Positions 1 through 64,000 of a stretch of DNA of 64,000 nucleotides are shown piece by piece. The DNA is taken from the sequence record KC801932; one strand, written 5' to 3'. The notes below the pieces were generated by a model. It did no database searches. It saw only the letters and a list, made by a program, of their open reading frames with translations, and was not told where the DNA came from. This stretch comes from Escherichia phage Lw1. Position numbers and translations under genes: made by a program. Within the stretch, counting starts at the first letter, position 1. The number at the start of each line of letters is the position of its first letter.

Positions 1-404
1 CGGTTTTCATTAACTCCGGTTTATCGATGACGCATAGTGAAACGATAATTGATATCCTTCGAAACTATCGTTTTGATAGTGGGTATCCTAAGTTCTGGCC
101 CGATCGTGTTGCGCGTCTGGATGGTAACGGAAACCAGACATTTGACCTTGTGACAGGCGAAGCATTGTACGAACCTCACCCTAACGCGGGGCAACCGTTC
201 GATGTTCCTCCAGAATACGACATTGACGAACAACCGCTGAATGGTGTATTGCCGTCCGCGCGTAGATTCGATCAAAGTCCGCTGTTCGATAGTTCTGCGG
301 TTAAATACTCTCAGTTCCGTAACTTAGTGGAAAAACGATTGAAAGACGACGCGGGTAATCCTCGCGATCCGAATCCACCGACTCAGATAAAGGTAGGAAA
401 ATAA
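1..404 (+). CDS. 7: baseplate wedge protein gp7-like, C-terminal part (5' end upstream of window)
   Basis: Reading frame is open from nt 3 with no stop before the first ATG at 27; lies directly upstream of gp8 as in T4 order 7-8-9-10-11-12; identity to gp7 inferred from synteny only. Confidence 0.5.
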   Translation, partial: VFINSGLSMTHSETIIDILRNYRFDSGYPKFWPDRVARLDGNGNQTFDLVTGEALYEPHPNAGQPFDVPPEYDIDEQPLNGVLPSARRFDQSPLFDSSAVKYSQFRNLVEKRLKDDAGNPRDPNPPTQIKVGK

Positions 405-1396
405 TGGCTCAACAAAACATCTACCGTGCGGTCGTAACTGGTAAGTTCCGCACGGAAAACATGATGAACTTTCGTGATATGATCGGGGATGACCCCGATC
501 ACAACTCGATTTATATGTCAATCGGGAGAACAGAACAATGGGCTGATAATGAATCAGATCCTGAGTTTGCTCCCCCGTATCCGAACGATGATACAGATGG
601 TATTGTTGATATGTGGACGCATATGATCGGCACGACGAAAGTTCCTGGCGAAATGATTGATGCAATCGTTCCGCGTAAAGACTGGGGCGATACTCGATAC
701 CCAAACCCGAAAATATTCTATGTGAATGATATCGTGGTTGTCAACTCCGCTCCTTATAACCGTACTGACTATGGTAAAGGATGGATGGTATACCGCGTTG
801 TAGACGTTCCTGATATCGGTTCTTGCTCTATCTCCAGTATCACGGGTAAAGTTGAATGTGTGCGCATTGGTGGCGTTTGGACGCCTACTCATGAATCTGT
901 CGAACCCCCGCGCGGGGAAGCAAACGGGATTGATATGGGTGACGGGTATATTTGGGAATATCTCTATACTATCCCTCCTGATGTCGTGATCAACCGTTGC
1001 ACAAACGAACATATTGTCGTTCCATTCCCTGATGAACTTGAAGAAGATCCGGTACGCTGGGGTTACGATAACGTGATTAAATGGTATCCAGATATGTATG
1101 ATTTGGTGTTCCGTATGAAGGTACACTCAATGCGATTCCGTGCATATATGGATTCTCTGTTCTTCCCGCAAGCCTCATTACCTGGCAACCGTGGGTTCCG
1201 TCAAGTCAGCGTGATTGTTAACCCTCTGCTCAAAAAGGCGCAACCAACAGATCCAGAAGTGAAAGCAACCGGACAATTTTATACACGGGATCAGCTTGAA
1301 CTTGATTCAGGGCAAATGATCTACATGGAAAACAGACAACCGATTATTCGTTCTCCTGATCAGACCGAAGAAGTCAGTATTATTTTCGAATTCTAA
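404..1396 (+). CDS. 8: baseplate wedge protein gp8
   Basis: 330 aa; strong similarity along the length to T4 gp8 as recalled (e.g. YRAVVTGKFRTE, RKDWGDTRYP, NRCTNEHIVVP, MIYMENRQPII); synteny. Confidence 0.85.
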   Translation: MAQQNIYRAVVTGKFRTENMMNFRDMIGDDPDHNSIYMSIGRTEQWADNESDPEFAPPYPNDDTDGIVDMWTHMIGTTKVPGEMIDAIVPRKDWGDTRYPNPKIFYVNDIVVVNSAPYNRTDYGKGWMVYRVVDVPDIGSCSISSITGKVECVRIGGVWTPTHESVEPPRGEANGIDMGDGYIWEYLYTIPPDVVINRCTNEHIVVPFPDELEEDPVRWGYDNVIKWYPDMYDLVFRMKVHSMRFRAYMDSLFFPQASLPGNRGFRQVSVIVNPLLKKAQPTDPEVKATGQFYTRDQLELDSGQMIYMENRQPIIRSPDQTEEVSIIFEF

Positions 1397-1406
1397 GGAA
1401 AACATA

Positions 1407-2270
1407 ATGGCATATCAAACAGGCAAAAAATTAATTGACGTGGGGCAGATCGGCAACCCGTCAACTGGTGACCCGCTGTATGACGGCGGTGTAAAACTTA
1501 ACGAAATCATCACCAACGTGTATAACGCGTTTGGTGATGTGCGTTTACTGACTGCAAACGATGGTGTGGGTACAATGCTGCTCCACGCTACCGGATATTT
1601 TCAGAAGTTACCACGTACCTATTATTCAGGCAATCCGATCGAACTGGGTTCCTTGCATGATATGGATACGTCAACAGGACCGATCACGGTTGTTCTTCCT
1701 TCTGGCAAAGCGGGTGAAGGATGTTATTTCATAAATAGTAACGGTAGTATTTCTGTTGACCGTCCTCTGGTGTTCCGTCCTCAAGTTGGCGATAATATCA
1801 AAGGTGTCCAGGATCAGCTTTACATCACCTCTCCATACACCCAGATTAAATTGTGGTGTGTTAAGAAAGAGGGTTCTGTAACCACATGGGATTATTCAGT
1901 CGAATCAATGTTCGGCTCTAAAACAATGCCAGTGGATACTACCAAACTAATTCTGAAAGCATCACCGACCGCAATTCCTTTATTCGGTTACACTGAATTC
2001 AGCGGGGCGAAATTGCTCGTATATGCTGAAAGTATGACAGGAACAGTCAATAAAATGGCTGAAATCCTTCTCGCGGTAGACCGTATTGCTAAAGGCGTGT
2101 ATTCAACAGAATATGCTGTTCTGAAAAATAGCGATGACGATATGTACACCCTTACTTTCACTGTCGGCGCTGGTGATGTGGTATATGCAAACGTACAATC
2201 CAAAGTCGAAGATCGCATTAAGTTTTCGATTAAAGCGATTGACACCATTAAATCAGGGATCGCAGCATGA
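1407..2270 (+). CDS. 9: baseplate wedge / long-tail-fibre socket protein gp9
   Basis: 287 aa; KKLIDVGQIGNPSTGD..., CYFINSNGSISV and SVESMFG match recalled T4 gp9; synteny. Confidence 0.85.
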   Translation: MAYQTGKKLIDVGQIGNPSTGDPLYDGGVKLNEIITNVYNAFGDVRLLTANDGVGTMLLHATGYFQKLPRTYYSGNPIELGSLHDMDTSTGPITVVLPSGKAGEGCYFINSNGSISVDRPLVFRPQVGDNIKGVQDQLYITSPYTQIKLWCVKKEGSVTTWDYSVESMFGSKTMPVDTTKLILKASPTAIPLFGYTEFSGAKLLVYAESMTGTVNKMAEILLAVDRIAKGVYSTEYAVLKNSDDDMYTLTFTVGAGDVVYANVQSKVEDRIKFSIKAIDTIKSGIAA

Positions 2271-4084
2271 AACAAGAAATTATTATAGGTAACGTGGTTG
2301 ATGACGGCGCTGGCGATTACTTACGCCGTGGTGGTCAAAAAACAAACGCGAACTTTACCGAATTATATGAAAAGCTGGGTGACGGGGAAATCCCTCACCC
2401 AGCGGGTGCGTGGAAAACGCATTCCGCTCCTACATTGAACCCTATTTTTGGTGATTCATGGGCGCTGAATACCAGTAACAACCGTATTACTGTAAACCTC
2501 CCTAAAGGGGGCGTAAGCGATTATAACAAGGTTATTCGTCTGCGTGATGTTTGGAGTAAATGGGCGGTTAACAACGTGCGTATCGTTCCGGCAACGGGAG
2601 ACACCATCAAAGGTTCACCAACTTACAAAGAACTGTACAAAGATTTCATGGATGTTGAACTGGTTTATTGTGCTCCTGGGCGTTGGGAATACGTCGAGAA
2701 CAAACAGGTTGACAAAATAACAACTTCGGATCTGGCTACCGTAGCGAAAGAAACCTATATCGCAACTCAGGGACAGACAGACTTCCCGAATGTGTTCGGT
2801 CCTGGCAACATGTACAACGTTCGTGCTCTCGAAGTCTACTATCGTGGTAACTTGCTGTACATCGACGATAAGAACGGCTTTAATGAAGCAAACAGTGATT
2901 ACGGTTCGCCTGGGGCAACTGCGGGGCAACTCGTAGAACTGGATGGAACCAACATACGCCTTAAACGTCCCTGTAACGCTGGTGACACGCTTCAATTTGT
3001 CACCTATATGGATGGTATAGCAACATGGCGTTCGACGTATGAAGCGCATACAATGCGCGTATACAACACTGGAGACACTGAACTTGTGAGCGTACCTGGT
3101 GAAATCTGGGTTGGCGATCTGGCTAACAAGAAAGAATTCACCACTGCTGAATTTGGTATCAGTTCCCGTGTGTTGATTAACCCGAATTCATTCGAACTGC
3201 TGCTGAACGGTCGTCAGCTTGTAAAAGCAGGTGATGCGGATCTTCCTACGTTTGTTTGTGAAGGTGCGGAAGGTTATGATGAAGATAGCTGTTTGGCTAA
3301 CTCCGGTTTATGGGTTCCGTCTGGACAGGATTACAGTCTAATCTTTGTTAACTCTATTGTGACTGGGATTAAGTTTCATCAGGCACTGGAAACCCGCGAT
3401 GTGGTAACAATCCGTTGGTTCAATAACGATATCGGAACCGTAATGGAATGGGACGGCGTAGGCGGTATTAAAGAGCATACGGATAAACTGTATCTGAATA
3501 ACGAAGACGAATTGACTTTGGTTAATCAGATTGAATATACAGACTACAACAACCCGTCACAAAAAACAATGCGTAAGGTTGCAGATCCTTTCGTTGGTCG
3601 TCTGTTGGATTTGCAAGCGTTTTTCGATGTGATTCACCCTATTGGGACAATTTACGAAAACGCACACAACGACGCAAACCCAGGCGATTATATGGGATTT
3701 GGTATCTGGACACGATATGCAGAAGGGATGTTTATTGCTGGTTGGACTACCGATGCAGCAGATAGCGATTTTGGGCTGAACAATAACGATCTGGATGGTT
3801 CCGGTCAACCTACACACACATCAGGTGGTACTGGTGGTGAACGCGGCTACGAAATCAAACCGATCAACGTTCCACAAATCGAATCTACCGATAAAGTTCT
3901 GATTAAGGACGATAACGGGATCATTATCATTGGTGGTTGTCAGGTTGACCCAGATGCAACAGGACCAGGATACACTAAATACCGTGAGGATGTATTGAAA
4001 GTAAATCAGGGTAATACTACTCCTGATAAGCTGAAAACGCTCCCTCCGTATATTACTGCACATCGCTGGATAAGGGTAGCATAA
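2267..4084 (+). CDS. 10: baseplate wedge protein gp10
   Basis: 605 aa; N-terminus IGNVVDDGAGDYLRRGG and C-terminus YTKYRED...RWIRVA match recalled T4 gp10; start overlaps gp9 stop. Confidence 0.85.
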   Translation: MKQEIIIGNVVDDGAGDYLRRGGQKTNANFTELYEKLGDGEIPHPAGAWKTHSAPTLNPIFGDSWALNTSNNRITVNLPKGGVSDYNKVIRLRDVWSKWAVNNVRIVPATGDTIKGSPTYKELYKDFMDVELVYCAPGRWEYVENKQVDKITTSDLATVAKETYIATQGQTDFPNVFGPGNMYNVRALEVYYRGNLLYIDDKNGFNEANSDYGSPGATAGQLVELDGTNIRLKRPCNAGDTLQFVTYMDGIATWRSTYEAHTMRVYNTGDTELVSVPGEIWVGDLANKKEFTTAEFGISSRVLINPNSFELLLNGRQLVKAGDADLPTFVCEGAEGYDEDSCLANSGLWVPSGQDYSLIFVNSIVTGIKFHQALETRDVVTIRWFNNDIGTVMEWDGVGGIKEHTDKLYLNNEDELTLVNQIEYTDYNNPSQKTMRKVADPFVGRLLDLQAFFDVIHPIGTIYENAHNDANPGDYMGFGIWTRYAEGMFIAGWTTDAADSDFGLNNNDLDGSGQPTHTSGGTGGERGYEIKPINVPQIESTDKVLIKDDNGIIIIGGCQVDPDATGPGYTKYREDVLKVNQGNTTPDKLKTLPPYITAHRWIRVA

Positions 4085-4746
4085 TGACACAATTTATTTC
4101 AAAGACAAGGGAGGGGGCGAAAGTCCCTTCTCGTGAAGCAGACTTTTTGCAATATGAAATGGGTACGAAAGAACCCCTTATTGGTGGTAAACGTACCATC
4201 GGCGGTGCAAACGTTGATCAGCTTCGCAAAGGGATAGACTATCCCAACGTACAATCAGCAATCGATGACCTGTATTCTCTGACTCAACAGATCCCGATTA
4301 ACGGGGTTATCATGATGACAGAAGACAGTCCACCGACCGCTGTTCAGCAGGTAGAAACAATCACGTTTGATGGAACTGTACAAAATCCAGATCCAGACCA
4401 AACGAAAGCAACCGTTCATGTTTATGGCTTTCCGTTTGTATTCGATAACACAACGAACGCCTCTACGGTATGCGAAACAGTATTCAACAAGTTTACTGAA
4501 TTTGTCAACGACGAAAAATATTTCGATCTGGTTACGCGTAAAGGATTGAACGGGGAAATTCTGGAAGTTCGTTTTATTGATGCGGTTCCACATCCGGTAA
4601 CTAACGCAACAGAAAACGGGATCTCTATGGTTGGTGTAATCGACGTACAGGCGCGTTCTGGTTACGGTACGTGGTCGAAACTGGGTGAGATTGATCTTGC
4701 TGTAACTCCACCTGTTCCGATTTATTATTTCAAACGTATTGCGTAA
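4084..4746 (+). CDS. 11: baseplate wedge protein gp11
   Basis: 220 aa; C-terminal GYGTWSKLG...YYFKRIA resembles T4 gp11 C-terminus; synteny. Confidence 0.8.
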   Translation: MTQFISKTREGAKVPSREADFLQYEMGTKEPLIGGKRTIGGANVDQLRKGIDYPNVQSAIDDLYSLTQQIPINGVIMMTEDSPPTAVQQVETITFDGTVQNPDPDQTKATVHVYGFPFVFDNTTNASTVCETVFNKFTEFVNDEKYFDLVTRKGLNGEILEVRFIDAVPHPVTNATENGISMVGVIDVQARSGYGTWSKLGEIDLAVTPPVPIYYFKRIA

Positions 4747-4755
4747 GGATAACCA

Positions 4756-6147
4756 ATGAGTAACAACACAATTAACCACGTAAGCGATGCGTCAGTTTAC
4801 GTGACTTTCGATCCGGCTGGTACGCAATGGCCTTCGACGTTTACCAACGTACAGCAAGCCCTAGCCTCTATAGGCTCATGGGCGCGTGAAGATGTGGGTT
4901 TGCCTAACGCTGCCCCTGGTGTGCGTGGTATCGCTGCTATTGCTACCGAGGCGATGATTGACGCAGGTACTGACACCGAAACGATCGTTACTCCAGCGCT
5001 GTTGGCATATCGTTTACAGAATCCTCATGCGTCACAAACTGTATGGGGTTATACCCGTTATGCGACCGATGCAGAAGCAACCACAATCACTAACGATTTG
5101 GTTTCTGTAACTCCGCGTTCTGTTGATGTTATTTTCAACACCAGACAAGCAACAGAAACTGTATGGGGTTCTGCGAAACTGTCAACTACAGCACAAGCAA
5201 CATCAGGTACTGATGACACAACCGCAATGACTCCATTGAAGGTTAAACAAGCGATCTCCGCTCTGGTTCCGGTTCAATCTAACGCAACGGAAAGTTCGTT
5301 CGGTTTGGTTCAGTTGGCTACGGTTGCAGAAGTCCGCGCAGGTACTATCCGCGATGGATTTGCAATTTCACCATATACGTTTATTCGTCTGAATGCAACA
5401 GAATCCGATCTAGGTATTATTCGAATAGCTTCACAGGGTGAAGTCAACACAGGCGCTGATGATACAAAAGCTGTTACCCCGCTGAAACTGGCTAACTTGA
5501 AAGGTTCTGGTAGCGCGTTTGGTTTGGTTAAATTATCAACAGATGTAAACACAGGGCTGGCGAACACAGCGCTTTCTGCTGGTGCTAACGTGGTTCCGAG
5601 CAACCGTGATAGTGCAATTACTGGTGGTGCTCTGTATCAGGGTTCAGTTACTGGTGCTAATAAATACCAAACACATAGCGACGTTGAAGCAAATATTCCT
5701 ATTGGGTGTATGATGCTCGCGGCATTCAACTCAGATTACGGAAACCTGTTTATCGCAAACGGTCGCGCGATGAATAGAAACGCAAACCCAGAACTATTTG
5801 CACGTATTGGCTACGCATATGGCGGTAGTGGTGATATTTTCAACCTCCCAGATATGCGCGGGGTTGCTGCTCGTGGTTTCGATGCGGGACGTGGGTTAGA
5901 TCCTGGTCGCGGGTTTGGTACATATCAGGCCGATGCGTTTGCGTATCACGAACATAACCTACAGATGATTTTGCTGAACGGCGGTAATATTCCATCAAGT
6001 CAGGCTGTTTATGAACTGAAATGGGCCAAGAAAAATGACCAACGAATCTATGATTTAGATCCGAACTATAGCAAAGCTAAGGGTGTTGGTGCTAACGAAA
6101 CGCGAATGAAAAACGTTGCGGTCAACTATGTAATTCGAGTACGATAA
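4756..6147 (+). CDS. 12: short tail fibre protein gp12
   Basis: 463 aa; repeated A-x-x-G-T/A-DDT-x-A-x-TP fibre repeats; C-terminus NVAVNYVIRVR resembles gp12/gp37 C-terminal receptor-binding region; synteny. Confidence 0.8.
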   Translation: MSNNTINHVSDASVYVTFDPAGTQWPSTFTNVQQALASIGSWAREDVGLPNAAPGVRGIAAIATEAMIDAGTDTETIVTPALLAYRLQNPHASQTVWGYTRYATDAEATTITNDLVSVTPRSVDVIFNTRQATETVWGSAKLSTTAQATSGTDDTTAMTPLKVKQAISALVPVQSNATESSFGLVQLATVAEVRAGTIRDGFAISPYTFIRLNATESDLGIIRIASQGEVNTGADDTKAVTPLKLANLKGSGSAFGLVKLSTDVNTGLANTALSAGANVVPSNRDSAITGGALYQGSVTGANKYQTHSDVEANIPIGCMMLAAFNSDYGNLFIANGRAMNRNANPELFARIGYAYGGSGDIFNLPDMRGVAARGFDAGRGLDPGRGFGTYQADAFAYHEHNLQMILLNGGNIPSSQAVYELKWAKKNDQRIYDLDPNYSKAKGVGANETRMKNVAVNYVIRVR

Positions 6148-6159
6148 AGGGGTTAATCC

Positions 6160-8448
6160 ATGATTTCAAAACTTAACCCGTTACCAAAGATCCCGTTTGT
6201 TGATGGTGTCCCTTCGGACACCACACAAACCCCGATCAGTTGGATTCTTAACGGTGAGACTCTCGACGGGGCCAAAACAAAGGTCACTAGCGAGGGTTCT
6301 TTAAACAGATGCGGCGTTCTGGTTCAAAAGAACGCGGTGCAATTGGAAACAAACACCATTACGCAAACGGCAAAAATCAACGAAGTTATCGATCAAGTTA
6401 ACCTCATTAGTGAAAACCTCGCGGCTATTTCTGATGAAAGCGTGATCGAAAAACTGGATCAGGTCGTTGCTGATGTGGAAGTGTTAAAAGTCGATATGAC
6501 TGCGGTTCAAGGTTCTACCGCAAGCAATACCCTGAAAATTCAGGATCTCGATAAAGATATCGGGACATGGGATGCTACAACAGATCCAAAACACCGAACC
6601 ATTCGCAAAGATATTATTTTTCTGAAAGGGGAAATGGGCGCATATCCTGGATTTAATCAGGACGGTGACGTAGATCCTACTTCAACTGGCTCTGGAATGA
6701 AATACAAAATCATGACGAACGCGCAAGCGATTTCGATTCATGAAGGGCGTATTACCAGACTGGAAGACGATTGGGCCAACTCAGATGTAGGCCATTTAAC
6801 TGATGAAGTTACCGACTTGCGTAATGAAATGGGGCCGAAACATTTAGCAACGTTTGAATCGGTGTACGTTCGTCTGAATAAAATTGGTACGGATATCACT
6901 GGGATTAATACCGAACTGACAGAAATCAACCAATATATCGGTCGTACTGGTACAGGTGGTTCTGGAAGTATTTCTGCTCGAATGACTACGGCAGAAACGA
7001 ATATTGTTACTCTGCAAACGCAGATGAATGATTCTTCCGTTGGTGTTCTTCCTCGCGTAATTTCTCTTGAAAACCAAGTTGGGAATTCGCAGGTTCCGGG
7101 TAGTATTCGTTATGATATCAGTAATATCAAACGTGACATTAGCGACCTGAATATGGTTGTTGGTGAATCAAGCGATGAAGGGCTACGGGGCGAAATGGCT
7201 CAGGTTATGTCCGATATCGGTACAGATTCACAACCTACAAGCATTAAAGGCCGTCTGCTTAACGTAGAGAATACGCAGCGCGACGATCACCAGCGTTTGA
7301 TTGATGTCGAATCTATTGTTGGTAACACCTCAAGCGGACTTGTTGCGGCTAACATCGCAATGGGTAAAGCGGTTTATGGTGATGCAACCAGTTCAGATCC
7401 GTTCCTCAAAGACGGTATTCAGAAAACGACTCGCGATAGCAAAACTGCAATTGGTGTCAACACTACAGGTTCTGAAACTGGAATCTATAAGTTGATTTCC
7501 GATCTGACTGCTCGTGTTGCTGCTCTGGAAAGTGGTTCTGGTAGTGATCTCGAACAGCGTGTTTCCGATCTTGAAGTCAATAAAGCATCGCATCAGGACG
7601 TTACAAACGCACTGGTTCCGTATATTACTGAAACTGAGGCCGATATCAAGTACGAACCGAAGAAGATTCCGCTTGCGTTCACTCAAAACCTCGTTGGTCG
7701 AAATGATTATATCGAAGGTGATGACATTTCTCTGATGGTTACTGTATCTGGTGGTAAAGTCCCTTATGCGTACCAGTGGAAGAAAGACAACGCGAACGTA
7801 GGTACGAACGCATCAAGTTTGATGATCCAGACCATCACATCGGCTAACGCTGGCGTGTATAAGGTTGAAGTAACTGACGCAGATAACACGGTTATCACTT
7901 CTAACGAATTGACAATTGCTGTTTATCCGGTTCCTCAGTTCGATACTAACCTGGCTGATAAATCAGTGGTTGACGGTGATCCTCTGACTCTGGAAGTTGT
8001 GTATAGCGGCGGTAAACCTTCGTACACTTACGAGTGGTTCAAAGATAACTCTGTTATCTCTGGGGCAACATCAGCAACATTTACCAAATCTGCGGTTACA
8101 AGTGCCGATGCTGGTGAATACTATGTTTCTGTGACTGACTCGATGAACAACCAAAATGATTCAGTGAAAGCAAATGTGACGGTAACACCACGTCCTGCAC
8201 TGGCATTCACTACGGATCTGAGTTCTACTAAATCATATAGCACAGGTGCTGATATGGACCTTGCTGTTGTCGTAACTGGTGGTAAAACACCATATACGTA
8301 CAAATGGTTTAAAGACACTGCGGAAATTTCCGGTCAGACAGGCGCAAGCCTTACCACTGTAGCAGAAGATGGAGTGTATAAAGTCGAAGTGACTGATGCA
8401 CTAACGACTAAAATCACATCAACTGAATGCACGGTAACTGTTGCATAA
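6160..8448 (+). CDS. wac: fibritin (whisker) with three C-terminal Ig-like repeats
   Basis: 762 aa; N-terminus LPKIPFVDGVP...ISWILNGE...SEGSLNR matches recalled T4 wac N-terminus; long serine/threonine-rich coiled-coil segments; last 260 aa are three tandem 85-aa repeats (GGK-x-PY-x-Y-x-W-x-KD ... G-x-Y-x-V-x-VTD). Confidence 0.75.
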   Translation: MISKLNPLPKIPFVDGVPSDTTQTPISWILNGETLDGAKTKVTSEGSLNRCGVLVQKNAVQLETNTITQTAKINEVIDQVNLISENLAAISDESVIEKLDQVVADVEVLKVDMTAVQGSTASNTLKIQDLDKDIGTWDATTDPKHRTIRKDIIFLKGEMGAYPGFNQDGDVDPTSTGSGMKYKIMTNAQAISIHEGRITRLEDDWANSDVGHLTDEVTDLRNEMGPKHLATFESVYVRLNKIGTDITGINTELTEINQYIGRTGTGGSGSISARMTTAETNIVTLQTQMNDSSVGVLPRVISLENQVGNSQVPGSIRYDISNIKRDISDLNMVVGESSDEGLRGEMAQVMSDIGTDSQPTSIKGRLLNVENTQRDDHQRLIDVESIVGNTSSGLVAANIAMGKAVYGDATSSDPFLKDGIQKTTRDSKTAIGVNTTGSETGIYKLISDLTARVAALESGSGSDLEQRVSDLEVNKASHQDVTNALVPYITETEADIKYEPKKIPLAFTQNLVGRNDYIEGDDISLMVTVSGGKVPYAYQWKKDNANVGTNASSLMIQTITSANAGVYKVEVTDADNTVITSNELTIAVYPVPQFDTNLADKSVVDGDPLTLEVVYSGGKPSYTYEWFKDNSVISGATSATFTKSAVTSADAGEYYVSVTDSMNNQNDSVKANVTVTPRPALAFTTDLSSTKSYSTGADMDLAVVVTGGKTPYTYKWFKDTAEISGQTGASLTTVAEDGVYKVEVTDALTTKITSTECTVTVA

Positions 8449-8454
8449 TTTAAC

Positions 8455-8475
8455 AAGGGGCGCAAGCCCCTTTTG
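8455..8475 (+). terminator. stem-loop plus T-run downstream of wac
   Basis: GGGGC-gcaa-GCCCC followed by TTTT. Confidence 0.55.
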
Positions 8476-8483
8476 AGGATCAT

Positions 8484-9407
8484 ATGATTACGAACAACCC
8501 TGAACAATTGAAGGATGAAATTCTTCGTCGTCTGGGCGCACCAATCATCAAAATCGAAATCACACAAGACCAGATTTACGATTGCATTCAACGCGCACTG
8601 GATCTGTATGCGGAATATCATTACAACGGAACAAACAAAAGCTATATTATTCTGACACTGGGCGAAGATAACCCACGCAACGTATTTGATTTGAGCAAAG
8701 AACACATTTTCGCGATCACAAAAGTATTGCGTACAAATATCGGTTCCCTGGTTTCTATGGATGGTACAGCGGTTTATCCGTGGTTTACCGATTTCCTGAT
8801 GGGGCTTACTGGTGGTTCATTGGGCGGTCGCTGTTCATCCAGTGTATACGGTATGAACGCATACGGTGCGGATCTGGGGTATTTTACACAGATGATGTCC
8901 TATCAGCGCTCGATGCAAGATTTGCTGGCTCCGTTGCCTGATTACTGGTACAACGATGACACTGGTCAATTTTGCGCATGGGGTAAAGTCAACTACGGTG
9001 ATATCATTGTTATTGAAGCGATGGTCCGTTCTTTCGTTGACGTTCCTAGTGCCGTAGGAAGCGTTGCAGGATACGCTACAGCGGGTTCTAACGCAGTAGA
9101 AGACCAATCTATAGCCGACATCTACGATAACCCTTATAACGCGGTTGTGGGCGGTGTACGTGCGGGGCAGGGAACAACTGTTACTGGTGGAACCTCTGCA
9201 TATAACAACCGTTGGGTAAAAGACTACTCGACCGCGCTGGTAAAAGAAATCAACGGACAAATTCTGGCTAAGTTCCAGGGTATGCAATTGCCTGGTGGTG
9301 TTGCTCCTGATGGAACGCGACTGATCCAGGAAGCAGAAACCAAATTACAAGGATTGCGCGACGAACTGATTTCTATGTCTGACGCAGTTCCTATTATTAT
9401 GGTGTAG
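8484..9407 (+). CDS. 13: neck protein gp13
   Basis: 307 aa; LRRLGAPIIKIEITQDQIYDCIQRALDLY and YNNRWVKDYSTALVKEINGQILA match recalled T4 gp13. Confidence 0.85.
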   Translation: MITNNPEQLKDEILRRLGAPIIKIEITQDQIYDCIQRALDLYAEYHYNGTNKSYIILTLGEDNPRNVFDLSKEHIFAITKVLRTNIGSLVSMDGTAVYPWFTDFLMGLTGGSLGGRCSSSVYGMNAYGADLGYFTQMMSYQRSMQDLLAPLPDYWYNDDTGQFCAWGKVNYGDIIVIEAMVRSFVDVPSAVGSVAGYATAGSNAVEDQSIADIYDNPYNAVVGGVRAGQGTTVTGGTSAYNNRWVKDYSTALVKEINGQILAKFQGMQLPGGVAPDGTRLIQEAETKLQGLRDELISMSDAVPIIMV

Positions 9408-9415
9408 GGGGAATA

Positions 9416-10162
9416 ATGCAAAACTGGGATGAAAGTTTATTCGCTCAGTTGTCAACGGGAGAGGGAGTTGATCGCAACTTAAAGGATCAAGTTACTAACC
9501 CGTATGTAAACTGGTACAAATATAACCCGACACAACAGCTACACGATTCACTGACAGCAGAATCCATACAGATGAAATCACCTGATATGTATTATGTCAG
9601 ACGTGAATTTGTGAATATAGATAAAATACTGGGTGAAGACCGAGAATCTAAATTTACGAAATCGTGGAAGATTGCGGCATATATTGAATCATACGCCAAC
9701 TACGAAGGACAGCGGGACTTCTTTAGCAAATTTGGGTTGAGTTCTAACGACGAAATGACGCTGGTACTGAATCCGCGTTTATTTGCACATCAAACTGATG
9801 GTGGTATTCCTGTGTTGGGGGATTTGATTTATTTCCCTATGGACAACAGCCTGTTTGAAATTACATGGGTGGAAGCAGATCCGTTCTATCAGTTCGGTGA
9901 TCGTCCTCAACGTAAAATCAACCTGGCTAAATTCATCTACACGGGCGAAGAATTGGCTCCTGAATTGCAGCGAAACGAGGGAATCCATATTGAACCTGAT
10001 GCAGAACTGGATCTTGAACCTATTCGAAATCTCGACGGGCTGGCAGATATCAACATTGAACAGTACGAAGAAGACAAAGAATTTGAAAAAGAAAGTGACG
10101 AGTTCATCGATTCTTTTGATGTTGTCAACGGACGCGGATCTCCATTCGCAACGTTGCCCTAA
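9416..10162 (+). CDS. 14: neck protein gp14
   Basis: 248 aa; NPYVNWYKYNPTQQLHDSLTAESIQM and DLIYFPMDNSLFEITWVE match recalled T4 gp14. Confidence 0.85.
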   Translation: MQNWDESLFAQLSTGEGVDRNLKDQVTNPYVNWYKYNPTQQLHDSLTAESIQMKSPDMYYVRREFVNIDKILGEDRESKFTKSWKIAAYIESYANYEGQRDFFSKFGLSSNDEMTLVLNPRLFAHQTDGGIPVLGDLIYFPMDNSLFEITWVEADPFYQFGDRPQRKINLAKFIYTGEELAPELQRNEGIHIEPDAELDLEPIRNLDGLADINIEQYEEDKEFEKESDEFIDSFDVVNGRGSPFATLP

Positions 10163-10219
10163 ATAGTTTATATGGGTATAGGCGAAAGTCTGTACCCTCT
10201 TCGAAGAGGATTTTATGAT

Positions 10220-10945
10220 ATGGTTGCAAAAATCTCTATAGAACAAAGAGAACATCAATTAAAAGAACGTTGTGCGGAATTAGAACTATCTTTTGATGGA
10301 TGGGTAGACCAATCAGCGATCACAAAATATTCAAAGTTTTATGTTGTTTGCAGTAAAGGACATAGAACAGAAAAACAGATCAAACCATTTGTCAACAAAA
10401 GTCGTCCAAACGGATGTTATTTGTGTTCCCCTAAGATGAAAATATCAAAGGAAAACAGAATCGAGGAAATCAAAACTCTTGCAGATTCAATTGGATATAC
10501 ATTCGTAGATTTCGTTGGGGTGTATAAAGATGCACACACAAAAATATCAATGGTTTGCGATAAAGGCCATAATTGGGATGTAAGTATAGTTGCTTTTCTC
10601 AATCAAGGTCATCGCTGTAAAAAATGCGCAACGTCTGGGTTCAATCCGAACAAACCAGCATACGTATACGTACAATCACTATCTGGAAAATTTCTGAAAT
10701 TTGGGATAACCAACAGAACACCAAAGAAAAGAATGTGTGCGCAATCAAATAAATCCGTTTATAAACACGAACTGGTTTATCAAAAATTATTCGATAAAGG
10801 TATTGATGCAATGAGTATTGAACAGAAGATCAAACAATCTCTTGTTTGTGGCGTAGTCGATAAATCAGATATGATGGATGGATATACAGAAACAACAGAT
10901 ATATCCAATTACGATAAACTGTTGAATATTATAGAAGGAGTATAA
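10220..10945 (+). CDS. putative endonuclease with tandem zinc-ribbon modules and a C-terminal GIY-YIG-like (T5orf172-type) domain, inserted between genes 14 and 15
   Basis: Two repeats of C-x-KGH-x(15-20)-GC-x-x-C; C-terminal AYVYVQSLSGKFLKFGITN resembles GIY-(spacer)-YIG; start chosen at in-frame ATG 10220, which is 11 nt downstream of a GAGG; the six-frame track ORF begins at 10172. Confidence 0.5.
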   Translation: MVAKISIEQREHQLKERCAELELSFDGWVDQSAITKYSKFYVVCSKGHRTEKQIKPFVNKSRPNGCYLCSPKMKISKENRIEEIKTLADSIGYTFVDFVGVYKDAHTKISMVCDKGHNWDVSIVAFLNQGHRCKKCATSGFNPNKPAYVYVQSLSGKFLKFGITNRTPKKRMCAQSNKSVYKHELVYQKLFDKGIDAMSIEQKIKQSLVCGVVDKSDMMDGYTETTDISNYDKLLNIIEGV

Positions 10946-10947
10946 AA

Positions 10948-11765
10948 TTGTTTGGCTACTGGTATAATAGCTCACTGCGTAACTACATTGTTCTTATGGG
11001 ACAATTGTTTAACCATGTTCAGGTTAAAAGAGTTCGCGGCGACCAAGAAAAATTTATTAAGGTTCCAATTACCTACGCATCGAAAGAGAAATTTCTTGCT
11101 TCCATGAATAAACTCAACTATGCGTATAGTCAGGAAAACGTAGCAAAGACGGAAACCATTTTACCGCGAATGAACTTATCACTGGTCGATCTGCAATATA
11201 ACGCAATTCGTAAAACCAGCATCGCGGTCAACCAAAAAATGACGCAATTGCAATCACCCCGCAAGACGATCACGCAGTTTAACCCTGTGCCTTATCGTTT
11301 AATTTTTGAACTGGGTGTGTATACGCGATATGAAGACGACATGTTTCAGATTGCAGAACAGATTTTACCGTATTTTCAACCACATTTCAACTGCAAGATT
11401 ACCGAACTGCATAAGAACGAAATCACAGTTGACCGAGACATCAAAATCAGTCTCCAGTCGGTTGCACCAGATACAACGTTTGAGGGCGAAGCATCACAGC
11501 GCCGACATGTTGAATGGTCTTTCATGTTCGAATTGCAGGGTTATCTGTACCCGCCTGTTACTGACGTTAAGGGCGAAATCAGAACAGTATACACGGATTT
11601 CTTTGCCAATATGAACCCATTGGATAAAGATAACTTTGAATCCGTTGATAGTCAAGCCGATCCGGTAGATCTGCCTTTGCAGGATTACACGGGCGAAGAA
11701 TATATTCAGACGTATTCGCACGATAAGCCGATCCCGTCTGGTGATGAACCTCCTAAGCCGAGGGA

Positions 11766-11769
<4 letters not shown>
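10948..11769 (+). CDS. 15: tail sheath stabiliser / tail completion protein gp15
   Basis: 273 aa; TTG start preceded by AGGAG; MFGYWYNSS..., YEDDMFQI.EQILPYFQPHFN and TVYTDF.AN match recalled T4 gp15. Confidence 0.85.
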
Positions 11770-14109
<2,340 letters not shown>

Positions 14110-14127
14110 ATTAGAGGAAATTCTATA

Positions 14128-16119
14128 ATGGCTTTACAATCTCCAGGTATTGAAACCAAAGAAACATCGGTACAATCTACCGTTGTTCGAAATTCAACTG
14201 GTCGCGCTGCCATTGTTGGTAAATTTTCATGGGGGCCAGCTTATCAGATCCGTCAGATTTCTAACGAAGTCGAACTGGTAAACTATTTTGGTTCCCCAGA
14301 CAACCTAACCGCTGATTATTTCATGAGTGCTGTTAACTTCTTGCAGTACGGTAATGATCTCCGTGTGGTTCGTGTTGTCGATAAAGATGCCGCAAAAAAC
14401 GCAAGCGCAATTTTTAACCAGATCAAAACAACCATTGCTTCGCAGGGTTCCAACTACACCGTTGGCGACGTAATTAAGGTAAAATATAGCAACAACGTAG
14501 TTGAAGAAAATGGTAAAGTGTCAAAAGTTGACAGTAACGGCAAAATCCTTGCGGTAGTCATCCCAAGCGAAAAAATCGTTGCTCGTGCAAAACAGATCGG
14601 GACTTATCCAGATATTTCTACTGGCTGGACTACTGAAATCGTTTCTCAGTCTTCTGGTGTGTCTGCGTCAATCACGATCGATGGTATCGAAAGCGATTCT
14701 GGTATCACTCTGCTGAACCTGGATATTGCTAAAGAAACCATTCAAGGAACTGCGTTCCAGACACTGACCCAGAAATACCAGATCCCATCTGTTGTGGCTC
14801 TGTATCCTGGCGAACTGGGTTCTACTGTAGAGGTGGAGATTATCTCCAAAGCTGCTTACGATTCTGGCGCTATGATTTCCGGTTTCCCTTCTGGGATCTC
14901 CGTTAAAAACAGCGGTCGCTCTGTGATGACTTATGGTCCACAGACCGAAAACCAGTACGCTTTTGTTGTGCGTCGTGGTGGTATTGTACAAGAATCTTTC
15001 ATCGTGTCAACAGAAAAAACCGACAAAGATATCTACGGCGTAAACATCTATATGGATGACTTTTTCGCTAACGGTGGTTCACAGTACGTATTCGGTACTT
15101 CTATGAACTGGCCTAAAGGCTTCTCCGGTATTCTAGAATTTGGTGGTGGTTTGTCCTCAAACGACACCGTAGGCGCTGATGAACTGATGACTGGTTGGGA
15201 TATGTTCGCTGATCGCGAAGCCCTTCACGTCCCGCTGCTGATTGCTGGTGCTTGTGCTGGTGAAACCGTAGAAGTAATGTCTACTGTTCAGAAGCATGTT
15301 ATCTCGATCGGTGACGAACGTCAGGATTGTACTGTGTTTGTATCGCCTCCGCGTTCTCTTCTGGTGAACATTCCTCTTGCTCAGGCAGTGGATAACATCG
15401 TTGAATGGCGTATGGGATATACAATCAGTGGTAACACTCCGGTAGACAACAACCTGAACGTAAGTTCAAGCTATGGCTTCCTGGATGGTAACTATAAATA
15501 TCAGTATGATAAATACAATGACGTGAACCGCTGGGTTCCGCTGGCAGGTGATATCGCTGGCCTGTGTGTTTACACTGATAGCGTTGCGCAACCGTGGATG
15601 TCTCCGGCTGGTTACAACCGTGGTCAGATCCGTAACTGCATTAAACTGGCTATTGAACCGCGTACTGCACACCGTGACGCGATGTATCAAGTTCAGATTA
15701 ACCCGGTAACAGGTTTTGCAGGTGGCTCTGGTTTCGTTCTGTTCGGTGATAAAACACTGACTAATGTTCCGAGTCCGTTCGATCGTATCAACGTTCGTCG
15801 CTTGTTCAACATGATCAAGAAAGACATCGGGGATAACGCGAAATACAAACTGTTTGAAAACAACGACGATTTCACCCGTGCTTCGTTCCGTATGGATACT
15901 GGTCAGTACATGACGAATATTCGTGCGCTGGGTGGTTGCTATGATTACCGTGTAATCTGCGATACCACGAACAACACGCCGGATGTAATTGATCGTAACG
16001 AGTTTGTAGCGACCATTTACGTGAAACCGCCACGTTCTATCAACTACATCACTCTGAACTTCGTAGCAACGTCTACAGGCGCAGATTTCGATGAATTGGT
16101 AGGGCCACAAGCCGTATAA
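14128..16119 (+). CDS. 18: tail sheath protein gp18
   Basis: 663 aa; N-terminus SPGIETKETSVQSTVV and C-terminus RSINYITLNFVATSTGADFDEL match recalled T4 gp18. Confidence 0.92.
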   Translation: MALQSPGIETKETSVQSTVVRNSTGRAAIVGKFSWGPAYQIRQISNEVELVNYFGSPDNLTADYFMSAVNFLQYGNDLRVVRVVDKDAAKNASAIFNQIKTTIASQGSNYTVGDVIKVKYSNNVVEENGKVSKVDSNGKILAVVIPSEKIVARAKQIGTYPDISTGWTTEIVSQSSGVSASITIDGIESDSGITLLNLDIAKETIQGTAFQTLTQKYQIPSVVALYPGELGSTVEVEIISKAAYDSGAMISGFPSGISVKNSGRSVMTYGPQTENQYAFVVRRGGIVQESFIVSTEKTDKDIYGVNIYMDDFFANGGSQYVFGTSMNWPKGFSGILEFGGGLSSNDTVGADELMTGWDMFADREALHVPLLIAGACAGETVEVMSTVQKHVISIGDERQDCTVFVSPPRSLLVNIPLAQAVDNIVEWRMGYTISGNTPVDNNLNVSSSYGFLDGNYKYQYDKYNDVNRWVPLAGDIAGLCVYTDSVAQPWMSPAGYNRGQIRNCIKLAIEPRTAHRDAMYQVQINPVTGFAGGSGFVLFGDKTLTNVPSPFDRINVRRLFNMIKKDIGDNAKYKLFENNDDFTRASFRMDTGQYMTNIRALGGCYDYRVICDTTNNTPDVIDRNEFVATIYVKPPRSINYITLNFVATSTGADFDELVGPQAV

Positions 16120-16141
16120 GTCAAAGGGGCTTTTCAGCCCC

Positions 16142-16149
16142 TATAAATA
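16142..16149 (+). promoter_or_regulatory. T4-type late promoter core TATAAATA upstream of gene 19
   Basis: Exact TATAAATA, 15 nt upstream of the gp19 ATG. Confidence 0.55.
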
Positions 16150-16163
16150 ATCCGAGGTTAAAA

Positions 16164-16649
16164 ATGCTTACTGACATTTTACGCGCCTTTGAATCCGGTG
16201 ATTTCGCACGTCCGAACTTGTTCGAAGTAGAGATCCCGTATCTGGGCAAAAACTTTAAATTCAAATGTAAAGCGGCAACAATGCCAGCGGCTACAGTTGA
16301 AAAAGTCCCTGTAGGCTACCAGAACCGCAAAATTAACGTTGCTGGCGACCGTACCTATGATGACTGGACAATCACAATCTATAACGATGACGCGCACAAT
16401 ACGAGAAACGCACTGGTAGCATGGTCAAATATGCTGCACGGTATGGGTGATCAAATTAGCGGTGATATTCCAGCGAACTACAAAAAAACTGCTACGGTGA
16501 AACAGAAAAACCGTAACGAAGAGATAACCGCTGAACACACCATTCATGGTTTATTCCCGACTAACGTTGGTGAGGTTACTTTGGACTGGGATTCGAATAA
16601 TGAAGTATCAACTTTCGAGTGTACCTTTGCGCTGGACTGGTGGGAATAA
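16164..16649 (+). CDS. 19: tail tube protein gp19
   Basis: 161 aa; size and position match T4 gp19 (163 aa) between sheath and portal; late promoter upstream. Confidence 0.85.
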   Translation: MLTDILRAFESGDFARPNLFEVEIPYLGKNFKFKCKAATMPAATVEKVPVGYQNRKINVAGDRTYDDWTITIYNDDAHNTRNALVAWSNMLHGMGDQISGDIPANYKKTATVKQKNRNEEITAEHTIHGLFPTNVGEVTLDWDSNNEVSTFECTFALDWWE

Positions 16650-16654
16650 AGAGT

Positions 16655-16662
16655 TATAAATA
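16655..16662 (+). promoter_or_regulatory. T4-type late promoter core TATAAATA upstream of gene 20
   Basis: Exact TATAAATA; followed by stem-loop AGGGGTA-gcaa-TACCCCT and a T-run. Confidence 0.5.
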
Positions 16663-16663
16663 C

Positions 16664-16690
16664 AGGGGTAGCAATACCCCTATCATTATT
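16664..16690 (+). terminator. stem-loop with T-run between genes 19 and 20
   Basis: AGGGGTA/TACCCCT stem then ATCATTATTTTT; it lies downstream of the late promoter core, so it could instead be a 5' mRNA hairpin. Confidence 0.4.
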
Positions 16691-16703
16691 TTTCGGAGTT
16701 ACT

Positions 16704-18278
16704 ATGAACTTTTTGGGCTTTGGCAATGTACTTAGCTTTTTCAAGAATTTCGCCCGTGAGGATGAAATTGAACTTGAACAGCAATTAAAAAATGATACAG
16801 GTTCGGTCGCGCCTCCTAAAAATAATGATGGTGCTTACGAGATCGAAACCGATCTGAATAACCAGAAATATGCTGGCGTATTCCAACAATTTTATTCTGG
16901 ACAAGATCCAGCGATCCAAAACAAAGAACAATTAATTAATACGTATCGCGGTATTATGTCTTATCCAGAAGTTGAAAACGCAGTGTCGGAAATTATCGAC
17001 GATGCGATCGTTAACGAACAGGGTAAAGATATCATCACCCTGGATCTGGCTAAAACGAATTTTAGTAAGGCTATTCAAGATAAGATCGTTGAAGAGTTCG
17101 ACAACGTTCTAAATATCTATGACTTTGATAACATGGGCGCACGTCTGTTCCGTGATTGGTATGTGGATTCCCGTATATACTTCCATAAAATCATGCACAA
17201 AGACGAAACCAAAGGTATCCGCGAACTGCGTCAACTTGACCCGCGTTGCATGGAACTGATCCGAGAATCTATCACAGAAACCCTTGATGGTGGCGTGAAA
17301 GTATTCCGGGGTTATCGCGAATTTTTCGTGTATAGCGCTCCTAAAGCTGGCTATACATACAACGGACAGATCTACCAGGCAAACCAGAAGATTAAGATCC
17401 CGCGCTCCGCTATCGTGTACGCTCATTCCGGTCTGGAAGATTGCAGCAACAATATTATCGGATATCTTCACCGCGCTGTCAAGCCTGCAAACCAATTGCG
17501 TTTGCTTGAAGATGCGATGGTGATCTACCGTATTACCCGTGCTCCTGAACGCCGTGTGTTCTATATCGACGTTGGACAGATGGGCGGTAACAAAGCGACT
17601 CAGTACGTGAATAACATTGCACAGGGCTTAAAAAACCGTGTTGTGTATGATGCCCGTACAGGTACTGTTAAAAACCAGCAGAACAACCTGTCAATGACAG
17701 AAGATTACTGGTTGATGCGTCGTGACGGTAAAGCGATTACAGAGGTTTCTACGCTTCCAGGCGGTCAGAACTTCTCTGATATGGATGATATCAAATGGTT
17801 TAACCGTAAGCTCTATGAAGCCCTGCGTGTGCCATTAAGCCGTATGCCTCGCGATGACGGGGGTATGCAAATTGGTGGTGGTGGTGAAATCACCCGTGAT
17901 GAACTCAAATTTAACAAGTTCATACGCACACTGCAAATTCAGTTCAGTCCTGTTCTGTCAGATCCGTTAAAAACGAACCTGATTGCGAAAAAAGTCATCA
18001 CCGAAGATGAATGGGACGAGAACGTTAGCAAAATTTCGTTTATCTTCCAGCAGGATTCATATTATGCGGAAGTAAAAGACATCGAGATCATGGAACGCCG
18101 TCTAACGTTGATGTCTCAGGTCGAGGGTGTAGTTGGGAAATATGTCTCCCATAAATACATCATGAAAGAGATTCTTCGAATGTCCGACGAGGATATTGAC
18201 GAACAAGCGAAATTGATCGAAGAAGAATCTAAAGAAGAACGTTTTAAAAATCCAGAAGCGGAAGAGGAAAACTTTTGA
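16704..18278 (+). CDS. 20: portal vertex protein gp20
   Basis: 524 aa (T4 gp20 is 524 aa); position between tail tube and prohead core genes. Confidence 0.88.
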   Translation: MNFLGFGNVLSFFKNFAREDEIELEQQLKNDTGSVAPPKNNDGAYEIETDLNNQKYAGVFQQFYSGQDPAIQNKEQLINTYRGIMSYPEVENAVSEIIDDAIVNEQGKDIITLDLAKTNFSKAIQDKIVEEFDNVLNIYDFDNMGARLFRDWYVDSRIYFHKIMHKDETKGIRELRQLDPRCMELIRESITETLDGGVKVFRGYREFFVYSAPKAGYTYNGQIYQANQKIKIPRSAIVYAHSGLEDCSNNIIGYLHRAVKPANQLRLLEDAMVIYRITRAPERRVFYIDVGQMGGNKATQYVNNIAQGLKNRVVYDARTGTVKNQQNNLSMTEDYWLMRRDGKAITEVSTLPGGQNFSDMDDIKWFNRKLYEALRVPLSRMPRDDGGMQIGGGGEITRDELKFNKFIRTLQIQFSPVLSDPLKTNLIAKKVITEDEWDENVSKISFIFQQDSYYAEVKDIEIMERRLTLMSQVEGVVGKYVSHKYIMKEILRMSDEDIDEQAKLIEEESKEERFKNPEAEEENF

Positions 18279-18523
18279 TGAAAGAATTTATCGAAGCAAT
18301 CAAAAGCGGCGATCTGGTGGAGGCTAAGAAGCAATTCTACTCCATCATGGAAGACCGTACCGAAGCCCTTCGCCAAGAAATGCGCGTTGAAATTGCAGAA
18401 GCAGTCCGAATCGAAGGTGAAACCGACGAAGACGACAGCGACGATGATAAAGACGACAAAGACGGCGAAAAAGGCGAAAAAGACAAAAAGCCGTCTGAAA
18501 AAGACGACAAAGCCGACGAATAA
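18275..18523 (+). CDS. 67: prohead core protein gp67-like (acidic)
   Basis: 82 aa; highly acidic D/E/K-rich C-terminus; position between portal and gp68/gp21 as in T4. Confidence 0.6.
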   Translation: MMKEFIEAIKSGDLVEAKKQFYSIMEDRTEALRQEMRVEIAEAVRIEGETDEDDSDDDKDDKDGEKGEKDKKPSEKDDKADE

Positions 18524-18535
18524 GAGGTGTAAATA

Positions 18536-18943
18536 ATGCAACTCGAACTCGAAGATATTAGTACCGAACTTATCGAACCCCATTTAACCGAAGCGAAAGC
18601 CCGTGTTGATATTCTGGGGATTGATGAAGGTACAATTAAAATTATCGAAAATTTGGCGGTCGATGAACCTCATTTGGCCCTGGCGATGATGTCCATTGTT
18701 GAGGGTTTGAGTTTAGATGAAGTCATTGTTAAACACGTCGATTCTCGCGGTAATGTGGAACGTAAAAAGGACCGCAAAACCCGTGAACGTAACGCGTATC
18801 AAACAACTGGTCTTACTAAATCTCAACGTCGCCAGATCGCGCGTCGTGCGATGAAAACAAAACGTGCGAATCCTTCTATTACAACCCGCGCACAACGTAA
18901 GCGCAAAAAAGCGCTCCGTAAACGCGCCGCATTAGGGCTATAA
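18536..18943 (+). CDS. 68: prohead core protein gp68-like
   Basis: 135 aa; basic C-terminal tail; position as in T4. Confidence 0.6.
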   Translation: MQLELEDISTELIEPHLTEAKARVDILGIDEGTIKIIENLAVDEPHLALAMMSIVEGLSLDEVIVKHVDSRGNVERKKDRKTRERNAYQTTGLTKSQRRQIARRAMKTKRANPSITTRAQRKRKKALRKRAALGL

Positions 18944-18945
18944 AT

Positions 18946-19593
18946 ATGAATGAATCCCAACTCAATGAAAACGGCGATATGCTGCTAATCGAGGAATGGG
19001 GTTTACCTTGTGCGGATATTTCCGATTCGATTTTAGAATCGGTCGGTGCGTCTAAAGACGGTAAACTTCGGATTGAAGGTATTTTCCTACAGGCTGAAAA
19101 AGTAAACCGTAATAAACGACTGTACCCGAAAAAAGTATTAGAAGAAGCAGTAAATGATTATATCAGAACTCAAGTTAATACCCGTCAAGCACTGGGTGAA
19201 ATGAATCACCCTCCGCGCCCGAATGTGGACCCGCGAAATGCTTGCATCCTCATTGAAAAAATGTGGTGGAAAGGTAATGACGTTTGGGGCCGTGCGGTTG
19301 TTGTCGAAGGTGACAACGCGGATGGTGATAAACTTGCGGCGTTAATTCGTGCTGGTTGGGTTCCTGGTGTTTCTTCTCGCGGACTAGGTAAACTTGCCGA
19401 TTCCGGTAAAGGTTACGGTATCGTACAAGAAGGGTTTAAATTGGCTGTAGGTGTTGATGTAGTTTGGGGGCCAAGCGCTCCAGATGCTTACGTTAAACCA
19501 ATAACCGAATCTCAGCAGACGAAACCGCTTGTTGAGAATATTAGTGCTGATGACGCTTTCAGAAAATTATCTGAACGTTTGAAAGGTCTATAA
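18946..19593 (+). CDS. 21: prohead core scaffold protein and protease gp21
   Basis: 215 aa; position and size match T4 gp21; conserved block GIFLQAEKVNRNKRLYPKKVLEEAV. Confidence 0.85.
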   Translation: MNESQLNENGDMLLIEEWGLPCADISDSILESVGASKDGKLRIEGIFLQAEKVNRNKRLYPKKVLEEAVNDYIRTQVNTRQALGEMNHPPRPNVDPRNACILIEKMWWKGNDVWGRAVVVEGDNADGDKLAALIRAGWVPGVSSRGLGKLADSGKGYGIVQEGFKLAVGVDVVWGPSAPDAYVKPITESQQTKPLVENISADDAFRKLSERLKGL

Positions 19594-19596
19594 ATA
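19589..19596 (+). promoter_or_regulatory. T4-type late promoter core TATAAATA upstream of gene 22
   Basis: Exact TATAAATA, 28 nt upstream of the gp22 ATG. Confidence 0.5.
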
Positions 19597-19623
19597 ATAT
19601 CATATCAAACAGGAAACTTAGAA

Positions 19624-20415
19624 ATGCTAAAAGAACAACTGTTGGCAGAAGCCCAGAACCTGGATACTCCAGTTGAGTTAGACAGCATTTTCGAATCAGT
19701 TGAACTTTCTGATGAAGTGAAAGCGAATTTCACCACTGTATTCGAACAAGCTGTAAAAGCTAACGCTGTAAAACTCGCAGAATCCCATATCAATCAGATC
19801 GCGGAACGTTCCGATGAACTGGTTGAAGCCCAGGTTGCCGAAAAAGCTGGCGCAATCGAAACACAACTGTACGAAGATGCAAATAAATACTTCGACCACA
19901 TCGCACAAGAATGGCTCTCAGAAAACAAAGAAGCCGTATCCCGCGATATTAAGGCCGACTTATTCGAATCTCTGGTTGCTGGTATGAAAGAATTGTTCGT
20001 TGATCACAACGTAATTATTCCAGAAGCCCAGGTTGATGTTGTTGCAGAACTCGAAGATGAACTGACCGAAAATCAGCAGGAAGTTAAGCGCCTGTTTGAA
20101 GCGAATCAGGCTCAGGCTAAAGAGATCGCCAACATGAAACGCGATACAATCGTTTCAGAAAAAACCAAAGATTTAACCGAATCCCAGGTTGAGAAAGTTC
20201 AGAACCTGATCGAAGGTTTGGAATATTCCGACAAGTTCGAATCCAAACTGACCGCAATTGTCGAAATGGTAGCGACTAAAGCGGAAAAACAGGTTGACGA
20301 GAGTACAAATACTCAGACAACCACTAAAGACGATTTTGTTCCGGTAAATGAAAATGCTCCGGCAGAGAAATCGAAGATCAATAAATATGTTGAAGCGGCT
20401 AAACGCCTTTCCTAA
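19624..20415 (+). CDS. 22: prohead core scaffold protein gp22
   Basis: 263 aa; acidic, alanine/glutamate-rich coiled coil typical of scaffold; synteny. Confidence 0.8.
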   Translation: MLKEQLLAEAQNLDTPVELDSIFESVELSDEVKANFTTVFEQAVKANAVKLAESHINQIAERSDELVEAQVAEKAGAIETQLYEDANKYFDHIAQEWLSENKEAVSRDIKADLFESLVAGMKELFVDHNVIIPEAQVDVVAELEDELTENQQEVKRLFEANQAQAKEIANMKRDTIVSEKTKDLTESQVEKVQNLIEGLEYSDKFESKLTAIVEMVATKAEKQVDESTNTQTTTKDDFVPVNENAPAEKSKINKYVEAAKRLS

Positions 20416-20436
20416 TCTTTTATAAGGTAAGAAACA

Positions 20437-22017
20437 ATGTCTAAGAAAAACGAATTGATGGAAAAATGGAACGATCTTCTGGAATCTCAGGAAGGTTTAC
20501 CGGATATCGCTACCAAATCCAAAAAACAACTGGTCGCTGCCATTCTGGAAGCACAGGAAAAAGACGCTGAAACCGATCCGGTTTATCGCGACGAAAAAAT
20601 TGTGGAATCCTTCGGTGGTTTCCTGGCAGAAGCAGAAATTGCTGGCGATCATAACTATGACCCGACCAACATCGCTTCTGGTAAATCCAGCGGTGCTATC
20701 ACCAACATCGGTCCTGCTGTAATCGGTATGGTTCGCCGTGCGATCCCTAACCTGATTGCGTTCGACATTTGCGGTGTTCAGCCTATGACTGGTCCTACTG
20801 GTCAGGTGTTCGCTCTCCGTGCTGTCTACGGTAAAGATCCTCTGGCTGGCGGTACTCCGGCAGATGTTCGTGAAGCATTCCATCCGATGTTTGCCCCGGA
20901 TACCATGTATTCTGGTCAGGGTGCTGCACCAAGCAACGGTTTCGCGAAAATCACTACTGGTACTGCAATTGCAACTGGCGCTATCGTTTACCACTTCTTC
21001 GAAGAAACTGGTATTGCGTACTTCCAGAACGTAACTTCTGGTAACGTAACCGTAACTGGTGCTACTCCGGCAGAACTGGACCTGGCTGTTACCGCAGAGA
21101 ACGAAAAAGGTACTCTGGCTGAAATTTCTCAGGCTATGGCTACCAGTGTAGCAGAACTCCAGGAAAACTTCAACGGTTCCAGTTCTAACCCGTGGAACGA
21201 AATGGCTTTCCGTATCGACAAACAGGTTATCGAAGCCCGTAGCCGTCAACTGAAAGCACAGTATTCCGTTGAACTGGCACAGGATCTCCGCGCTGTTCAC
21301 GGTATGGACGCTGACGCAGAACTGTCTGCAATCCTGGCAACTGAAATCATGCTGGAAATCAACCGCGAAATCGTTGATCTGATCAACTTTACCGCGCAGA
21401 TTGGTAAAACTGGTTTCACCAAGACTGTAGGCTCTAAAGCTGGTGCGTTTGACTTCCAAGATCCGGTAGATATTCGCGGCGCTCGTTGGGCTGGTGAAAG
21501 CTACAAAGCTCTGTTGATTCAGATCGACAAAGAAGCGAACGAAATCGCACGTCAAACAGGCCGTGGTGCTGGTAACTTCATCATCGCTTCCCGTAACGTG
21601 GTTTCCGCTCTGGCTCGTATCGACAGCGGTATTACTCCGGCAGGTCAGGGCTTGCAGAAGTCTCTGAACGTTGACACTACCAAAGCGGTATTCGCTGGTG
21701 TTCTGGGTGGCACTTACAAAGTGTACATCGACCAGTACGCTCGTAGCGATTACTTCACCGTTGGCTTCAAGGGTGATAACGAAATGGATGCTGGTATCTA
21801 CTACGCTCCATACGTTGCGCTTACCCCGCTGCGTGGTTCTGATCCGAAGAACTTCCAGCCAGTAATGGGCTTCAAAACTCGTTACGGTATCGGTATCAAC
21901 CCGTTTGCGAACTCTCGCACTCAGGCTCCGGCAGATCGTATCACCTCCGGTATGATCACTAAAGACATGGTCGGCAAAAACGCATACTTCCGTAAAGTAT
22001 ACGTTAAAGGTCTGTAA
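20437..22017 (+). CDS. 23: major capsid protein gp23
   Basis: 526 aa; long near-identical stretches to T4 gp23 (VRRAIPNLIAFDICGVQPM..PTGQVFALRAVYGKDP, EAEIAGDHNYDPTNIASG). Confidence 0.95.
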   Translation: MSKKNELMEKWNDLLESQEGLPDIATKSKKQLVAAILEAQEKDAETDPVYRDEKIVESFGGFLAEAEIAGDHNYDPTNIASGKSSGAITNIGPAVIGMVRRAIPNLIAFDICGVQPMTGPTGQVFALRAVYGKDPLAGGTPADVREAFHPMFAPDTMYSGQGAAPSNGFAKITTGTAIATGAIVYHFFEETGIAYFQNVTSGNVTVTGATPAELDLAVTAENEKGTLAEISQAMATSVAELQENFNGSSSNPWNEMAFRIDKQVIEARSRQLKAQYSVELAQDLRAVHGMDADAELSAILATEIMLEINREIVDLINFTAQIGKTGFTKTVGSKAGAFDFQDPVDIRGARWAGESYKALLIQIDKEANEIARQTGRGAGNFIIASRNVVSALARIDSGITPAGQGLQKSLNVDTTKAVFAGVLGGTYKVYIDQYARSDYFTVGFKGDNEMDAGIYYAPYVALTPLRGSDPKNFQPVMGFKTRYGIGINPFANSRTQAPADRITSGMITKDMVGKNAYFRKVYVKGL

Positions 22018-22033
22018 GACTTTACACAAGAAA

Positions 22034-22058
22034 GGCAACCTACGGGTTGCCTTTTTTT
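22034..22058 (+). terminator. rho-independent terminator after gene 23
   Basis: GGCAACC-tacg-GGTTGCC followed by TTTTTTT. Confidence 0.7.
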
Positions 22059-22109
22059 ATGGTGTAAATAGATACAGGATAAAAGCCCTCTAATTCAGGA
22101 ACCAAAGAA

Positions 22110-23408
22110 ATGAGTGAAAAACATTACACAATTCACAAGTTGATGCGTCAGTCTACGCTTCCCCCTGGTAAACGCGAAAAGGTTATCAACGAAGCAACTG
22201 GAACGACCGACATCAACGTACAGAACACGCGCCCAGAACTGGTTTCTTTGACTCGCGCTGTTAACAACCTGATCTATCATGAACTGGTTGCTGTACAAGA
22301 AACAAATTTACCCGTAGCAACTCTGTTTGGTGTTCGCTATCGTAACCCTAACGGCGACATGACTTTCTCCAGCGCTGCAACCTATTCAGGCCGCATATCT
22401 GGACGTACAGACATCGACGATATCGATCTGGCTAAGGCATACGTCAAAGGCGATTTATTCAAGCACGATGTCACTGACGTTGTGTATGAGGTCATCGAAC
22501 CTGTAACGCTAAACGCGCTGGATACTGATAAAGACACCGCAATCATGAAAGCTGTGTTCCAAAGTAAAATTCGTTTGGTTAGCGAAGCCGCAGACACTTC
22601 AAAATATGAAACCAGTGAAGATATCGCATCAACCTCTTTCCAGATGGATCGCTGGAACATTCCGGTTCGTTCACGTAAGTTTAAAACTGAAATGACCGTG
22701 GAATTGATGCAGGATCTGGAAGCAAACCAGTTTGAAGCCGATGGGGTAATTGAAGATATCCTGGGTACGGTTGCAAGCGAAGAAGTCAACAAAGATATTA
22801 TTCAGACGCTGATCACCGTTTCCAAACGATATAACGTTGATGGTGTAGTTGTCGATGGTATTTTTGACGGTACAACCGCATACACTGCGAAGGATGCTCC
22901 AGCATTGGGCCGCATACTCTATCAATTAGCGTGTGAAATGGGTCAAGAAATGAATAGAACGACTTCATTTGATGCAACCTACGTCCTCGCTAGTGCTCGC
23001 GTTGTAGGCGTTCTGGCTGCGTCTGGTTGGATGACCGAAACCGACGAACAACACCCGCTGGCAACTGGTAAACTTCAAAACGGTTATTATGTCTATACCG
23101 ACACGAATACACCGTTTGATTATCTGCTTACCGGATGCAAATACGATCTGGGTGATATGGATCACGTAGGTTCTCTGTTCTTCACTCCGTACACCGAAGC
23201 GGATGAAGCAGGTTCAATCAAGGTATCCGTAGATCCTGCATCACTGCAACCGAAAGTTGCTATTCTGATGCGTTACGGTTTATCTGTGAACCCATACACA
23301 ACGGAATCCGACTCTGAACGGTTGACCAAAGGCGATGACTGGTCGAATCTGGCTGGTAAATCCAAACTCAGTCAAATCGTAGGTATTAAATTACCTAAGC
23401 TGGGTTAA
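22110..23408 (+). CDS. 24: capsid vertex protein gp24
   Basis: 432 aa; gp23 paralogue-like fold signatures (YGLSVNPYT near the C-terminus parallels gp23 YGIGINPFA); synteny. Confidence 0.85.
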   Translation: MSEKHYTIHKLMRQSTLPPGKREKVINEATGTTDINVQNTRPELVSLTRAVNNLIYHELVAVQETNLPVATLFGVRYRNPNGDMTFSSAATYSGRISGRTDIDDIDLAKAYVKGDLFKHDVTDVVYEVIEPVTLNALDTDKDTAIMKAVFQSKIRLVSEAADTSKYETSEDIASTSFQMDRWNIPVRSRKFKTEMTVELMQDLEANQFEADGVIEDILGTVASEEVNKDIIQTLITVSKRYNVDGVVVDGIFDGTTAYTAKDAPALGRILYQLACEMGQEMNRTTSFDATYVLASARVVGVLAASGWMTETDEQHPLATGKLQNGYYVYTDTNTPFDYLLTGCKYDLGDMDHVGSLFFTPYTEADEAGSIKVSVDPASLQPKVAILMRYGLSVNPYTTESDSERLTKGDDWSNLAGKSKLSQIVGIKLPKLG

Positions 23409-23426
23409 TCAAGTTTTGAGAAGACC

Positions 23427-23455
23427 ATTATAATAACAAAGATCAAGAAGGTCAA
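23427..23455 (-). promoter_or_regulatory. sigma70-like promoter (TTGACC-N17-TATAAT) reading leftward, antisense to the 3' end region of gene 24
   Basis: Minus-strand -35 = rc of GGTCAA (23450-23455), -10 = rc of ATTATA (23427-23432); mirror image of the uvsY promoter. Confidence 0.4.
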
Positions 23456-23457
23456 AC

Positions 23458-23621
23458 GAGCGAAGCGAGTTTTCACGAACGAAGTGAGTGATGGGTACTA
23501 CTAACTACATAATTATATTTTTATATTTTATATATAGAGAAAATGTAGTTTTTGGTATGGTTTTTAACCAACTGTAAACTATCCGTCTTCGCTTCGCTCA
23601 TTCATGTACTCACTTCGTTCG
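23458..23621. repeat. interleaved inverted repeats flanking an AT-rich spacer
   Basis: gagcgaagcgag (23458-23469) vs its reverse complement in cttcgcttcgctc (23587-23599); cgaacgaagtgagt (23476-23489) vs exact reverse complement actcacttcgttcg (23608-23621); core motif CGAAG(C/T)GAG occurs four times. Confidence 0.7.
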
Positions 23622-23626
23622 TAGAT

Positions 23627-23654
23627 TTGACTTCTTGATCATGATGGTTATAAT
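23627..23654 (+). promoter_or_regulatory. near-consensus sigma70-like promoter (TTGACT-N16-TATAAT) upstream of uvsY
   Basis: TTGACT 23627-23632, TATAAT 23649-23654; 24 nt upstream of the uvsY ATG. Confidence 0.6.
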
Positions 23655-23677
23655 ACTACTTTGTTTTGAGGTGATTC

Positions 23678-24100
23678 ATGGCTGAACTAAAACTTGAAGA
23701 TTTACAGGCTGAACTCGAAAAGGATATGTTGATCGACCCTCTGAAACTACAGAGTGAATCAGCAGACATTCCTAAGATTTGGTCTAAGTGGCTTCGATAT
23801 CATTCGAATGCTAAGAAAAAACTGATCCAGCTACAGGCCAGGAAAGAAGCAGAAGTGAAAGAACGGCTTCTGTACTATACTGGAAGACACGAAACCGAAA
23901 TGACTGATGTCATTTACACGGGTTCAGGTGAAATCAAGATCGCGATCAACGGTGATCCGAAAATTGTTGAGGTTAACAAACTGATTCAGTATTTCGAACT
24001 GATTGCGGAATTCACCAGTAAAGCCCTGGACATTGTTAAGAACAAAGGATATTCTATCAAAAATATGTTGGAAATCCGAAAACTTGAAAGTGGTGCATAA
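23678..24100 (+). CDS. uvsY: recombination mediator protein UvsY
   Basis: 140 aa; LEDLQAELEKDMLIDPLKLQ, YSKWL..HS, ARLLYYTGR match recalled T4 UvsY (137 aa). Confidence 0.88.
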   Translation: MAELKLEDLQAELEKDMLIDPLKLQSESADIPKIWSKWLRYHSNAKKKLIQLQARKEAEVKERLLYYTGRHETEMTDVIYTGSGEIKIAINGDPKIVEVNKLIQYFELIAEFTSKALDIVKNKGYSIKNMLEIRKLESGA

Positions 24101-24101
24101 A

Positions 24102-24284
24102 ATGGCAGAATTACAAGAAGACTGTAAATGTGTGGTTTGCAAAAGACCGATGGTGACTGCTACTGGTTTTGTTACTGAATCTGGTCCCGTGTGTGGCCCT
24201 ATCTGTGCGCAGTATTTGATTGATCGCAACAAATCCGGTCTGAATGAAGCTGACGATCTGAACGAAGTTCAGATGTTGCTATAG
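24102..24284 (+). CDS. small cysteine-rich protein (uvsY.-1/-2-like position)
   Basis: 60 aa from ATG 24102 directly after the uvsY stop; C-x-C-x-x-C ... C-x-x-x-C pattern suggests a zinc-binding module; the track ORF 24003-24284 is the same frame extended upstream. Confidence 0.5.
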   Translation: MAELQEDCKCVVCKRPMVTATGFVTESGPVCGPICAQYLIDRNKSGLNEADDLNEVQMLL

Positions 24285-24293
24285 GTGGAAATA

Positions 24294-24431
24294 TGAACGA
24301 CTATTCGAAAATCGACTTTAACGAAGTATTTCGTTTGCTGGGATTGATGGAAGAATGTGTGAACCATGTTCATTCACTTCGAATTAAATTTGAAAGTGGT
24401 TGCAATGAAGATGAACATCCATATTTTTAGG
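24294..24431 (+). CDS. small hypothetical protein (45 aa)
   Basis: ATG 24294 preceded by AGGTGGAA; below the 60-aa cutoff of the ORF track. Confidence 0.3.
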
Positions 24432-24756
24432 GTAGGTAAAAAGTTGCCATAGGCAAGACAAATCAAACTATAGGACAAACTTACGGATAGCCTAACGCCG
24501 AGGTGAGAACGTTAACTTTTGTCCGAGGCGGGTTTGAGTTCGAAACGCAAGGATCGGACGCTCTAAATACTGGTGTACCCCTTGTGGGGCTTGGGCTTGC
24601 CGTGTGGCGTACCCTTTTGCGCCGTCCGATAGAGTTTACTTTCGGCGGGGTGATTGGTAAGATACCTTCGAGTAAAGGCCAGTTAATTGTAATTCAGAAT
24701 AGTACAGCACTGAAATAAAATAAATGTATGTGTCGGAACAAACGGTTTCCGAAATT
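24432..24756. other. G+C-rich non-coding stretch with several hairpins (candidate structured RNA)
   Basis: No convincing ORF with ribosome-binding site on either strand; local hairpins such as TTGCC-ata-GGCAA, GTCCGA...TCGGAC, CGGACG...CGTCCG, TCGGAA...TTCCGA. Confidence 0.25.
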
Positions 24757-24791
24757 AAAAAGCCCCTTCCTTTCGGTTGGGGCTTTCTTTT
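24757..24791. terminator. bidirectional rho-independent terminator between the uvsY operon and uvsW.1
   Basis: AAAA-AGCCCC-ttcctttcggtt-GGGGCT-TTCTTTTT; A-run and T-run on both sides; convergent genes. Confidence 0.7.
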
Positions 24792-25021
24792 TAAAACTTC
24801 TCTTCTTCTCCGGTTTCGAGTTCGGCTTTCAGTTCTTCTCGCCGTCCCTTGATCGCGTCACGCATTGAAATATCATCGGATGCTGCGACCTCGACTTCTT
24901 TCACGCGTGTGTTGTAATACTTTTCAAGTTCTTTCAAACCGTCCAGTGTCCGGCACGAAGCAACCTTATTCATGAAATCATCAATCGCGGCTTCGTTTAC
25001 AAATTTGGTAAAACTTTTCAT
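24791..25021 (-). CDS. uvsW.1: UvsW.1-like small protein
   Basis: 76 aa ORF immediately downstream of uvsW on the same strand, as uvsW.1 in T4 (76 aa); assignment by size and synteny. Confidence 0.55.
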   Translation of the reverse strand: MKSFTKFVNEAAIDDFMNKVASCRTLDGLKELEKYYNTRVKEVEVAASDDISMRDAIKGRREELKAELETGEEEKF

Positions 25022-25030
25022 TGTAACCTC

Positions 25031-26530
25031 TTAAATGTCTACTTGTTTGATCACGTAGTCGAATCGTTCTTCGTTGTAGATCCGCACACGTTCGATCGCA
25101 TGTTTCATGCCGTAGTTCGTCGCACTGTATTTATTTTTAGCTGTTTTTGACTTCGACAGCGTAGCCAGGTTATCGACGATATCCCATACAGTTGCAAGCA
25201 GTTTCGAACCATGCTTACGAAGAACACGTCCGATTGACTGTTTCACAACAACAGCGGATTTGCAAGGATGTGCAAAAATGATGTGATGCAGGTTCTTGAT
25301 TGAAATACCTGTACTCAGTACCCCGATCGAACCGATGACGATTAAACCTTTCGTCGATTCTGCAATCTTCTTCATTTCGTTACGATCGTCAATCCCTGTA
25401 TCACCGTTAATCAGTACAACGTTATCGTAAACCTTGCTCAACTGCTCGTATAGCCATTTTCCGTGTTCTTTGTACCGGAACATCACGAATGTGTTTTCGT
25501 TCTTCTCACGGGACAGTTTAAGGGCTAATTTAAGAATCCATGAGTTGCGCCTTGTATGGCTCGTAACGTATTTGATTTCGGTCTGGTAGTCCGCACCTTT
25601 TAACTTCTTAACCTCTTCTTCTTTGTATCGAAGAAAGATTGTGTTAATTTTCAGGTTGGTGACTTGTCCATCATCCATCAGACGACGCGTATCAACTGGT
25701 TTAAAGACTTTACCGAACGCACCGATGTATTGCATCATGTTTGTTTTCCCTTCTTTCAGGGAACCGGATAAGCCCAGTTTGAAGATACATTGATCCATCG
25801 TGTCGATAATCTTTTTGATGCTCATACCTGTTGAGAGGTGGCATTCATCAACCATCAAGCACATGAACTGTTGGAACCATTCGGCAGGCATTTTAACCGC
25901 TGATTGCCAGGTTGAAACGTAAATCAACGCGTTACTGTTTTTTGCTGTGCCGGAACGGATACCAAGCATTGCCGATTTCGGGAACAGTCGATAGTTTGCG
26001 ATGTCTTCGATCATTTGGTCAACAAGTGCGGTAGTCGGAACGATAATCAACACCTTTCCGCTGTAATGTTCCAGACACCAACGAGAGATAAGCCCCTGAA
26101 TCAGAGATTTACCTGCTGATGTTGGCAGGTTCAGGACACCGCGACGGTTTTTGATACCGTGGAATACCGATTCTCTTTGATACCAGTACGGATCTATTTG
26201 TTTGTCACCGTCATAAACTGGATGGTCTTGAATCCACTTGTCAAAACTTTCCTGCGTGATATCCTCAGTTTCATGGATTTTTGGATCAACCCAGATTGAA
26301 TACCCGCGAGACTCTGCAAATTTTGATACCAGATAGGCTAACCCATACGGAAGTTTACCGTTGTAGTCCATCAGGTAGATATACCCGTTCCATCCACCAT
26401 ATTTGTATTTGGCTTGATACTGATAGCCTGGGGGCTGGAATGAAAAATAGTCACGCAGTTCATAGACTATGTTAGCGTCTGCCTGAATCTGTACGTGGCT
26501 TGTGTTTAAATATTTGACTTCAATATCCAC
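25031..26530 (-). CDS. uvsW: DNA/RNA helicase UvsW
   Basis: 499 aa; GTG start; SF2 helicase motifs (PTSAGKS, DECH, TSTG); N-terminus MDIEVKY..., size matches T4 UvsW (about 500 aa). Confidence 0.88.
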   Translation of the reverse strand: MDIEVKYLNTSHVQIQADANIVYELRDYFSFQPPGYQYQAKYKYGGWNGYIYLMDYNGKLPYGLAYLVSKFAESRGYSIWVDPKIHETEDITQESFDKWIQDHPVYDGDKQIDPYWYQRESVFHGIKNRRGVLNLPTSAGKSLIQGLISRWCLEHYSGKVLIIVPTTALVDQMIEDIANYRLFPKSAMLGIRSGTAKNSNALIYVSTWQSAVKMPAEWFQQFMCLMVDECHLSTGMSIKKIIDTMDQCIFKLGLSGSLKEGKTNMMQYIGAFGKVFKPVDTRRLMDDGQVTNLKINTIFLRYKEEEVKKLKGADYQTEIKYVTSHTRRNSWILKLALKLSREKNENTFVMFRYKEHGKWLYEQLSKVYDNVVLINGDTGIDDRNEMKKIAESTKGLIVIGSIGVLSTGISIKNLHHIIFAHPCKSAVVVKQSIGRVLRKHGSKLLATVWDIVDNLATLSKSKTAKNKYSATNYGMKHAIERVRIYNEERFDYVIKQVDI

Positions 26531-26602
26531 TATGATTACCCTATGTACATTGTATATAGGTATTTATGCAATAAATATTGGATAAACCCACTGGAGATAC
26601 CA

Positions 26603-27256
26603 ATGAAAATTGATTACGAATTAGTAGAAGGGTTCCGTGCTCTGTCTACAAAAGAACAAAAAGGCGCACTGGCTGACTATGCGCAAAGCACCTTCGATGT
26701 AAAACTGAACAAACAGAAATCATTCGATAACATGCTGGCTGATCTGGAAGCTGCTGTACCAGCGGAAGAAGATAAACCAGAACTGTTGATTGATTCGCCT
26801 GAACCGGAAATTCTGATTAAAGTTGGTGATATAACAGTCACTTCTGACGCAATGAAAGTTGAGATTGATTCGCCTGTTGATCTATCTGGTGACTTCATGC
26901 AATACGTTAAAGACGTTGCTCCTTGTGTCGCTGATCAGATCACGCTAGTTACCGATGATGTAGAACCTCCTGTAAGCGATTCTAACGAGTCCAAACCCGA
27001 TATGGCATGGTTGGATTGTTTTAGCCCTACAATCGTTCTGATGGGGCGTAGCGCTCGTTCTAATGGGTATTACACATGCCCCTGGTGGATCTACGATTGG
27101 ATTAAGAAAAATCCAGATTGGCACAAAGATCCTGACCAGTGTCCGCACTACAGCGCACGGGATACTCTCAAATCGCTGGTGTACTACATCAAGCGTGATG
27201 GACAAGTTACGGTGCGTGAAACCCGCAACAGTAGTTTCGACACCTTCAAATTTTAG
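26603..27256 (+). CDS. hypothetical protein
   Basis: 217 aa from ATG 26603 preceded by GGAG; acidic central region; no recognised family. Confidence 0.5.
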   Translation: MKIDYELVEGFRALSTKEQKGALADYAQSTFDVKLNKQKSFDNMLADLEAAVPAEEDKPELLIDSPEPEILIKVGDITVTSDAMKVEIDSPVDLSGDFMQYVKDVAPCVADQITLVTDDVEPPVSDSNESKPDMAWLDCFSPTIVLMGRSARSNGYYTCPWWIYDWIKKNPDWHKDPDQCPHYSARDTLKSLVYYIKRDGQVTVRETRNSSFDTFKF

Positions 27257-27278
27257 CACTTTTTGCTAATAAAACTTG

Positions 27279-27307
27279 TTGACCGTTACCCTGCTTTCGC
27301 GTATATT
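27279..27307 (+). promoter_or_regulatory. sigma70-like promoter TTGACC-N17-TATATT
   Basis: Hexamers at 27279-27284 and 27302-27307, upstream of ORF 27357. Confidence 0.5.
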
Positions 27308-27356
27308 TGTATTCGAAGGCGGGGGAAAGGCTCTCGCAGTGAAGAAGGAAAGCAAA

Positions 27357-27674
27357 ATGAAAAACGAAATGATGAAAAACGCTTACTATCCAGTTCTGTT
27401 TGTTTGGGGTGATGGGAAAGTTAAGAAAGTCGTCAATTCAAAAGCTCCTTATTACACTGTTGGAGAAGCTCTCCGTCATGCTGCTGAGGCTAATTATCCG
27501 GTAGCTTTCGAACCTGGTTATGCTCGTTGGAACGGTTCTAAATGGGTTGCTGATAGTTGGGATAATTACGAAGAAGAAAGAATGGAATGTGATCCTGATT
27601 ACGTTTCTCGTCAGATGGAAGCACATATGATTGCAGATCGCCGTCTTGATAACGAAGCTCGCGGTTTCTACTAA
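27357..27674 (+). CDS. hypothetical protein
   Basis: 105 aa from ATG 27357 preceded by GAAGGAAAG; terminator follows. Confidence 0.5.
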   Translation: MKNEMMKNAYYPVLFVWGDGKVKKVVNSKAPYYTVGEALRHAAEANYPVAFEPGYARWNGSKWVADSWDNYEEERMECDPDYVSRQMEAHMIADRRLDNEARGFY

Positions 27675-27682
27675 AATTTGAA

Positions 27683-27706
27683 AGGGGCTACGGCCCCTTT
27701 TTTCAT
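27683..27706 (+). terminator. rho-independent terminator
   Basis: GGGGC-tacg-GCCCC followed by TTTTTT. Confidence 0.7.
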
Positions 27707-27715
27707 AGGTGAATT

Positions 27716-28279
27716 ATGTTGAACCATGAATGTTTGAAAGATTTAAGTGACGGTAAAGAGATCGGGAACGTTATATTTCTCGATATTGATGGAGTTCTAA
27801 ATAATATGCGGTCTATGAAATTCGGTGAACATATGGACATCGAATGTGCGCGACACTTGCGCCGGATCGTGAACCATGCAGATTGTGATATCGTTGTTTC
27901 TTCAACATGGCGTATAGGAAACACGACACACAACCTACGTGAAATTCTGTACCCCTGGGGGCTTTATCGCGTTATCGGTCGAACTTGTAGTAATATGCAG
28001 GGTGCTTACCAACGTGGGGATGAAATCAAGGCATGGATCGACGCTTTCGGATGTAAGAATTATCTTATTCTGGATGATGATCGCGACATGTTACAGGAAC
28101 AGAATGAACACTTCATTCGAACCGATCCTTACATTGGGTTGACAGAAGAACAATCAACCTTTGCGATCCGTAATATATTTGGAATAACGACCCCGTTTTG
28201 TCCTGAATGCAATGGCTACGGGCGCGTGAATGAATATGATAAATGCGGTAGCTGCAACGGTAAAATTTTACGTCTATAA
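27716..28279 (+). CDS. HAD-superfamily phosphatase-like protein with C-terminal zinc ribbon
   Basis: 187 aa; N-terminal VIFLDIDGVLNN is the HAD motif I (DxDGxL); C-terminal C-P-E-C...C-G-S-C. Confidence 0.55.
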   Translation: MLNHECLKDLSDGKEIGNVIFLDIDGVLNNMRSMKFGEHMDIECARHLRRIVNHADCDIVVSSTWRIGNTTHNLREILYPWGLYRVIGRTCSNMQGAYQRGDEIKAWIDAFGCKNYLILDDDRDMLQEQNEHFIRTDPYIGLTEEQSTFAIRNIFGITTPFCPECNGYGRVNEYDKCGSCNGKILRL

Positions 28280-28282
28280 ATA
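28275..28282 (+). promoter_or_regulatory. T4-type late promoter core TATAAATA
   Basis: Exact TATAAATA, 25 nt upstream of ORF 28307. Confidence 0.5.
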
Positions 28283-28306
28283 TAGAAAAATTAAGAGGTT
28301 TCAACA

Positions 28307-28810
28307 ATGGCTACTGAAAAATGGACTACGGTTCACCCTATCCCGTGGCGTAATACCAGTTTTACCTATCTCCCGTGGTGGATCTTCGATATTATCGTTG
28401 CTGCTAATACGGCTGGTGATGACTGGCGAGGTTACGCCGAAGAAAAATATGCGAAAGAATTCGACACTCTGAAACAGGCATACATCGATTATACCGATGT
28501 TGATTTCATCGAATCTCGCAACGGTTATCTGTATAAACTGAGTGATTTTACTCCTGCTGATCCTGTCGTAACAATTACACCAAAAACCGCTCCTGCTGAT
28601 TTCAAAGTAGGTGATGCTGACCTAGCTGCAACTGATCTGTTTACCATCGATCCTTCTGGTACAGCAATGACTCTGAGTGTTGACTCTTCCGGTCATGGTT
28701 CTATCGTTGGTGGTAAACTCCATGCGGTTAGTGAAGGTGATGTTGTCGTAACAGCAACCTCTGGATCTGTTACTGCAACTCTGACGGTAAACGTTAAACC
28801 TGCACTATAA
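28307..28810 (+). CDS. hypothetical protein with C-terminal bacterial Ig-like (Big_2-type) domain
   Basis: 167 aa; C-terminal 80 aa (FKVGDADLAATDLFTIDPSG...LHAVSEGDVVVTATSGSVTATLTVNV) fits the Big_2 pattern. Confidence 0.6.
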   Translation: MATEKWTTVHPIPWRNTSFTYLPWWIFDIIVAANTAGDDWRGYAEEKYAKEFDTLKQAYIDYTDVDFIESRNGYLYKLSDFTPADPVVTITPKTAPADFKVGDADLAATDLFTIDPSGTAMTLSVDSSGHGSIVGGKLHAVSEGDVVVTATSGSVTATLTVNVKPAL

Positions 28811-28827
28811 CAACTAAGAAGGTAAAA

Positions 28828-29328
28828 ATGCTGCTATTTGAATTCAATGATGTATTCGCAAAATTCAGCGATGCAATCGAAGCTAAATTTGGCAAACGTC
28901 CACAAAACATGACAGAAACAGAATATAACGATGCTGTTTCGTCCCTGGTTCGTACAGATTTCTATGAAAAGCTGGCGATCGAGGTTTTGGGCTGGGATAT
29001 GATGAAATGGGGTATGACTTATCGCGATCGCGAAGTCGGTTTTATTCTCGTCAACGAAGTCAAAAGCCCGTCCTGGGTGAATAACCAGAAAATAGCATAT
29101 ATGGATAAAGTATGTGCGGAAATGGGGATTGTTCGACTGGACTTCTGGACTTGCCGTGATCTGAACGAACTGAAAGGTCACGCGTACCGTTGCCCGTTGA
29201 TTTCTCGCAATGAGAAACACCGTCAAGCATGGGATAGCGCTGGGAAATATCGTAGCGTGTTCCTGAACGACGACATTAACATCACTATTCAGGACGTGAA
29301 TCGAGCGTTCACTGAATACCATCCATAA
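28828..29328 (+). CDS. hypothetical protein
   Basis: 166 aa ORF with AGGT upstream; no recognised family. Confidence 0.5.
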   Translation: MLLFEFNDVFAKFSDAIEAKFGKRPQNMTETEYNDAVSSLVRTDFYEKLAIEVLGWDMMKWGMTYRDREVGFILVNEVKSPSWVNNQKIAYMDKVCAEMGIVRLDFWTCRDLNELKGHAYRCPLISRNEKHRQAWDSAGKYRSVFLNDDINITIQDVNRAFTEYHP

Positions 29329-29330
29329 TA

Positions 29331-29360
29331 AAAAAGGGAACCGCAATGGTTCCCTTTCTT
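29331..29360. terminator. bidirectional terminator between convergent genes
   Basis: AAAAA-GGGAACC-gcaat-GGTTCCC-TTTCTT. Confidence 0.6.
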
Positions 29361-29828
29361 CTAGGCTATTTTTCTTATTTCTTTCAAGGCTTCTTCTTTG
29401 CTTCCAACGAAGAGGATCGCTTTACCTCCGGCTTTTCTGAATGGCAACACGGCTTTTGCTCTGTCGTCTATCAGTATGCCCTGGCTCGCGTAGGCTGCTT
29501 TGTCTTTGCTGCTTTTGGTGTAGTGGAATTCAGGTAAGTATCCCAATTCTCTCAACAGCGCTTTTTTCTTCTGTTCTGCTACTTCTTCTGAATCATACTT
29601 CCCAACACTGGTCAAGATCGCAACCTGTCCCAATGTTTTCAGGTGGTGGAACAATTCAAACCCTTCTTTTAAAGGTTTCAGGTTTTCGTAGAAGTCGGTT
29701 TTTGCGATTGCTTGTTTAGCCTTTTTCAGTTCTTCTTCTGGCATTCTCGCCGGATCACCATACATCGGTATGAAAGAACCTTCCCAATCAAACAGTACAC
29801 CATCCATATCAAAGAAAAACTTATTCAT
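29361..29828 (-). CDS. HAD-family 5'(3')-deoxyribonucleotidase-like protein
   Basis: 155 aa from ATG at 29828 (GAGG upstream); N-terminal FFFDMDGVLFDW matches the DMDGVL motif of 5'(3')-deoxyribonucleotidases; the track ORF extends to 29915 but overlaps the upstream gene. Confidence 0.6.
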   Translation of the reverse strand: MNKFFFDMDGVLFDWEGSFIPMYGDPARMPEEELKKAKQAIAKTDFYENLKPLKEGFELFHHLKTLGQVAILTSVGKYDSEEVAEQKKKALLRELGYLPEFHYTKSSKDKAAYASQGILIDDRAKAVLPFRKAGGKAILFVGSKEEALKEIRKIA

Positions 29829-29877
29829 ATCAATTCCTCGCCTTGTGTGTGCATAATATTCATATATGTTCTCATTG

Positions 29878-30711
29878 TCAACCCCATGTATCGGTTTTAG
29901 GTGCGTATGCTGCAACTTTAGCCACTAATTCCTTATCAAGCTGATCAATGGATTTCTGCGGTTTGCCTTTTGCCTTAACTTTGATGTAATTAGACTTGAC
30001 AACGAACATACCGCCTTTGTCGGATTTCTTAACTTCGCTATCAATACCAACTTTGTTAAAGCTGATCCAGATGTCACCATCCATGTACTGTTTCAGAGAA
30101 TCGCCCATGTTAAGGATCTTAGCCATAGTAAGCGCGGCCCCTTCGTGGGTATCCATGAGGATCTCTTTTGGAACAACACGGTCGCGTTTCAGGTTCTGCT
30201 GCATGGCAATATGAACATCGTTCATTACCCAAACGATATGGATGTTTTCTTTCTTGTACCCCAGCGCTTCAACATCACGGGCGATACTTGCCAGTTTGCT
30301 CATGCTTTTCAGGGTTACGTCAAAAATCAGGTTTGGTTTGCGATCTTCCGGTGCTGCTGCGATACCAGCATAAACACGCGCCTGGTTTTTGTTTGATACG
30401 TTGAAAACGTCTGCGATCACATGGTGAAGTGTTGCAACGTTATCAGGGTTTTTCAGGTTCATTGTTTTAACGTCATGACCTGTTTTTGCTTTAATTTCTG
30501 CTGCTAGTTTGGTGCTACCCATTACCAGCTTTTTCAATGCGTCAACGTCCAGTGTGATCCCTTCGATGCCTAACAGCTTTTCGAGAGTGAAGCCTTTACC
30601 GGAACCCGCACCGCCAGCCAGGATCACGACCTGACCGAATTTCTGATAAGCCTTACCGCCGAAGGTAATCAGCGCTTCATCAAGGCTCACAAAGTCTTTG
30701 AATGATTTCAT
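29878..30711 (-). CDS. nucleoside-monophosphate-kinase-like P-loop protein
   Basis: 277 aa; P-loop ILAGGAGSGKG resembles the adenylate/UMP-CMP kinase G-x-x-G-x-GKG loop; precise substrate unknown. Confidence 0.5.
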   Translation of the reverse strand: MKSFKDFVSLDEALITFGGKAYQKFGQVVILAGGAGSGKGFTLEKLLGIEGITLDVDALKKLVMGSTKLAAEIKAKTGHDVKTMNLKNPDNVATLHHVIADVFNVSNKNQARVYAGIAAAPEDRKPNLIFDVTLKSMSKLASIARDVEALGYKKENIHIVWVMNDVHIAMQQNLKRDRVVPKEILMDTHEGAALTMAKILNMGDSLKQYMDGDIWISFNKVGIDSEVKKSDKGGMFVVKSNYIKVKAKGKPQKSIDQLDKELVAKVAAYAPKTDTWG

Positions 30712-30743
30712 TTTAGAACTCCAGGGTTATTTTAATATATTTA

Positions 30744-30773
30744 TTGACATCGTTTTGCTGATGGATTTATAGT
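30744..30773 (+). promoter_or_regulatory. sigma70-like promoter TTGACA-N18-TATAGT
   Basis: Hexamers at 30744-30749 and 30768-30773, in the divergent intergenic region upstream of ORF 30824. Confidence 0.45.
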
Positions 30774-30823
30774 GAAGATGTTCGACGGATAGGCCGGAAG
30801 AACTTTAACCATAAGGTGACATT

Positions 30824-31717
30824 ATGAAACTTGAATTAAACCGCTTCATCAAAGCCGCTGCTGCTGGCGACCAGTCAAAATATACATCACGCCGCAACCA
30901 CACATTGTCAAACGATTTCGCTGACCTGCTTGGGTTCAAGCGCTGGCATACTCCGGTTATGCGTCCCGACTGCGATCCTAAATGGGATTACTTTCGTTGG
31001 AGTATTCCCAAACATGCCATTGTGAAAAAGATCCGTGTGATGTCTTTCCGTTTTCTGTATCCTAACTGTATCATCGAAATCGCAAAAGAACGAGATATCA
31101 CCCTCCCTAATGGTTGGAAACTTGCTGACCTGATGGAAACACTGATCCAGATGCGTAGAGAATACAAAGCTGGATACATCCGTTCCTTTGATAAGTTGGG
31201 TGATTACTCAGACAGCGATAATTACAAAGAATGGCAAATGATCGCAAAGTACCTGTTAAACAGCATATGGATTATTATTTGCGGCAAAGGTTCTGCGATC
31301 AACCTGGGAGGTCATGAAATTATTGCCCGTGCTCGCGAAAAGGTTTGTGATGCGGTAAACAAAATCATTTCTTCAGGTGGCGTTGTTCTGCATGTAAACG
31401 TTGACGAAATCGTGTATTACGGCGAACAGGTGGAAGTTGATAATGTCCATCATGAAAAACACTGGAAAGCTATTTTTACTGGTGGCGGTGCTGCATGGGG
31501 TGATAATATGATAACAAGTGGCCCCATTCCAACGATTAAATTTGACCTTGATGACTGGGAACCGCAAAACAACGGTATTCGTTCGGTCGAGGAACAACGC
31601 GCAATGGCTGAACGTATGGCTGCAACGCGAATCAAACGTTTCACCAATGAAATCATAGAGTATATGAACCGCACAAAAGAAGACGTGTTGAAAGATGTTG
31701 ACTTGTCCGGTGAATAA
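30824..31717 (+). CDS. hypothetical protein
   Basis: 297 aa ORF with GGTGA upstream; no recognised family. Confidence 0.5.
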   Translation: MKLELNRFIKAAAAGDQSKYTSRRNHTLSNDFADLLGFKRWHTPVMRPDCDPKWDYFRWSIPKHAIVKKIRVMSFRFLYPNCIIEIAKERDITLPNGWKLADLMETLIQMRREYKAGYIRSFDKLGDYSDSDNYKEWQMIAKYLLNSIWIIICGKGSAINLGGHEIIARAREKVCDAVNKIISSGGVVLHVNVDEIVYYGEQVEVDNVHHEKHWKAIFTGGGAAWGDNMITSGPIPTIKFDLDDWEPQNNGIRSVEEQRAMAERMAATRIKRFTNEIIEYMNRTKEDVLKDVDLSGE

Positions 31718-31753
31718 CTGTAAGCTGTAATCACTGAAAACAAGGAGATAACC

Positions 31754-32071
31754 ATGAAAACGATTCACTGCCGCGAAGAACACGTTGTTTATTACCACGG
31801 ATCTTGTACTGCTGCTGGGATTGAGAGCATGTTGTTGCCTCCTTGTGCTTCTGAAACTCTGTCTGAAAAAGGCAGAAAGAAAAATCTGGATCGTGTTTTC
31901 TTCACTGCTGACATCGGACTTGCTCGGATCTATGCTGGAAGGGCTGCACGTTCTATAGGTGGTGATCCGGTACTGTATCGGGTTGTGTGTCCGGTTGATG
32001 CTGTATGTATGAACGACGACAAAGGCGCGAGCGTTTACCATGCTGCATGGGCTTTCTGTGAGGAAGTATGA
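31754..32071 (+). CDS. hypothetical protein
   Basis: 105 aa; AAGGAG 6 nt upstream; first gene of a translationally coupled five-gene string. Confidence 0.5.
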   Translation: MKTIHCREEHVVYYHGSCTAAGIESMLLPPCASETLSEKGRKKNLDRVFFTADIGLARIYAGRAARSIGGDPVLYRVVCPVDAVCMNDDKGASVYHAAWAFCEEV

Positions 32072-32235
32072 ATGACCGTGTTTTAGCAGTTCTCGTTTTC
32101 CTTCTGGGTTATCGAGTTGAAGTAATGGGTGGTATCATGGCGATGGACGGTGACCTGACCGCAATTTGGGTTACTGCTTTAGGTGTGATGTTCACGTTTC
32201 TTTCTTTTGCGATTGTTAACGAGGCAAACAAATGA
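32068..32235 (+). CDS. small hydrophobic (two-helix membrane) protein, 55 aa
   Basis: ATG 32068 overlaps the upstream stop (ATGA) and its own stop overlaps the next ATG (ATGA); two hydrophobic segments (VLAVLVFLLGY, AIWVTALGVMFTFLSFAIV); absent from the ORF track because it is under 60 aa. Confidence 0.4.
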   Translation: MNDRVLAVLVFLLGYRVEVMGGIMAMDGDLTAIWVTALGVMFTFLSFAIVNEANK

Positions 32236-32558
32236 AACTATTTCATGTAGTGTATGGCGGTATACGTAATCTTGATGTACCATTGCTTGCTGCGGGAACA
32301 GTTGATACACTTGAAGGTAAGATCGGGAAGCGTTTTAAAACTACCGTATCCGAAATCAAAACGGTGTTTGTTGACCATCCGTCAGATATGGAAAATTTAA
32401 TCAATACTCTGGATGACTTGATGATTCCGTTTGCGGAAGAATTTCATTATCAATCAGGACTGTATTTGATTGTGACATTTGTTCTAAAAAATGTTGACAA
32501 TCGAAATCCAGAAGTGTTAGATTTTGTAAGAAAAATCGATTCAATTAAAGGAAAGTGA
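32232..32558 (+). CDS. hypothetical protein
   Basis: 108 aa; start overlaps the preceding stop. Confidence 0.5.
   Translation: MKLFHVVYGGIRNLDVPLLAAGTVDTLEGKIGKRFKTTVSEIKTVFVDHPSDMENLINTLDDLMIPFAEEFHYQSGLYLIVTFVLKNVDNRNPEVLDFVRKIDSIKGK
32494..32522 (+). promoter_or_regulatory. possible internal sigma70-like promoter TTGACA-N17-TTAGAT
   Basis: Good -35, weak -10; lies inside ORF 32232-32558. Confidence 0.3.
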
Positions 32559-32899
32559 TTATGAAAATCGTTCAGCGTAATATCAGCGAAGTTAGCCAGG
32601 AAGAAAAAGTTCAGATTCATTTCAAATTTAATGATCTGAAACGTGGTTATGCAGAAATTGCCCGTGTTCATGGGCTGGACAATGGGGATATTTATATGAT
32701 TGTCCAAGAAATTGAGCGAATTCGTGCTTTCCGTGCGGAGAACCCGAAAGTAAAACGCGTTCTGCGTCGTGTATATGTCAACAAACACCGCAAAGCGGCG
32801 AAACAAGTTAAAACCAAACGCGAACCGCGTCCAGATAACAAACGTAAAGCAATCAACGGTGCTATGGCGCTGGCTTTCCAGGAAGCGGGTTTAGTGTAA
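32555..32899 (+). CDS. hypothetical basic protein
   Basis: 114 aa; lysine/arginine-rich C-terminal half; start overlaps the preceding stop. Confidence 0.5.
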   Translation: MIMKIVQRNISEVSQEEKVQIHFKFNDLKRGYAEIARVHGLDNGDIYMIVQEIERIRAFRAENPKVKRVLRRVYVNKHRKAAKQVKTKREPRPDNKRKAINGAMALAFQEAGLV

Positions 32900-32908
32900 G
32901 GGGCTGAC

Positions 32909-33439
32909 ATGAGTCGTAGACAAAATATGGAACGTTGGACTGGTGTTGTAACCAGCAGTGTTAAACCAGTTACCGCTGTAGTGAAAGAAGTTGTTGAAGA
33001 AACTCCGGTTAAAACTCAGATGGTTATTTCTCTGAGTGATGAAGAGTTAGAGCATCGTCGCCGTGCGAATCAAATTGAATTCGATCTGCGTATCGCTCGT
33101 TCATACAACAGCAAAAATGATGATGCTCGTAGCCGGAATCTGCAATTTGCTCTTACGTTGAGTGATTGGACCTCTTTAATGAGTCAACCAACTTGCTTGT
33201 ATTCTGGGAAGGTGTTTAGTTCTCGTGGAGATAGCCCGAATTCTCGAACGATGGAACGAATTAACCCGATGCTGGGTTACACTCCAGAAAATACGATCGC
33301 AGTGACAAAAGCCGCTAACAGTGAAAAATCATCACTTGATGCGTTTATGAAGGGTTCGGTAATCCTTCCAGAAGTAAAACTGAAACTGTTACGCAAAGCC
33401 GCGTATCAAATTGAAAAACAATTGAAAATCAAAGGTTAA
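32909..33439 (+). CDS. hypothetical protein with degenerate HNH-like motif
   Basis: 176 aa; C-LYSG...ERINP..GY..EN...V.KAAN.EK aligns to the HNH scaffold (CxxCG...HHIxP..GG...N....C..CN..K) but lacks the catalytic His and most zinc ligands. Confidence 0.4.
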   Translation: MSRRQNMERWTGVVTSSVKPVTAVVKEVVEETPVKTQMVISLSDEELEHRRRANQIEFDLRIARSYNSKNDDARSRNLQFALTLSDWTSLMSQPTCLYSGKVFSSRGDSPNSRTMERINPMLGYTPENTIAVTKAANSEKSSLDAFMKGSVILPEVKLKLLRKAAYQIEKQLKIKG

Positions 33440-33443
33440 TATT

Positions 33444-34490
33444 ATGTTTGTGAAATATTCTTCTCTTACTAACCATTACGAAGGTAAGTTCATTAATGGC
33501 GTGATCATGAATGGCCTTACTGGTGGTGTGTGGTGTGCTCGTGAAAAGATACACGGTACAAACTTTAGTCTGATTACTTCGGACGGTGAAAAAGTCATTC
33601 CAGCAAAACGTAGCGGTGAAATCCTTCCTACTGAACAGTTTTACGGTTGTGAACCTGTCGTTGCAAAATATTCTAATGCTGTGCGCGAGTTGTGGGAAAC
33701 CCTCGCAAATACCTGTGAATATAAGGAATACGCTGATATCGGTTCTCTGGTTGTACAGGTATACGGCGAATTTGCGGGGCGTGGTGTTCAAAAAGATGTT
33801 GATTACGGAGAAAAAGATTTCTATGTATTCGATATCCGTGTGAATGATAAATTTTTACCAGATAACATTGTTGCATCGGCTGCTGTTTGTGTTGGTTTGA
33901 AAATGGCTCCATTGCTGGCATATGGTACGTTTGAAGAGATCCGCGAACTGCCTATCACGTTTGATTCTGTTGTCAACCTGGCTAATTCCGGCGCAATTGT
34001 TGCGCAAAATGGCGTTGAACCTGCGTTCAAAAACTTCATGACTCTGAAAGATGGTGAAGGTGAAAACATCGCGGAAGGTTTCGTGATGAAGCCCGTCGAA
34101 CCTGCTTTCATGCCGAACGGTGAACGCGTTGCGATCAAATGCAAAACGACGAAGTTCACAGAGAAGAAGAACAAGCAAGCGAACCGCTTCAATGCTCCTG
34201 TTGAACTGTCTGAAAATGATAAAGTTAAACTGGATGTGTTTACCTGTTACCTGAACGAAAACCGCGTGAAAAATGTTTTGTCTAAAATTGACAGCGCAAA
34301 TCTCACTGCAAAAGATTTCGGTCGCGTAATGGGCCTGACGGTACAGGATGCGCTGGAAGAAATCGAACGTAATTATGGCCCGTTCCTGGAACAGTTCGAG
34401 AATCCAACGCTGGCGAAGAAAACCTTCACTAACGAAGCGTCAAATCTGGTTCGTGAGAACTGGGGCGCAATCCTGAACAATGAATTTTAA
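33444..34490 (+). CDS. rnlB: RNA ligase 2
   Basis: 348 aa; strong similarity to T4 Rnl2 as recalled (AREKIHGTNFSL, KDFYVFDI, RVAIKCK.SKF.EKK, MGLTVQD.LEE). Confidence 0.88.
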   Translation: MFVKYSSLTNHYEGKFINGVIMNGLTGGVWCAREKIHGTNFSLITSDGEKVIPAKRSGEILPTEQFYGCEPVVAKYSNAVRELWETLANTCEYKEYADIGSLVVQVYGEFAGRGVQKDVDYGEKDFYVFDIRVNDKFLPDNIVASAAVCVGLKMAPLLAYGTFEEIRELPITFDSVVNLANSGAIVAQNGVEPAFKNFMTLKDGEGENIAEGFVMKPVEPAFMPNGERVAIKCKTTKFTEKKNKQANRFNAPVELSENDKVKLDVFTCYLNENRVKNVLSKIDSANLTAKDFGRVMGLTVQDALEEIERNYGPFLEQFENPTLAKKTFTNEASNLVRENWGAILNNEF

Positions 34491-35064
34491 AACGGTTCTG
34501 GACAACGCGAAGACGGCTACCCTGATCGGTAGCCGTGAACCCCCCGAACGTATCGCAAACCTCGCAATCAAGATCGGACGCGCTTTAAGTGATCGGGAAA
34601 TATTCGCTTACTCTGGTGGTGCTCCAGGAATGGATAGTCATTTTTTATTTGATTACTCACCAGAAAGACGGCGTATAATTCTTCCTGAGAACGGTTTTAA
34701 CGGGTTGTACTCAAATGGTAAGGATATCATCGACTATACAGAATACGACACGTACAAAGCCGCTGACGAAGCGAGAAAGGTAGCTGGACACTTCGACAAC
34801 CAAAACGAATGGACACAGCGCCGATATGCTCGAAATTCCATGCAGGTGCTAACCGAACATCTGGATACGCCTACGGATTTTGTGTTATTCTGGGCTGTTG
34901 AAAAAGAGTTTTGTGTGAAAGGCGGTACTGCGATCGCAGTAAGATTGGCCCGACTGTATGGCATACCCTGTTTCAATCTCTGGAATGAACGGGTATTAAA
35001 TGAAGTTTGCGACACTTTGGGGATTAATACTAAACCTCCAACTTTGGATTTTCTCTGGTGCTAA
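34480..35064 (+). CDS. DprA/SLOG-like Rossmann-fold protein
   Basis: 194 aa; YSGGAPGMDSHF resembles the DprA/Smf SG-x-A-x-GID-x-x-H nucleotide-binding loop; start overlaps the rnlB stop. Confidence 0.45.
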   Translation: MNFKTVLDNAKTATLIGSREPPERIANLAIKIGRALSDREIFAYSGGAPGMDSHFLFDYSPERRRIILPENGFNGLYSNGKDIIDYTEYDTYKAADEARKVAGHFDNQNEWTQRRYARNSMQVLTEHLDTPTDFVLFWAVEKEFCVKGGTAIAVRLARLYGIPCFNLWNERVLNEVCDTLGINTKPPTLDFLWC

Positions 35065-35130
35065 CTCCTGAACAATCACGTAATTACGAACGCCTCGCAG
35101 TTGAAGAGGCATTAAAAAAGGCGGAATATA

Positions 35131-35559
35131 ATGGTAGAAATCAATGGGATCGGGGTAGTCGGTGTAACCCCCGCAAATCGCAGTCAAAAGGATGATCCGC
35201 GCTGTGGGCGTAGTCCAACACTGGCAGAACGTGCGCGTAAGCTGGTAGACGACATGAACGCGAAGATGGTCGAAGAGTCGCGGAACGATATCACGGCGTA
35301 TGTTCTGAAATATGCGACAAAACAATCATATACATTTGATATGAAACGTTTTGTTGGTGCTAATTTAGGTCAAGAATGCACACAAAAAGCATACGATGAT
35401 CTGGGTGAATGGCTGAAATCAGAAGGGTTGACTTTTGATACTATGGCGAACCGTCTGAATGCGTATTCGAATTATCCGAGTGGAATCCGTTCTCGTCGTA
35501 TTCAGACGAGTAATGATCGCGACGTGTACAGCGAATTCACTTACTTCATCACTTGGTAA
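35131..35559 (+). CDS. hypothetical protein
   Basis: 142 aa ORF; no recognised family. Confidence 0.5.
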   Translation: MVEINGIGVVGVTPANRSQKDDPRCGRSPTLAERARKLVDDMNAKMVEESRNDITAYVLKYATKQSYTFDMKRFVGANLGQECTQKAYDDLGEWLKSEGLTFDTMANRLNAYSNYPSGIRSRRIQTSNDRDVYSEFTYFITW

Positions 35560-35578
35560 AAATAATTCGAAATAGTTG

Positions 35579-35606
35579 TTGACGGGAGTTGTGAGTGTGG
35601 TAATAT
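35579..35606 (+). promoter_or_regulatory. sigma70-like promoter TTGACG-N16-TAATAT with flanking inverted repeat
   Basis: Hexamers at 35579-35584 and 35601-35606; GGGAG (35584-35588) and CTCCC (35609-35613) bracket the -10. Confidence 0.5.
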
Positions 35607-35646
35607 AGCTCCCGTAGATAAGACACTAACCCAAAAGGAAAACATC

Positions 35647-35916
35647 ATGGAAATCAGATTAATCCCTACTTGCGCTGGTTACTGCTTGGCCCTGAACGGC
35701 GTAGCAAACAACGGCAAAGGCTTACGGGCTAACGTTGAAGCAATGCTGAACGAATTAGCGTTGCGGAGTGAACCAGGGATGCAGTATGAGTATGATGACG
35801 TTGCAACCAGCGTTAAAATCTCTAATTTGGTTTTGGACGGTGTTGACTGTGCGGGTTGGTGGGACTGTTACATCGACTACACTGACAACCGGGTTTTCTT
35901 ATTGACCAGCAATTAA
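35647..35916 (+). CDS. hypothetical protein
   Basis: 89 aa ORF downstream of the promoter, with AAAGGAAA before the ATG. Confidence 0.45.
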   Translation: MEIRLIPTCAGYCLALNGVANNGKGLRANVEAMLNELALRSEPGMQYEYDDVATSVKISNLVLDGVDCAGWWDCYIDYTDNRVFLLTSN

Positions 35917-35924
35917 GGAATATC

Positions 35925-36338
35925 ATGAAAGATTATATTTCAGAAGCTGAGGCTCTTGAACAAAGCGGTTATTGTGTCAACGTCGAAGATGAAGACGAAG
36001 ATGACGGCTATGATGGTGGTGTTATGTGGGGGCTTAAACGTCCTCAACGCAAAACCCCAGTTCAGTATTCCGATGGTTCGGTAAGATACGAAACGGTTGT
36101 CAAAGAAGTAAACGGGCGTGTCATTACGTCCGAGCGACAGAAGGACATCAAACAGTTGTATGATGTTGCGAAAGCCGCTAAAGTGGGAACCATGATTGTT
36201 TGCCCTACGTGCAAAGAGTTGCACAATAAGACGACTTATCACAAGGTGTTCTGCTCTAATGGCAAAAAATCCAGGAAAGACTGTAAGAGTAAATACTGGA
36301 ACACGATCCATCCAGAACGGTTAGATCGTATCTTTTAA
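35925..36338 (+). CDS. hypothetical protein with C-terminal zinc-ribbon-like cysteines
   Basis: 137 aa; CPTC...C..C cluster in the C-terminal third. Confidence 0.5.
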   Translation: MKDYISEAEALEQSGYCVNVEDEDEDDGYDGGVMWGLKRPQRKTPVQYSDGSVRYETVVKEVNGRVITSERQKDIKQLYDVAKAAKVGTMIVCPTCKELHNKTTYHKVFCSNGKKSRKDCKSKYWNTIHPERLDRIF

Positions 36339-36361
36339 ATCAAAACGTGGAGTACGTTTAA

Positions 36362-37795
36362 ATGCAAAAATTTACTGAACTGAATAGCCTGATCACCTCA
36401 ACTGATTCCTACAAAGTGTCTCACTGGATGCAGTATCCACAAGGCACTGATGCAACGATGTTCTATATCGAATCTCGTGGTGGTAAATTTGATGAAGTCG
36501 TAACTGCTGGCGTTAACTACGTTGCGCGGGTACTGGCTGAACCTGTTACCATGAAACAAGTTGAGTTGGCGCGGGTGCTTTACCGTAAGCACTTCGGGAA
36601 AGAAATTTTCAACTATGAAGGATGGAAAGAGATCGCAGAACTGGGTTACACCCCTGTGATTTTCCGTTCTATTCCAGAAGGTACAGTTGTTCCGGTTAAA
36701 AACGCCGTTGCGACCGTGTTCTCTGAGAATCAATTCTCCTGGTTGGCTGGTTGGTTGGAAACAATGACGATTCGCGGTATCTGGTATCCGTCATCTGTTG
36801 CGACTCTATCCCGTGAGTGTAAAAAGGTTCTGGCTCAGTACCTGAATATGACTTCTGACCTGACTGGCGAAGCATATAATGTTACACTGGGTACACGTCT
36901 GCATGACTTTGGGGCGCGGGGCGCGACCTCTGCTGAGTCTGCGGGTATTGGTGGGCTGGCGCACCTTTACAACTTCGTTGGAACTGATACCGTCGAAGGG
37001 ATGATTATGGCAATCAGCCTGTTTGCGGATCATCAGACTCTGTTTGATGAACTGGAAAATGTCGAAGCCGCTGGCATTTCGATTCCTGCTCGCGAACACT
37101 CAACGACGATTTCCTACGGTAAAGAAAACGAAGAAGACGCATACAAAAACAGCATCAAAATGTTCGGTACTGGGTTCTACGCTTGTGTGTATGACTCATG
37201 GGACTATAAAGCCGCTGTTGATCGCATTGCTGAGTATAAAGAGAAAATCATTGCTGCGGGTGGTACTCTGGTAGTTCGTCCAGATTCAGGGGATATGATC
37301 GATAACATCATGTATACCCTTCGTAAATTGGCGCAAATTTTCGGATACACCGTAAACAGCAAAGGTTATAAAGTTCTGCATAACGCAGTTCGTATCATCC
37401 AGGGCGACGAGATCCACGGGCCTGAGACAATCAACCGTGTGTTAAGCTGGATGGAAGCGAACAAGTGGTCAAGCGAGAATATCGCGTTTGGTATGGGTGG
37501 AGGTTTGCTGCAAGAAGTTACCCGCGATACTCAAAAGTATGCCGAAAAGCTGTGCGCTATCCGTGTGAATGGTAAGTGGACAGGCGTTTACAAATGTCCG
37601 AAAGGTTCTGAGTGGAAAAAGAGTAAAAAAGGTTTGCTGATGACCATCACTAACGGTATGGAATTCAAGACCATTGATATTCTGGAAGACTCAATTCCTG
37701 ACGGTTGGTTCGATGCGATGGTGACTTATTACGATAATGGTTACTTGAACACCGACGACACTTTAGGGGAAATTCGTGAGCGTAGCCGGATTTAA
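36362..37795 (+). CDS. nadV: nicotinamide phosphoribosyltransferase (NAMPT / NadV)
   Basis: 477 aa; diagnostic blocks SYKVSHW, HDFGARG, VRPDSGD, IQGD, IAFGMGGGLLQ shared with eukaryotic and bacterial NAMPT. Confidence 0.88.
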   Translation: MQKFTELNSLITSTDSYKVSHWMQYPQGTDATMFYIESRGGKFDEVVTAGVNYVARVLAEPVTMKQVELARVLYRKHFGKEIFNYEGWKEIAELGYTPVIFRSIPEGTVVPVKNAVATVFSENQFSWLAGWLETMTIRGIWYPSSVATLSRECKKVLAQYLNMTSDLTGEAYNVTLGTRLHDFGARGATSAESAGIGGLAHLYNFVGTDTVEGMIMAISLFADHQTLFDELENVEAAGISIPAREHSTTISYGKENEEDAYKNSIKMFGTGFYACVYDSWDYKAAVDRIAEYKEKIIAAGGTLVVRPDSGDMIDNIMYTLRKLAQIFGYTVNSKGYKVLHNAVRIIQGDEIHGPETINRVLSWMEANKWSSENIAFGMGGGLLQEVTRDTQKYAEKLCAIRVNGKWTGVYKCPKGSEWKKSKKGLLMTITNGMEFKTIDILEDSIPDGWFDAMVTYYDNGYLNTDDTLGEIRERSRI

Positions 37796-38084
37796 TATCC
37801 GCGCCAACGATAACGGATCTGTAATCTTCTATAACAATCAGCCCCTTGTTGCTCGCAAGGGGTTTTTTTGTAAGCTGGTTGGTTACGGGTTCAAGTTGGA
37901 GGAAGTGGATAATTCAACTCTGAAAGAGATAGTGCGAATAGCCTATCTCCTGAAAGACAAAAAAGATGAACATAAAGCGGTTGCAATGTTGGAGAAATTA
38001 GGCGAAACTCATTGCTTCATTATCAATCGTGGGTACAAATATGACACGATCGCTTTATTCGAAAAGGGGCTTTGTGAATTATGA
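37776..38084 (+). CDS. questionable ORF spanning the nadV terminator
   Basis: 102-aa track ORF that overlaps the nadV 3' end and contains the terminator hairpin; a shorter real ORF may start downstream of 37868. Confidence 0.2.
   Translation: MSVAGFNIRANDNGSVIFYNNQPLVARKGFFCKLVGYGFKLEEVDNSTLKEIVRIAYLLKDKKDEHKAVAMLEKLGETHCFIINRGYKYDTIALFEKGLCEL
37841..37868 (+). terminator. strong rho-independent terminator after nadV
   Basis: CCCCTTG-ttgctcg-CAAGGGG followed by TTTTTTT. Confidence 0.75.
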
Positions 38085-38932
38085 ATTATTTGGGTGTGAT
38101 TCCCTATACGGGCAACAAGCAGAATTTATTGCCTAAGTTGTTTGAACTCTTTCCAGATCGCAGACATTATCATCGATTCGTTGATTGTTTTTGTGGTGGA
38201 TTGAGTGTGTCGCTAAACGTCCCCAAACCCGTTCTAAGCAACGATTACGATAAGACACTGATTGATGTGTATAAGATGCTTAAACGCGCTCCTGATCTCT
38301 CTGAGGTGCGAGAATTGATTGCTAAGAAGGGACTGAACAAAGAAAACAAGGAAGCGTATCTGGCTTTTCGTGAAGAATACAACCAGCATCGTGATCCGTT
38401 GTGGCTATACGTTCTGATCCTTCATTCGTTCAGCAATGTCAACCGCACCAATGAGAAAGGGGAGTTTAACGCGCATTTCGGATACCGGACGATAAACACA
38501 TCGACCGTGAAGAGGTTCGAACACTTCAAAAATAACGTGGCTGGAATTGAGTTTCGTTCTGGTTCATACTCTGATATTGAAATCAACGATAACGATTTTG
38601 TTTATTGCGATCCTCCGTACCTGATAACCGATGCGGTGTATAATAAATTCTGGAACGCAGATCGCGAACGCGAGTTATATGCTTTCCTTGACTCCCTGCA
38701 TGAGCGGGGCATTTGGTTTGGTTTGTCTAACGTGACGCACCATGCCGGAAAACAAAACGATATCCTGATTGAATGGATGAAGAAATACACCGTTCATAAC
38801 CTGGATAAAAAGTATCTGTTAGGGCAACACACAGAATCCTATGAGCAAAACAAAACACAGGAGGTGTACGTGTGCAACTACCAGAAACGAGAAGTAAATA
38901 CATTCCCACAAACACTAGATGATTTAATGTAG
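38081..38932 (+). CDS. dam: DNA adenine methyltransferase Dam
   Basis: 283 aa; YTGNKQ.LLP, FVD.FCGGLSVSLNV, DPPYLIT and NKFW match recalled T4 Dam. Confidence 0.88.
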   Translation: MNYLGVIPYTGNKQNLLPKLFELFPDRRHYHRFVDCFCGGLSVSLNVPKPVLSNDYDKTLIDVYKMLKRAPDLSEVRELIAKKGLNKENKEAYLAFREEYNQHRDPLWLYVLILHSFSNVNRTNEKGEFNAHFGYRTINTSTVKRFEHFKNNVAGIEFRSGSYSDIEINDNDFVYCDPPYLITDAVYNKFWNADRERELYAFLDSLHERGIWFGLSNVTHHAGKQNDILIEWMKKYTVHNLDKKYLLGQHTESYEQNKTQEVYVCNYQKREVNTFPQTLDDLM

Positions 38933-38938
38933 GTTAAC

Positions 38939-39211
38939 ATGTTTAAAATTTATGGCTATATCCCTTCCGTATACAATTGCGCTCCGTGCCTGAACTCGAA
39001 ACGACTGCTGGACGCAAAGAAACATGAATATGAATTCGTATCTGTTGCTGATTCCAAAGGCGAAGACGGCAAACCGATCCTGAATGAAAAAGTGATTGAC
39101 GAACTCGAAGGTCTTTTGGGTACTCGCAAAATGACCATGCCTCAGATTTTCCACGATGGGAAACACATTGGCGGGTTCGACCAACTTCGTGAGTATGTCC
39201 GCACCCTGTGA
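38939..39211 (+). CDS. nrdC: glutaredoxin/thioredoxin NrdC
   Basis: 90 aa; MFK.YGY...C.YC..AKRLL and TMPQ.F..G.HIGGFDQLREY match recalled T4 NrdC. Confidence 0.8.
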   Translation: MFKIYGYIPSVYNCAPCLNSKRLLDAKKHEYEFVSVADSKGEDGKPILNEKVIDELEGLLGTRKMTMPQIFHDGKHIGGFDQLREYVRTL

Positions 39212-39243
39212 TAAATAATGACACCTTACTGAATGGTGTTATT

Positions 39244-39726
39244 ATGCTGACGAAACGAATTACCAAAAAAGATTACCCAACAATCAAGCAAGCTCTCTTT
39301 GACAAACAAGGGGGCTGCTGTGCTCTCTGTAAACGTCCTCTTGAGGGTGATATAGAGAAACATCACCTTGACCATGACCATGCTTTAGACGGCGAAAACG
39401 CCGGACGTGTGCGCGGGCTTCTGTGTAACCTATGCAACGGTACAGAAGGTATTGTAAAGCACAAATTCAATCGATCCGGTCTGGTTTCCCGTGATGTTTA
39501 TTACATCGCCTGGTTAGAGAATCTGCTTGCATATCTCAAGCAAGACTATTCCGAAAACCGTATTCATGACAAATTCATACCAGATAAGGTAAAATGGTTT
39601 TCAAGACTTACCAAACCTGATATGATTGCCGAAATGGTTTCTATGGGCTTCGAGTACGCCGACAAAGACGAACGCAAAGCCTTAACCGCAAAATATAGAA
39701 AGCAATTAATGAAGGCAACCAAATGA
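39244..39726 (+). CDS. 49: recombination endonuclease VII (gp49)
   Basis: 160 aa from ATG 39244; HLDHDH.L.G..AG.VRGLLCNLCN..EG..KHKFNRSGL and WLENLL.YLK.DY matches recalled T4 gp49; the track ORF starts at GTG 39208. Confidence 0.82.
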   Translation: MLTKRITKKDYPTIKQALFDKQGGCCALCKRPLEGDIEKHHLDHDHALDGENAGRVRGLLCNLCNGTEGIVKHKFNRSGLVSRDVYYIAWLENLLAYLKQDYSENRIHDKFIPDKVKWFSRLTKPDMIAEMVSMGFEYADKDERKALTAKYRKQLMKATK

Positions 39727-41852
39727 AAGTAGAAAAGCGCGACAATACAATTGTCGATTTCGACAAAGAAAAAATCCGTAATGCAGTGTATAAAGCTGGA
39801 GGAACATCAGACGATGCTGATGCGGCTGTAGAATCTGCTATCGGTTCGTATCACCTGGATGGTAAACCAAACACAATTGCACGTATTCAAAGTGCTGTTG
39901 AAGAATCCTTGATGAAAACGAACCCAGCGGTCGCCCGTTCATACATTGAGTATCGCCACGATCGCGACATTGCCCGTGAACAGAAAAGCAAGCTGTTCTC
40001 TGATATCTCCGGCATGGTGAACCTGTCCAACAAAGAGATCACCAACGAGAACGCGAACAAAGATGCAAGGGTATTCCCGACACAGCGCGATTTGCTGGCG
40101 GGTATCGTAGCGAAGCATTTCGCCCGTAATCATATCCTCCCGAAACATATCGTAGAAGCGCATGATTCCGGTGACATCCACTATCACGATCTGGACTATA
40201 GCCCGTTCACCCCTTACACTAACTGCTGTCTGGTTGACCTGAAAGGTATGCTGGAGAACGGTTTTAAAATGGGTAACGCGGACATTGAACCGCCTAAATC
40301 GATCGGTGTTGCTACCGCTCTCATGGCGCAGATCACCGCACAGATTGCCTCTCACCAGTACGGCGGGACAACCTTTGCGAACGTGGATAAAGTGCTGGCT
40401 CCATACGTCGAAATGACATTCTTCAAACATCTGCACGATGCTGAACATTACGGTATCGAACACTATAATGATTATGTGTATGCGATTGAAAAGACTGAAA
40501 AAGATGTGTATGATGCGTTCCAGTCCTATGAGTATGAAGTAAACACCCTACATACTGCCAACGGACAAACCCCGTTTGTTACCATCACTTTCGGTACTGG
40601 TACGAGCGATTATGAACGCATGATCCAGAAAGCGATCCTGAAAAACCGTATTCGCGGCCTTGGTAAAGAGGGTATTACTCCGGTATTCCCGAAACTGGTT
40701 ATGTTCATGGAAAAAGGAATTAACCTTGATCCAGAGGATCAAAACTATGACATCAAACAACTTGCCCTGGAATGTGCTTCGAAACGCATGTACCCAGATA
40801 TCATTAGCGCATCTAATAACCGCCGTATCACTGGTTCTAGCGTTCCTGTATCTCCTATGGGTTGTCGCAGTTTCCTTAGCGTGTGGCATGATGATAACGG
40901 TAATGAAATTCTGGATGGACGTAATAACCTTGGTGTGGTGACAATCAACCTCCCGCGCATTGCGATCGAAGCTGAAGCACAGGAAGATGAAGACGCACAC
41001 GACGCATTCTGGCGCATCCTTGATGAACGTCTGGATCTGTGCTTTGAAGCCCTGATGACTCGTATCGAAAGCCTACGCGGTGTTAAAGCCAGTGTTGCGC
41101 CGATCCTGTACACAGAAGGTGCTTTTGGTGTCCGACTGAAACCGGATGATGAAATTCTGGAACTGTTCAAAAATGGGCGTAGCTCTATCAGCCTTGGTTA
41201 TATCGGACTACATGAAACACTGTTGATGTTCGGATCTGGACAACACCCATTCGATCGGGTTGGCTCCCAGAATTTCGGTAAACATGTTCTGGAACACCTG
41301 AAAAACAAAACCGAACGTTGGAAAGCCCAAACAGGCTTTGGATTCAGCCTGTATTCAACCCCTGCTGAATCTCTCTGTCACCGTTTCTGCAAACTTGATT
41401 ATCAGAAGTTCGGAAGCATCAAAGGGATCACTGATAAGGGTTGGTATACAAACAGTTTCCATCTTGACGTTGACCGCAAGGTAACACCGTTCGAGAAAAT
41501 CGACTATGAAGCCGATTATCATTACATTGCGACTGCTGGACATATCAGCTATGTAGAATTTCCTGATATGAAAAACAACCTGGAAGCACTTGAAAAAGTC
41601 TGGGATTACGCGATGGAAAAACTGGACTACTTCGGAACTAACCTTCCGGTCGATAAGTGCTTTGTATGTGGCTCTGATGACGAGTTCACGCCTACAGAAG
41701 ACGGTTTCCACTGTAAGCACTGCGGTAATCACGATCCGGCTAAAATGAGCGTCACGCGCCGTACATGCGGTTATTTGGGTGCTCCTGCTGTTCGTGGATT
41801 CAACGAAGGTAAGAACAAAGAAATGATGCACCGAACTAAGCATCAAAATTAA
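39723..41852 (+). CDS. nrdD: anaerobic ribonucleoside-triphosphate reductase NrdD
   Basis: 709 aa; N-terminal ATP-cone-like segment; C-terminal CxxC...C..C zinc site and glycyl-radical motif RTCGYLG; no intron interruption evident. Confidence 0.9.
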   Translation: MKVEKRDNTIVDFDKEKIRNAVYKAGGTSDDADAAVESAIGSYHLDGKPNTIARIQSAVEESLMKTNPAVARSYIEYRHDRDIAREQKSKLFSDISGMVNLSNKEITNENANKDARVFPTQRDLLAGIVAKHFARNHILPKHIVEAHDSGDIHYHDLDYSPFTPYTNCCLVDLKGMLENGFKMGNADIEPPKSIGVATALMAQITAQIASHQYGGTTFANVDKVLAPYVEMTFFKHLHDAEHYGIEHYNDYVYAIEKTEKDVYDAFQSYEYEVNTLHTANGQTPFVTITFGTGTSDYERMIQKAILKNRIRGLGKEGITPVFPKLVMFMEKGINLDPEDQNYDIKQLALECASKRMYPDIISASNNRRITGSSVPVSPMGCRSFLSVWHDDNGNEILDGRNNLGVVTINLPRIAIEAEAQEDEDAHDAFWRILDERLDLCFEALMTRIESLRGVKASVAPILYTEGAFGVRLKPDDEILELFKNGRSSISLGYIGLHETLLMFGSGQHPFDRVGSQNFGKHVLEHLKNKTERWKAQTGFGFSLYSTPAESLCHRFCKLDYQKFGSIKGITDKGWYTNSFHLDVDRKVTPFEKIDYEADYHYIATAGHISYVEFPDMKNNLEALEKVWDYAMEKLDYFGTNLPVDKCFVCGSDDEFTPTEDGFHCKHCGNHDPAKMSVTRRTCGYLGAPAVRGFNEGKNKEMMHRTKHQN

Positions 41853-41856
41853 TCAA

Positions 41857-41887
41857 AAAGCCCCTTGCGAAAGTGAGGGGCTTTTGT
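41857..41887 (+). terminator. rho-independent terminator after nrdD
   Basis: GCCCCT-tgcgaaagtg-AGGGGC followed by TTTTGTT. Confidence 0.6.
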
Positions 41888-41923
41888 TATATTGCACATA
41901 CCTAAACTATGAGGTATTGAAAA

Positions 41924-42406
41924 ATGATGTACTGGACAAAAGATTATTTTGAATTTCGTGATGAAGAAAGTTTTGGGACGGTGTACCGCAACTTAGCTTT
42001 GCGTGGTAGTCCTCTGTCGCCTAATCAACTATCATCTGTCGTGTTTCCAATCAAGGTAACGCACTGTGATCGGAAAGGTGTCAATGGGATCGTTGATGCC
42101 AATGGCACAACCTGGTATTCCGAAGATTCATATCTGTTTGACAACGAGGATCGCGGATTCTTTAAAAAGTTTGTCGCGCTTAAACCTGCTGTTGAAAAAG
42201 CAGACGCACAACAACTGCTGGACTGTTCGCATCTTCTGGGACGAATCTACGTAGATGGTAAACTGGTGACGAAACCTGGTGATCTGGAAAAATTCTTGCG
42301 TAAGGCGCGGGAAACTACCCTGAAAGACACCGAAAAACGACACGTCACAGCAACCGCCGATCTACAGCGTTTATCTGGTGAACTGAAAGTTCTGTGGGGT
42401 GAATGA
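41924..42406 (+). CDS. hypothetical protein
   Basis: 160 aa; TGAGGT 8 nt upstream of the ATG; first gene of the nrdD-nrdG insertion. Confidence 0.5.
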   Translation: MMYWTKDYFEFRDEESFGTVYRNLALRGSPLSPNQLSSVVFPIKVTHCDRKGVNGIVDANGTTWYSEDSYLFDNEDRGFFKKFVALKPAVEKADAQQLLDCSHLLGRIYVDGKLVTKPGDLEKFLRKARETTLKDTEKRHVTATADLQRLSGELKVLWGE

Positions 42407-42906
42407 TGTTCGAGAAAATCCTTGATACTCTGTTTCCCTCCCGTGTACGCGCACGGGTAGAGCGAGAAAACCGACTCGAAGAAATCCGTTTTAACAAGTT
42501 CCTTGAGGACAAGAAGAAGCGCGAAGACGAGAAACACCCAAACGCGGTAATGGCTGAGGGTGTATCGAAATGTTCTGTCGGGCGGTTCTGGGTTGAAAAG
42601 GATTATCTTGATCTGATAGGTGCAATTGCACCTGGTGTTACGCTGGAGGACTTATCCCGTGCAACAGGACGTTCGTATACAGGATGTATAAATCGTCTCC
42701 GTATGTTGTCTATAGTGGTGCGTGGTGCGCATTTTGGCTATCGTGACGTTATCCTTCCGGTGATCCCAGTAAGCAGATTAAAAATTCACCTTGCAAACGG
42801 AAAAAGAATTGACTTAACCGAAGAACTATGTAGAATAGGCTATATCAGAGAGGGGAAATTCGTGAAAGCCCCTGAATGGTTCATCAAACAATTTGAAATC
42901 AAATAA
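42403..42906 (+). CDS. hypothetical protein
   Basis: 167 aa; start overlaps the preceding stop. Confidence 0.5.
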   Translation: MMFEKILDTLFPSRVRARVERENRLEEIRFNKFLEDKKKREDEKHPNAVMAEGVSKCSVGRFWVEKDYLDLIGAIAPGVTLEDLSRATGRSYTGCINRLRMLSIVVRGAHFGYRDVILPVIPVSRLKIHLANGKRIDLTEELCRIGYIREGKFVKAPEWFIKQFEIK

Positions 42907-42915
42907 GGTAATATT

Positions 42916-43512
42916 ATGTTTAAGAAACTGATGTCTTTCATTAACAATAAAGCAGAAACCGCCATCGAAAAGAACACTTCCCCAGAAGACGCATGGCGTA
43001 GTGCTGGACGTATTCTGATCAAAGAGATCGACCGTCTGCGACATACTCGCATTACCGCTGCACACGAAATCAAGAAGCTGGAGAAGAAGGTCGCGGAACA
43101 TAAAGCGCACCATGAGAACAAAGAAGCAGAAATCAAAAAACTGCTGGCGGCTAATCAGGAAGTTTCGAACAGCCATTACATCCTGGCGCTGCAACATCGC
43201 AATATCTGGCAAGGGTTGCAGGACAAGATTGAAGATCTTCGCAGCATGAATGTTCAGATCGACCTTTCGGTTGTCGAACTGGATAAGAAAATGGCTGAGG
43301 TTAAAATCAACCTTGACATTATCGAACTGAACAAAGAAACCGAAAACATGGGCCTGACAATACCGGAAGATGTGATCGCCAGCGTGGGACATACCACTGT
43401 GAACGTCGATACAATCGTAACGAAAATTGATGTGTTGCTGGGTGGCAAGAACGCCGCTTCCGTAACCTCTGCCGATGTCAGCGCGTATATCGATGCCCTA
43501 AAAGCAAACTAA
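42916..43512 (+). CDS. PspA/IM30-like coiled-coil protein (putative)
   Basis: 198 aa, heptad-rich; N-terminal 45 aa (MFKKLMSFINNKAETAIEKNTSPEDAWRSAGRILIKEIDRLR) align in pattern with E. coli PspA N-terminus ([44 protein letters not shown]). Confidence 0.45.
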   Translation: MFKKLMSFINNKAETAIEKNTSPEDAWRSAGRILIKEIDRLRHTRITAAHEIKKLEKKVAEHKAHHENKEAEIKKLLAANQEVSNSHYILALQHRNIWQGLQDKIEDLRSMNVQIDLSVVELDKKMAEVKINLDIIELNKETENMGLTIPEDVIASVGHTTVNVDTIVTKIDVLLGGKNAASVTSADVSAYIDALKAN

Positions 43513-43517
43513 GAGGA

Positions 43518-43538
43518 AGGGGCGAAAGCCCCTTTTTT
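43518..43538 (+). terminator. rho-independent terminator
   Basis: AGGGGC-gaaa-GCCCCT followed by TTTTTT. Confidence 0.75.
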
Positions 43539-43542
43539 CATT

Positions 43543-44430
43543 ATGTATAGTATTGAGAAAGATTATGGCGGTGGTTGCTGGGTAGTAGATCATGTTACTC
43601 TTGTAAAAGAAAAACTTCCTGATAACTGGGAATTTTTATCTACATCCACGAAAAATCGTATTGCTGATACTGTTTACCGTACAGCAATGGAACGACATAA
43701 AAATGATATTCATCGACGAAAAGCACAGATGTTGAAATCTCGTAATATCGATGTTAGTCATTTGGATATAATAGGAACTCAACCGATGACGCTTTCAAGC
43801 ATCACCAACGCTTACGTGAATGGCGAAACCCGCGAGGAAGAAAAAATGATGTGGGAACCTGGATTATCAGAACCGGATAATGGATATAAAAAGCAAATGC
43901 AATCTCTTGATTTTAATGAGAAAATCAATAATTTGCTTAATTATTGCGCATCGAGCGTTTCGTCGTGGGAATATCATGGCCCGATTGATATAGCAGGTTT
44001 TACTGCTCGTGGTGTTGAGGTTTTTAACTTCGAAAAACTGATGAATGGTATCATGTCTTCTGACTATATCGTTTCTGTGAATGTCCCTGTTGTTGCGACA
44101 TCCCGTTTTTCATCTCCTTGTAACGTTGTTACGGATAAACTTAATATTGTTGCTGTCGATAATAGCGATGTTAATATTAGCGATGGTGATAGAATCGGAA
44201 GCATCCTGGTTGCCCTAGAACTGACTTGCGAAGACGGCTATACTTGTAGTATGTTTGTTGTTTCTTGTGTTGATGATGCCGTGAACTCAGTGTTTACTAA
44301 TTTCAGCAAGAAATTAAATGCTCTGCATATTGAAAAATTTATACACAAATGTAAAAAGAACGTGATGGGGAATTATGATCCGTCATTAACATACACGAAA
44401 ATTGATGAAAACATGGTGGACTTATGCTGA
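43543..44430 (+). CDS. hypothetical protein
   Basis: 295 aa ORF; no recognised family. Confidence 0.5.
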   Translation: MYSIEKDYGGGCWVVDHVTLVKEKLPDNWEFLSTSTKNRIADTVYRTAMERHKNDIHRRKAQMLKSRNIDVSHLDIIGTQPMTLSSITNAYVNGETREEEKMMWEPGLSEPDNGYKKQMQSLDFNEKINNLLNYCASSVSSWEYHGPIDIAGFTARGVEVFNFEKLMNGIMSSDYIVSVNVPVVATSRFSSPCNVVTDKLNIVAVDNSDVNISDGDRIGSILVALELTCEDGYTCSMFVVSCVDDAVNSVFTNFSKKLNALHIEKFIHKCKKNVMGNYDPSLTYTKIDENMVDLC

Positions 44431-44714
44431 TTAATACGGCGCAATGTAAAGCCCTGAACTTTCTGATTCATGAACTGGTTGAATACGATATTCCTTTTGA
44501 GTTCGTCGATCCGATAAACTCAGAATACAACTATACGTTTTTCTGGTCGTCTGGTGATGACAGTATCGACGCGGTGGATAAAATCGTTAGAAGTGCTCTA
44601 CGTAATAATAGCATGGTGATGATCGGAAGCGTAAACGCTAACACCTGGAACGGTGCTGATGCGTATTTCATCGGCTATCGGACTATGTTTGATACGGTAG
44701 TAGAAATATGTTGA
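44424..44714 (+). CDS. hypothetical protein
   Basis: 96 aa ORF overlapping the preceding stop. Confidence 0.45.
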   Translation: MLINTAQCKALNFLIHELVEYDIPFEFVDPINSEYNYTFFWSSGDDSIDAVDKIVRSALRNNSMVMIGSVNANTWNGADAYFIGYRTMFDTVVEIC

Positions 44715-44739
44715 CAGCGGATTCATGAACGCGTACTAT
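44711..44739 (+). promoter_or_regulatory. sigma70-like promoter TTGACA-N17-TACTAT followed by a 5' hairpin
   Basis: Hexamers at 44711-44716 and 44734-44739; hairpin GCCCCTGTAG...CTATAGGGGC at 44740-44767 directly downstream. Confidence 0.5.
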
Positions 44740-44773
44740 GCCCCTGTAGACAACAAACTATAGGGGCTAAATC

Positions 44774-45010
44774 ATGAAAATCAAAAATACTGCTACTGAA
44801 AATCTTTGCAACGAAATCGCGGTGACTTACTGGAAAGAAGGTCACGCAAAAGCAATGAAGGATTTTCAACACTGGAAAGAAGGTCACGCAAAAGCAATGA
44901 AGGATTTTCAACCGTGGTGTGATACCCAGAAGTTAGCCAAATGGGAATACATCGTAATCGTGGAACGGATCAAAGAACTGATCCTTGAGAAGAAAGGCAC
45001 TATAAAATGA
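44774..45010 (+). CDS. hypothetical small protein containing an in-frame 14-codon tandem duplication
   Basis: 78 aa; WKEGHAKAMKDFQH / WKEGHAKAMKDFQP encoded by the 42-bp tandem repeat. Confidence 0.45.
   Translation: MKIKNTATENLCNEIAVTYWKEGHAKAMKDFQHWKEGHAKAMKDFQPWCDTQKLAKWEYIVIVERIKELILEKKGTIK
44830..44913 (+). repeat. perfect-over-40-nt tandem duplication, period 42 bp, 2 copies
   Basis: ctggaaagaaggtcacgcaaaagcaatgaaggattttcaa at 44830-44869 and again at 44872-44911. Confidence 0.9.
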
Positions 45011-45068
45011 TTCAACTGAAATTAGACACCTATACGCTGAACAATCTGTTCCCAGAGGCAAAAGGCTG

Positions 45069-45560
45069 ATGAACTTTGACCGCATCTACAACATGGATGT
45101 GGTCAACGGTAAAGGAATCCGTGTAGTGTTGTTTGTCACTGGCTGCAATCATAAATGCGAAGGTTGCTACAACAAATCAACATGGAATCCCCGCAACGGT
45201 ACACCATACACCGAAGAGACTGAAAACGAGTTGATTAAACTCCTTTCAAATCCTTATGTGGACGGATTGACGCTTACAGGTGGCGATCCGTTTTACCGCA
45301 CCAATCATCCAACACTGTTAAACCTGCTCCAGCGCGTTCGTGCTGAGTTGCCGGATAAGAACGTATGGGTTTGGACAGGCTACACACTGGACGCCTTACA
45401 AAGCGATACAGAACGTTCTAAGCTACTTCCGTTTATTGATGTTCTTATCGACGGGAAGTATGAAAAAGATTTGCCGACTAAGAAACCGTTTCGCGGTTCT
45501 GATAATCAGCGATTGATTGAGTTTCAGAAAGATTCAATAGAAATTAAAAATATCGCTTGA
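45069..45560 (+). CDS. nrdG: anaerobic ribonucleotide reductase activating protein NrdG
   Basis: 163 aa; radical-SAM C-x3-C-x2-C (CNHKCEGC) and GLTLTGGDP motifs. Confidence 0.85.
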   Translation: MNFDRIYNMDVVNGKGIRVVLFVTGCNHKCEGCYNKSTWNPRNGTPYTEETENELIKLLSNPYVDGLTLTGGDPFYRTNHPTLLNLLQRVRAELPDKNVWVWTGYTLDALQSDTERSKLLPFIDVLIDGKYEKDLPTKKPFRGSDNQRLIEFQKDSIEIKNIA

Positions 45561-45626
45561 CCTGGTTGGTGATTCTGATAAGATGTAGCACGTAACGAAA
45601 CATAAACTTTAATTGAGAGAAACATT

Positions 45627-46574
45627 ATGATCCTGAATTTCAAAACCCGTAATGAAGCCCGTAAGTATTGCTGGAAGTGGAACATTCCGCCGAAAAACAT
45701 CAAAAAGCATAACGATGGTTCAAACCATCCGTGGCGCGTAACAACCGAAGAAACCATGTTCAAAGTAGGACGTGATTATAAACTGGTTGATGTTGAAGGT
45801 TTTACCGAAGGTGGTAAAAATCGCGCAAATAAAGTACAGGCAGAACAAATCAATGCTCATTTGAATGGCGTGATCTCCCTGGTAAGCAAAGACGGCGACA
45901 AGTTCCGTTTTAAATCTCCGGCTAACGTAGCAATGGACGTTGTGCGTCCGTGGGAAGCGCGTTTCTTCAAAGAAGTTGCATCAGTTGTCAACGCAAAGCC
46001 GAAGAAAGCCGCTGCTGCTAAAAGACCAACGAAAGTAACACCAGTGAAGCCTGAAATCAAACCTGCTCCGGTTGAAGATCTGGACGCGGTGCTTGATGGT
46101 GGTGTTAACCTCGCTCCGGTTGAAGAAAAAACGTTTAGCGAAGCATGGCCTGGTATTTTTGTAACCAATACACCTTACGTTCTGGTTGACGAAGATGGTT
46201 TCATTGCTGCACATCACGGCGATGCAAATAAAATCATTGTCGATTACATGAAATCGAACAATAATGTTCTCGTGTTCGACTTTTTTGACCAAGACGGTGA
46301 CGCTATTATAAAAACCAACGGGCAACGTCTACCGTATGTTATGAAACGTGAGCGTAAATTCTTCCGCGAACTGGGTACTGGTAAAGCTCCAGAAACTCCA
46401 GCAGTACAGGCGGTTGATATCGAAGCTCAGAAACGTGATCAAGAAATCATCGCTGCTGCTCAGAAAGTAGAAGACGCACTGGCAGAACACCAGAAAGCAA
46501 TCGAAATCGTACAGAAAGCCGCTCGCGCTGTTCGCGAAGCTGCACAAGAACTTGCGCTCCTGGCACGTAAGTAA
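45627..46574 (+). CDS. hypothetical protein with lysine/alanine/proline-rich linker
   Basis: 315 aa; central low-complexity AKPKKAAAAKRPTKVTPVKPEIKPAPV; no recognised family. Confidence 0.5.
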   Translation: MILNFKTRNEARKYCWKWNIPPKNIKKHNDGSNHPWRVTTEETMFKVGRDYKLVDVEGFTEGGKNRANKVQAEQINAHLNGVISLVSKDGDKFRFKSPANVAMDVVRPWEARFFKEVASVVNAKPKKAAAAKRPTKVTPVKPEIKPAPVEDLDAVLDGGVNLAPVEEKTFSEAWPGIFVTNTPYVLVDEDGFIAAHHGDANKIIVDYMKSNNNVLVFDFFDQDGDAIIKTNGQRLPYVMKRERKFFRELGTGKAPETPAVQAVDIEAQKRDQEIIAAAQKVEDALAEHQKAIEIVQKAARAVREAAQELALLARK

Positions 46575-46582
46575 TACAATTT

Positions 46583-46609
46583 GGGGATGCTGAAAAGCAT
46601 CCCCTTTTT
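46583..46609 (+). terminator. rho-independent terminator
   Basis: GGGGATGC-tgaaaa-GCATCCCC followed by TTTTT. Confidence 0.75.
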
Positions 46610-46623
46610 ATTTGAGGTATATT

Positions 46624-47340
46624 ATGGAATTGTTAGCTGGAAAAACTTACGGGTTGACCGTATCCCCAGAAGTGTTTGCTGAAAAGACCTGGAAAACTGG
46701 TATCGCTGGAATCCTTCGTGATAAAGGTTATATTACTGTTGACAGAACTTCTATTGGTGAATTTGAAGACCGCGCATTTATTGTCGATGGTGGATATGAA
46801 TACGAAATTCCATCTTCTGAATGGAAATGGTTTAAAGAAGTAACCCCGCAAGATGGTGAATTCGTGGAACCTACACAGGAAGTTCAGTCTGATACGCGAG
46901 AAATGGATGGTTTCGTTGCTCAGAATATAGAAAAACTGGACATCCCTTCTTTTACGTTTCAGGATTCAGACGGTTTTAAAACGATGCCACTCGCACCGTA
47001 CAACCCGATTAAAAATCTGGACATCCACACCACTTTCGGAAAAGAACTGGAAGAGATCCGCATCGTTCCTGATCCCTGCAACAAATCTGGACTGCATTTG
47101 CGTTTCGCGTTGCAACATCTTTTCAATGGTGGTAGCATCTATCAAATCGATATGGAAAGCTCGCTGAAAACTCAGGAAGAAGAGATCGAAAAACTTTTCA
47201 ATCTTCATGCCCGATTAGAAGCAGTTGAACACATCGAAAAACTGTTAGGCAAAGAGAAAGCGCGAATTGTGCAAGAACTCGCGCCATACGGAAAGAAAGA
47301 TGAAAGTAGAAATTTACGGAATTCCCGAAAACGTTCATAA
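46624..47340 (+). CDS. hypothetical protein
   Basis: 238 aa from ATG 46624 (TGAGGT upstream); 3' end overlaps the nrdH start in another frame. Confidence 0.45.
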   Translation: MELLAGKTYGLTVSPEVFAEKTWKTGIAGILRDKGYITVDRTSIGEFEDRAFIVDGGYEYEIPSSEWKWFKEVTPQDGEFVEPTQEVQSDTREMDGFVAQNIEKLDIPSFTFQDSDGFKTMPLAPYNPIKNLDIHTTFGKELEEIRIVPDPCNKSGLHLRFALQHLFNGGSIYQIDMESSLKTQEEEIEKLFNLHARLEAVEHIEKLLGKEKARIVQELAPYGKKDESRNLRNSRKRS

Positions 47341-47578
47341 GTGTTATGGATGTATAGAGGCGCAAAAGTTACTTAAAGAAAAGGGAATTGAATACGTATT
47401 CTACCCTGTTCTGAAAGAAGCAAAGAATGACCTGGGCTTTGAGTACGATCGTCCACGAATTCAGGAATTAGCAAAGAGGGCGCGACAACGTAGTTTAGCG
47501 TTCCAGTACCCTCGAATTTTTGTCGATGAAAAACTCATTGGCGGTTATCTGCAATTGAAACAACTTATTGGTGATTAA
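47300..47578 (+). CDS. nrdH: glutaredoxin-like protein NrdH
   Basis: 92 aa from ATG 47300; MKVEIYG.P...C.GC..AK.LL...G glutaredoxin signature (C-x-x-C active site). Confidence 0.7.
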   Translation: MKVEIYGIPENVHKCYGCIEAQKLLKEKGIEYVFYPVLKEAKNDLGFEYDRPRIQELAKRARQRSLAFQYPRIFVDEKLIGGYLQLKQLIGD

Positions 47579-47890
47579 ATGAGCCGTGAAATTTTACTCC
47601 CTGCTGCAAACGCGATCCACGCTGAAACGATGGAATACATGGAAAATTTTGTTGAACGTGATAACACCGCGATCATCACTCCTATTCACTTGGACGCGCT
47701 TGAAGATAGTCTTCATAAGCAGATTAAAAATCAATTCCCTGAAAAAGTTAGTCGCAATTTTGTTCGTCAGGAAATCGTTGCAATGATCCTGAAACATTAC
47801 GGTGTCGAAATGTTCGGCGTTAAACCTATTGCGAAAACACAAAATGAAATTTCGGAAAAGACGATTAAGAAGTACGCTAAGAAGAAATGA
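47579..47890 (+). CDS. hypothetical protein
   Basis: 103 aa ORF; start overlaps the nrdH stop. Confidence 0.5.
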   Translation: MSREILLPAANAIHAETMEYMENFVERDNTAIITPIHLDALEDSLHKQIKNQFPEKVSRNFVRQEIVAMILKHYGVEMFGVKPIAKTQNEISEKTIKKYAKKK

Positions 47891-49314
47891 TTTTTGAAAC
47901 GATTGAATGTGTTCCGTCAAGTGGTAAGACAAAGGCGATTCTGAACCATATCAATCAAACGGGCGAAAAAGCAATCATAGCGTCGATTTCCATGATGTTA
48001 TCAAAGCAGTCTTACGACTACTACATCAATGAAGTAAAAGGGAAACGCGCTGTGATTGTGGACACGGATCACCGAACAAAACGAACCAACAATGATGCAC
48101 TGAAAGAAGTAATCAAAGATTACGATGTGATTTTTATCACTCATGCAGCGCTTAAAAATATCAATGACTTTGATTTGTATAAGGATTATTCCTTGTATAT
48201 TGATGAAGTTCCTGATTTGGTATCGTTCGAAAGTTTGCGATTTAATAGCAATATCAAGCACATACGCGAGATTTGCTTGCCGTTTAGTTGCAATGCCGAT
48301 GACATCGTTGATTTAAAACTTGACGAAGAAAAACGAGAACTGGTTACACGATTAGCCTATGATGGGCTAAGAAAACGTGATGATATCGCAGTTAAAATGT
48401 TCCCGCTTTACCGCGCTCTGTTGGGCGAAATTCCGGTAAAGATGCAATGCAGTGATACGGGATACGTATGCTACTTCGTAGAAGATCATGACGTTAGCCA
48501 GTGGAAGTTTAAAAATGTGACCATTGCTTCATCTAACATCAAGGACACGATAACAGGAAAAATCCTGAAAACGTTTCATGATGTGGAATTCGAAGAATCA
48601 CCGCTTCAAAAACTGGTGGACTTCAAGCAATACAAAAACACTGGGCGCATACATATACATGTGCTCGCAGAGGGGGATTATTCGCGTTATACGGGCGATC
48701 TCTCTCAATCTGGAACGACAGTATACACCCAGATTAAAAAACGCGTAGAGGCGCTTTTAGGGGGCGAACAGTTCATCTATTGCACCAACACGTACAGATC
48801 GAAGTTTAGTGAAGGGCAAGAAATTCCTTACAACTCGCATGGGTTGAACTTCTATTCAAGTTACACAAATGTGGTTGCGCTATTCAGTTACAACCCGTTA
48901 CCCTGGCTGCGTCAAATGCTTCGAGCGGTGGCGGTATCCTCTGGATTAGAAGAGGAAGAATTGGTTGATGCGTATGTTGTCAGTAAATACTATGAACCAG
49001 CCTTTCAATTATGCGCTCGTTCTGATATTCGCCACAACAACAGCAAACGCAAAATTAATTTGTTTGTGCCTGATATGCGGTTAGCAAAATACATGAAGGA
49101 AAAATATTTTCCTGATGCTGTTATCGAAACCACAGAAGCAGTACAAACGAAAAGGCAACGCAGATCATTTCAGTCTCTTTTCCAGATGACAGCACAAGAA
49201 ATAAATGCTTTCAACTGGTACAAAAAGAAACATAAACTTGAATTTGCTAATCCTCTTCATCACGCAATTGTGAAAGATTGGCTTAACAATTACCGTGAGA
49301 AAAAGGCGACTTGA
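47887..49314 (+). CDS. hypothetical P-loop protein
   Basis: 475 aa; Walker A-like VPSSGKTKA near the N-terminus and Walker B-like LYIDEV; family not recognised. Confidence 0.5.
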   Translation: MIFETIECVPSSGKTKAILNHINQTGEKAIIASISMMLSKQSYDYYINEVKGKRAVIVDTDHRTKRTNNDALKEVIKDYDVIFITHAALKNINDFDLYKDYSLYIDEVPDLVSFESLRFNSNIKHIREICLPFSCNADDIVDLKLDEEKRELVTRLAYDGLRKRDDIAVKMFPLYRALLGEIPVKMQCSDTGYVCYFVEDHDVSQWKFKNVTIASSNIKDTITGKILKTFHDVEFEESPLQKLVDFKQYKNTGRIHIHVLAEGDYSRYTGDLSQSGTTVYTQIKKRVEALLGGEQFIYCTNTYRSKFSEGQEIPYNSHGLNFYSSYTNVVALFSYNPLPWLRQMLRAVAVSSGLEEEELVDAYVVSKYYEPAFQLCARSDIRHNNSKRKINLFVPDMRLAKYMKEKYFPDAVIETTEAVQTKRQRRSFQSLFQMTAQEINAFNWYKKKHKLEFANPLHHAIVKDWLNNYREKKAT

Positions 49315-49329
49315 TGGTCGCCTTTTTTG
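49304..49329 (+). terminator. rho-independent terminator overlapping the stop codon
   Basis: GGCGAC-ttgatg-GTCGCC followed by TTTTTT; the TGA stop sits in the loop. Confidence 0.75.
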
Positions 49330-49331
49330 TT

Positions 49332-49339
49332 TATAAATA
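49332..49339 (+). promoter_or_regulatory. T4-type late promoter core TATAAATA upstream of gene 34
   Basis: Exact TATAAATA, 31 nt upstream of the gp34 ATG. Confidence 0.55.
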
Positions 49340-49369
49340 TCAATATTGAATAGATAAAGGAAAACGATA

Positions 49370-52300
49370 ATGGTAGCTAAATCATTCCGCGCCACAAGTG
49401 GCCTTGATGCTGCTGGCGAAAAGGTTATCAACGTTGGTAAAGCATCCCGCTCTGTGTTGAGCGACGGCGTGAACGTTGACTTTTTTAACGAATTTAACAC
49501 CGTGCAACAGTATGATCCCGATCGCGGATATTCTGCATACATGGCGATCATCTATGCGCGTCGTATTTGGTATGCTCGTGCTGATATTGCATCACCTGCT
49601 GGGGCATTCGATGAAACAAAATGGATCTCAACTCGTAACGATCCAAAATGGGTTTATAATAACGTAACCAGTGTTGACGGTCTTCCCGTTGAATCTGGCA
49701 CATACTTAATGGCTGATGGACGTTTTTCTGAACTGACCTATGTTCTGCCTGATTCCCCTGTAGAGGGTGATATTGTCACGATTAAAGATGGTGGCGGTAT
49801 GGTTGGTGTCAACAGTATGTTGGTACGTTCCAACACTCGTCAGATCCGTCTTCGTGATGCTCAGTCAAGTTCTTATCGACTGACTCACCCATATATGACC
49901 GTTGCGTTTATTTTTAACGGTAACTTATGGCGCGTTTCTGAAATGCGTGATAACAGGGATTCCCAGTTTGTTAACGCAACTGGTGCGGGTTCTTTCCAGA
50001 TGCAGTCCGGTATGGTTACGTTCCGTAATAGCGGTACTGGTAAAATCACTCTGCAATTGCCGAAATATGCAAACGATGGTGACTCAATCACAACCTATGA
50101 CCTGGATAAACTCAGTTCTGTAAACGTTGCGACTTTGCAGGTTTACCCGAACAGCGGACATACTATTACGTATGATAGCATTAACGGCGTAACCTCTGTT
50201 GCTTCACAGCGTTCCGGTTATGGTATATTCATCTTTGACCAGACTAACAACCGCTGGGTTGTCTATGATGGTGATAACCGCGTTCGTCTGCGTCGTATCA
50301 GTGACGACCTGAACATGCTCCCGAATGATTATGTTTTCGTTACTCCTATTGCTGGGAACCCCCCTACAGTACGTAACGTAACATTAACCCTCCCGCAAGA
50401 TGTTGCAGAAGGGGATCGCGTGTACATCAGTATGTACATGATGGGTAAAACGCAGAACTGTACGATCAAAGTTAAAGATGGTTCTGGTGAAACGATCCGT
50501 ACCAACAAAAACATGATGCAGTTCCCACAGCGTAAAGATTATCCACCTGATGACTGGTTCAGTGTAACTACGCTTTCGTTTAACGCTGATACTGACTATC
50601 TTCCGTATATGGAATTGTCTTATCTGAAAGCAACGAAAGAATGGGTTGTTGCACAATATCGACCACTGGTTGAACGTGTCGATCCGACTAACCGTTCTCG
50701 TCTGGGTGTTATCGCTCTGGCTACTCAAGCAGAAGTGAACAAGAACCATGAAGATACACCGTCCGATGAACTGGCAGTAACCCCGCGCACACTGGCGAAT
50801 AAAACTGCTACTGAAACGCGTCGTGGTATTGCTCGCCTGGCGACAACTGCGGAAGTAAACCAGAACACTACGGCTACTTTTTTGGATGACGTAATCGTAA
50901 CGCCTAAAAAGCTGAACGAACGTACAGCAACAGAAGATCGTCGCGGTATACTGGAAATTGCAACTCAGGCAGAAACAAACGCTGGTACTGATGACAATAC
51001 CGCAATCACGCCTAAAAAGCTCGATGCGCGTCGTGCGTCCGAAACTTTAGCAGGTATCGGTAAACTCGTCACAACAGGCGATACGACTGCTGAGGGGGCT
51101 TTACGTGGGGATGCTGGCACTAACGTCTATAACTTCAATAACGGTGTTGATCTGATCACTCCGAAATCGTTGAACGAAAAGACGGCAACCGAGAAATCAA
51201 AAGGTTTGGTTGTTCTCGCGACTGAAAACGAAGTGGTTACGGGTGCTGCTGCGGGATCTGCTTCAATGCCGATCGTAGTTACTCCTGAAATGCTGCATCG
51301 TAAAACGTCTACTGAGGCGCGGATCGGTTTGATTGAGATCGCTACCCAAACAGAAACAAACGCGGGTACTGATGATTTACGTGCGGTTACTCCTAAGAAA
51401 CTGAACGATCGTAAAGCGACGGAAACCCTTGACGGCATTATTGCACTGGCAACCACTGCGGAAGTTGCGGCAGGGACAGTAACCAATAAGGCAGTTGTTC
51501 CGGTTAAACTGAAAGAGTTCTTCGACGTTACGAGTCATGTTGCTGTTGCGACTGTTGACGGCTTGACTCAATCAGGTACTATCTGGACAACGGTTAATCT
51601 GGGGATCGCGGCTGCTACTGAAACTCAACGTGGTACTTTACGCGTTGCAACTCAGGCAGAAACAAACGCGGGTACTCTTGATACTGTTATCATCACTGCG
51701 AAGAAACTGCAAGCGAAAAAAGCAACTGACACAGCAGAAGGTATCATTCGTTGTGCAACTAACAGCGAAGCGGCTGCGGGTACTTCAACGACTCTTGCAA
51801 TCACTCCGGCTACCATGCAATATCTGAATGGTAACGATCCGGCGTGGGGTGCAACCACTGTTCGTCGTGGTGCTGTGTTTATCACGACTAAATCGAATAC
51901 GTTTATCGGTGATAATCTGGTCGGTTCTACACAGCCAGTGGATAACTATCTGGAAGATTTCTACGCTGTATCGCCTCGCGGTTTGAACTATGCTTTGCAG
52001 AACTTCTTACCTTTGAATGCGACAGCACAGAATAGCCTGAAACTGGGTGGCGTTGTTGCTGCAAGCTGGATGCGTCGTGATGCTGATCAAACCGTAACGG
52101 GCAACAACACGTTCAACGGTACGAGTAACTTTGTGGGTAACGTAACCACTAACGGAACTCTGACGGCTAACGCGGCGGTGACTGTAAACAATACCGTAAC
52201 GACGAACAACAACATTAACCAGTCTGCGAAAGCAAACACTGTTTATGCAAATACGGTTCTGAGTTCTGCGGCTGCTGGTACTAAAAACCTGCTTCGTACT

Positions 52301-53029
52301 TTCCGTGGTGGTACAACGGATACAACGTGGCATGAAACGGTACAAGCAAGTGCATATCGCCTGGCGACTGGTACAACGGATACTGTTGATGTTCTGACGG
52401 TTGGTGATACCACAAACGGTGTTCTGGCTTACTACGGTAACACGTTGCGCCTGAACAGCAAAGCACTGGCGAATATTAACGCAAACGGTGATGTTGCTAT
52501 TGCAAGTGACGCAAGTCCTTCGATACAATTACGAACCGCTGCAACAAACGGCTGGAACGGGGTTGTTATCAGTAACGACAACGGAACTACCACAGCGACG
52601 GTGATCAACACTCGCAACTTTACCCAACACCTTGACAGTACCTATGTCAACGTAACGGGTGACACGATGACTGGCACACTGTCAGTTAACGTTAGCGGTA
52701 CGGGTGGACGCTTTACCAGTGTAAGCGGTACAGCACATATTCAGGCAGGTGATTTCGCTGGGGCAACTCAGAAAATGCGTCTGACTGGTATCAATGACCA
52801 GGTATTGACTGAATTTAACATCAATATCACCGATTACAATAAAGCGATGATCAACGGCAACCTGATCTATCATGCAGGTCGTAAGCCTACTCCGGCAGAA
52901 ATCGGGGCGGTTGCGGTTGCAGGTTCGACGGTTGATACGCTGGTTGTTCGTGACTACATCAAGATCGGAAACGTGAAAATCTACGCAAATCCAGTCACTA
53001 AGACTTGTGAATTTGAGTGGGAGGAATAA
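49370..53029 (+). CDS. 34: long tail fibre proximal subunit gp34
   Basis: 1219 aa; N-terminus FRATSGLDAAGEKVINV...GVNVDF...NTVQQYDPDRGY...KPAGAFDETKW matches recalled T4 gp34; many repeats of the fibre motif A-T-Q/T-A-E-x-N-A-G-T-DD-x-x-A-x-TPKKL. Confidence 0.88.
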   Translation: MVAKSFRATSGLDAAGEKVINVGKASRSVLSDGVNVDFFNEFNTVQQYDPDRGYSAYMAIIYARRIWYARADIASPAGAFDETKWISTRNDPKWVYNNVTSVDGLPVESGTYLMADGRFSELTYVLPDSPVEGDIVTIKDGGGMVGVNSMLVRSNTRQIRLRDAQSSSYRLTHPYMTVAFIFNGNLWRVSEMRDNRDSQFVNATGAGSFQMQSGMVTFRNSGTGKITLQLPKYANDGDSITTYDLDKLSSVNVATLQVYPNSGHTITYDSINGVTSVASQRSGYGIFIFDQTNNRWVVYDGDNRVRLRRISDDLNMLPNDYVFVTPIAGNPPTVRNVTLTLPQDVAEGDRVYISMYMMGKTQNCTIKVKDGSGETIRTNKNMMQFPQRKDYPPDDWFSVTTLSFNADTDYLPYMELSYLKATKEWVVAQYRPLVERVDPTNRSRLGVIALATQAEVNKNHEDTPSDELAVTPRTLANKTATETRRGIARLATTAEVNQNTTATFLDDVIVTPKKLNERTATEDRRGILEIATQAETNAGTDDNTAITPKKLDARRASETLAGIGKLVTTGDTTAEGALRGDAGTNVYNFNNGVDLITPKSLNEKTATEKSKGLVVLATENEVVTGAAAGSASMPIVVTPEMLHRKTSTEARIGLIEIATQTETNAGTDDLRAVTPKKLNDRKATETLDGIIALATTAEVAAGTVTNKAVVPVKLKEFFDVTSHVAVATVDGLTQSGTIWTTVNLGIAAATETQRGTLRVATQAETNAGTLDTVIITAKKLQAKKATDTAEGIIRCATNSEAAAGTSTTLAITPATMQYLNGNDPAWGATTVRRGAVFITTKSNTFIGDNLVGSTQPVDNYLEDFYAVSPRGLNYALQNFLPLNATAQNSLKLGGVVAASWMRRDADQTVTGNNTFNGTSNFVGNVTTNGTLTANAAVTVNNTVTTNNNINQSAKANTVYANTVLSSAAAGTKNLLRTFRGGTTDTTWHETVQASAYRLATGTTDTVDVLTVGDTTNGVLAYYGNTLRLNSKALANINANGDVAIASDASPSIQLRTAATNGWNGVVISNDNGTTTATVINTRNFTQHLDSTYVNVTGDTMTGTLSVNVSGTGGRFTSVSGTAHIQAGDFAGATQKMRLTGINDQVLTEFNINITDYNKAMINGNLIYHAGRKPTPAEIGAVAVAGSTVDTLVVRDYIKIGNVKIYANPVTKTCEFEWEE

Positions 53030-53034
53030 TTTAA

Positions 53035-54615
53035 ATGGCGAATAACGAATTCATGGCGTTATTCGGCCCTGATAGTTTCACGGCGAATGTGTTTTCAGAA
53101 GCAAACGCCGTGAAATATCGGCTTGTTGTGCGTGGGGCTAATTTAAGCTCTACGCTCAACACGGTCGAGGTTTCTATTAACGGGGCTGATATTATCAACC
53201 GAAACACACAACGCGATCGCGGAATTAACCTAGCTATTATTGACGGAACAACTTTAGCATTATTGGATCACAAGACATTTGATATGTACGGCGATCCTGC
53301 TACGAACGGGAATGCACTTAGGGATTATCTGGATTCTCTTCCCGCGAATAGAATTGTGTGTTTTTATACCTACGACGCAATAGGCGGTGATGCTAACTTT
53401 ACTACAATCATGCGTAAGTTGGGATCTGTTGCATGGCCCGAAGCAAGATATTTTTCAAATGACGATCGTCGTCGTTCATCATATTCTGCGATCTATTCAT
53501 CAACCATGAAGAAAATCTGTATGGAAAACTTTGTGGGTGGTGCTGGTTCTGCTTCAAAGGATGACACCAGAAGTTTTGTTGAAGTCGTATTTGACGAATT
53601 CAGCGATATAGGCGTGACGGGTATTCCTGAACGTATGGTTGATGACGTAAACACATATCAAAACAGTGGTACAATGTACGGATATCATGCGTATGGTTTA
53701 TGGAATGTTGGAACCGATGTATTCCGTGGGGATATATTCAAAGTTACAGCAGACGTTTACTGTTCGCAAGAACTCCGAGATGCTGGCGGTGATACATATC
53801 TTTATATCTGGACTGAAACGACTGGTTCGCAATGGGTAACGTCTTCACTGATCCGAACTTTGGGTCTTGCTGCTGATACATGGCATTCGTTGTCTATGTA
53901 TTTCACGATCCCACAGGGAACAGAAAACGCTAAGATGGGATGTCAGGTTTATCACTATCCGTCAACTGTTAGCGTTGGTTTGTCTCAGTGTCGTAATGTT
54001 CAGATCTCAAAAGTACCACGCGAAGAAGTAAATCGTAATGGCGCTGCAATTGGTGTGAACGGTGTACGTATGCAGACGCTTTCCGAAGTCGATGATGCTG
54101 GAACCGAAAACCCGATTGAACAGTTGCTTTCATTGCCTGTATCACCTGCTGGAACACCGAGCAATAAAACGATTGTTTCACATAACTTCGCAGAACTCGA
54201 TTATCTTGTTTCTGATCCGGTTGAATACACGTCAACGGATACAACGAAATACTTGGTTAAAGAGTGGGCGAATAAACAGTATGATTCTGCTACCGTTTCT
54301 CTAAGCAGTGTGGGGGCTAAACCTGGCGATACAATGAGAATTGCTATCCAGGCCAAACGCGATGCAACGGCGATTTCTAACGATAAACGTTCGTTGGTTA
54401 CTGCACAATTCCTTGATGCTAACGGTCAGTATCTGTCAACTGATATACGCATTCAAGATGTAAGCACTATTCCGAACGTGTATACATTCTACAAGATGGA
54501 AGGTGTTATTCCTGATAATGCTGTTACATTTAACTTCGGGTTTTATCGTTATCCGAATAATACACGAACAGGATCTGTGTCTGTTAAAGACGTTAAACTG
54601 TCTATCGTTCGTTAA
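53035..54615 (+). CDS. 35: long tail fibre hinge protein gp35
   Basis: 526 aa; N-terminus MANNEFMALFG....FSEANAVKYRL and NRIV motif align with recalled T4 gp35 N-terminus; larger than T4 gp35. Confidence 0.72.
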   Translation: MANNEFMALFGPDSFTANVFSEANAVKYRLVVRGANLSSTLNTVEVSINGADIINRNTQRDRGINLAIIDGTTLALLDHKTFDMYGDPATNGNALRDYLDSLPANRIVCFYTYDAIGGDANFTTIMRKLGSVAWPEARYFSNDDRRRSSYSAIYSSTMKKICMENFVGGAGSASKDDTRSFVEVVFDEFSDIGVTGIPERMVDDVNTYQNSGTMYGYHAYGLWNVGTDVFRGDIFKVTADVYCSQELRDAGGDTYLYIWTETTGSQWVTSSLIRTLGLAADTWHSLSMYFTIPQGTENAKMGCQVYHYPSTVSVGLSQCRNVQISKVPREEVNRNGAAIGVNGVRMQTLSEVDDAGTENPIEQLLSLPVSPAGTPSNKTIVSHNFAELDYLVSDPVEYTSTDTTKYLVKEWANKQYDSATVSLSSVGAKPGDTMRIAIQAKRDATAISNDKRSLVTAQFLDANGQYLSTDIRIQDVSTIPNVYTFYKMEGVIPDNAVTFNFGFYRYPNNTRTGSVSVKDVKLSIVR

Positions 54616-54634
54616 GGGGCTTTGGCCCCTTTTT
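54614..54634 (+). terminator. rho-independent terminator after gene 35
   Basis: AAGGGGC-tttg-GCCCCTT followed by TTTTC. Confidence 0.7.
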
Positions 54635-54718
54635 CATAAATACAGTCATTATAGGAGAATTTTATGGCTGATTTGAAATGGGGGCGCTGGTATCTGGAGT
54701 GCGTCAAACCTTCCGTTA

Positions 54719-56965
54719 ATGCCGTCCGGTGGACAAATAACGTATAAAGGCTGGCGTATCTATACCGAAAATGATCGCCCGACAGCGGAAGATATAGGCG
54801 CATTATCACTTGCTAATGGTGGTACTGTAAACAATGATACAACATTCAATAAAGACGTAACCGTAGGCGTTAACGCTGTTGTAGGGGCGTTGTTTTCAAG
54901 ATCGTATATTGATATTACTCGATCAGGAACTGAACCAAACATTGTATTTCGTCGCTCAGACGTTACTACTACGCCAACAACAGAACAAGCCCTTTTAATA
55001 ATTAACGCTATGAATGGGGCTAATCTTACTGCTGGTACGTTTAATATTCATGCGCGACCTGATGGTGGAAACAAGGTTTATATTACTGCGTATAAATCAG
55101 GATCGCAAAATACCTCATTGACTCTTGATTCACAGACACAATCGGTAACGGTAGAACAAGGTACTTTCCGTGTGCAAGGAAATACTGTTCTTGCTGGTAC
55201 TACGGCAACCAGTATGGCTGTATCTGGTGCGTTGACTGCGAATACCGTTACTCCGACGAACTGGTCAAATCATGACGTTCGTTATATGACGGGTATTCCT
55301 AACAACATAACAGGAACAAGCCTGGGTGCTGCTGAGGTAACTGAAAAGAACGATGTCCTGTCTGTATCAGGTAATATTGTTGATGGGCCTTACGGGAATA
55401 CCACGTATAACGGTCAGGTGTTGAACTATCGCCGTACTTCAAACGCTGGTAATGCTCTTACTCAGTTTTATCTGGATAATGGTGTATTCCATGTTCGTAG
55501 CGGTTCTGGTTCCCCCGGTGCGTGGTCGTGGATTGGTGGTAATGCTAACGGATGGCGCAAGGTTTACGACGAAAATAATAAGCCCACTCCGGCAGAAATC
55601 GGGGCGTTGAAAAACACAACCGATACGTTGAACGGTTCGTTAACTATCAATAGTGGTTCTTCGTTTGCTGGACTTTCTATAAGAAGTACCGCTGGACAAA
55701 GTGAATATCAGTTTGGAACAGCAACAAACACTGGTCATATCGGTATCGGAACAGTAGATCTGTATATTGGAAACCTTACCTCTGGTAAGTATATCCAAAT
55801 GTCGCATAACGGGGCTTTGACTTATTCAGGCGCGAAGATTTATCGTTCTGATGATAAACCAACTCCGAAAGAAATTGGCGCACCGACAACAGAAACTGCG
55901 TATATTAGTAATAACGATTCTATATGGGTTAAAATTGGCACTGCTACCGTAGTGCAATCAGCATCAACAATGAGCATCCGTATTACTGGTGGTTCCGGTT
56001 ATAATGCAGAACCTTCACAAGCACAATATGCGGATATTATCATTCGTAGCAACAACGGGGAATCGAAATCAATCGGCATTTCTATGTTCCGTACTGGTGC
56101 TTCTGCTCCTGGACAAGTTGGTTGGATTTATACAGGGACAGGGGATGATTATGACATCTATGTAGCTGTTGGCCCGTATCAACAAGGTGTTATGTTAACG
56201 TGGGATGGGACAGCACCAACTAAGTTTGTGCATAACATTGTTCCTGGAACAGGAACACAACCTGCTGGACTTACTCTGGGTATCACAAGCACATTGTTAA
56301 ACAGTGTGGATAGAGCAGTAACCAGTAGTGCTGTATTGAACGGTAAAACAACGCTTGCTGGCTATCTTCAATTGGATGGTACTGAGAGCACTATTCGAGG
56401 GATATACGGCGATGTCATTTTAAGGGATCATAATAATGGTAACGTGTCAGTTTCTGCTTCTCGTATAAATGGTACTCCTGGTACTCTTTATGTAGGTTAT
56501 CATAACCCAGGCATTGGTATATATTGTGCGGGTATTCGATTAGAAACTCCTACATTTGCCGCGAGTACGCTAACATGTAATGCTACATTATCATGTAACA
56601 GCAATATAACCGCTACTGGTGAAATTTATACAGCGAACAACGGCAACTTTAACGATGTGTATATTCGTTCCGATGAAAAACTGAAAAGTAATTTCAAAAA
56701 GATTGAAAACGCGTTGGATAAAGTTGATTTGATTGATGGTTTAACTTACGATAAAGCAAGTTATATCGGGGGCGAAACTGTTAATCGCGAAGCGGGTTTG
56801 ATTGCACAGCAACTACAGAAAGTATTACCGGAAGCTGTTGCGGTCAGTCGTGATGCAAAAGATAACGAAGTATTGGTGATCTCGCCTACGGCTACAATCG
56901 CTTTGCTGGTTAATGCGATCAAGGAACTGCGTGAAGAAGTAAGGGAACTCAAATCCCGAATTTAA
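54719..56965 (+). CDS. distal tail fibre protein A (gp36/gp37-like) with C-terminal intramolecular chaperone (peptidase S74-type) domain; 5' end apparently frameshifted
   Basis: 748-aa track ORF; the conserved fibre N-terminus MADLK is encoded from ATG 54664 (GGAG 8 nt upstream) in the -1 frame and joins this frame across a G5 run at 54680-54684; C-terminus YIRSDEKLKSNFKKIENAL...EAGLIAQQLQKVLPEAV matches the self-cleaving chaperone domain of endosialidase/T5 pb1-type fibres. Confidence 0.7.
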   Translation: MPSGGQITYKGWRIYTENDRPTAEDIGALSLANGGTVNNDTTFNKDVTVGVNAVVGALFSRSYIDITRSGTEPNIVFRRSDVTTTPTTEQALLIINAMNGANLTAGTFNIHARPDGGNKVYITAYKSGSQNTSLTLDSQTQSVTVEQGTFRVQGNTVLAGTTATSMAVSGALTANTVTPTNWSNHDVRYMTGIPNNITGTSLGAAEVTEKNDVLSVSGNIVDGPYGNTTYNGQVLNYRRTSNAGNALTQFYLDNGVFHVRSGSGSPGAWSWIGGNANGWRKVYDENNKPTPAEIGALKNTTDTLNGSLTINSGSSFAGLSIRSTAGQSEYQFGTATNTGHIGIGTVDLYIGNLTSGKYIQMSHNGALTYSGAKIYRSDDKPTPKEIGAPTTETAYISNNDSIWVKIGTATVVQSASTMSIRITGGSGYNAEPSQAQYADIIIRSNNGESKSIGISMFRTGASAPGQVGWIYTGTGDDYDIYVAVGPYQQGVMLTWDGTAPTKFVHNIVPGTGTQPAGLTLGITSTLLNSVDRAVTSSAVLNGKTTLAGYLQLDGTESTIRGIYGDVILRDHNNGNVSVSASRINGTPGTLYVGYHNPGIGIYCAGIRLETPTFAASTLTCNATLSCNSNITATGEIYTANNGNFNDVYIRSDEKLKSNFKKIENALDKVDLIDGLTYDKASYIGGETVNREAGLIAQQLQKVLPEAVAVSRDAKDNEVLVISPTATIALLVNAIKELREEVRELKSRI

Positions 56966-56969
56966 GAAA

Positions 56970-56990
56970 AGCCCTACGGGGCTTTTTCTT
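56970..56990 (+). terminator. rho-independent terminator
   Basis: AGCCC-tacg-GGGCT followed by TTTTTC. Confidence 0.7.
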
Positions 56991-56992
56991 TT

Positions 56993-57000
56993 TATAAATA
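56993..57000 (+). promoter_or_regulatory. T4-type late promoter core TATAAATA upstream of the second distal fibre gene
   Basis: Exact TATAAATA, 27 nt upstream of ATG 57027. Confidence 0.55.
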
Positions 57001-57026
57001 TCATAAAAGCATTTGAGGATCTAATA

Positions 57027-59495
57027 ATGGCAGATTTAAAAACGGGTACTACCATAGGCGGTAATACTATCTGGAGTCAGGCGAATTTACCCTTACTCAC
57101 TAACGGAAACACATTAACGTATAAAGGCTTTAAAGTCTATACTGAAAACGACAAACCAACGAAAGCCGAAATCGGTCTGGGTAACGTAACAAACGATGCA
57201 CAGGTTAAAAAGTCCGGCGATGAAATGACAGGAGATTTGACGTTAAAGAATAACTCGCAACTTACCGTCCCTCGCTGTATTAACCTGGTATCAGACACAA
57301 CCAATTTAGCCCCTTGGTTATTAACGACTCGTTCAGATAATAACGCGGTTACAGATCCGTTTCCATCACAGCATACACGTACATTTACGTTGTTCATCAA
57401 TACGAAGTCAAATACTTCTGATCCTGGTGGTGGCGCAAACCTTGCTGCTCTATTATCACATCAGGCAACTACTGGGGCTGGTTCTATCGAACTGCAAGCA
57501 TACGATGCACCAAACAAGACAACTGGCGCTACGGGCATTCTACGCGCTCAGATTGGGCTTAATGGTTGGGATGGTTCAATTAACCTTGCCGGTGCTTCGT
57601 TAAACGTTGGAATGACAACGACAATTAACTCTAATTTATACGCGAATGAACTCATTTCGAAAGGGGCAGGAAACCGTAACGTAACTATGCAAGACACAAA
57701 CGGCAACGAACTAGCTATGCTGTTTGCAGATACGGGTAAGAACCTGTATGTTCGTACTGGTGGTTCATATGTATCTCGTTTCGCTGCTGATGGCACTCTT
57801 ATTCTGGCTAACGGCTTGACTGTTCCGCGTCAGGTATTTGTTAACGGTGCTTCACTTCCAGTGAACAATGGTCAAGTTCGACTTGATACAAGCGCTGATG
57901 GAAACGCTGTTGGTGACGGTGCAACGCATCTTGGTATGAAATTAGAAGATGGGAAATATTATCATTATTTCCGTGGTGCTGGTGTGATGTACATTGACAT
58001 GAAAGGTGGAATATCTTCTTCAACCCCGTTGTATATGAATGGAGTTGATCAAGCAATACCTAAAGTTGAAATGCTATCTACTGGTGCTGCTGGTGCTAAA
58101 AACTTTTTGCGGCGGTTTCGTGGTGGTCTTCCTGATATTATATGGCATGAAACTGTTCAGGGTGGTGATTACCGATTAGCAATAGGGGATACCGATGCGG
58201 ATTATCAGTTAAGAATTAGTGCTGATGGTGCTAATAGAGGTGGTTATGTATTTGGTGGTACGTTTACGGCTGATCGCGGTAATGATGGATTCAAGATCCG
58301 TTATAAACCTGATACTGAATCAGCAATGTTCCAGATCTGGAACAGGGATACATCAGTATTGAACTCTTATTTCGGATACGGGTCAAGTAATCAGGCAACA
58401 GTTAACCTGTATAACCGTTTAGGTGATATTGGCGTTTCTACTCCAAACGCGGCGTTCCGTCTGGATAATACTACGTTAACTCTTGGTAACTCTTCATCTG
58501 CGGAAGCCAGTCAACGTGCGTTTACTATCAGGAACTGGGGAAACAACTCGGCGGGTGGATACCGTGCTGCTGTACTTGAAGTTGGTGACGGCACAAGTTA
58601 TCACTTTTATAGCCAACGCCGTTCTGATAACTTAGTCGAAATTGCATTTGTTGGCGATGCTTATGTCAATGGGACTACATTTCTACAGAATAACGCGCGT
58701 GTTCGTGGCAGTGACGGTATTTCTATCGAAGCGGATACAAACTGTCATGTGTGGTTTAGAACCGCTGGCGGTGCGGAAAAAGCAGTATTATATGCAGAGA
58801 ATAACGGCAGCGTAAAACTTCGTACATCAAACCAGCAATATTCTCTTACGATCGCTGACGGCATGATCCTCGCTACTGGACAACAGACAACTGGAGACAC
58901 TAGAGGGTTAATCCGTGGTGCTGTTACTGGTGGTGCGTTTGTCGCATGGCGCGATCGTCCTGCTGGTTTGCTGCTGGATTGTCCTGATTCACGAAATCTA
59001 GCATACGCTATTTGGAAAGCTACTCATTGGGGTGAACAACATATCGCATCAATGGATGTCCATGCGGGTGGCGGCAATCCAGTGGTAATTATGCACGTTG
59101 GTGGCGGTGAATTTACCTTTAACAACGTTGGTTACTTTAGCACTAACGGCGCTATGTATGCAGGTGGAAACGGCGATTTTAACGATGTCTATATTCGTTC
59201 TGATATCAGACTGAAATCTAACCTGGTTGAACTGAAAGATGCACTGAGTAAAGTTGAACAGCTTAAAGGTTATATCTATGATAAGAAACAGAAAATCGAA
59301 GATGAAGAACCACAGCATCGTGAAGCGGGTATTATTGCTCAGGATCTTCAAAAGGTTTTACCGGAAGCAGTAAGAGAAAACGAAGAAACCGGAATGTTGA
59401 CGATCTCCCCGTCAAGTGTTAACGCGCTTCTGATTACGGCAATCAATGAATTGCGTGAACGTCTGGAAGCAATCGAACGGAAAATAGGGGCGTAA
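57027..59495 (+). CDS. distal tail fibre protein B (gp36/gp37-like) with C-terminal intramolecular chaperone (peptidase S74-type) domain
   Basis: 822 aa; N-terminus MADLKTGTTIGGNTIWSQANLPL...TYKGFKVYTENDKPT parallels T4 gp36 N-terminus (MADLKVGSTTGGSVIW...YKSFKIYSEYNKP); internal FRGG...WHETVQ joint motif shared with gp34; C-terminus YIRSDIRLKSNL...EAGIIAQDLQKVLPEAV. Confidence 0.8.
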   Translation: MADLKTGTTIGGNTIWSQANLPLLTNGNTLTYKGFKVYTENDKPTKAEIGLGNVTNDAQVKKSGDEMTGDLTLKNNSQLTVPRCINLVSDTTNLAPWLLTTRSDNNAVTDPFPSQHTRTFTLFINTKSNTSDPGGGANLAALLSHQATTGAGSIELQAYDAPNKTTGATGILRAQIGLNGWDGSINLAGASLNVGMTTTINSNLYANELISKGAGNRNVTMQDTNGNELAMLFADTGKNLYVRTGGSYVSRFAADGTLILANGLTVPRQVFVNGASLPVNNGQVRLDTSADGNAVGDGATHLGMKLEDGKYYHYFRGAGVMYIDMKGGISSSTPLYMNGVDQAIPKVEMLSTGAAGAKNFLRRFRGGLPDIIWHETVQGGDYRLAIGDTDADYQLRISADGANRGGYVFGGTFTADRGNDGFKIRYKPDTESAMFQIWNRDTSVLNSYFGYGSSNQATVNLYNRLGDIGVSTPNAAFRLDNTTLTLGNSSSAEASQRAFTIRNWGNNSAGGYRAAVLEVGDGTSYHFYSQRRSDNLVEIAFVGDAYVNGTTFLQNNARVRGSDGISIEADTNCHVWFRTAGGAEKAVLYAENNGSVKLRTSNQQYSLTIADGMILATGQQTTGDTRGLIRGAVTGGAFVAWRDRPAGLLLDCPDSRNLAYAIWKATHWGEQHIASMDVHAGGGNPVVIMHVGGGEFTFNNVGYFSTNGAMYAGGNGDFNDVYIRSDIRLKSNLVELKDALSKVEQLKGYIYDKKQKIEDEEPQHREAGIIAQDLQKVLPEAVRENEETGMLTISPSSVNALLITAINELRERLEAIERKIGA

Positions 59496-59520
59496 TGCCC
59501 CTCTTTAAAGAGGTAAAATT

Positions 59521-60045
59521 ATGGCAATTGTTGGAGTACCCGGATGGATCGGGTCGTCTGCGGTAGCAGAAACAGGACAGCGTTGGATGTCTGCGGCTGG
59601 TAGTGCTGTTCGTATTGGTGCGCCATTATGGATGTCGCAAATGGCAAACCAATCAGTATATAACATTTCCATTCCGATTTTTGAACGTTATTATAATGGT
59701 ATTCGTTATCGTGGGTGTTGGGGGACGGGTTGGAACTTCCCATATTCTAAACCTGGTTGGAACGCTACTCCTGGTGGTAGTTTTAACGGGCTGGCTTACG
59801 GGACTTGTGTTGCAGTGCAAAAACATCTCGATGGCGAATATAGCGTATTAACTATTCAAAACGGTCCTGCTGCAAACTTCCGACTCACTACTGATGACGG
59901 CGCGGTGTTCAACTTCGTTGATACCGGACGATATGACGCTGGTTATAGAAACTACAAAATCGATCCGACTCAACATTTTGTATGGTTCGAATATCTTAAC
60001 GCTCGTGTAGGACAAACAAGGCAAGGATTGGTAGCTATAAGATAA
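59521..60045 (+). CDS. 38: gp38-like protein (N-terminal fibre-tip attachment domain only)
   Basis: 174 aa; N-terminus MAIVGVPGWIGSSAVAETGQRWMS closely matches the recalled N-terminus of T2-type gp38 adhesins (MAVVGVPGWIGSSAVNETGQRWMS); lacks the long glycine-rich receptor-binding segment. Confidence 0.6.
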   Translation: MAIVGVPGWIGSSAVAETGQRWMSAAGSAVRIGAPLWMSQMANQSVYNISIPIFERYYNGIRYRGCWGTGWNFPYSKPGWNATPGGSFNGLAYGTCVAVQKHLDGEYSVLTIQNGPAANFRLTTDDGAVFNFVDTGRYDAGYRNYKIDPTQHFVWFEYLNARVGQTRQGLVAIR

Positions 60046-60093
60046 ATCTAAATATGATCGGGGGGTTGGGAATCCCCCGAATGAGGGTATAAA

Positions 60094-60735
60094 ATGGCGC
60101 TATTACAAGATAAATTGGCGGTGCTTGAACGGGTAATATCGTTCATCATGGCAGTCAAAACATGGAAACAACTTTTCATTAAATTGGTTCTTATCGTTAC
60201 TATATTCATTATGTTTGTTACGTGGTACAAGTGGGATGACTTATTCGCAGTCTGGAAATCATCGAGCGTCATAGACGTTCCGACGATGGAGGTTGAAAAA
60301 GCAAAAAAGTTTGAATCCGCATCCATTGAACAGTTAAACATAGTGCATTTAACTACGGGTGCGGATTTTTCGGCAGTCTTTGGGTTCAGACCTAAGAATG
60401 TTAATTATTTTGTTGATATAATTGCGTATGAAGGGAAGTTACCACACCAGATAAATCCGAAAAATTTGGGGGGCTATCCTATAGACAAAACATCGGAAGA
60501 ATACAACAGACATATAAACGGGCTGTACTACGTTTCACACGTCGCCAGCCCGTATCTTCCGACCAAAGATCTTGTTCCGGTTGCCTATACCTTTAGTTGT
60601 CCTTACTTCAATCTCGAAAACTACTATTCAGGATCAATCTTAATGGAATGGTATAAGCAGAAGCCCGAAGTCACCGATATGAAGTTAATGATCGTGTGCA
60701 ATCAGGCCGCTAGAATTTTAGGCAGGATTCGATGA
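60094..60735 (+). CDS. t: holin T
   Basis: 213 aa; one N-terminal transmembrane segment; EQL.IVH..... ADFSAV..FRPKN.NYFVDIIAYEGKLP, CPYFNL.N.Y.G and CNQAARILGR match recalled T4 holin T. Confidence 0.88.
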   Translation: MALLQDKLAVLERVISFIMAVKTWKQLFIKLVLIVTIFIMFVTWYKWDDLFAVWKSSSVIDVPTMEVEKAKKFESASIEQLNIVHLTTGADFSAVFGFRPKNVNYFVDIIAYEGKLPHQINPKNLGGYPIDKTSEEYNRHINGLYYVSHVASPYLPTKDLVPVAYTFSCPYFNLENYYSGSILMEWYKQKPEVTDMKLMIVCNQAARILGRIR

Positions 60736-60990
60736 TAATTTCAGTTTTTTACTCAAAGCCCGACTGATGAAGTTTTTAATCTTCGTCATCGGGCTTTTGT
60801 CGTATATTTCCCATACCCGCATAAGCTCGTAAGGTGTCGGAACGTATTCATCGTTCCAGTATCCCACGTTCCCTATCGTAATGCGCCGGAAACCAGCCTC
60901 TGCGTTGTAATATACAAAGAACCCAGCCTTGCCTACAGGGGATACCTTAAAACCCCGTGTAGCGGCTTTCATTGCCTCTTCGTGTGTCAT
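60718..60990 (-). CDS. hypothetical protein
   Basis: 90 aa from ATG at 60990, which overlaps the upstream stop (ATGA coupling); the track ORF extends to 61062. Confidence 0.45.
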   Translation of the reverse strand: MTHEEAMKAATRGFKVSPVGKAGFFVYYNAEAGFRRITIGNVGYWNDEYVPTPYELMRVWEIYDKSPMTKIKNFISRALSKKLKLSSNPA

Positions 60991-61277
60991 CACGCATCCC
61001 CGCACCACTGGTTGATATGGAACCGGACACCATATGCTTCCATTTCTATAAAATGTAGACAATGCAACCCGTCATGATGATCCTGTTCTGCAACTATATC
61101 CCAGTCGGTTGCCTTTTGTTCTTCAACACTGGCAATGAATACCTGGTTGATTTCAACTTTGCGATGTGACCGACGAATGATCGTATCTCCTTCACGGAAA
61201 ACGATCATATCTGGAACCGTTGGACGGTACGCGGTTTTACCCGCGCACACTACATTTAACATTTCTTCATAAGTCAT
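60990..61277 (-). CDS. hypothetical protein
   Basis: 95 aa; translationally coupled to neighbours. Confidence 0.45.
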   Translation of the reverse strand: MTYEEMLNVVCAGKTAYRPTVPDMIVFREGDTIIRRSHRKVEINQVFIASVEEQKATDWDIVAEQDHHDGLHCLHFIEMEAYGVRFHINQWCGDA

Positions 61278-62065
61278 TCTAATACCTTTACTCGCTGAAC
61301 GATTGTTTGTTTAACTTCTTTGTATTCGTTGTGAAGTTTAGGGGTAGCTTTGAATTTAATCATATCACCCTCTTCAACAATTTTGTTACCGTAGTAGATA
61401 ACCACGTTACCACCTACGTTAATTTTGGTCATGAATCTTTCTACTTCGGTATAGTAAGAAACTTGGGTGTATCCGAGAGAAACAACTTTCTCAACAACCC
61501 CGCTCATTTCCATACGCTTACCGATTACCCCGATGTGCTGTGCTGATGCAATCTTTGCCTGACGCTCTGCTTCCCATTCTGCGCGGATTTCTTCACGTTT
61601 AGCGATGTAATCCTTATCCAACGCAACACCCATACAGTAAGCGCATACAGCCTGGAATACTGGGTGATCGTTACCGTTTTCTTTGCACTGATCAGCCCAC
61701 CACAGAATCGTATACATCGGCATATCTGCAATCACTTCGCCTTTACGCTTACCGATCGGCATGATGCCTTGCTCCAACAGTTCCAGATTTTCGGTATCCT
61801 GTACAGACAGTTTACCGCGACGTTCGAACAGATCGAAATCTGCGAAGCCCTGGAACACCATCTGGAAAGTATCGGTTTGGTTCAGACGATCCACCATGCG
61901 ATCGAAGTATTCACGCGCTTTCGCTTCCGCTTTATCTGGGTCAGTAGACAGGTTGCAGATATAGTTATCAGAAGTGAAATCACCCCCGCGACGTTCTACA
62001 CGCAGAGTGTACATAGCGTTTTTAGCGCCAGAAGAAATGAAGTAAGTAGCGGTAACTTTAGTCAT
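61274..62065 (-). CDS. hypothetical protein
   Basis: 263 aa from ATG at 62065 with GGAG 7 nt upstream; the track ORF extends to 62104. Confidence 0.5.
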   Translation of the reverse strand: MTKVTATYFISSGAKNAMYTLRVERRGGDFTSDNYICNLSTDPDKAEAKAREYFDRMVDRLNQTDTFQMVFQGFADFDLFERRGKLSVQDTENLELLEQGIMPIGKRKGEVIADMPMYTILWWADQCKENGNDHPVFQAVCAYCMGVALDKDYIAKREEIRAEWEAERQAKIASAQHIGVIGKRMEMSGVVEKVVSLGYTQVSYYTEVERFMTKINVGGNVVIYYGNKIVEEGDMIKFKATPKLHNEYKEVKQTIVQRVKVLE

Positions 62066-62145
62066 GGTGAATCTCCTTTGAACGTTTCGTTTCGACAAGG
62101 CCAATATAGCAAAAGCCCCCGACCGAAGTCAAGGGCTTTTTAAAA

Positions 62146-62307
62146 TTACAGGAAGAAACCTGTTCGAACCACTAAATCAATTGGTTTCATCGGGAAGAAA
62201 GGGGAACTTCCATCGATCCCGCATTTATCAAAAATGCCTACAAGCTCATGAGGAATACCGGATTCACGCGCCCATTCCAGATTGTCATCTGTACGCGGCC
62301 CCAACAT
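62146..62307 (-). CDS. small hypothetical protein (53 aa)
   Basis: ATG at 62307; below the track cutoff; immediately downstream of ORF 62322-62474 in another frame. Confidence 0.3.
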   Translation of the reverse strand: MLGPRTDDNLEWARESGIPHELVGIFDKCGIDGSSPFFPMKPIDLVVRTGFFL

Positions 62308-62321
62308 CAGGTTTATTGTGT

Positions 62322-62474
62322 CTACCGCTTTATCTTGTTCTGGGTATTATTACCCCCATTTACGTAGTGACCGTGTGCGGTTTTCAGAATTTCGACCATG
62401 TCGTCGGTTGCTTCAACCAGAAAAAGTCTGGTATTTTCTGGGATTTCCTCAAATATAATCAAAGCGGTTTTCAT
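62322..62474 (-). CDS. small hypothetical protein (50 aa)
   Basis: ATG at 62474 with AAAGG upstream; shorter version of track ORF 62322-62561. Confidence 0.3.
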   Translation of the reverse strand: MKTALIIFEEIPENTRLFLVEATDDMVEILKTAHGHYVNGGNNTQNKIKR

Positions 62475-62579
62475 CACACTTACCTTTATGTTTTTGTTTA
62501 CGTTTTGCTTCTTTAGATACTCGCTTGCGGTCGGCGTGAGTAGAAGCGCGGTTAAAATCATGTTTCTTTACCAGGTTGT

Positions 62580-62816
62580 TTATCGAGGATATAACACGAC
62601 ATGGTTTTGAATACTGACTTCGCCTTGCAATTTAATAATACTCAGACTATCACGTCCTTTAACCATTCTGTACTTTTCAGGAACAACACGGTCAATTTCT
62701 TTTTTAACAGAATCGAGTATTTCGTAGTCATTCACTTCTGACGATACAGGGTTTACAGAAACAGAAGATAGTGCTACACGTTGACGAGAGTCGTAATATG
62801 AAGAAATGATAAACAT
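62580..62816 (-). CDS. hypothetical protein
   Basis: 78 aa; GGAA upstream of the ATG. Confidence 0.4.
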   Translation of the reverse strand: MFIISSYYDSRQRVALSSVSVNPVSSEVNDYEILDSVKKEIDRVVPEKYRMVKGRDSLSIIKLQGEVSIQNHVVLYPR

Positions 62817-62854
62817 AAATTTCCTTAATGGGGCTTTTCAGCCCCCAGTTTTAG

Positions 62855-63118
62855 TTAATCCAGCAGTTTGCGGATCTTGTCTGCAATGCGTCCGGCACGG
62901 GTTGCGCTTTCGGTATGGTCGCTTTCTTTGGTAGCCAGTTCAGCCAGGCGGCGCTGATGTTCTTCTTCCGCTGCTTTGCGGTCTGCTGCAACCTGTGCAA
63001 CCTGATCGTTGTCGTGTTGAATACGCGCTTCCAGTTCGGTCAGAGTTTTGTCGAACGTTGCAACGATTTCATCAACAGAGCGGATTTTAGAAGAAAAAGG
63101 ATTCAGTTTCATATTCAT
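62855..63118 (-). CDS. hypothetical coiled-coil protein
   Basis: 87 aa; charged alanine/glutamate-rich helix. Confidence 0.45.
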   Translation of the reverse strand: MNMKLNPFSSKIRSVDEIVATFDKTLTELEARIQHDNDQVAQVAADRKAAEEEHQRRLAELATKESDHTESATRAGRIADKIRKLLD

Positions 63119-63126
63119 AGTCTCAA

Positions 63127-63567
63127 TTAGTATGGTTGGAATTCAAAGTCAAACAGATCATTTAAAGCACGGTTGTATTCAGTGTAGTTCTCACCATCAC
63201 CGAAACGCATTTGAATCGCGCTTTCCGCTATTGTACCAGTAAGATTCGAGAAACCAAAGAGGTTTTTAATCTTATCGTGTGCAACGAAGTACAGAGAAGC
63301 ACTATCCAGCAACGCAACCATCGCAGACGGTTCGTGCTCGCGGCGTTTAATACGTAACAGGGTACGATTTGCGCCAGTCTTGCGGCGTTGATTCGGTGCT
63401 ACGTAGAAACGAAATACTACTTTGCCCGTTTTATCATCAACTACCAGGTAGAAACCGTGTTCTTTCAGGTCAACCCCTTCGAACTTGGTGAACTCACCGC
63501 GTTTCATGTCACCTATCTTAACAGCATATTTGTGGATGTCAAGCCTTGTCAGAATTCTTTTCGTCAT
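63127..63567 (-). CDS. ndd: nucleoid disruption protein Ndd
   Basis: 146 aa; FYLVVDDKTGK..FRFYVAPNQRRKTG and C-terminal LNDLFDFEFQPY parallel recalled T4 Ndd (FYFLVSKLDGRPF..ARFYVGNQRSKQG ... LADNFKFVLQAY). Confidence 0.7.
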   Translation of the reverse strand: MTKRILTRLDIHKYAVKIGDMKRGEFTKFEGVDLKEHGFYLVVDDKTGKVVFRFYVAPNQRRKTGANRTLLRIKRREHEPSAMVALLDSASLYFVAHDKIKNLFGFSNLTGTIAESAIQMRFGDGENYTEYNRALNDLFDFEFQPY

Positions 63568-63961
63568 TTTCTTTTACCAGTTTATTTCCGAATTTGGTGT
63601 TCACACCAGTTTTTGCATTAACGGTCAGCATAACCAGGACAATTGGTGATGATACCAGCAGGATCACAACACCAAAAAACAGACGTATCAAACGTATGGA
63701 TAACGTACCCAGCCACACAAGAGATTTTTCAACCCAGCGATTAACCGTTCCGAGTACCAGCATAACATATGCCATATTAAATGCAAGTGCTACTGCGATA
63801 TATCCGTAAGGTTTTTTGAAATAAGTTTGTTTTCCGTCTTCTGAATGTCCAGCAAGAGGGTTTCCACCGTTCCAGAGGTCTTTAGAATCTTCCAGCGCAC
63901 GTTTACCACGATCAATATATTCCCAGTAATCGGGAACGCCTTGCAGTAATTTCATAATCAA
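63539..63961 (-). CDS. hypothetical membrane protein
   Basis: 140 aa; two to three hydrophobic segments (YIAVALAFNMAYVMLVLG, VVILLVSSPIVLVMLTV). Confidence 0.5.
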   Translation of the reverse strand: MIMKLLQGVPDYWEYIDRGKRALEDSKDLWNGGNPLAGHSEDGKQTYFKKPYGYIAVALAFNMAYVMLVLGTVNRWVEKSLVWLGTLSIRLIRLFFGVVILLVSSPIVLVMLTVNAKTGVNTKFGNKLVKENDEKNSDKA

Positions 63962-64000
63962 ATCCTATGCGCCTGAATCGCTCCAGGCGCTGTTGTTGGG

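Follow-up and report, generated by a model that had tools for sequence, protein, structure and literature searches.

The stretch of Escherichia phage Lw1 DNA analysed here (64,000 nucleotides, referred to as the window) shows the gene order gp10-gp11-gp12-wac-gp13-gp14. The wac gene, its parts and its immediate neighbours were delimited as follows, the borders of the Ig-like domains being set by an HMM built from the three window repeats:

4756-6147: gp12 (short tail fibre) ORF, upstream neighbour of wac
6160..8448, + strand: wac (fibritin; neck whisker/collar fibre), 762 aa plus stop codon, from the ORF call
6160..6339, + strand: conserved N-terminal domain, aa 1-60; aa 9-66 aligned to the T4 constructs 1ox3 and 2ibl
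6340..7530, + strand: segmented coiled-coil shaft, aa 61-457, collinear with T4 fibritin (phmmer, Pfam Fibritin_C)
7531..7665, + strand: junction, aa 458-502; Gly/Ser loop, short final helix and conserved motif NKASHQDVTNALVPYITETEADIKYEPKK, in this order
7666..7929, + strand: Ig-like domain 1 (type A), aa 503-590; repeat HMM 151 bits, beta-sandwich predicted by AF2 (pLDDT ~90-97)
7930..8193, + strand: Ig-like domain 2 (type B), aa 591-678; repeat HMM 143 bits
8194..8445, + strand: Ig-like domain 3 (type C), aa 679-762, to the protein end; repeat HMM 135 bits
8484-9407: gp13 (neck) ORF, downstream neighbour of wac

The gp12-wac-gp13 position of the gene matched that in RB43 and T4, its product matched phrog_1056 'fibritin neck whisker' (E = 1.2e-180), and its nucleotide sequence shared 87% identity, from end to end, with the wac genes of RB43, RB16 and the Citrobacter phages Miller and IME-CF2. 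The RB43 fibritin (AAP04365 / YP_239189) lies at the same locus, has the same length (762 aa; 92% amino acid identity) and carries the same N-domain, shaft, junction and three Ig domains, differing from the window protein at the sequence level only. The gene is almost certainly the wac of an RB43-like Pseudotevenvirus, coding for a T4-type fibritin composed of N-domain, shaft and three Ig-like domains, and devoid of the foldon. A search for a wac-specific promoter or terminator found no TATAAATA directly upstream, and the consensus scans stayed at background level. Two minus-strand ORFs located under the Ig region (8121-8318 and 8334-8705) face a well-conserved coding frame and were dropped as gene candidates.

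The initial annotation had likened the N-terminal ~500 aa to T4 fibritin, and this was supported by phmmer, which aligned window aa 9-457 with aa 7-455 of T4 gpwac (E = 1.5e-47); Pfam Fibritin_C scored 78.3 bits on the window protein (cut-off 21). In comparison with RB43, the N-terminal domain was 95% identical (dN/dS 0.06), and the shaft, of roughly 400 residues, showed a dN/dS of 0.05 at a dS of 0.85. By analogy with T4, the N-terminal domain probably attaches the fibritin to the neck. T4 fibritin (1AA0, 2BSG, 3J2O) has a homologous N-domain and segmented coiled coil at the same gene position but ends in the 27-residue foldon, whereas the window protein continues for 305 residues past the shaft, comprising the junction motif and three Ig domains.

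The last 260 aa had been read as three repeats of about 85 aa with an Ig-like/Hoc-like character, and both parts of this reading held. The quoted motifs were recovered exactly, as GGKVPYAYQWKKD...GVYKVEVTD in repeat 1, GGKPSYTYEWFKD...GEYYVSVTD in repeat 2 and GGKTPYTYKWFKD...GVYKVEVTD in repeat 3. Pairwise amino acid identity among the three ~85-aa repeats was 39%, 54% and 47%, and their local alignment scores (142-183) were far above chance, the shuffled means being ~29-32 (sd ~5.5; z = 21-28). The start first given for the repeats, 7672, opens codon 505 and thus lies two codons inside domain 1; the end, 8448, closes the stop codon. As had been anticipated, Pfam returned Ig-like families, all above their gathering scores: Ig_3 with 73.2 bits (cut-off 30) over three stretches, Ig_2 with 50.7 (27), I-set with 47.4 (23.7) and SprB with 46.4 (28); the best stretch for Ig_3, I-set and Ig_2 was aa 592-671, in domain 2. 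The Ig region was also matched by Hoc-like PHROGs, down to ~1e-59 (phrog_2973 'Hoc-like', E = 2.6e-59), and by the PDB sequences of T5 pb10 (5lxk, 1e-13), Hoc (3shs, 2e-7) and titin. The AF2 monomer (mean pLDDT 88.7) contained three all-beta sandwiches, each with a pLDDT >90, and Foldseek on this model retrieved titin I67-I69 (1.1e-17) and RB49 Hoc (3shs, 1.6e-15) with a probability of 1.00, which argues against a beta-sandwich of a non-Ig kind. Sequence profiles and model together predict that the repeats are true Ig-like two-sheet beta-sandwiches of the I-set/Hoc-like type. Four residues past the last strand the protein stops (..CTVTVA*), and no other domain follows.

DNA-level repeats in the Ig region were limited to seeds of 12-19 nt, indicating that the duplication of the domains is old; a recent tandem duplication was ruled out on the same grounds. 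When all six-frame ORFs of the window were searched with the repeat HMM for other genes carrying the same Ig type, such as Hoc, only wac was returned, and a 499-aa minus-strand ORF considered as a second Ig gene was discarded, as it corresponds to UvsW. The tandem Ig-like domains of Hoc (RB49, 3SHS) and T5 pb10 (5LXK) are of the same kind as those of the window; they are exposed on the surface, differ in number and have been suggested to serve as weak adhesins. Hoc, however, is a monomer anchored to the capsid via a C-terminal capsid-binding domain, whereas the window array would form the C-terminal tip of a neck fibre, probably a trimeric one. Regarding a possible membership of the window protein in Hoc, the phrog_2973 match covered the Ig part only (positions 83-285 of 310), and the protein, unlike Hoc, has a fibritin N-terminus and ends right after Ig3, without a capsid-binding domain.

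A hidden foldon was sought because Fibritin_C matched over its full profile, to aa 489, and this profile spans the foldon in T4. Local alignment of the T4 foldon with the window protein gave a best score of 19, under the shuffled-foldon mean of 24.9, and a profile of 11 foldon motifs, which detected T4 wac at 1e-19, had zero matches in the window protein and 120 homologs at E<=1000 with filters off. The search of the PDB with the junction profile yielded no foldon chain at E<=10, and hhalign against the T4 C-terminus aligned VPYITETEADI-KYEPKKIPLAFT to the foldon with an insignificant probability of 2.2%. The conserved foldon residues AP.DG..Y.RK.G.W were missing from the window protein (pattern tested: ..EAPxDGxxYxRKxGxW..). 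With the pairwise alignment, junction profile, hhalign and 11-motif profile all negative, a foldon remnant was rejected; the initial claim that the 27-residue T4 foldon is absent was thus upheld as judged from the protein sequence, and none of the four approaches disclosed a foldon-like trimerisation motif that would contradict it.

Just before the Ig array, the junction carries a motif with the consensus KAxxxDV...YITExEADxKYxxK (window form KASHQDV..YITETEADIKYEPKK), which was invariant or nearly so in all RB43-type variants, whatever their Ig count, and was the only C-terminal element common to all RB43-type fibritins. In a variant with no Ig domain (P0050) this motif is the very C-terminus. 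The AF2 monomer, a single chain, had low confidence at the junction (pLDDT 58-71). The junction profile gave a weak match to a segment of the NadA stalk 4cjd (KANSADVYTKAEVYTKQESDNRFV, E = 0.007), and other weak matches to 9gh4 (E = 0.044) and to the beta-layer GCN4 fusions 7o9v (0.079) and 5apq (0.16), so that its likeness to the motifs of beta-layers and adhesin stalks has weak statistical support (E 0.007-0.3). A three-residue beta-layer pattern with heptad-compatible spacers was readable at aa 475-500 and in all homologs, and the motif grammar described for beta-layers (Hartmann et al. 2016, PMC4786415) fits the junction motif. The same pattern as in the junction (KAS-HQD...YIT-ETEADIK-YEP) occurs in HylP1 (2C3F; KAD-KET-VYT-KAESKQE) and in the neck of the P22 tailspike (..EADKK-FKY; PMC4786415), although the likeness to these beta-layer systems (NadA 4CJD, HylP1, P22 tailspike) is short and weak, a lead only. 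As far as its sequence can suggest, the junction motif may cap the trimer at its C-terminal end, in the manner of the beta-layers known from trimeric adhesin stalks. That it is a real trimer cap and that the Ig array is in addition a freely exchangeable cargo shuffled by recombination is a proposal we put forward only tentatively.

Of 289 clusters of homologous proteins, the 120 with the best scores had their Ig-like domains counted; among these were fibritins with no Ig domain (n = 1), one (n = 77), two (n = 8), three (n = 23), four (n = 8) and five (n = 1). At least four Ig types were distinguished, arranged in the orders A, C, A-B, A-D, C-D, A-B-C, A-B-C-D and A-B-D-C. The fibritin of KP15/Slopekvirus (583 aa), for instance, has the same shaft and junction motif, followed by one type-A Ig domain instead of three. 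The wac forms with zero and five Ig domains were intact genes in the same gp12-gp13 slot, the former being a complete 493-aa ortholog known from one metagenomic contig only. The three-Ig form had an identical length in the 23 three-Ig clusters, among the best 120 of 289, and in all 55 phage records recovered. Since the count (0-5), types and orders vary among relatives, the Ig array appears to be accessory and modular. The starts of the Ig domains are alike (PLAFT(T/Q)(D/N)L) and are proposed as recombination points for domain gain and loss. The Citrobacter phage KKP_3664 (61.6 kb record) showed 61% identity over all 260 aa of the array; a transfer of the triple Ig to an unrelated small phage was rejected, as this record holds part of a Pseudotevenvirus genome, whose own 853-aa wac accounts for the match.

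Synonymous divergence from RB43 was uneven along wac: the shaft had a dS of 0.85, compared with 0.2-0.3 at the 3' end. Domain 1 was the least conserved of the three (81% amino acid identity, dN/dS 0.13, dS 0.84), followed by domain 2 (96%, dN/dS 0.067, dS 0.30) and domain 3 (98%, dN/dS 0.05, dS 0.22). These sequence comparisons indicate that all three Ig domains are under purifying selection and, as their dN/dS against RB43 is 0.05-0.13 throughout, that the array is probably functional. The array could instead be carried along neutrally, a promiscuous Ig module of phages that is tolerated without fitness gain, as the freely varying copy number, one lineage without the array and the scatter of Ig-like domains over structural proteins of phages (the matches included major tail, Hoc-like and tail-fibre annotations) would suggest; strong purifying selection in every domain at dS values of 0.2-0.84, together with the constant length of the three-domain form, makes this very improbable.

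We also considered that the array serves as a docking site for the long tail fibres of the phage itself, taking over from the C-terminal region of T4 the task of holding the fibre knee (gp35/gp36), both while the fibres are being attached and once they are retracted, in which case the Ig contact would be internal to the virion and not that of an environmental adhesin. In T4, the long tail fibres are indeed bound by the whiskers and kept in the 'up' position (PMC10385173). The gp36 of the window is unlike that of T4, having 748 aa and a Peptidase_S74 C-terminal domain. In Letarov's work of 2005, novel gpwac C-termini reportedly co-occur with novel gp36 C-termini, which would favour docking. However, S74 domains such as that of gp36 are normally cleaved off after folding, and the variation in Ig number and order among close relatives is hard to square with a fixed interface. 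Moreover, Ig2 and Ig3 were 96-98% identical to those of RB43, while the window gp36 matched its best relative over 66% of its length at 75% identity, so that no co-variation is seen at this scale. We consider docking unlikely.

The RB43 fibritin, unlike those of T4 and JS98, needs expanded C-terminal domain sequences to fold and trimerise, and cannot fold on a small foldon-like motif alone (PMC3797505); the Ig array could therefore be more than cargo. This need would agree with Ig domains that replace the foldon as folding nucleus, folding first and aligning the three chains, with fibre assembly as their main role. I-set-type Ig domains are, however, normally monomeric beads on a string, the model gives three independent sandwiches, and a complete ortholog without any Ig domain occupies the same locus. 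Furthermore, the position right after the junction can be taken by any of at least two domain types, and the junction motif is the sole element shared by every variant. A nucleating role of the Ig domains is accordingly given a very low probability.

The explanation we favour, with a probability of roughly 0.6, is that the shaft keeps its T4 roles, the junction caps the trimer and the Ig array acts as an accessory adhesive module. The shaft would retain neck attachment and the handling of the long tail fibres, while the junction motif, and not the Ig array, would set the register of the trimer end and cap it. The array would be an exchangeable, surface-exposed module; as fibritin is a trimer, a single fibre would carry nine Ig domains at its end, three on each of three flexible arms. 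Through weak, reversible contacts with glycans on cell envelopes or mucus, these domains would let the tail fibres meet their receptors more often, a role already suggested for Hoc and for the RB43 fibritin. The Ig domains of Hoc bind E. coli surfaces (PMC10385173), and a phage with a Hoc-like Ig protein was retained on mucin (PMC13435897); by analogy, it is a plausible hypothesis that the window fibritin adheres weakly to cell surfaces or mucus through its Ig domains.

Both this architecture and the adhesion idea are already known, having been published for RB43 in 2005 and 2013: three Ig-like domains were described in the RB43 fibritin and one in that of KP15 (Letarov & Krisch 2013, citing Letarov 2005; PMC3797505), and an accessory adhesin-like role was proposed for the former (PMC3797505). 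The finding is a published architecture met again in another RB43-like phage and carries little weight as such, but the Ig domain swap was recognisable from raw sequence, and the range of zero to five Ig domains with shuffled types extends beyond the one and three mentioned in the literature.

The engineering of trimeric antigens makes wide use of the T4 foldon as a tag, and its possible replacement by the junction is therefore relevant: if true, the junction cap would join the foldon as a second minimal trimerisation tag of natural origin. The Ig arrays would likewise, if true, document a system of cassettes by which the adhesiveness of the whiskers is tuned, and whisker-borne Ig domains offer a natural test case for phage Ig adhesins outside the capsid.

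The wac gene, encoding the fibritin of the neck whiskers, was located by comparison with the annotated T4 and RB43 records, in which the ORF 6160..8448 corresponds to the wac slot of T4-type phages:

Genes at the wac locus
2267-4084: gp10, upstream of wac
4084-4746: gp11, upstream of wac
4756-6147: gp12, upstream of wac
6160..8448 (+): wac (fibritin), ORF of 762 aa
8484-9407: gp13, downstream of wac
9416-10162: gp14, downstream of wac

The product was assigned to the PHROGs family 'fibritin neck whisker' (E 1.2e-180), and its residues 9-457 aligned with residues 7-455 of T4 fibritin (E 1.5e-47). Megablast with wac matched 55 phage records, all of which (55/55) covered the whole gene; the closest, at 87% nucleotide identity, were the Citrobacter phages IME-CF2 and Miller and the Escherichia phages RB43 and RB16, all Pseudotevenvirus. 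The RB43 wac (AY266305 in GenBank), among the best matches, encodes a protein of identical length with 92% amino acid identity. Motif scans detected neither a T4-type late promoter directly upstream of wac nor a convincing terminator after it, and transcription together with the upstream baseplate genes is probable. Elsewhere in the window the T4 late-promoter motif TATAAATA was found in nine copies (2.7 expected), several of them just 5' of gene starts, such as those of gp34 (49370) and gp37 (57027):

Copies of the late-promoter motif
15493, 16142, 16655, 18939, 19589, 28275, 49332, 56993: + strand
32689: - strand

A profile built from the three C-terminal repeats placed them at residues 503-590, 591-678 and 679-762 (hereafter Ig1, Ig2 and Ig3). 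The initial annotation had put them at 7672-8448, where they do lie, although the stated start, 7672, opens codon 505 and so falls two codons into the first repeat, and the end takes in the stop codon; the motifs that it quoted, GGK.PY.Y.W.KD and G.Y.V.VTD, were present in all three copies. The repeats were 39-54% identical in pairwise comparisons, with alignment scores 21-28 standard deviations over shuffled controls, and no repeat survived at the DNA level within the array, indicating that the copies are old. Three stretches matched Pfam Ig_3 (73.2 bits, cut-off 30); Ig_2, I-set and SprB repeat also exceeded their curated thresholds, PHROGs matches (1e-20 to 1e-59) were to Hoc-like decoration and Ig-bearing tail-protein families, and a PDB sequence search matched the T5 decoration protein pb10, RB49 Hoc, titin and other Ig arrays. 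An AlphaFold2 model of residues 431-762 (mean pLDDT 88.7) contained three all-beta domains, each above 90, and Foldseek matched this predicted fold to titin I67-I69 (1.1e-17) and to the three Ig domains of RB49 Hoc (3SHS, 1.6e-15), not to an unrelated beta-sandwich. The array is thus confirmed and its proposed Ig-like structure supported. Profile searches of the window ORFs found this Ig type in no other protein.

The alignment with T4 fibritin ended exactly at the start of the foldon, the 27-residue trimerising motif of T4. Since the Pfam Fibritin_C profile, which spans the foldon in T4, matched in its entirety up to residue 489, a hidden foldon was sought in four ways. The best local alignment of the T4 foldon in the window protein scored 19, under the shuffled-foldon mean of 24.9; a profile of the junction between shaft and Ig1 (residues 458-502) retrieved no foldon-carrying chain among all PDB chains at E<=10; and hhalign of this profile with the T4 C-terminus aligned VPYITETEADI-KYEPKKIPLAFT with a probability of only 2.2%. 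Finally, a profile of 11 foldon-like motifs from T4-like contigs recognized T4 wac (1e-19), and nothing in the window protein or 120 homologs, even with filters off. The conserved residues AP.DG..Y.RK.G.W are missing, and none of the four tests revealed a hidden foldon; the absence of the T4 motif noted earlier withstood closer inspection. One contig contributing to the profile (L009, IMGVR_UViG_2974666281_000001, 171 kb; match 301-606 and downstream) encodes a T4-like fibritin ending in five tandem foldon-like motifs (..EAPKNNQIYGRKNGEW.., ..DAPDDGAEYVRKNKEW.., ..DAPADTKLYGRSDNSW.., ..DAPSDTKLYGRKDESW.., ..EAPKDGKAYVRKDGVW..), whereas two are described for JS98-type fibritin.

One motif, at the passage from the shaft to the first Ig domain, was common to all variants; in the window it reads NKASHQDVTNALVPYITETEADIKYEPKK (residues 474-502), and its D495 and K501 were invariant. 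A profile of the motif gave weak matches to NadA, a trimeric adhesin, in its stalk (KANSADVYTKAEVYTKQESDNRFV, E 0.007), and to a cell-surface protein (DAYTKSEADNKFANKTD, E 0.044), and a longer junction profile matched the engineered beta-layer coiled coils 7o9v and 5apq (E 0.08-0.16). Hartmann et al. (PMC4786415) give this pattern for beta-layers of phage fibre trimers, with KAD-KET-VYT-KAESKQE from HylP1 and ..EADKK-FKY from the neck of the P22 tailspike. This motif, rather than the Ig array, may cap and register the trimer end, a tentative reading that we consider less probable than its converse, because the statistics are weak, the monomer model is uncertain at the junction (pLDDT 58-71) and folding of RB43 fibritin is stated to require sequences in the 'expanded C-terminal domain' (Letarov and Krisch, PMC3797505). 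The motif is a modest lead, in that it might be a natural substitute for the foldon.

Among the best 120 of 289 homologs from a large protein collection, lengths rose stepwise (493, about 571-587, about 663-679, about 759-770, about 851-853 and 941 aa). Ig domains were counted in these clusters with the repeat profile, leaving out two fragment clusters:

Ig domains per fibritin cluster (best 120 of 289)
0 domains: 1 cluster
1 domain: 77 clusters
2 domains: 8 clusters
3 domains: 23 clusters
4 domains: 8 clusters
5 domains: 1 cluster

Fibritin genes in the gp12-gp13 slot of other records
L003, 4001-5482: no Ig domain (cluster P0050), 493 aa, ending ...DYYTKVESDAKFQPKAV, complete gene
L004, 3495-6056: four domains, 853 aa, Citrobacter phage KKP_3664 (isolated phage)
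L014, 3001-5826: five domains (cluster P0041), 941 aa, complete gene

The junction motif forms the C-terminus of the variant without Ig domains. At least four domain types were distinguished, A, B and C (Ig1, Ig2 and Ig3 of the window) and D, in the orders A, C, A-B, A-D, C-D, A-B-C, A-B-C-D and A-B-D-C. All domains start on similar stretches of the form P(L/A)xF(T/D)x(D/N)L, and in variants without type A the junction passes into a type-C domain exactly at this stretch; these shared starts would fit a gain and loss of domains by recombination between repeats. The array is already known from RB43, and both it and its proposed function are in print, having been published for this 92% identical ortholog: Letarov and Krisch (PMC3797505), citing Letarov 2005, ascribe three Ig-like domains to the fibritin of RB43 and one to that of KP15, and suggest that they serve as an accessory adhesin. 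The 2005 study is also the origin of the AY266305 entry. The portions of the literature found mention only one- and three-domain forms, to which the zero-to-five cassette series would be an addition, as a modest lead.

Relative to RB43, dN/dS was 0.13 in Ig1, 0.067 in Ig2 and 0.05 in Ig3; selection thus preserves the array, which is no neutral passenger. Along the gene, dS was uneven, at about 0.85 for both shaft and Ig1 against 0.30 for Ig2 and 0.22 for Ig3, which suggests that the 3' end of wac was exchanged more recently by recombination. Further downstream, between gp14 and gp15, an endonuclease of 257 aa that contains a CapR homology domain (10172-10945, +; Pfam 9.3e-18, phrog_681 1e-62) occupies the site at which RB43 has the unrelated mobE (BLASTP E 1.8). 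This stretch was 97-98% identical in nucleotides to Cronobacter phage leE, Klebsiella phage phi1_146010 and RB16, whereas their wac genes were only 79-87% identical to that of the window, a contrast typical of mobile homing endonucleases.

Three long tail fibre genes were also noted:

53035-54615 (+): gp35, proximal connector; Pfam ILEI (interleukin-like EMT inducer) at residues 62-132, E 3.5e-12, over cut-off
54719-56965 (+): gp36, 748 aa, far longer than T4 gp36; C-terminal Peptidase_S74 intramolecular-chaperone domain
57027-59495 (+): gp37, 822 aa; C-terminal Peptidase_S74 intramolecular-chaperone domain

The gp36 product is a mosaic in an otherwise RB43-like region: its best phage match, from Citrobacter phage Miller, is confined to 66% of the protein, with 75% identity. 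Docking of the Ig array to the knee of the phage's own tail fibre, the main rival to an adhesive function, is less likely, as domain number and order vary freely among close relatives, and identity to RB43 reaches 96-98% in Ig2 and Ig3, in contrast to this partial match of gp36. Adhesion by the Ig array is plausible by analogy with Hoc, whose Ig domains bind to the surface of E. coli (PMC10385173), and with the retention on mucin of a Klebsiella phage that has a Hoc-like Ig protein (PMC13435897). The end of every trimeric whisker would carry three arms, each with three Ig domains, and weak contacts of these arms with surface glycans would raise the odds of the tail fibres meeting their receptors.

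Follow-up and report, generated by a model that had tools for sequence, protein, structure and literature searches.

A CapR-type zinc-finger gene, probably a free-standing homing endonuclease, between genes 14 and 15 of a Pseudotevenvirus

The homing endonucleases of the T5orf172 family that carry CapR, DUF723 or DUF4397 repeats, described from ICP1, T5-like phages and Aeromonas and Vibrio phages (Barth et al. 2023, PMC10448857), were taken as the comparison class for this study. CapR-type zinc-finger repeats followed by a C-terminal T5orf172 domain constitute an architecture described for phage homing endonucleases, with CapR present in 95 of 229 T5orf172 genes; T4 itself has no T5orf172 genes, and Vibrio phage 184E37.3a is named there for repeat-rich ones (PMC10448857). 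The zinc-finger domain CapR binds DNA and was originally defined in the repressor of a phage satellite and at the N-terminus of homing endonucleases of ICP1; for the repressor of PLE a cysteine-dependent, sequence-specific binding was shown experimentally (Netter et al. 2021, PMC8096241). A second group for comparison are the Seg endonucleases of T4 and intronless homing (Edgell, Gibb & Belfort 2010, PMC2988022); in homing endonucleases of T4 a hairpin as a rule sequesters the ribosome-binding site, and a cut site apart from the insertion site is characteristic of the free-standing ones (PMC2988022).

The window, that is, the whole stretch of 64,000 nucleotides of Escherichia phage Lw1 (KC801932) that was analysed, belongs to a Pseudotevenvirus, and its 14–15 region is 97.3% identical to that of RB16, a carrier of the same gene (RB16p203). 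The gene order is T4-like (wac, 13, 14, the ORF under study, 15, 16, 17). Gene 14 (neck protein, 9416–10162, + strand), the left flank of the insertion site, was identified by PF11649 (T4_neck-protein, E 3.9e-87) and PHROG 679, and gene 15 (tail sheath stabiliser, 10948–11769, + strand, with a TTG start) by PF16724 (T4-gp15_tss, E 1.7e-97). Both genes are adjacent in T4, as the preliminary description of this DNA had stated, with a spacer of 41 nt. Between gp14 and gp15 of the window lies an ORF on the + strand whose longest reading extends from ATG 10172 to TAA 10943–10945 (257 aa), in agreement with the 240–260 aa reported before, a length of 241 aa being likelier. This ORF is probably a free-standing homing-endonuclease gene. 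Such a gene had already been proposed, and the proposal is supported by the CapR domains, the nuclease-like fold, the patchy occupancy of the site and the horizontal spread; the architecture, fold, conserved catalytic-type residues, polymorphism, recent spread, conversion tract, foreign composition and purifying selection are established here.

The start of the gene had been placed at 10172. The true start is probably ATG 10220 (241 aa, 10220–10945, + strand; PHROG 681 ‘endonuclease’, E 1e-62), 48 nt downstream, because ATG 10172 falls in a stretch of the spacer kept also in phages without the gene, directly 5′ of the hairpin at 10174–10197, whereas ATG 10220 has the Shine–Dalgarno sequence GAGGA 9 nt upstream, is used in four of the five RB16-type records with annotation examined (RB16, JC03, leE and Cronuts) and opens the N-terminus MVA... 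conserved among homologues. One homologue has a GTG start at the same position, and the phi1_146015 record annotates the longer ORF. The start codon of the gene is thus corrected for genome annotation. The RB16 copy was deposited in 2010 as ‘conserved hypothetical protein’ and is now ‘endonuclease’ in RefSeq, the Cronuts copy is annotated as ‘putative GIY-YIG nuclease family protein’, and altogether RB16 and six further phages already had an endonuclease annotation for the gene. A published table lists ten putative homing-endonuclease genes for RB16, one of them under ‘other GIY-YIG’ (PMC2993671), an entry that may or may not be RB16p203. No experimental work on the gene of the window was found in the literature searched.

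In comparison with the class of Barth et al., the window protein likewise has tandem CapR-type repeats at the N-terminus and a C-terminal domain of about 100 aa with the pattern YxY...K(I/F)G(I)T...R...E...TE, and its gene is inserted beside essential structural genes, at a boundary of genetic exchange. The T5 gene T5.141 has 37% identity with the window protein over 94% of its length, and a six-repeat protein of Vibrio phage 184E37.3a has 32% identity (E 9e-30). The window gene differs from this class in being located in a T4-type Pseudotevenvirus, in having a nuclease domain too divergent for the gathering scores of Pfam T5orf172/MUG113, and in the lineage-specific nature of the 14/15 insertion site and the putative target. 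With the Seg endonucleases of T4 it shares the position as a free-standing gene between conserved T4-type genes, a predicted catalytic fold of the GIY-YIG superfamily, presence or absence among relatives, co-converted flanking markers, mosaic boundaries and a predicted hairpin over the ribosome-binding site. In contrast to them, the protein has no match to PF01541 (canonical GIY-YIG) or NUMOD, on which grounds a Seg-type enzyme was ruled out; it also lacks a helix-turn-helix, uses CapR repeats for DNA binding and has K-F-G, not Y-I-G, as second motif. PLE CapR has in common with it the CapR-homology zinc-finger DNA-binding domain, but equals the N-terminal DNA-binding part only and is a transcriptional repressor in a satellite, while the window protein has, in addition, a conserved C-terminal nuclease-fold domain and is encoded by a gene with the behaviour of a mobile element.

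The N-terminal 137 residues are read from their sequence as two CapR-homology domains. Pfam PF21817 (CapR homology domain) was matched in two stretches with 64.9 bits against a cut-off of 24.2 (E 7e-18), the best stretch being aa 84–137 of the 241-aa protein, and the zinc-ribbon family expected from a Pfam search thus proved to be a family of DNA-binding domains of phage homing endonucleases. The two N-terminal halves of about 70 aa show 31% mutual identity (E 5e-7), and in the AlphaFold2 model a helix-strand-strand-strand-helix unit occurs twice. Repeat 1 (aa 1–70, 10220–10429, + strand), recognised by Pfam CapR, the internal repeat and the model, has the putative zinc ligands C44-x3-H48...C66-x2-C69, and repeat 2 (aa 71–137, 10430–10630, + strand), which contains the best Pfam CapR stretch and also a weak match to the DUF4379 treble clef (E 0.009), has C113-x3-H117...C133-x2-C136; in both, the pairs of Cys/His looked for, about 20–26 residues apart, are present. 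Of the two C-x-KGH-...-GC-x-x-C modules that had been pointed out, both exist, the first as C-S-KGH...GC-YL-C, but the second reads C-D-KGH...RC-KK-C, with RC instead of GC. Among 20 homologues, C44 and C69 are invariant and C66, C113, C133 and C136 are conserved in at least 90%.

To describe the occupancy of the site, the 14/15 junctions of Pseudotevenvirus records were compared, and three states were observed: the endonuclease-like gene (nine records representing seven phages, with E. coli, Cronobacter and Klebsiella as hosts), a mobE-like gene without relation to it (17 records, and two relics with internal deletions) and an empty spacer of 58 nt (43 records). JC03 (occupied) and GAP161 (empty) are members of one species. 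Relatives without the insert, the suggested comparison for this junction, do therefore exist and are the majority, and conservation of the gene by far exceeds that of its flanks. The encoded protein is 98–99% identical to RB16p203 and its orthologues, and between the window/RB16 lineage and the JC03/leE/Cronuts lineage the nucleotide identity of the gene is 99.2–99.9%, whereas gp14, gp15 and gp16 are about 89.6%, 89.7% and 81% identical, respectively; gp14 of the window is 94.4% identical to that of RB16. The gene has a GC content of 34.2% (GC3 26.9%) against 42–46% in the flanks. The window and RB16 are 79–95% identical from position 1 to about 10,200 and 98–100% from 10,220 to about 20,500, and the mosaic breakpoint at 10211–10247 is the 5′ edge of the gene, in line with the location at boundaries of genetic exchange that has been published for nuclease genes of this kind (PMC10448857). 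In a divergent T4-like contig (L013), the 14/15 site is likewise taken by a homologue, with 73% identity, and the site specificity is thus old. Other homologues are located between the tail chaperone and the tape measure in T5 and between gp2 and gp3 in JSE; no paralogue of the endonuclease-like gene or of RB43 mobE was found elsewhere in the window. Sporadic occupancy of one conserved site and horizontal movement with a co-converted flank, which are the marks of a free-standing homing gene, are both present.

The junctions delimit the cassette. On the left, all phages are alike through ...ACCC (10197) and divergent beyond. The hairpin at 10174–10197 (+ strand, 10-bp stem, GAAA loop) occurs in empty and occupied phages alike and is native to the 14–15 spacer, not part of the mobile cassette; by RNA folding the centroid, consisting of this hairpin alone, has −16.5 kcal/mol, and the 76-nt region has a minimum free energy of −19.7 kcal/mol (z −2.8). 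Divergence from the empty phages begins exactly with the cassette leader (10198–10219, + strand). On the right, the cassette ends in ...GAAGGAGTATAAAA followed by TTG, and empty phages have ...CAGGAAAATAAA followed by ATG, so that about 18–23 nt of native spacer, including the ribosome-binding site of gp15, are replaced by the cassette. The 5′ end of gene 15 (10948–11016, + strand) is a donor-derived, co-converted tract with 16 shared substitutions in 69 nt: in the GAP161-like lineage, the same 16 positions separate the carriers JC03, leE and Cronuts from GAP161 and Margaery, close relatives with an empty site, while divergence beyond the tract is about 2–3% and the left flank of the JC03–GAP161 pair diverges by 1.2%. 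The linked gp15 allele is present in 7 of 7 carriers and 0 of 5 empty phages, and also in RB43 and some mobE-type phages. Its interpretation as a cleavage-resistant target was rejected as unproven, the same allele being found in the RB43 lineage and in some mobE-type phages; it is at least as well explained as donor sequence that would have been brought in by co-conversion. The asymmetry of the tract suggests a putative cut site on the right side of the insertion, either inside 10948–11016 or past it.

The best-surviving alternative, although an unlikely one, is that a nuclease or DNA-binding regulator derived from a homing endonuclease has been domesticated or weaponised and is kept for the benefit of the phage, by excluding the markers of co-infecting relatives, by attack on satellites (as ICP1 Odn) or by repression of promoters (as CapR and I-TevI). 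Comparison with a 93%-identical metagenomic copy gave a dN/dS of 0.08, with the zinc-finger and nuclease halves alike (0.08–0.09 for the C-terminal half), and the gene is therefore not decaying; this strong purifying selection on both halves speaks for the alternative, yet the gene is absent from most close relatives (the 43 empty records), members of the same species included. In L013 the gene has diverged about as far as its flanks (73% against 74–80% at the amino acid level), which fits a long vertical residence there, and the apparent co-divergence at the same site would also agree with domestication, but among the Pseudotevenvirus carriers an identity above 99% is kept across backgrounds that have diverged by 10–19%. 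It is proven that CapR-type domains act as sequence-specific repressors (PMC8096241), one T5orf172 nuclease has come to serve in defence against a satellite (PMC8263062), and the gene adjoins the region in which an essential late gene has its promoter and ribosome-binding site; opposed to these points are the flanking conversion tract, the foreign base composition and the unrelated homing-endonuclease cassette that alternates at the same site. Patchy presence, near-identity across diverged backgrounds, conversion, composition and alternation are signatures of a selfish mobile gene, and marker exclusion is a by-product of homing as well and not a distinct alternative.

The C-terminal domain (aa 138–241, 10631–10942, + strand) is described as a putative GIY-YIG-fold, T5orf172/MUG113-like nuclease domain with the motifs YVY...KFGITN...R171...E201...DGYTET. 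The segment AYVYVQSLSGKFLKFGITN, which had been likened to the GIY-YIG-like T5orf172 core, is present and contains invariant residues of the family, but a direct Pfam nuclease match is absent: no match at E ≤ 10 was obtained for the domain, either in the full protein or isolated, and the gathering scores of T5orf172 (PF10544) and MUG113 (PF13455) were not reached. Likewise, NCBIfam gave no match to the isolated domain, phmmer and hmmsearch with the protein and two domain profiles (16 and 47 sequences) gave none among PDB sequences, and hhalign of the domain profiles gave no alignment with the catalytic domain of I-TevI, whose sequence was verified against 1MK0/1LN0. The MUG113, T5orf172 and GIY-YIG families belong to the same GIY-YIG clan (CL0418). 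Among 16 homologous domains, MUG113 was matched in ten (best E 1.2e-4), T5orf172 in six (best E 6.5e-6) and GIY-YIG in three, most clan matches having 16–21 bits, just below the gathering scores of 20 and 22.3. AlphaFold modelled the full protein with a pLDDT of 88 and the domain alone with 96, and the predicted model of the domain has the alpha/beta fold of the GIY-YIG clan (CL0418). Foldseek with the full three-domain model returned meaningless matches only (TM < 0.2; glyoxalase-like folds and RnlA), which were discarded; with the domain modelled alone, GIY-YIG proteins ranked at the top with values that are not significant (E 0.45–2.2, TM 0.44–0.52).

A profile search of 1.84 billion representatives detected 3552 relatives of the domain at E ≤ 1e-3, and in essentially all of the best 150 of these the domain is C-terminal. 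No variation was seen at eight residues (Y150, K160, G162, R171, E201, G221, E224 and T225) among 163 representatives taken at 50% identity, and Y150, K160-x-G162, R171, E201 and E224 are situated on the expected secondary-structure elements, as read from the model. The succession Y...K-x-G...R...E would be the pattern expected of a T5orf172-type GIY-YIG active site. In ICP1 Odn, the T5orf172 domain is a proven nuclease, and the corresponding E180A change abolishes cleavage (PMC8263062). Because the direct test for Pfam T5orf172 membership failed, the domain is filed as a putative divergent T5orf172/MUG113-like domain of the GIY-YIG clan and not as a certified member of PF10544; the indirect evidence is consistent with a nuclease fold of that clan. 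The outcome that had been named as contrary to a homing endonuclease, namely no nuclease-family hit and a homologue at this position in all relatives with evidence for a structural role, is not what was found, given the nuclease fold and the absence of the gene from most relatives.

It is far less probable that the product is a nuclease relic without activity or serves in DNA binding only, with the patchiness arising from ordinary modular recombination and not from homing. Although no curated nuclease profile recognises the C-terminal domain directly, the eight residues invariant in 163 divergent representatives include the expected Y, K-x-G, R and E positions, and although the Foldseek E-values are not significant, the C-terminal half has a dN/dS of 0.09; copies in decay look different, as seen in the mobE relics at the same site with their large internal deletions. 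A structural or assembly accessory protein of the neck–tail junction, suggested only by the position inside the late structural operon and the probable co-transcription with genes 13–15, was rejected as highly improbable, since the protein has no similarity to virion proteins and consists of zinc-finger and nuclease-fold domains, most relatives build the same virion without it, and homologues lie at unrelated positions in T5 and JSE.

For a free-standing homing endonuclease, the following course may be proposed. The two tandem CapR-type zinc-finger repeats would tether the C-terminal GIY-YIG-fold domain to a specific DNA sequence, presumably at the gene 14/15 junction, or a short way downstream of it, in related phages without the gene. 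In a mixed infection, the enzyme would cut the empty genome, and the break would be repaired by homologous recombination with the gene-carrying genome as template. Such a repair would copy in the cassette of about 750 bp and also the beginning of the donor gene 15 (at least ~70 bp), displacing the 3′ part of the native spacer (~18–23 nt) with gp15’s own ribosome-binding site, and a new ribosome-binding site for gene 15 would be supplied from the 3′ end of the cassette. Translation of the endonuclease would probably be restrained by a small hairpin over its Shine–Dalgarno sequence, as in T4 homing endonucleases. The palindrome CCTCTTCGAAGAGG (10196–10209) overlaps the Shine–Dalgarno GAGGA (10206–10210), and a small hairpin with a stem of only 5 bp is predicted there, so that this putative restraint is put forward tentatively.

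Gene 15 had been described as starting with TTG immediately after the stop of the inserted gene, and TTG 10948 indeed lies two bases past TAA 10943–10945. This start is genuine, since the product aligns from residue 1 with gp15 of T4 (MFGYWYNSS and MFGYFYNSS, respectively). Its Shine–Dalgarno sequence GGAG is located inside the 3′ end (last codons) of the endonuclease-like gene. The start of gp15 is TTG in carriers of the gene, ATG in empty phages and ATT in mobE-type phages, and the first 16 codons of gp15 are under purifying selection; the non-AUG starts of gene 15 (TTG and ATT) are confirmed, and several deposited records truncate gene 15 by 16 codons. No T4 late-promoter consensus was found directly upstream of the endonuclease-like gene in the window, and the gene is therefore probably co-transcribed with genes 13–15; relatives have CATAAATA overlapping the stop of gp14, and the window has CCTAAATA instead.

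The mobE-like cassette (RB43, HMGUkp1, Taquito, Miller and others) occupies exactly the same 14/15 site and has the 24-nt leader TCTTCGAAGAGGATTTTATGATAT in common with the endonuclease-like cassette, a leader that was found nowhere else in the window. Both cassettes replace the ATG of gp15 by a non-AUG start 2–3 nt past their own stop, and both show a cycle of presence, absence and relic. The mobE-like protein (204 aa), in contrast, has NUMOD3 motifs, is annotated as an HNH mobile endonuclease with a weak HNH match (E 0.24) and is unrelated to the window protein, the coding sequences being without similarity, and its cassette gives gp15 an ATT and not a TTG start. The leader and the 3′ end survive in both mobE relics, which would be compatible with a cassette-dependent translation of gp15. 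It is conceivable, although rather doubtful, that 14/15 is a contested site at which two unrelated homing-endonuclease cassettes are swapped via the 24-nt leader, each rewriting the start of the essential gene 15 by loss of the native ribosome-binding site, provision of another from inside its own 3′ end and change of the ATG, and each making translation of gp15 dependent on the cassette in an addiction-like manner. If so, a clean deletion of the cassette would be deleterious, which would explain why the leader and the 3′ end are kept in both relics, and a selfish gene would have an addiction-like route of persistence.

As an uncharacterised member of a class already described (Barth et al. 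2023), and one with an existing annotation, the gene is ordinary; slightly beyond what was known are the three states of the site, the 24-nt leader in two unrelated cassettes and the change of the gp15 ATG to a non-AUG start by both. The CapR/T5orf172 class thereby gains a member in the T4-type lineage Pseudotevenvirus, T4 itself being without the class. With the 14/15 site occupied, alternatively occupied, decayed or empty in phages of E. coli, Cronobacter and Klebsiella that are sequenced and can be cultured, a convenient natural test system is available for homing, for target recognition by tandem zinc fingers, for competition between endonucleases and for their role in phage mosaicism.

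The comparison of nucleotides 1-22000 of the window with the corresponding part of its close relative RB16 placed a mosaic breakpoint at 10211-10247, at the 5' edge of the putative homing-endonuclease gene (10220-10945, plus strand). To the left of this gene, across the baseplate genes, wac, 13 and 14, identity to RB16 was 79-95%, whereas from the endonuclease gene rightwards, through genes 15-22, it was 98-100%. The most divergent gene of the region was wac (fibritin/whisker; 6160-8448, product of 762 aa), with 86% identity to RB16 and 67-77% to the phages of the JC03 lineage (JC03, leE and Cronuts); by eye, the C-terminal part of its product contains three repeats of about 90 aa.

Identity to RB16 decreased to 92-95% in gene 23 (region 20500-22000), the neighbours of which were 99-100% identical. 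This gene lies just upstream of the 23/24 junction, where 55 nt of the window, including a terminator-like hairpin, correspond to 732 nt in RB16. The RB16 junction carries RB16p215, a Seg-like GIY-YIG homing-endonuclease gene, without counterpart between genes 23 and 24 of the window (22013-22068).

The spacer between genes 14 and 15 contains a hairpin at 10174-10197 (10-bp stem, GNRA-type loop) that is conserved in phages with and without a cassette at this position. The window has a G-U in place of an A-U pair; RB43 and the metagenome contig SRR23468733_6149 (L013) carry longer variants. No T-run directly follows the stem, and thus this hairpin is probably not a terminator.

A mobE-like gene (204 aa), with NUMOD3 motifs and annotated as an HNH mobile endonuclease, was found at the 14/15 junction of L002 (RB43) and of the phage records L004, L015-L017 and L031. 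It is unrelated to the endonuclease gene of the window and occupies the identical site; both cassettes have the leader TCTTCGAAGAGGATTTTATGATAT in common. The mobE-like gene converts the start codon of gp15 to ATT, 3 nt past the TAG stop of the cassette, and because of this several deposited annotations begin gp15 at Met17, omitting 16 conserved codons. Decayed relics of mobE, which have large internal deletions and retain their 5' leader together with their 3' end, were detected in L005 (Fraggle; 3800-3973) and L006 (phi1_146002; 3800-4086). The Fraggle relic retains an in-frame ORF of 57 codons and its original stop, adjoining the ATT of gp15.

L013 represents a divergent T4-like phage in which a homologue of the window's endonuclease gene (4001-4726, 73% identical) is also located at 14/15, with a GTG start, and gp15 retains ATG. 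At the protein level its flanks are 74-80% identical (gp16, 63%), and therefore the homologue appears to have diverged together with its own flanking genes.

What the first reader, a model, noticed from the sequence alone, without database searches (positions are those of the whole stretch)
23409..23677. Palindromic intergenic element with mirror-image outward-facing promoters between gene 24 and uvsY (candidate origin or regulatory hub)
Seen directly: a near-consensus sigma70-type promoter TTGACT-N16-TATAAT (23627-23654) faces uvsY, and a mirror copy TTGACC-N17-TATAAT on the opposite strand (23427-23455) faces gene 24. Between them are two inverted-repeat pairs, gagcgaagcgag (23458-23469) with its reverse complement at 23587-23599 and cgaacgaagtgagt (23476-23489) with its exact reverse complement at 23608-23621. 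They bracket an AT-rich core of about 100 bp (23491-23586, e.g. aattatatttttatattttatatatagag). The flanking sequences aagttttgag (23411-23420) and ttgttttgag (23661-23670) are near-identical direct repeats. In T4, one replication origin, oriF, coincides with the uvsY promoter region, so an AT-rich unwinding element with flanking protein-binding repeats and a promoter is a plausible origin. The leftward promoter would produce RNA antisense to the end of gene 24.
Basis: partly seen in the sequence, partly recalled or inferred. Interest (0 to 1): 0.6.

Follow-up and report, generated by a model that had tools for sequence, protein, structure and literature searches.

The report
Three-copy hairpin-box origin-like element
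The palindromic spacer before uvsY is real, and it is one of three near-identical ~165-bp DNA elements in this RB16-like T4-type phage; they sit close to where T4 has its origins oriE, oriF and oriG, and the same element lies next to a Rep-like gene in bacterial defence islands, so it is most likely a replication-initiation site of a kind not described for T4-type phages.

Summary
Two 11/12 sigma70-type promoters face outward, inverted repeats bracket a core of 12-17% GC, and a 9/10 direct repeat lies outside them.

The window comes from an RB16-like Pseudotevenvirus, and this spacer holds copy 1 of a three-copy, ~165-bp element (window 23458-23622). All copies share one orientation. They lie at 24|uvsY, 3|p185 and rnh|55, each 0-3.5 kb in gene order from T4 oriF, oriE and oriG.

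The 'repeats' are four small hairpin boxes of the form N2-5-GA-RC-GNA-GY-GA-N'2-5, containing the d(GCGAAGC) mini-hairpin. The purine-rich strand is + on the left arm and - on the right. Compensatory changes support them. An inner inverted repeat brackets an invariant TATATTTTATATATAGAG. It exists in at least four compensating sequence types, and all copies in a genome share one type.

The same element, in matching types, lies 219 nt from a Gp2/YagK-like Rep-family gene in enterobacterial islands and plasmids that carry Gabija or TIR cargo. Box pairs also sit upstream of uvsY, gene 55 and gene 1 in distant T4-like contigs.

Best reading: a replication-initiation element, with the promoters as auxiliaries. 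This is inferred, not shown.

The parts
23458..23622 (+). The conserved element proper, copy 1 of 3 per genome: left boxes, AT-rich core, right boxes. This is the stretch that aligns between the three paralogous copies and with the island copies.
   Evidence: The alignment of 15 copies shows homology between paralogues starting at GAGCGAAGCGA and ending at the last box. Patterns find 2-3 sites per genome, three in all.
23454..23472 (+). Box A hairpin on the + strand: AAAC-GA-GC-GAA-GC-GA-GTTT, with the GAA loop at 23462-23464.
   Evidence: The inner pair was paired in 52 of 52 boxes. The outer stem differs between copies while staying complementary (AAAC/GTTT, AAAT/ATTT, GT/AC, CT/AG).
23473..23491 (+). 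Box B hairpin on the + strand: TCAC-GA-AC-GAA-GT-GA-GTGA, with the GAA loop at 23481-23483.
   Evidence: Other copies carry GACAC/GTGTC, ACAC/GTGT or TTCAC/GTGAA as the outer stem.
23496..23510 (+). Left inner repeats: a partial TACTACT followed by AACTACAT (23503-23510).
   Evidence: AACTACAT pairs with 23543-23550. Other lineages have ATGTACTG, ATGTCTAC or AAATGTCC here, each with a matching partner on the right.
23522..23539 (+). The motif TATATTTTATATATAGAG, between the inner repeats at the GC minimum. It is identical in nearly all copies read; the exceptions are listed under evidence.
   Evidence: Identical in the phage and island copies aligned or listed. The exceptions are CfP1 c1 (one T fewer), CX12 and Cedecea (GAG to GAA) and JC221 (TATATAAGAAG). 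GC is 12.5-17.5%.
23543..23550 (+). Right inner repeat ATGTAGTT, complementary to 23503-23510.
   Evidence: 85% of cells paired against 19-46% with slid partners, and 6 of 8 pairs changed on both sides.
23555..23570 (+). Conserved GTAT..TTTTTAACCA block of the core. A/T tracts at about 23520, 23528, 23542, 23551 and 23563 are spaced roughly one helical turn apart.
   Evidence: Conserved columns. The tract spacing was read directly. Any bending is inferred.
23587..23601 (-). Inner right box. The purine-rich hairpin is on the - strand (GA-GC-GAA-GC-GA). In this phage the stretch 23566-23597 is identical to copy 2 of RB16, which indicates gene conversion between copies.
23607..23623 (-). Outer right box hairpin on the - strand: TAC-GA-AC-GAA-GT-GA-GTA.
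23427..23455 (-). Leftward sigma70-type promoter, TTGACC-N17-TATAAT. It is outside the paralogous unit and no ORF lies downstream of it. Its transcript would be antisense to the 3' end of gene 24. A GATC sits in the spacer.
   Evidence: 11/12; only ORFs of 31 aa or fewer downstream. It is conserved in RB43, CfP1, GAP161, EcRAM-01 and JC221 (TTGATC-N16-TATAAT) and in m19879 (TTGATT-N17-TACAAT), read directly.
23627..23654 (+). Rightward sigma70-type promoter, TTGACT-N16-TATAAT, facing uvsY (ATG at 23678). A GATC sits in the spacer.
   Evidence: It is conserved in all orthologues.
23411..23420 (+). Left copy of the flanking direct repeat (aaGTTTTGAG), at the predicted start site of the leftward promoter.
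   Evidence: It is conserved in the RB43 group but absent in m19879. Its significance is unclear.
23661..23670 (+). Right copy of the flanking direct repeat (ttGTTTTGAG). It overlaps the predicted start site of the uvsY transcript and the Shine-Dalgarno sequence GAGG.

Best explanation
The spacer holds one of three copies of a conserved cis-acting DNA element that most likely serves as a replication-initiation site (origin) of RB16/RB43-type phages.

Proposed mechanism (inferred, not shown):
1. The two outward promoters fire early. By the twin-domain effect they drive negative supercoils into the about 170 bp between them.
2. The core, at 12-17% GC and with phased A/T tracts, melts.
3. A factor not yet identified reads the invariant TATATTTTATATATAGAG and the type-specific inner repeats.
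4. The four GNA-triloop hairpin boxes fold on the strand that is purine-rich in each arm: + on the left, - on the right. Hairpins in those positions are on the leading-strand template of forks leaving the core. They could therefore act as single-strand initiation signals for primer synthesis or helicase loading in both directions, as ssiA and ssiB do in RSF1010 oriV.

What is shown directly:
- the anatomy of the element
- three copies per genome in one orientation
- concerted evolution of the copies
- compensatory changes in the hairpins and in the inner stem
- synteny with the neighbourhoods of three T4 origins
- presence of the same element beside a Rep-family gene in circular and integrative bacterial elements

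What is inferred: origin activity, the role of the promoters, hairpin formation in vivo, and the identity of any initiator.
For: (1) Copy number and position. The core pattern and the box pattern hit three sites per genome in RB16, RB43, CfP1 and a 178.8-kb IMG/VR phage, all on the same strand. In RB16 the sites are 24|uvsY, gene 3|p185 and rnh|gene 55. T4's annotated rep_origins are oriF at the 5' end of uvsY, oriG 2.2 kb from rnh, and oriE 3.4 kb from gene 3. The T4 replication review notes that oriE, oriF and oriG lie where transcription diverges (PMC3016281).

(2) Origin-like anatomy. Two sets of repeats in opposite orientation flank a core of 12-17% GC.

(3) The boxes are hairpins of the d(GCGAAGC) mini-hairpin class.
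- The R/Y pair is paired in 52 of 52 boxes, with 13 changes on both sides.
- The two flanking layers are paired in 48 and 44 of 52 boxes, with 12 and 15 double changes.
- Overall 76% of cells are paired, against 20-44% with slid partners.
- JC221 keeps the GAA loop on entirely different stems.
- Such mini-hairpins occur at the G4 complementary-strand origin, in RSF1010 ssiA and in N4 hairpin promoters (PMC13037366).

(4) Purifying selection. This non-coding spacer is as conserved as its coding flanks or more so. Against m19879 it is 63% identical, while the flanks are 52-54%. The central motif is nearly invariant.

(5) Concerted evolution. All three copies in a genome carry the same inner-repeat type. 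The window's copy 1 has a stretch converted from copy 2.

(6) An orphan promoter. The leftward promoter has no gene to express, yet it is conserved.

(7) The same element lies 219 nt downstream of a YagK/YfjJ 'inovirus-type Gp2' gene.
- The gene matches Pfam PF11726 at E = 6e-11 and gives a weak REP_ORF2-G2P hit.
- It is found in E. coli CX12, Cedecea davisae, a Citrobacter plasmid and many metagenome contigs.
- It is also on pTR_1_35, a 10.8-kb circular molecule with no other annotated replication gene.

(8) Deep conservation of position. In distant T4-like contigs, box pairs sit upstream of uvsY (L056, L069), upstream of gene 55 (L035, L054) and upstream of gene 1 (L051). The strand carrying the purine-rich box is not tied to the direction of the flanking genes.
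Against: - There are no replication data of any kind for these phages.
- The two T4 origins that are understood, oriF and oriG, work differently: a middle promoter with a DUE downstream forms an R-loop. The 29 kb of T4 fetched around oriE, oriF and oriG contain no such boxes.
- No initiator was found. The Gp2-like protein has no tblastn match in 50,697 phage records. The neighbouring gene p185 does not follow the inner-repeat type. The island Gp2 proteins do not separate type 2 from type 3.
- Nearest-neighbour DNA folding gives the individual boxes no special stability (z about +0.7 to +1.5). The hairpin case therefore rests on covariation and on published mini-hairpin chemistry.
- Box pairs are also common in bacterial and archaeal genomes, in REP-like arrays and at the tips of long palindromes. 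The box alone therefore does not mark an origin.
- KP15-type relatives lack the element at this locus.
- The synteny argument is weakened because origins and the element both favour the few points where transcription diverges.
Confidence: 0.5

Rival explanations
1. Programmed recombination or break site. The palindrome or its hairpins are extruded and cut by a structure-specific nuclease, such as gp46/47 (SbcCD-like) or endonuclease VII. The resulting ends start recombination-dependent replication and promote module exchange between phages and islands.
For: - Crossed and nested inverted repeats, and a whole-element fold with z = -5.9.
- Gene conversion between copies.
- Homology breakpoints between islands fall inside the element: the E. 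coli matches end at query position 1173 and resume at 1186.
- The cargo next to the element varies between islands.
- Copy 3 sits beside genes 55-47-46.
Against: - Cleavage of a hairpin needs no invariant AT-rich motif and no type-specific inner repeats.
- In this window the long-range arms are crossed, so a clean cruciform cannot form.
- Three direct repeats of 165 bp would promote deletions, yet they are stably kept.
- This reading overlaps the main explanation rather than excluding it.
Confidence: 0.15
2. Transcriptional control region. The boxes and core bind a regulator, or act as an insulator, to control the flanking outward promoters of uvsY, gene 55, p185 and their divergent partners.
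For: - Strong promoters flank all three copies.
- Box pairs recur upstream of uvsY and gene 55 in distant T4-like phages.
- A GATC is conserved in both promoter spacers.
Against: - The distance from box to -35 differs between copies: 3 nt at copy 1 left and about 19 nt at copy 3 left. Copy 2 left has only a late-type promoter.
- In islands the element lies between convergent, divergent or co-directional genes.
- The strand of the boxes is not tied to gene direction.
- The leftward promoter at copy 1 controls no gene.
Confidence: 0.12
3. A selfish or passively spreading palindromic module, MITE-like or the origin of the Gp2-type mobile elements, that has entered the phage genome and does nothing for the phage.
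For: - TIR-like arms and an 8-nt direct repeat, GTTTTGAG, flank copy 1.
- The same element occurs in islands and plasmids at 89-92% identity.
- Its natural partner there is a Rep-family gene.
Against: - The copies are at the same three loci in every genome examined, and no empty or polymorphic sites were seen.
- Copy 1 is present in lineages as distant as 74-77% UvsY identity.
- Conservation is strong.
- The target-duplication-like repeat is absent at copies 2 and 3 and in m19879.
- No phage homologue of the Rep gene was found.
Confidence: 0.08
4. A T4-type oriF. The uvsY promoter transcript forms an R-loop in the 5' part of uvsY and primes replication, and the palindrome upstream is incidental.
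For: T4 oriF uses the uvsY transcript as primer (annotation; PMC3016281). A strong promoter faces uvsY here.
Against: - There is no MotA box.
- The sequence downstream of the promoter is 35-42% GC, not a marked DUE.
- This reading does not explain the three-copy element, the island copies or the orphan leftward promoter.
Confidence: 0.05
5. A small structured RNA gene or an RNA-level signal such as a terminator or processing site.
For: Covarying stems. Late transcripts from gene 24 must run into the element, because no terminator follows gene 24.
Against: - There is no Rfam match, even at E = 10 or at gathering thresholds in other loci.
- No promoter-like site points into the core.
- The purine-rich hairpins are on opposite strands in the two arms.
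- Copies 2 and 3 have no co-directional upstream gene.
- No U-run follows the hairpins in most copies.
Confidence: 0.03

Closest known systems
RSF1010 (IncQ) oriV with ssiA and ssiB, and the G4-type complementary-strand origin
   Same: Stable hairpins containing a C-GNA-G mini-hairpin lie on opposite strands in inverted orientation next to an AT-rich stretch, so that priming would run outward on both strands (PMC13037366; anatomy).
   Different: - No RepB'-type primase or RepC initiator is known in these phages.
- There are four hairpins rather than two.
- The conserved tandem G.A motif is not a described feature of ssiA or ssiB.
- Priming has not been tested.
T4 oriF, also called ori(uvsY)
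   Same: Same genomic place, the 5' side of uvsY with a promoter facing uvsY. The other two copies lie near the counterparts of oriG and oriE.
   Different: - T4 oriF is a MotA-dependent middle promoter with a DUE downstream and an R-loop primer. T4 origins share no sequence motif (PMC3016281).
- Here the AT-rich core is upstream of two sigma70-type promoters, and the three sites share about 165 bp at 79-87% identity.
- No boxes occur in the T4 origin regions.
Origins of phage-inducible chromosomal islands (SaPI/PICI) and iteron plasmids. The comparison rests on my own knowledge of Ubeda et al.
   Same: Two sets of short repeats flank an AT-rich region, directly next to the initiator gene. In the enterobacterial islands the element lies 219 nt from the Gp2-like gene.
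   Different: - The outer repeats here are hairpins rather than duplex iterons.
- The neighbouring gene belongs to the HUH-related YagK/YfjJ family, not a Pri-Rep helicase.
- In the phage no initiator gene is adjacent.
PeSL promoter-early stem-loop cassettes of T4-type phages (PMC2839356, PMC4122927)
   Same: A sigma70-like early promoter next to a stem-loop in an intergenic region of a T4-type phage. Both are implicated in exchange between repeated copies.
   Different: - PeSLs are simple terminator hairpins plus a promoter, and they are numerous in the hyperplastic regions.
- This element has three copies, a complex 165-bp body and no U-runs, and its promoters lie outside the repeated unit.
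Double-strand origins of HUH-Rep replicons (rolling-circle plasmids, geminivirus- or circovirus-type stem-loops)
   Same: A stem whose sequence varies by compensating changes encloses an invariant AT-rich loop, with short direct repeats beside it. A Rep-family gene is adjacent in the islands.
   Different: - The loop is about 32 nt, far longer than a nonanucleotide loop.
- No Rep homologue was found in phages.
- The island Rep sequences do not follow the repeat type.

Membership tests
T4 oriF/oriG-type R-loop origin | MotA-dependent middle promoter: a MotA box (TGCTT) near -30 in place of a -35 hexamer | tested here: not met
   Both promoters have good -35 hexamers, TTGACT and TTGACC, at 16-17 nt spacing. 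No TGCTT is present in the -30 regions (read).
T4 oriF/oriG-type R-loop origin | A+T-rich DNA unwinding element downstream of the promoter | tested here: not met
   The AT-rich core, 23500-23559 at 12-17% GC, lies upstream of both promoters. The sequence downstream of 23661 is 35-42% GC.
T4 oriF/oriG-type R-loop origin | Location at the 5' end of uvsY | tested here: met
   T4 rep_origin oriF is at 115321, six bases inside the 5' end of uvsY. The element ends 55 nt before the uvsY ATG.
T4 oriF/oriG-type R-loop origin | Drives autonomous plasmid replication in infected cells | not testable with these tools
   Needs the plasmid amplification and transduction assay.
ssi-type priming signals (G4 oric, RSF1010 ssiA/ssiB) | Stable hairpin with a GNA/GNNA mini-hairpin on the template strand | tested here: met
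   54 unique boxes were listed and 52 counted; all counted have C-GNA-G closed by a pair that covaries (GC 39, AT 12, CG 1). 76% of cells are paired, against 20-44% with slid partners. Stability itself is taken from the literature, because the folding model gives none.
ssi-type priming signals (G4 oric, RSF1010 ssiA/ssiB) | Two signals on opposite strands, oriented for outward synthesis | tested here: met
   The purine-rich hairpin strand is + at 23454-23491 and - at 23587-23623.
ssi-type priming signals (G4 oric, RSF1010 ssiA/ssiB) | Primase-dependent primer synthesis at the hairpin | not testable with these tools
   Needs in vitro priming on single-stranded arms.
Iteron/AT-rich origin next to its initiator gene (plasmid or PICI type) | Repeated sites flanking an AT-rich region | tested here: met
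Iteron/AT-rich origin next to its initiator gene (plasmid or PICI type) | Adjacent initiator gene whose specificity matches the repeats | tested here: inconclusive
   In islands a Gp2/YagK-like gene lies 219 nt away, but its sequence does not separate repeat types 2 and 3. In the phage no such gene was found, and p185 does not follow the type.
PeSL cassettes | Many copies per genome, concentrated in hyperplastic regions | tested here: not met
   Three copies per genome and one in this 64-kb window. The loci lie among core genes.
PeSL cassettes | The stem-loop is an effective intrinsic terminator next to an early promoter | tested here: not met
   No terminator-like site was called in 23409-23677. 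Hairpins lack U-runs in most copies.
MITE / small transposon | Terminal inverted repeats plus a target-site duplication | tested here: inconclusive
   Arms are inverted, and an 8-nt GTTTTGAG flanks copy 1. No such duplication was seen at copies 2 and 3 or in m19879.
MITE / small transposon | Insertion polymorphism: copies at non-orthologous sites, or empty sites in relatives | tested here: not met
   The same three loci are occupied in RB16, RB43, CfP1 and the IMG/VR phage. 60 of the 62 matching phage records carry nearly all of copy 1.
Known RNA families (Rfam 15) | Match to a covariance model | tested here: not met
   Only snoRNA noise at E of 1.2 or more. Nothing over the boxes in 17 further loci.

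The most novel reading that the evidence does not exclude
RB16/RB43-type phages use a sequence-defined, three-copy origin built from DNA mini-hairpins. A family of enterobacterial mobile elements carries type-matched copies of that origin, so that an infecting T4-like phage replicates them, and perhaps packages them. These elements consist of a large serine recombinase, a Gp2/YagK-like gene, the element, and defence cargo such as Gabija or a TIR effector. They would then be satellites, or infection-amplified defence islands, of a virulent T4-type phage. The hairpin-box module itself would be an ancient initiation signal shared across the T4 superfamily.
Probability: 0.25. Interest if true: 0.9.

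Novelty: new variant of a known kind. Interest (0 to 1): 0.72.

Why it matters
The review of T4 replication initiation states that T4's origins share no local motif, and that the mechanism of most of them is an open question (PMC3016281).

A close relative with three near-identical, compact candidate origins at the corresponding loci would give a defined sequence to mutate, swap and assay. The natural 'types' of its inner repeats would point to whatever factor reads them.

The link to bacterial islands suggests that virulent T4-type phages may have origin-mimicking parasites or sensors. The islands carry the same element, in the same types, beside a Rep-family gene and next to Gabija or TIR cargo. 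I know of no such relationship described for T4-type phages, and the paper searches found none.

The hairpin box, with its GNA triloop and tandem G.A pairs, is far more widespread than these phages. It may be a general DNA-level signal that deserves its own study.

Tried and rejected
- Rfam searches of the region at E up to 10, and of 17 other loci, found no RNA family.
- BLAST of the element against the window found no second copy. The other copies lie outside the window.
- PeSL cassettes were considered and rejected on copy number and structure.
- A late promoter inside the core was considered. The phage does use TATAAATA (9 sites against 2.7 expected), but the element contains none.
- p185, the gene next to copy 2, was considered as the initiator. 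It has no Pfam domain, belongs to a PHROG of unknown function, has no similarity to Gp2, and does not follow the repeat type.
Type 2 and type 3 proteins are up to 97% identical.
- A phage homologue of Gp2 was sought by tblastn and none was found.
- DNA folding of single boxes showed no predicted stability. This is a limit of the energy model.
- Large-scale GC skew showed no switch at the element beyond what gene orientation explains.
- A region-by-region identity table gave unreliable numbers because of free end gaps in the alignment, and I discarded it (second half).
- Reading both boxes as coding sequence (they read ERSE in one frame) was rejected. The boxes occur in both orientations, out of frame and in non-coding DNA, and their variable positions 3, 6 and 9 are the symmetric positions of the hairpin.
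- Literature searches for the box sequences, for RB43 origins and for YagK/YfjJ function found nothing relevant.
Full report
WHAT THE WINDOW IS

The region matches Escherichia phage RB16 (Pseudotevenvirus) at 95.6% identity over 1.4 kb. Gene 24 (capsid vertex, 22110-23408, +) is followed by a 269-bp spacer and then uvsY (23678-24100, +). No feature is annotated in this spacer in RB16, or in the two RB43 records, except that AY967407's longer gene-24 model overlaps its start.

CHECK OF THE OBSERVATION

- Promoters. TTGACT-N16-TATAAT lies at 23627-23654 (+) and TTGACC-N17-TATAAT at 23455-23427 (-). Both score 11/12. Only seven sites in the 64-kb window reach that score on both strands together, with about 2.4 expected.
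- Inverted repeats. One pair is an exact 15-mer (23475-23489 / 23608-23622). The other is 14 nt at 93% (23455-23468 / 23589-23602). The promoter arms are also inverted repeats of each other.
- Core. GC falls to 12.5-17.5% at the centre of the core.
- Direct repeats. The 9/10 repeats at 23411-23420 and 23661-23670 are there.

Two refinements follow.

- The two boxes are variants of one 15-mer, ACGA[G/A]CG[A/T]AG[C/T]GAGT.
- In this phage the pairs are crossed (A B ... A' B'), whereas in RB43, CfP1 and others they are nested. Long-range pairing of the arms is therefore not the conserved property.

THE ELEMENT IS ONE OF THREE COPIES

A pattern taken from the core (TATATATAGAG-N15-35-TTTTTAACCA) and a pattern for the left boxes each hit RB16, RB43, CfP1 and a 178.8-kb IMG/VR phage at two to three places per genome. 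Together they give three sites per genome, all on the same strand.

In RB16 the sites are:
- 24|uvsY at 137.9 kb. This is the copy present in the window.
- Between gene 3 and the hypothetical gene p185, next to genes 2, 4 and 53, at 100.9 kb.
- Between rnh and gene 55 at 31.2 kb.

The window contains only the first copy.

An alignment of 15 copies shows that similarity between paralogues begins at the first box and ends at the last box (window 23458-23622). The promoters and the GTTTTGAG repeats lie outside this unit and are specific to each copy. Paralogues within a genome are 79-87% identical.

In the window, 23566-23597 is identical to copy 2 of RB16 rather than to RB16's copy 1. This indicates gene conversion between copies.

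THE BOXES ARE HAIRPINS

Each box reads N2-5-GA-RC-GNA-GY-GA-N'2-5. I collected 54 unique boxes from phage and island copies. Two were overlapping off-register windows, so 52 were counted.

- The R/Y pair is paired in all 52 (GC 39, AT 12, CG 1).
- The two layers outside the tandem G.A are paired in 48 and 44 of 52, with 12 and 15 changes on both sides.
- Overall 76% of cells are paired. The figure is 20-44% when partners are slid by 1-3 columns. None of 500 shuffles reaches the observed covariation score.
- Yersinia phage JC221 keeps the GAA loop on quite different stems, TTCGC/GCGAA and ATGACC/GGTCAT.

The middle of the loop is the position that varies freely between A and T. The core GCGAAGC is the published 'mini-hairpin' DNA. 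It melts near 76 C, and it occurs at the G4 complementary-strand origin, in RSF1010 ssiA and in N4 hairpin promoters (PMC13037366).

The nearest-neighbour folding model does not reproduce this stability. The hairpin claim therefore rests on covariation and on the literature.

The purine-rich strand that forms the hairpin is + on the left arm and - on the right arm.

THE CORE

An 8-bp inverted repeat brackets the nearly invariant TATATTTTATATATAGAG. It comes in at least four sequence types:
- AACTACAT / ATGTAGTT
- ATGTACTG / CAGTACAT
- ATGTCTAC / GTAGACAT
- AAATGTCC / GGACATTT

The first three types keep the same register. Type 4, and the window (one base shorter on the right), are shifted by 1-2 nt. 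In total 85% of cells are paired, against 19-46% with slid partners, and six of eight pairs change on both sides. Only nine distinct rows were available.

Some copies carry a second, direct repeat on the left. All three copies in a genome have the same type. Otherwise very similar phages differ in type. RB16 is type 1 and the IMG/VR phage is type 2, yet their p185 proteins are 95.8% identical.

The spacer as a whole is as conserved as the coding flanks, or more so. Against m19879 the spacer is 63% identical and the flanks are 52-54%.

POSITION RELATIVE TO T4 ORIGINS

The T4 record annotates three relevant origins:
- oriF at 115321, the 5' end of uvsY
- oriG at 152947, 2.2 kb from rnh
- oriE at 79355, 3.4 kb from gene 3

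The three copies therefore fall in the neighbourhoods of T4's three most active origins. The review notes that these origins lie where transcription diverges. It also states that T4 origins share no motif (PMC3016281).

The fetched T4 regions contain no boxes, so this is correspondence of place, not of sequence.

THE SAME ELEMENT IN BACTERIA

A metagenome scan found the complete element in a second setting. It lies 219 nt downstream of a 240-aa YagK/YfjJ 'inovirus-type Gp2' gene, or in one contig upstream of that gene. The gene matches PF11726 at E = 6e-11 and gives a weak REP_ORF2-G2P hit.

Named examples:
- the E. coli CX12 chromosome
- Cedecea davisae DSM 4568
- Citrobacter freundii plasmid p6_C
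- pTR_1_35, a 10.8-kb circular molecule. Its annotated genes are a large serine recombinase, the Gp2-like gene, a resolvase and cargo, with the element beside the Gp2-like gene and no other replication gene.

The other flank varies. It carries Gabija GajA/GajB in one contig, a TIR effector in another and unknown genes elsewhere. The neighbouring genes are convergent, divergent or co-directional.

Island copies come in the same three inner-repeat types as the phages. They are 89-92% identical to a phage copy of the same type, which is closer than phage paralogues are to each other.

The element is rare in E. coli, occurring in 2 of 5,426 complete genomes. The Gp2-like protein has no tblastn match in the phage collection. 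Its sequence does not separate types 2 and 3.

BOX PAIRS ELSEWHERE

The pattern GAGCGWAGCGA-N2-10-GAACGWAGTGAG hits 52 stretches of IMG/VR and at least 96 stretches of bacterial and archaeal genomes. About 0.6 would be expected by chance under uniform base composition; this is my own estimate.

Many bacterial hits are REP-like arrays or the tips of long palindromes. Across 390 unique boxes the flanks are complementary in 82% and 66% of cases at the first two layers, against 51% and 30% in shuffles.

Among distant T4-like contigs the pair sits at these positions:
- upstream of uvsY (L056, a perfect A B-core-B' A' palindrome; L069)
- upstream of gene 55 (L035, L054, and by gene order probably L044, where the contig ends at the box), in the arrangement uvsW-X-[box]-55
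- upstream of gene 1 (L051)

The strand carrying the purine-rich box is not fixed relative to the flanking genes.

Position is thus conserved far beyond the RB43 group, and the signal acts at the DNA level.

INTERPRETATION

The evidence shows a discrete, selected, cis-acting DNA element. Its function is inferred.

The best-supported reading is a replication-initiation site. The points in its favour are:
- the origin-like anatomy
- hairpins of a class known from priming sites, placed on opposite strands for outward synthesis
- three copies at origin-equivalent places
- an orphan but conserved outward promoter that makes sense as a transcriptional activator of unwinding
- concerted, type-specific evolution that suggests one trans-acting reader
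- a Rep-family neighbour in small circular and integrative elements

The main weaknesses are:
- no experimental data exist
- no initiator has been identified
- the architecture differs from T4 oriF and oriG
- the box is widespread in settings that are not obviously replicative

The rivals are a programmed recombination or break site, a transcriptional control region, a selfish palindromic module, a T4-type R-loop origin driven by the uvsY promoter alone, and an RNA element. They are weighed in the structured sections of this report. The recombination reading overlaps the main one, since T4 origins are also recombination hotspots (my own knowledge of Kreuzer's work).

NOVELTY

I found no description of this element in the papers searched. 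It differs from PeSL cassettes.

I rate it a new variant of a known kind: an origin-type element with ssi-like hairpins in a T4-type phage. It has an unexpected, type-matched counterpart in bacterial defence-carrying mobile elements.

Noticed in passing
loci L092-L187 (genome contigs) and L032-L069 (viral contigs): The hairpin-box pair GAGCGWAGCGA-N2-10-GAACGWAGTGAG is widespread in bacteria, archaea and unrelated phages. Examples are Coriobacteriaceae RUG13877 with 15 or more copies, Prosthecobacter, Bacteroidales and Halobacteria. It often forms REP-like arrays of GNA-loop hairpins or sits at the tip of a long palindrome. It is in no Rfam family. A few GC-rich hits are probably coding sequence (E-R-S-E in acidic haloarchaeal proteins).
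   Followed up: partly
L036, L039, L041, L043, L067 and others (IMG/VR contigs of 106-110 kb): In a group of phage contigs of about 108 kb, one box pair forms the apex of a 14-bp-stem hairpin (CCCCTTTATCTCTT...AAGAGATAAAGGGG) in an intergenic region between genes of unknown function.
   Followed up: partly
L133, L165, L183 (NZ_JBHSCL010000010.1, 178,077 bp, labelled Flagellimonas marina CGMCC 1.15774): This 'bacterial' contig carries all three copies of the element and a p185 gene 99% identical to that of an RB43-like phage. It is almost certainly a complete Pseudotevenvirus genome contaminating the assembly. L173, from a Neobacillus MAG that carries a type-3 island copy, looks mis-binned in the same way.
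   Followed up: partly
window 23441-23444 and 23636-23639: A GATC (Dam site) lies in the spacer of each outward promoter. It is kept in every orthologue read (RB43, CfP1, GAP161, EcRAM-01, JC221, m19879), although the surrounding spacer sequence changes.
   Followed up: no
window 22017-22110 compared with L001 1534-2172: RB16 has a Seg-like GIY-YIG homing endonuclease gene between genes 23 and 24, and the window's phage lacks it. The window instead has only an intrinsic terminator (about 22031-22059) and a late-promoter-like TGTAAATA before gene 24.
   Followed up: no
window 24259-24271 (+), 59909-59921 (-), 14746-14758 (-): There are three further perfect 5-bp hairpins with a C-GNA-G triloop, for example TGAAC-GAA-GTTCA near the end of uvsY.-2. 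They lack the tandem GA and are not part of the element.
   Followed up: no
L008 / L009 (KP15-type phages), about 330 nt upstream of uvsY: Slopekvirus relatives (84% UvsY identity) have no element at this locus. They have a terminator hairpin after gene 24 followed by three or four AT-rich repeated early promoters, each with GATC. This looks like a PeSL-type array.
   Followed up: partly
L021 5139-5246 and L022 (IMG/VR m19879, m31418): In the most distant phages that carry copy 1, the rightward promoter first drives a 36-codon ORF with four-cysteine zinc-ribbon spacing (MKIIKIESDWSCKHCGGVLWNAGGKCSNPKCGRENH), inserted before uvsY.
   Followed up: no
L111 5605 and L162 5564 (Pseudomonas / Stutzerimonas): A box pair directly follows what reads like the 5' half of a tRNA gene (GGCACATAGCTCAGTTGGTTAGAGCACC). 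It may be an interrupted tRNA or an integration junction.
   Followed up: no
L189 9072-9623 (E. coli C4) and L078 11691-12242: The 183-aa hypothetical protein that lies beside the element in one island also occurs, without the element, immediately after the integrase of a lambdoid prophage. Defence or moron genes are often found in that position.
   Followed up: no
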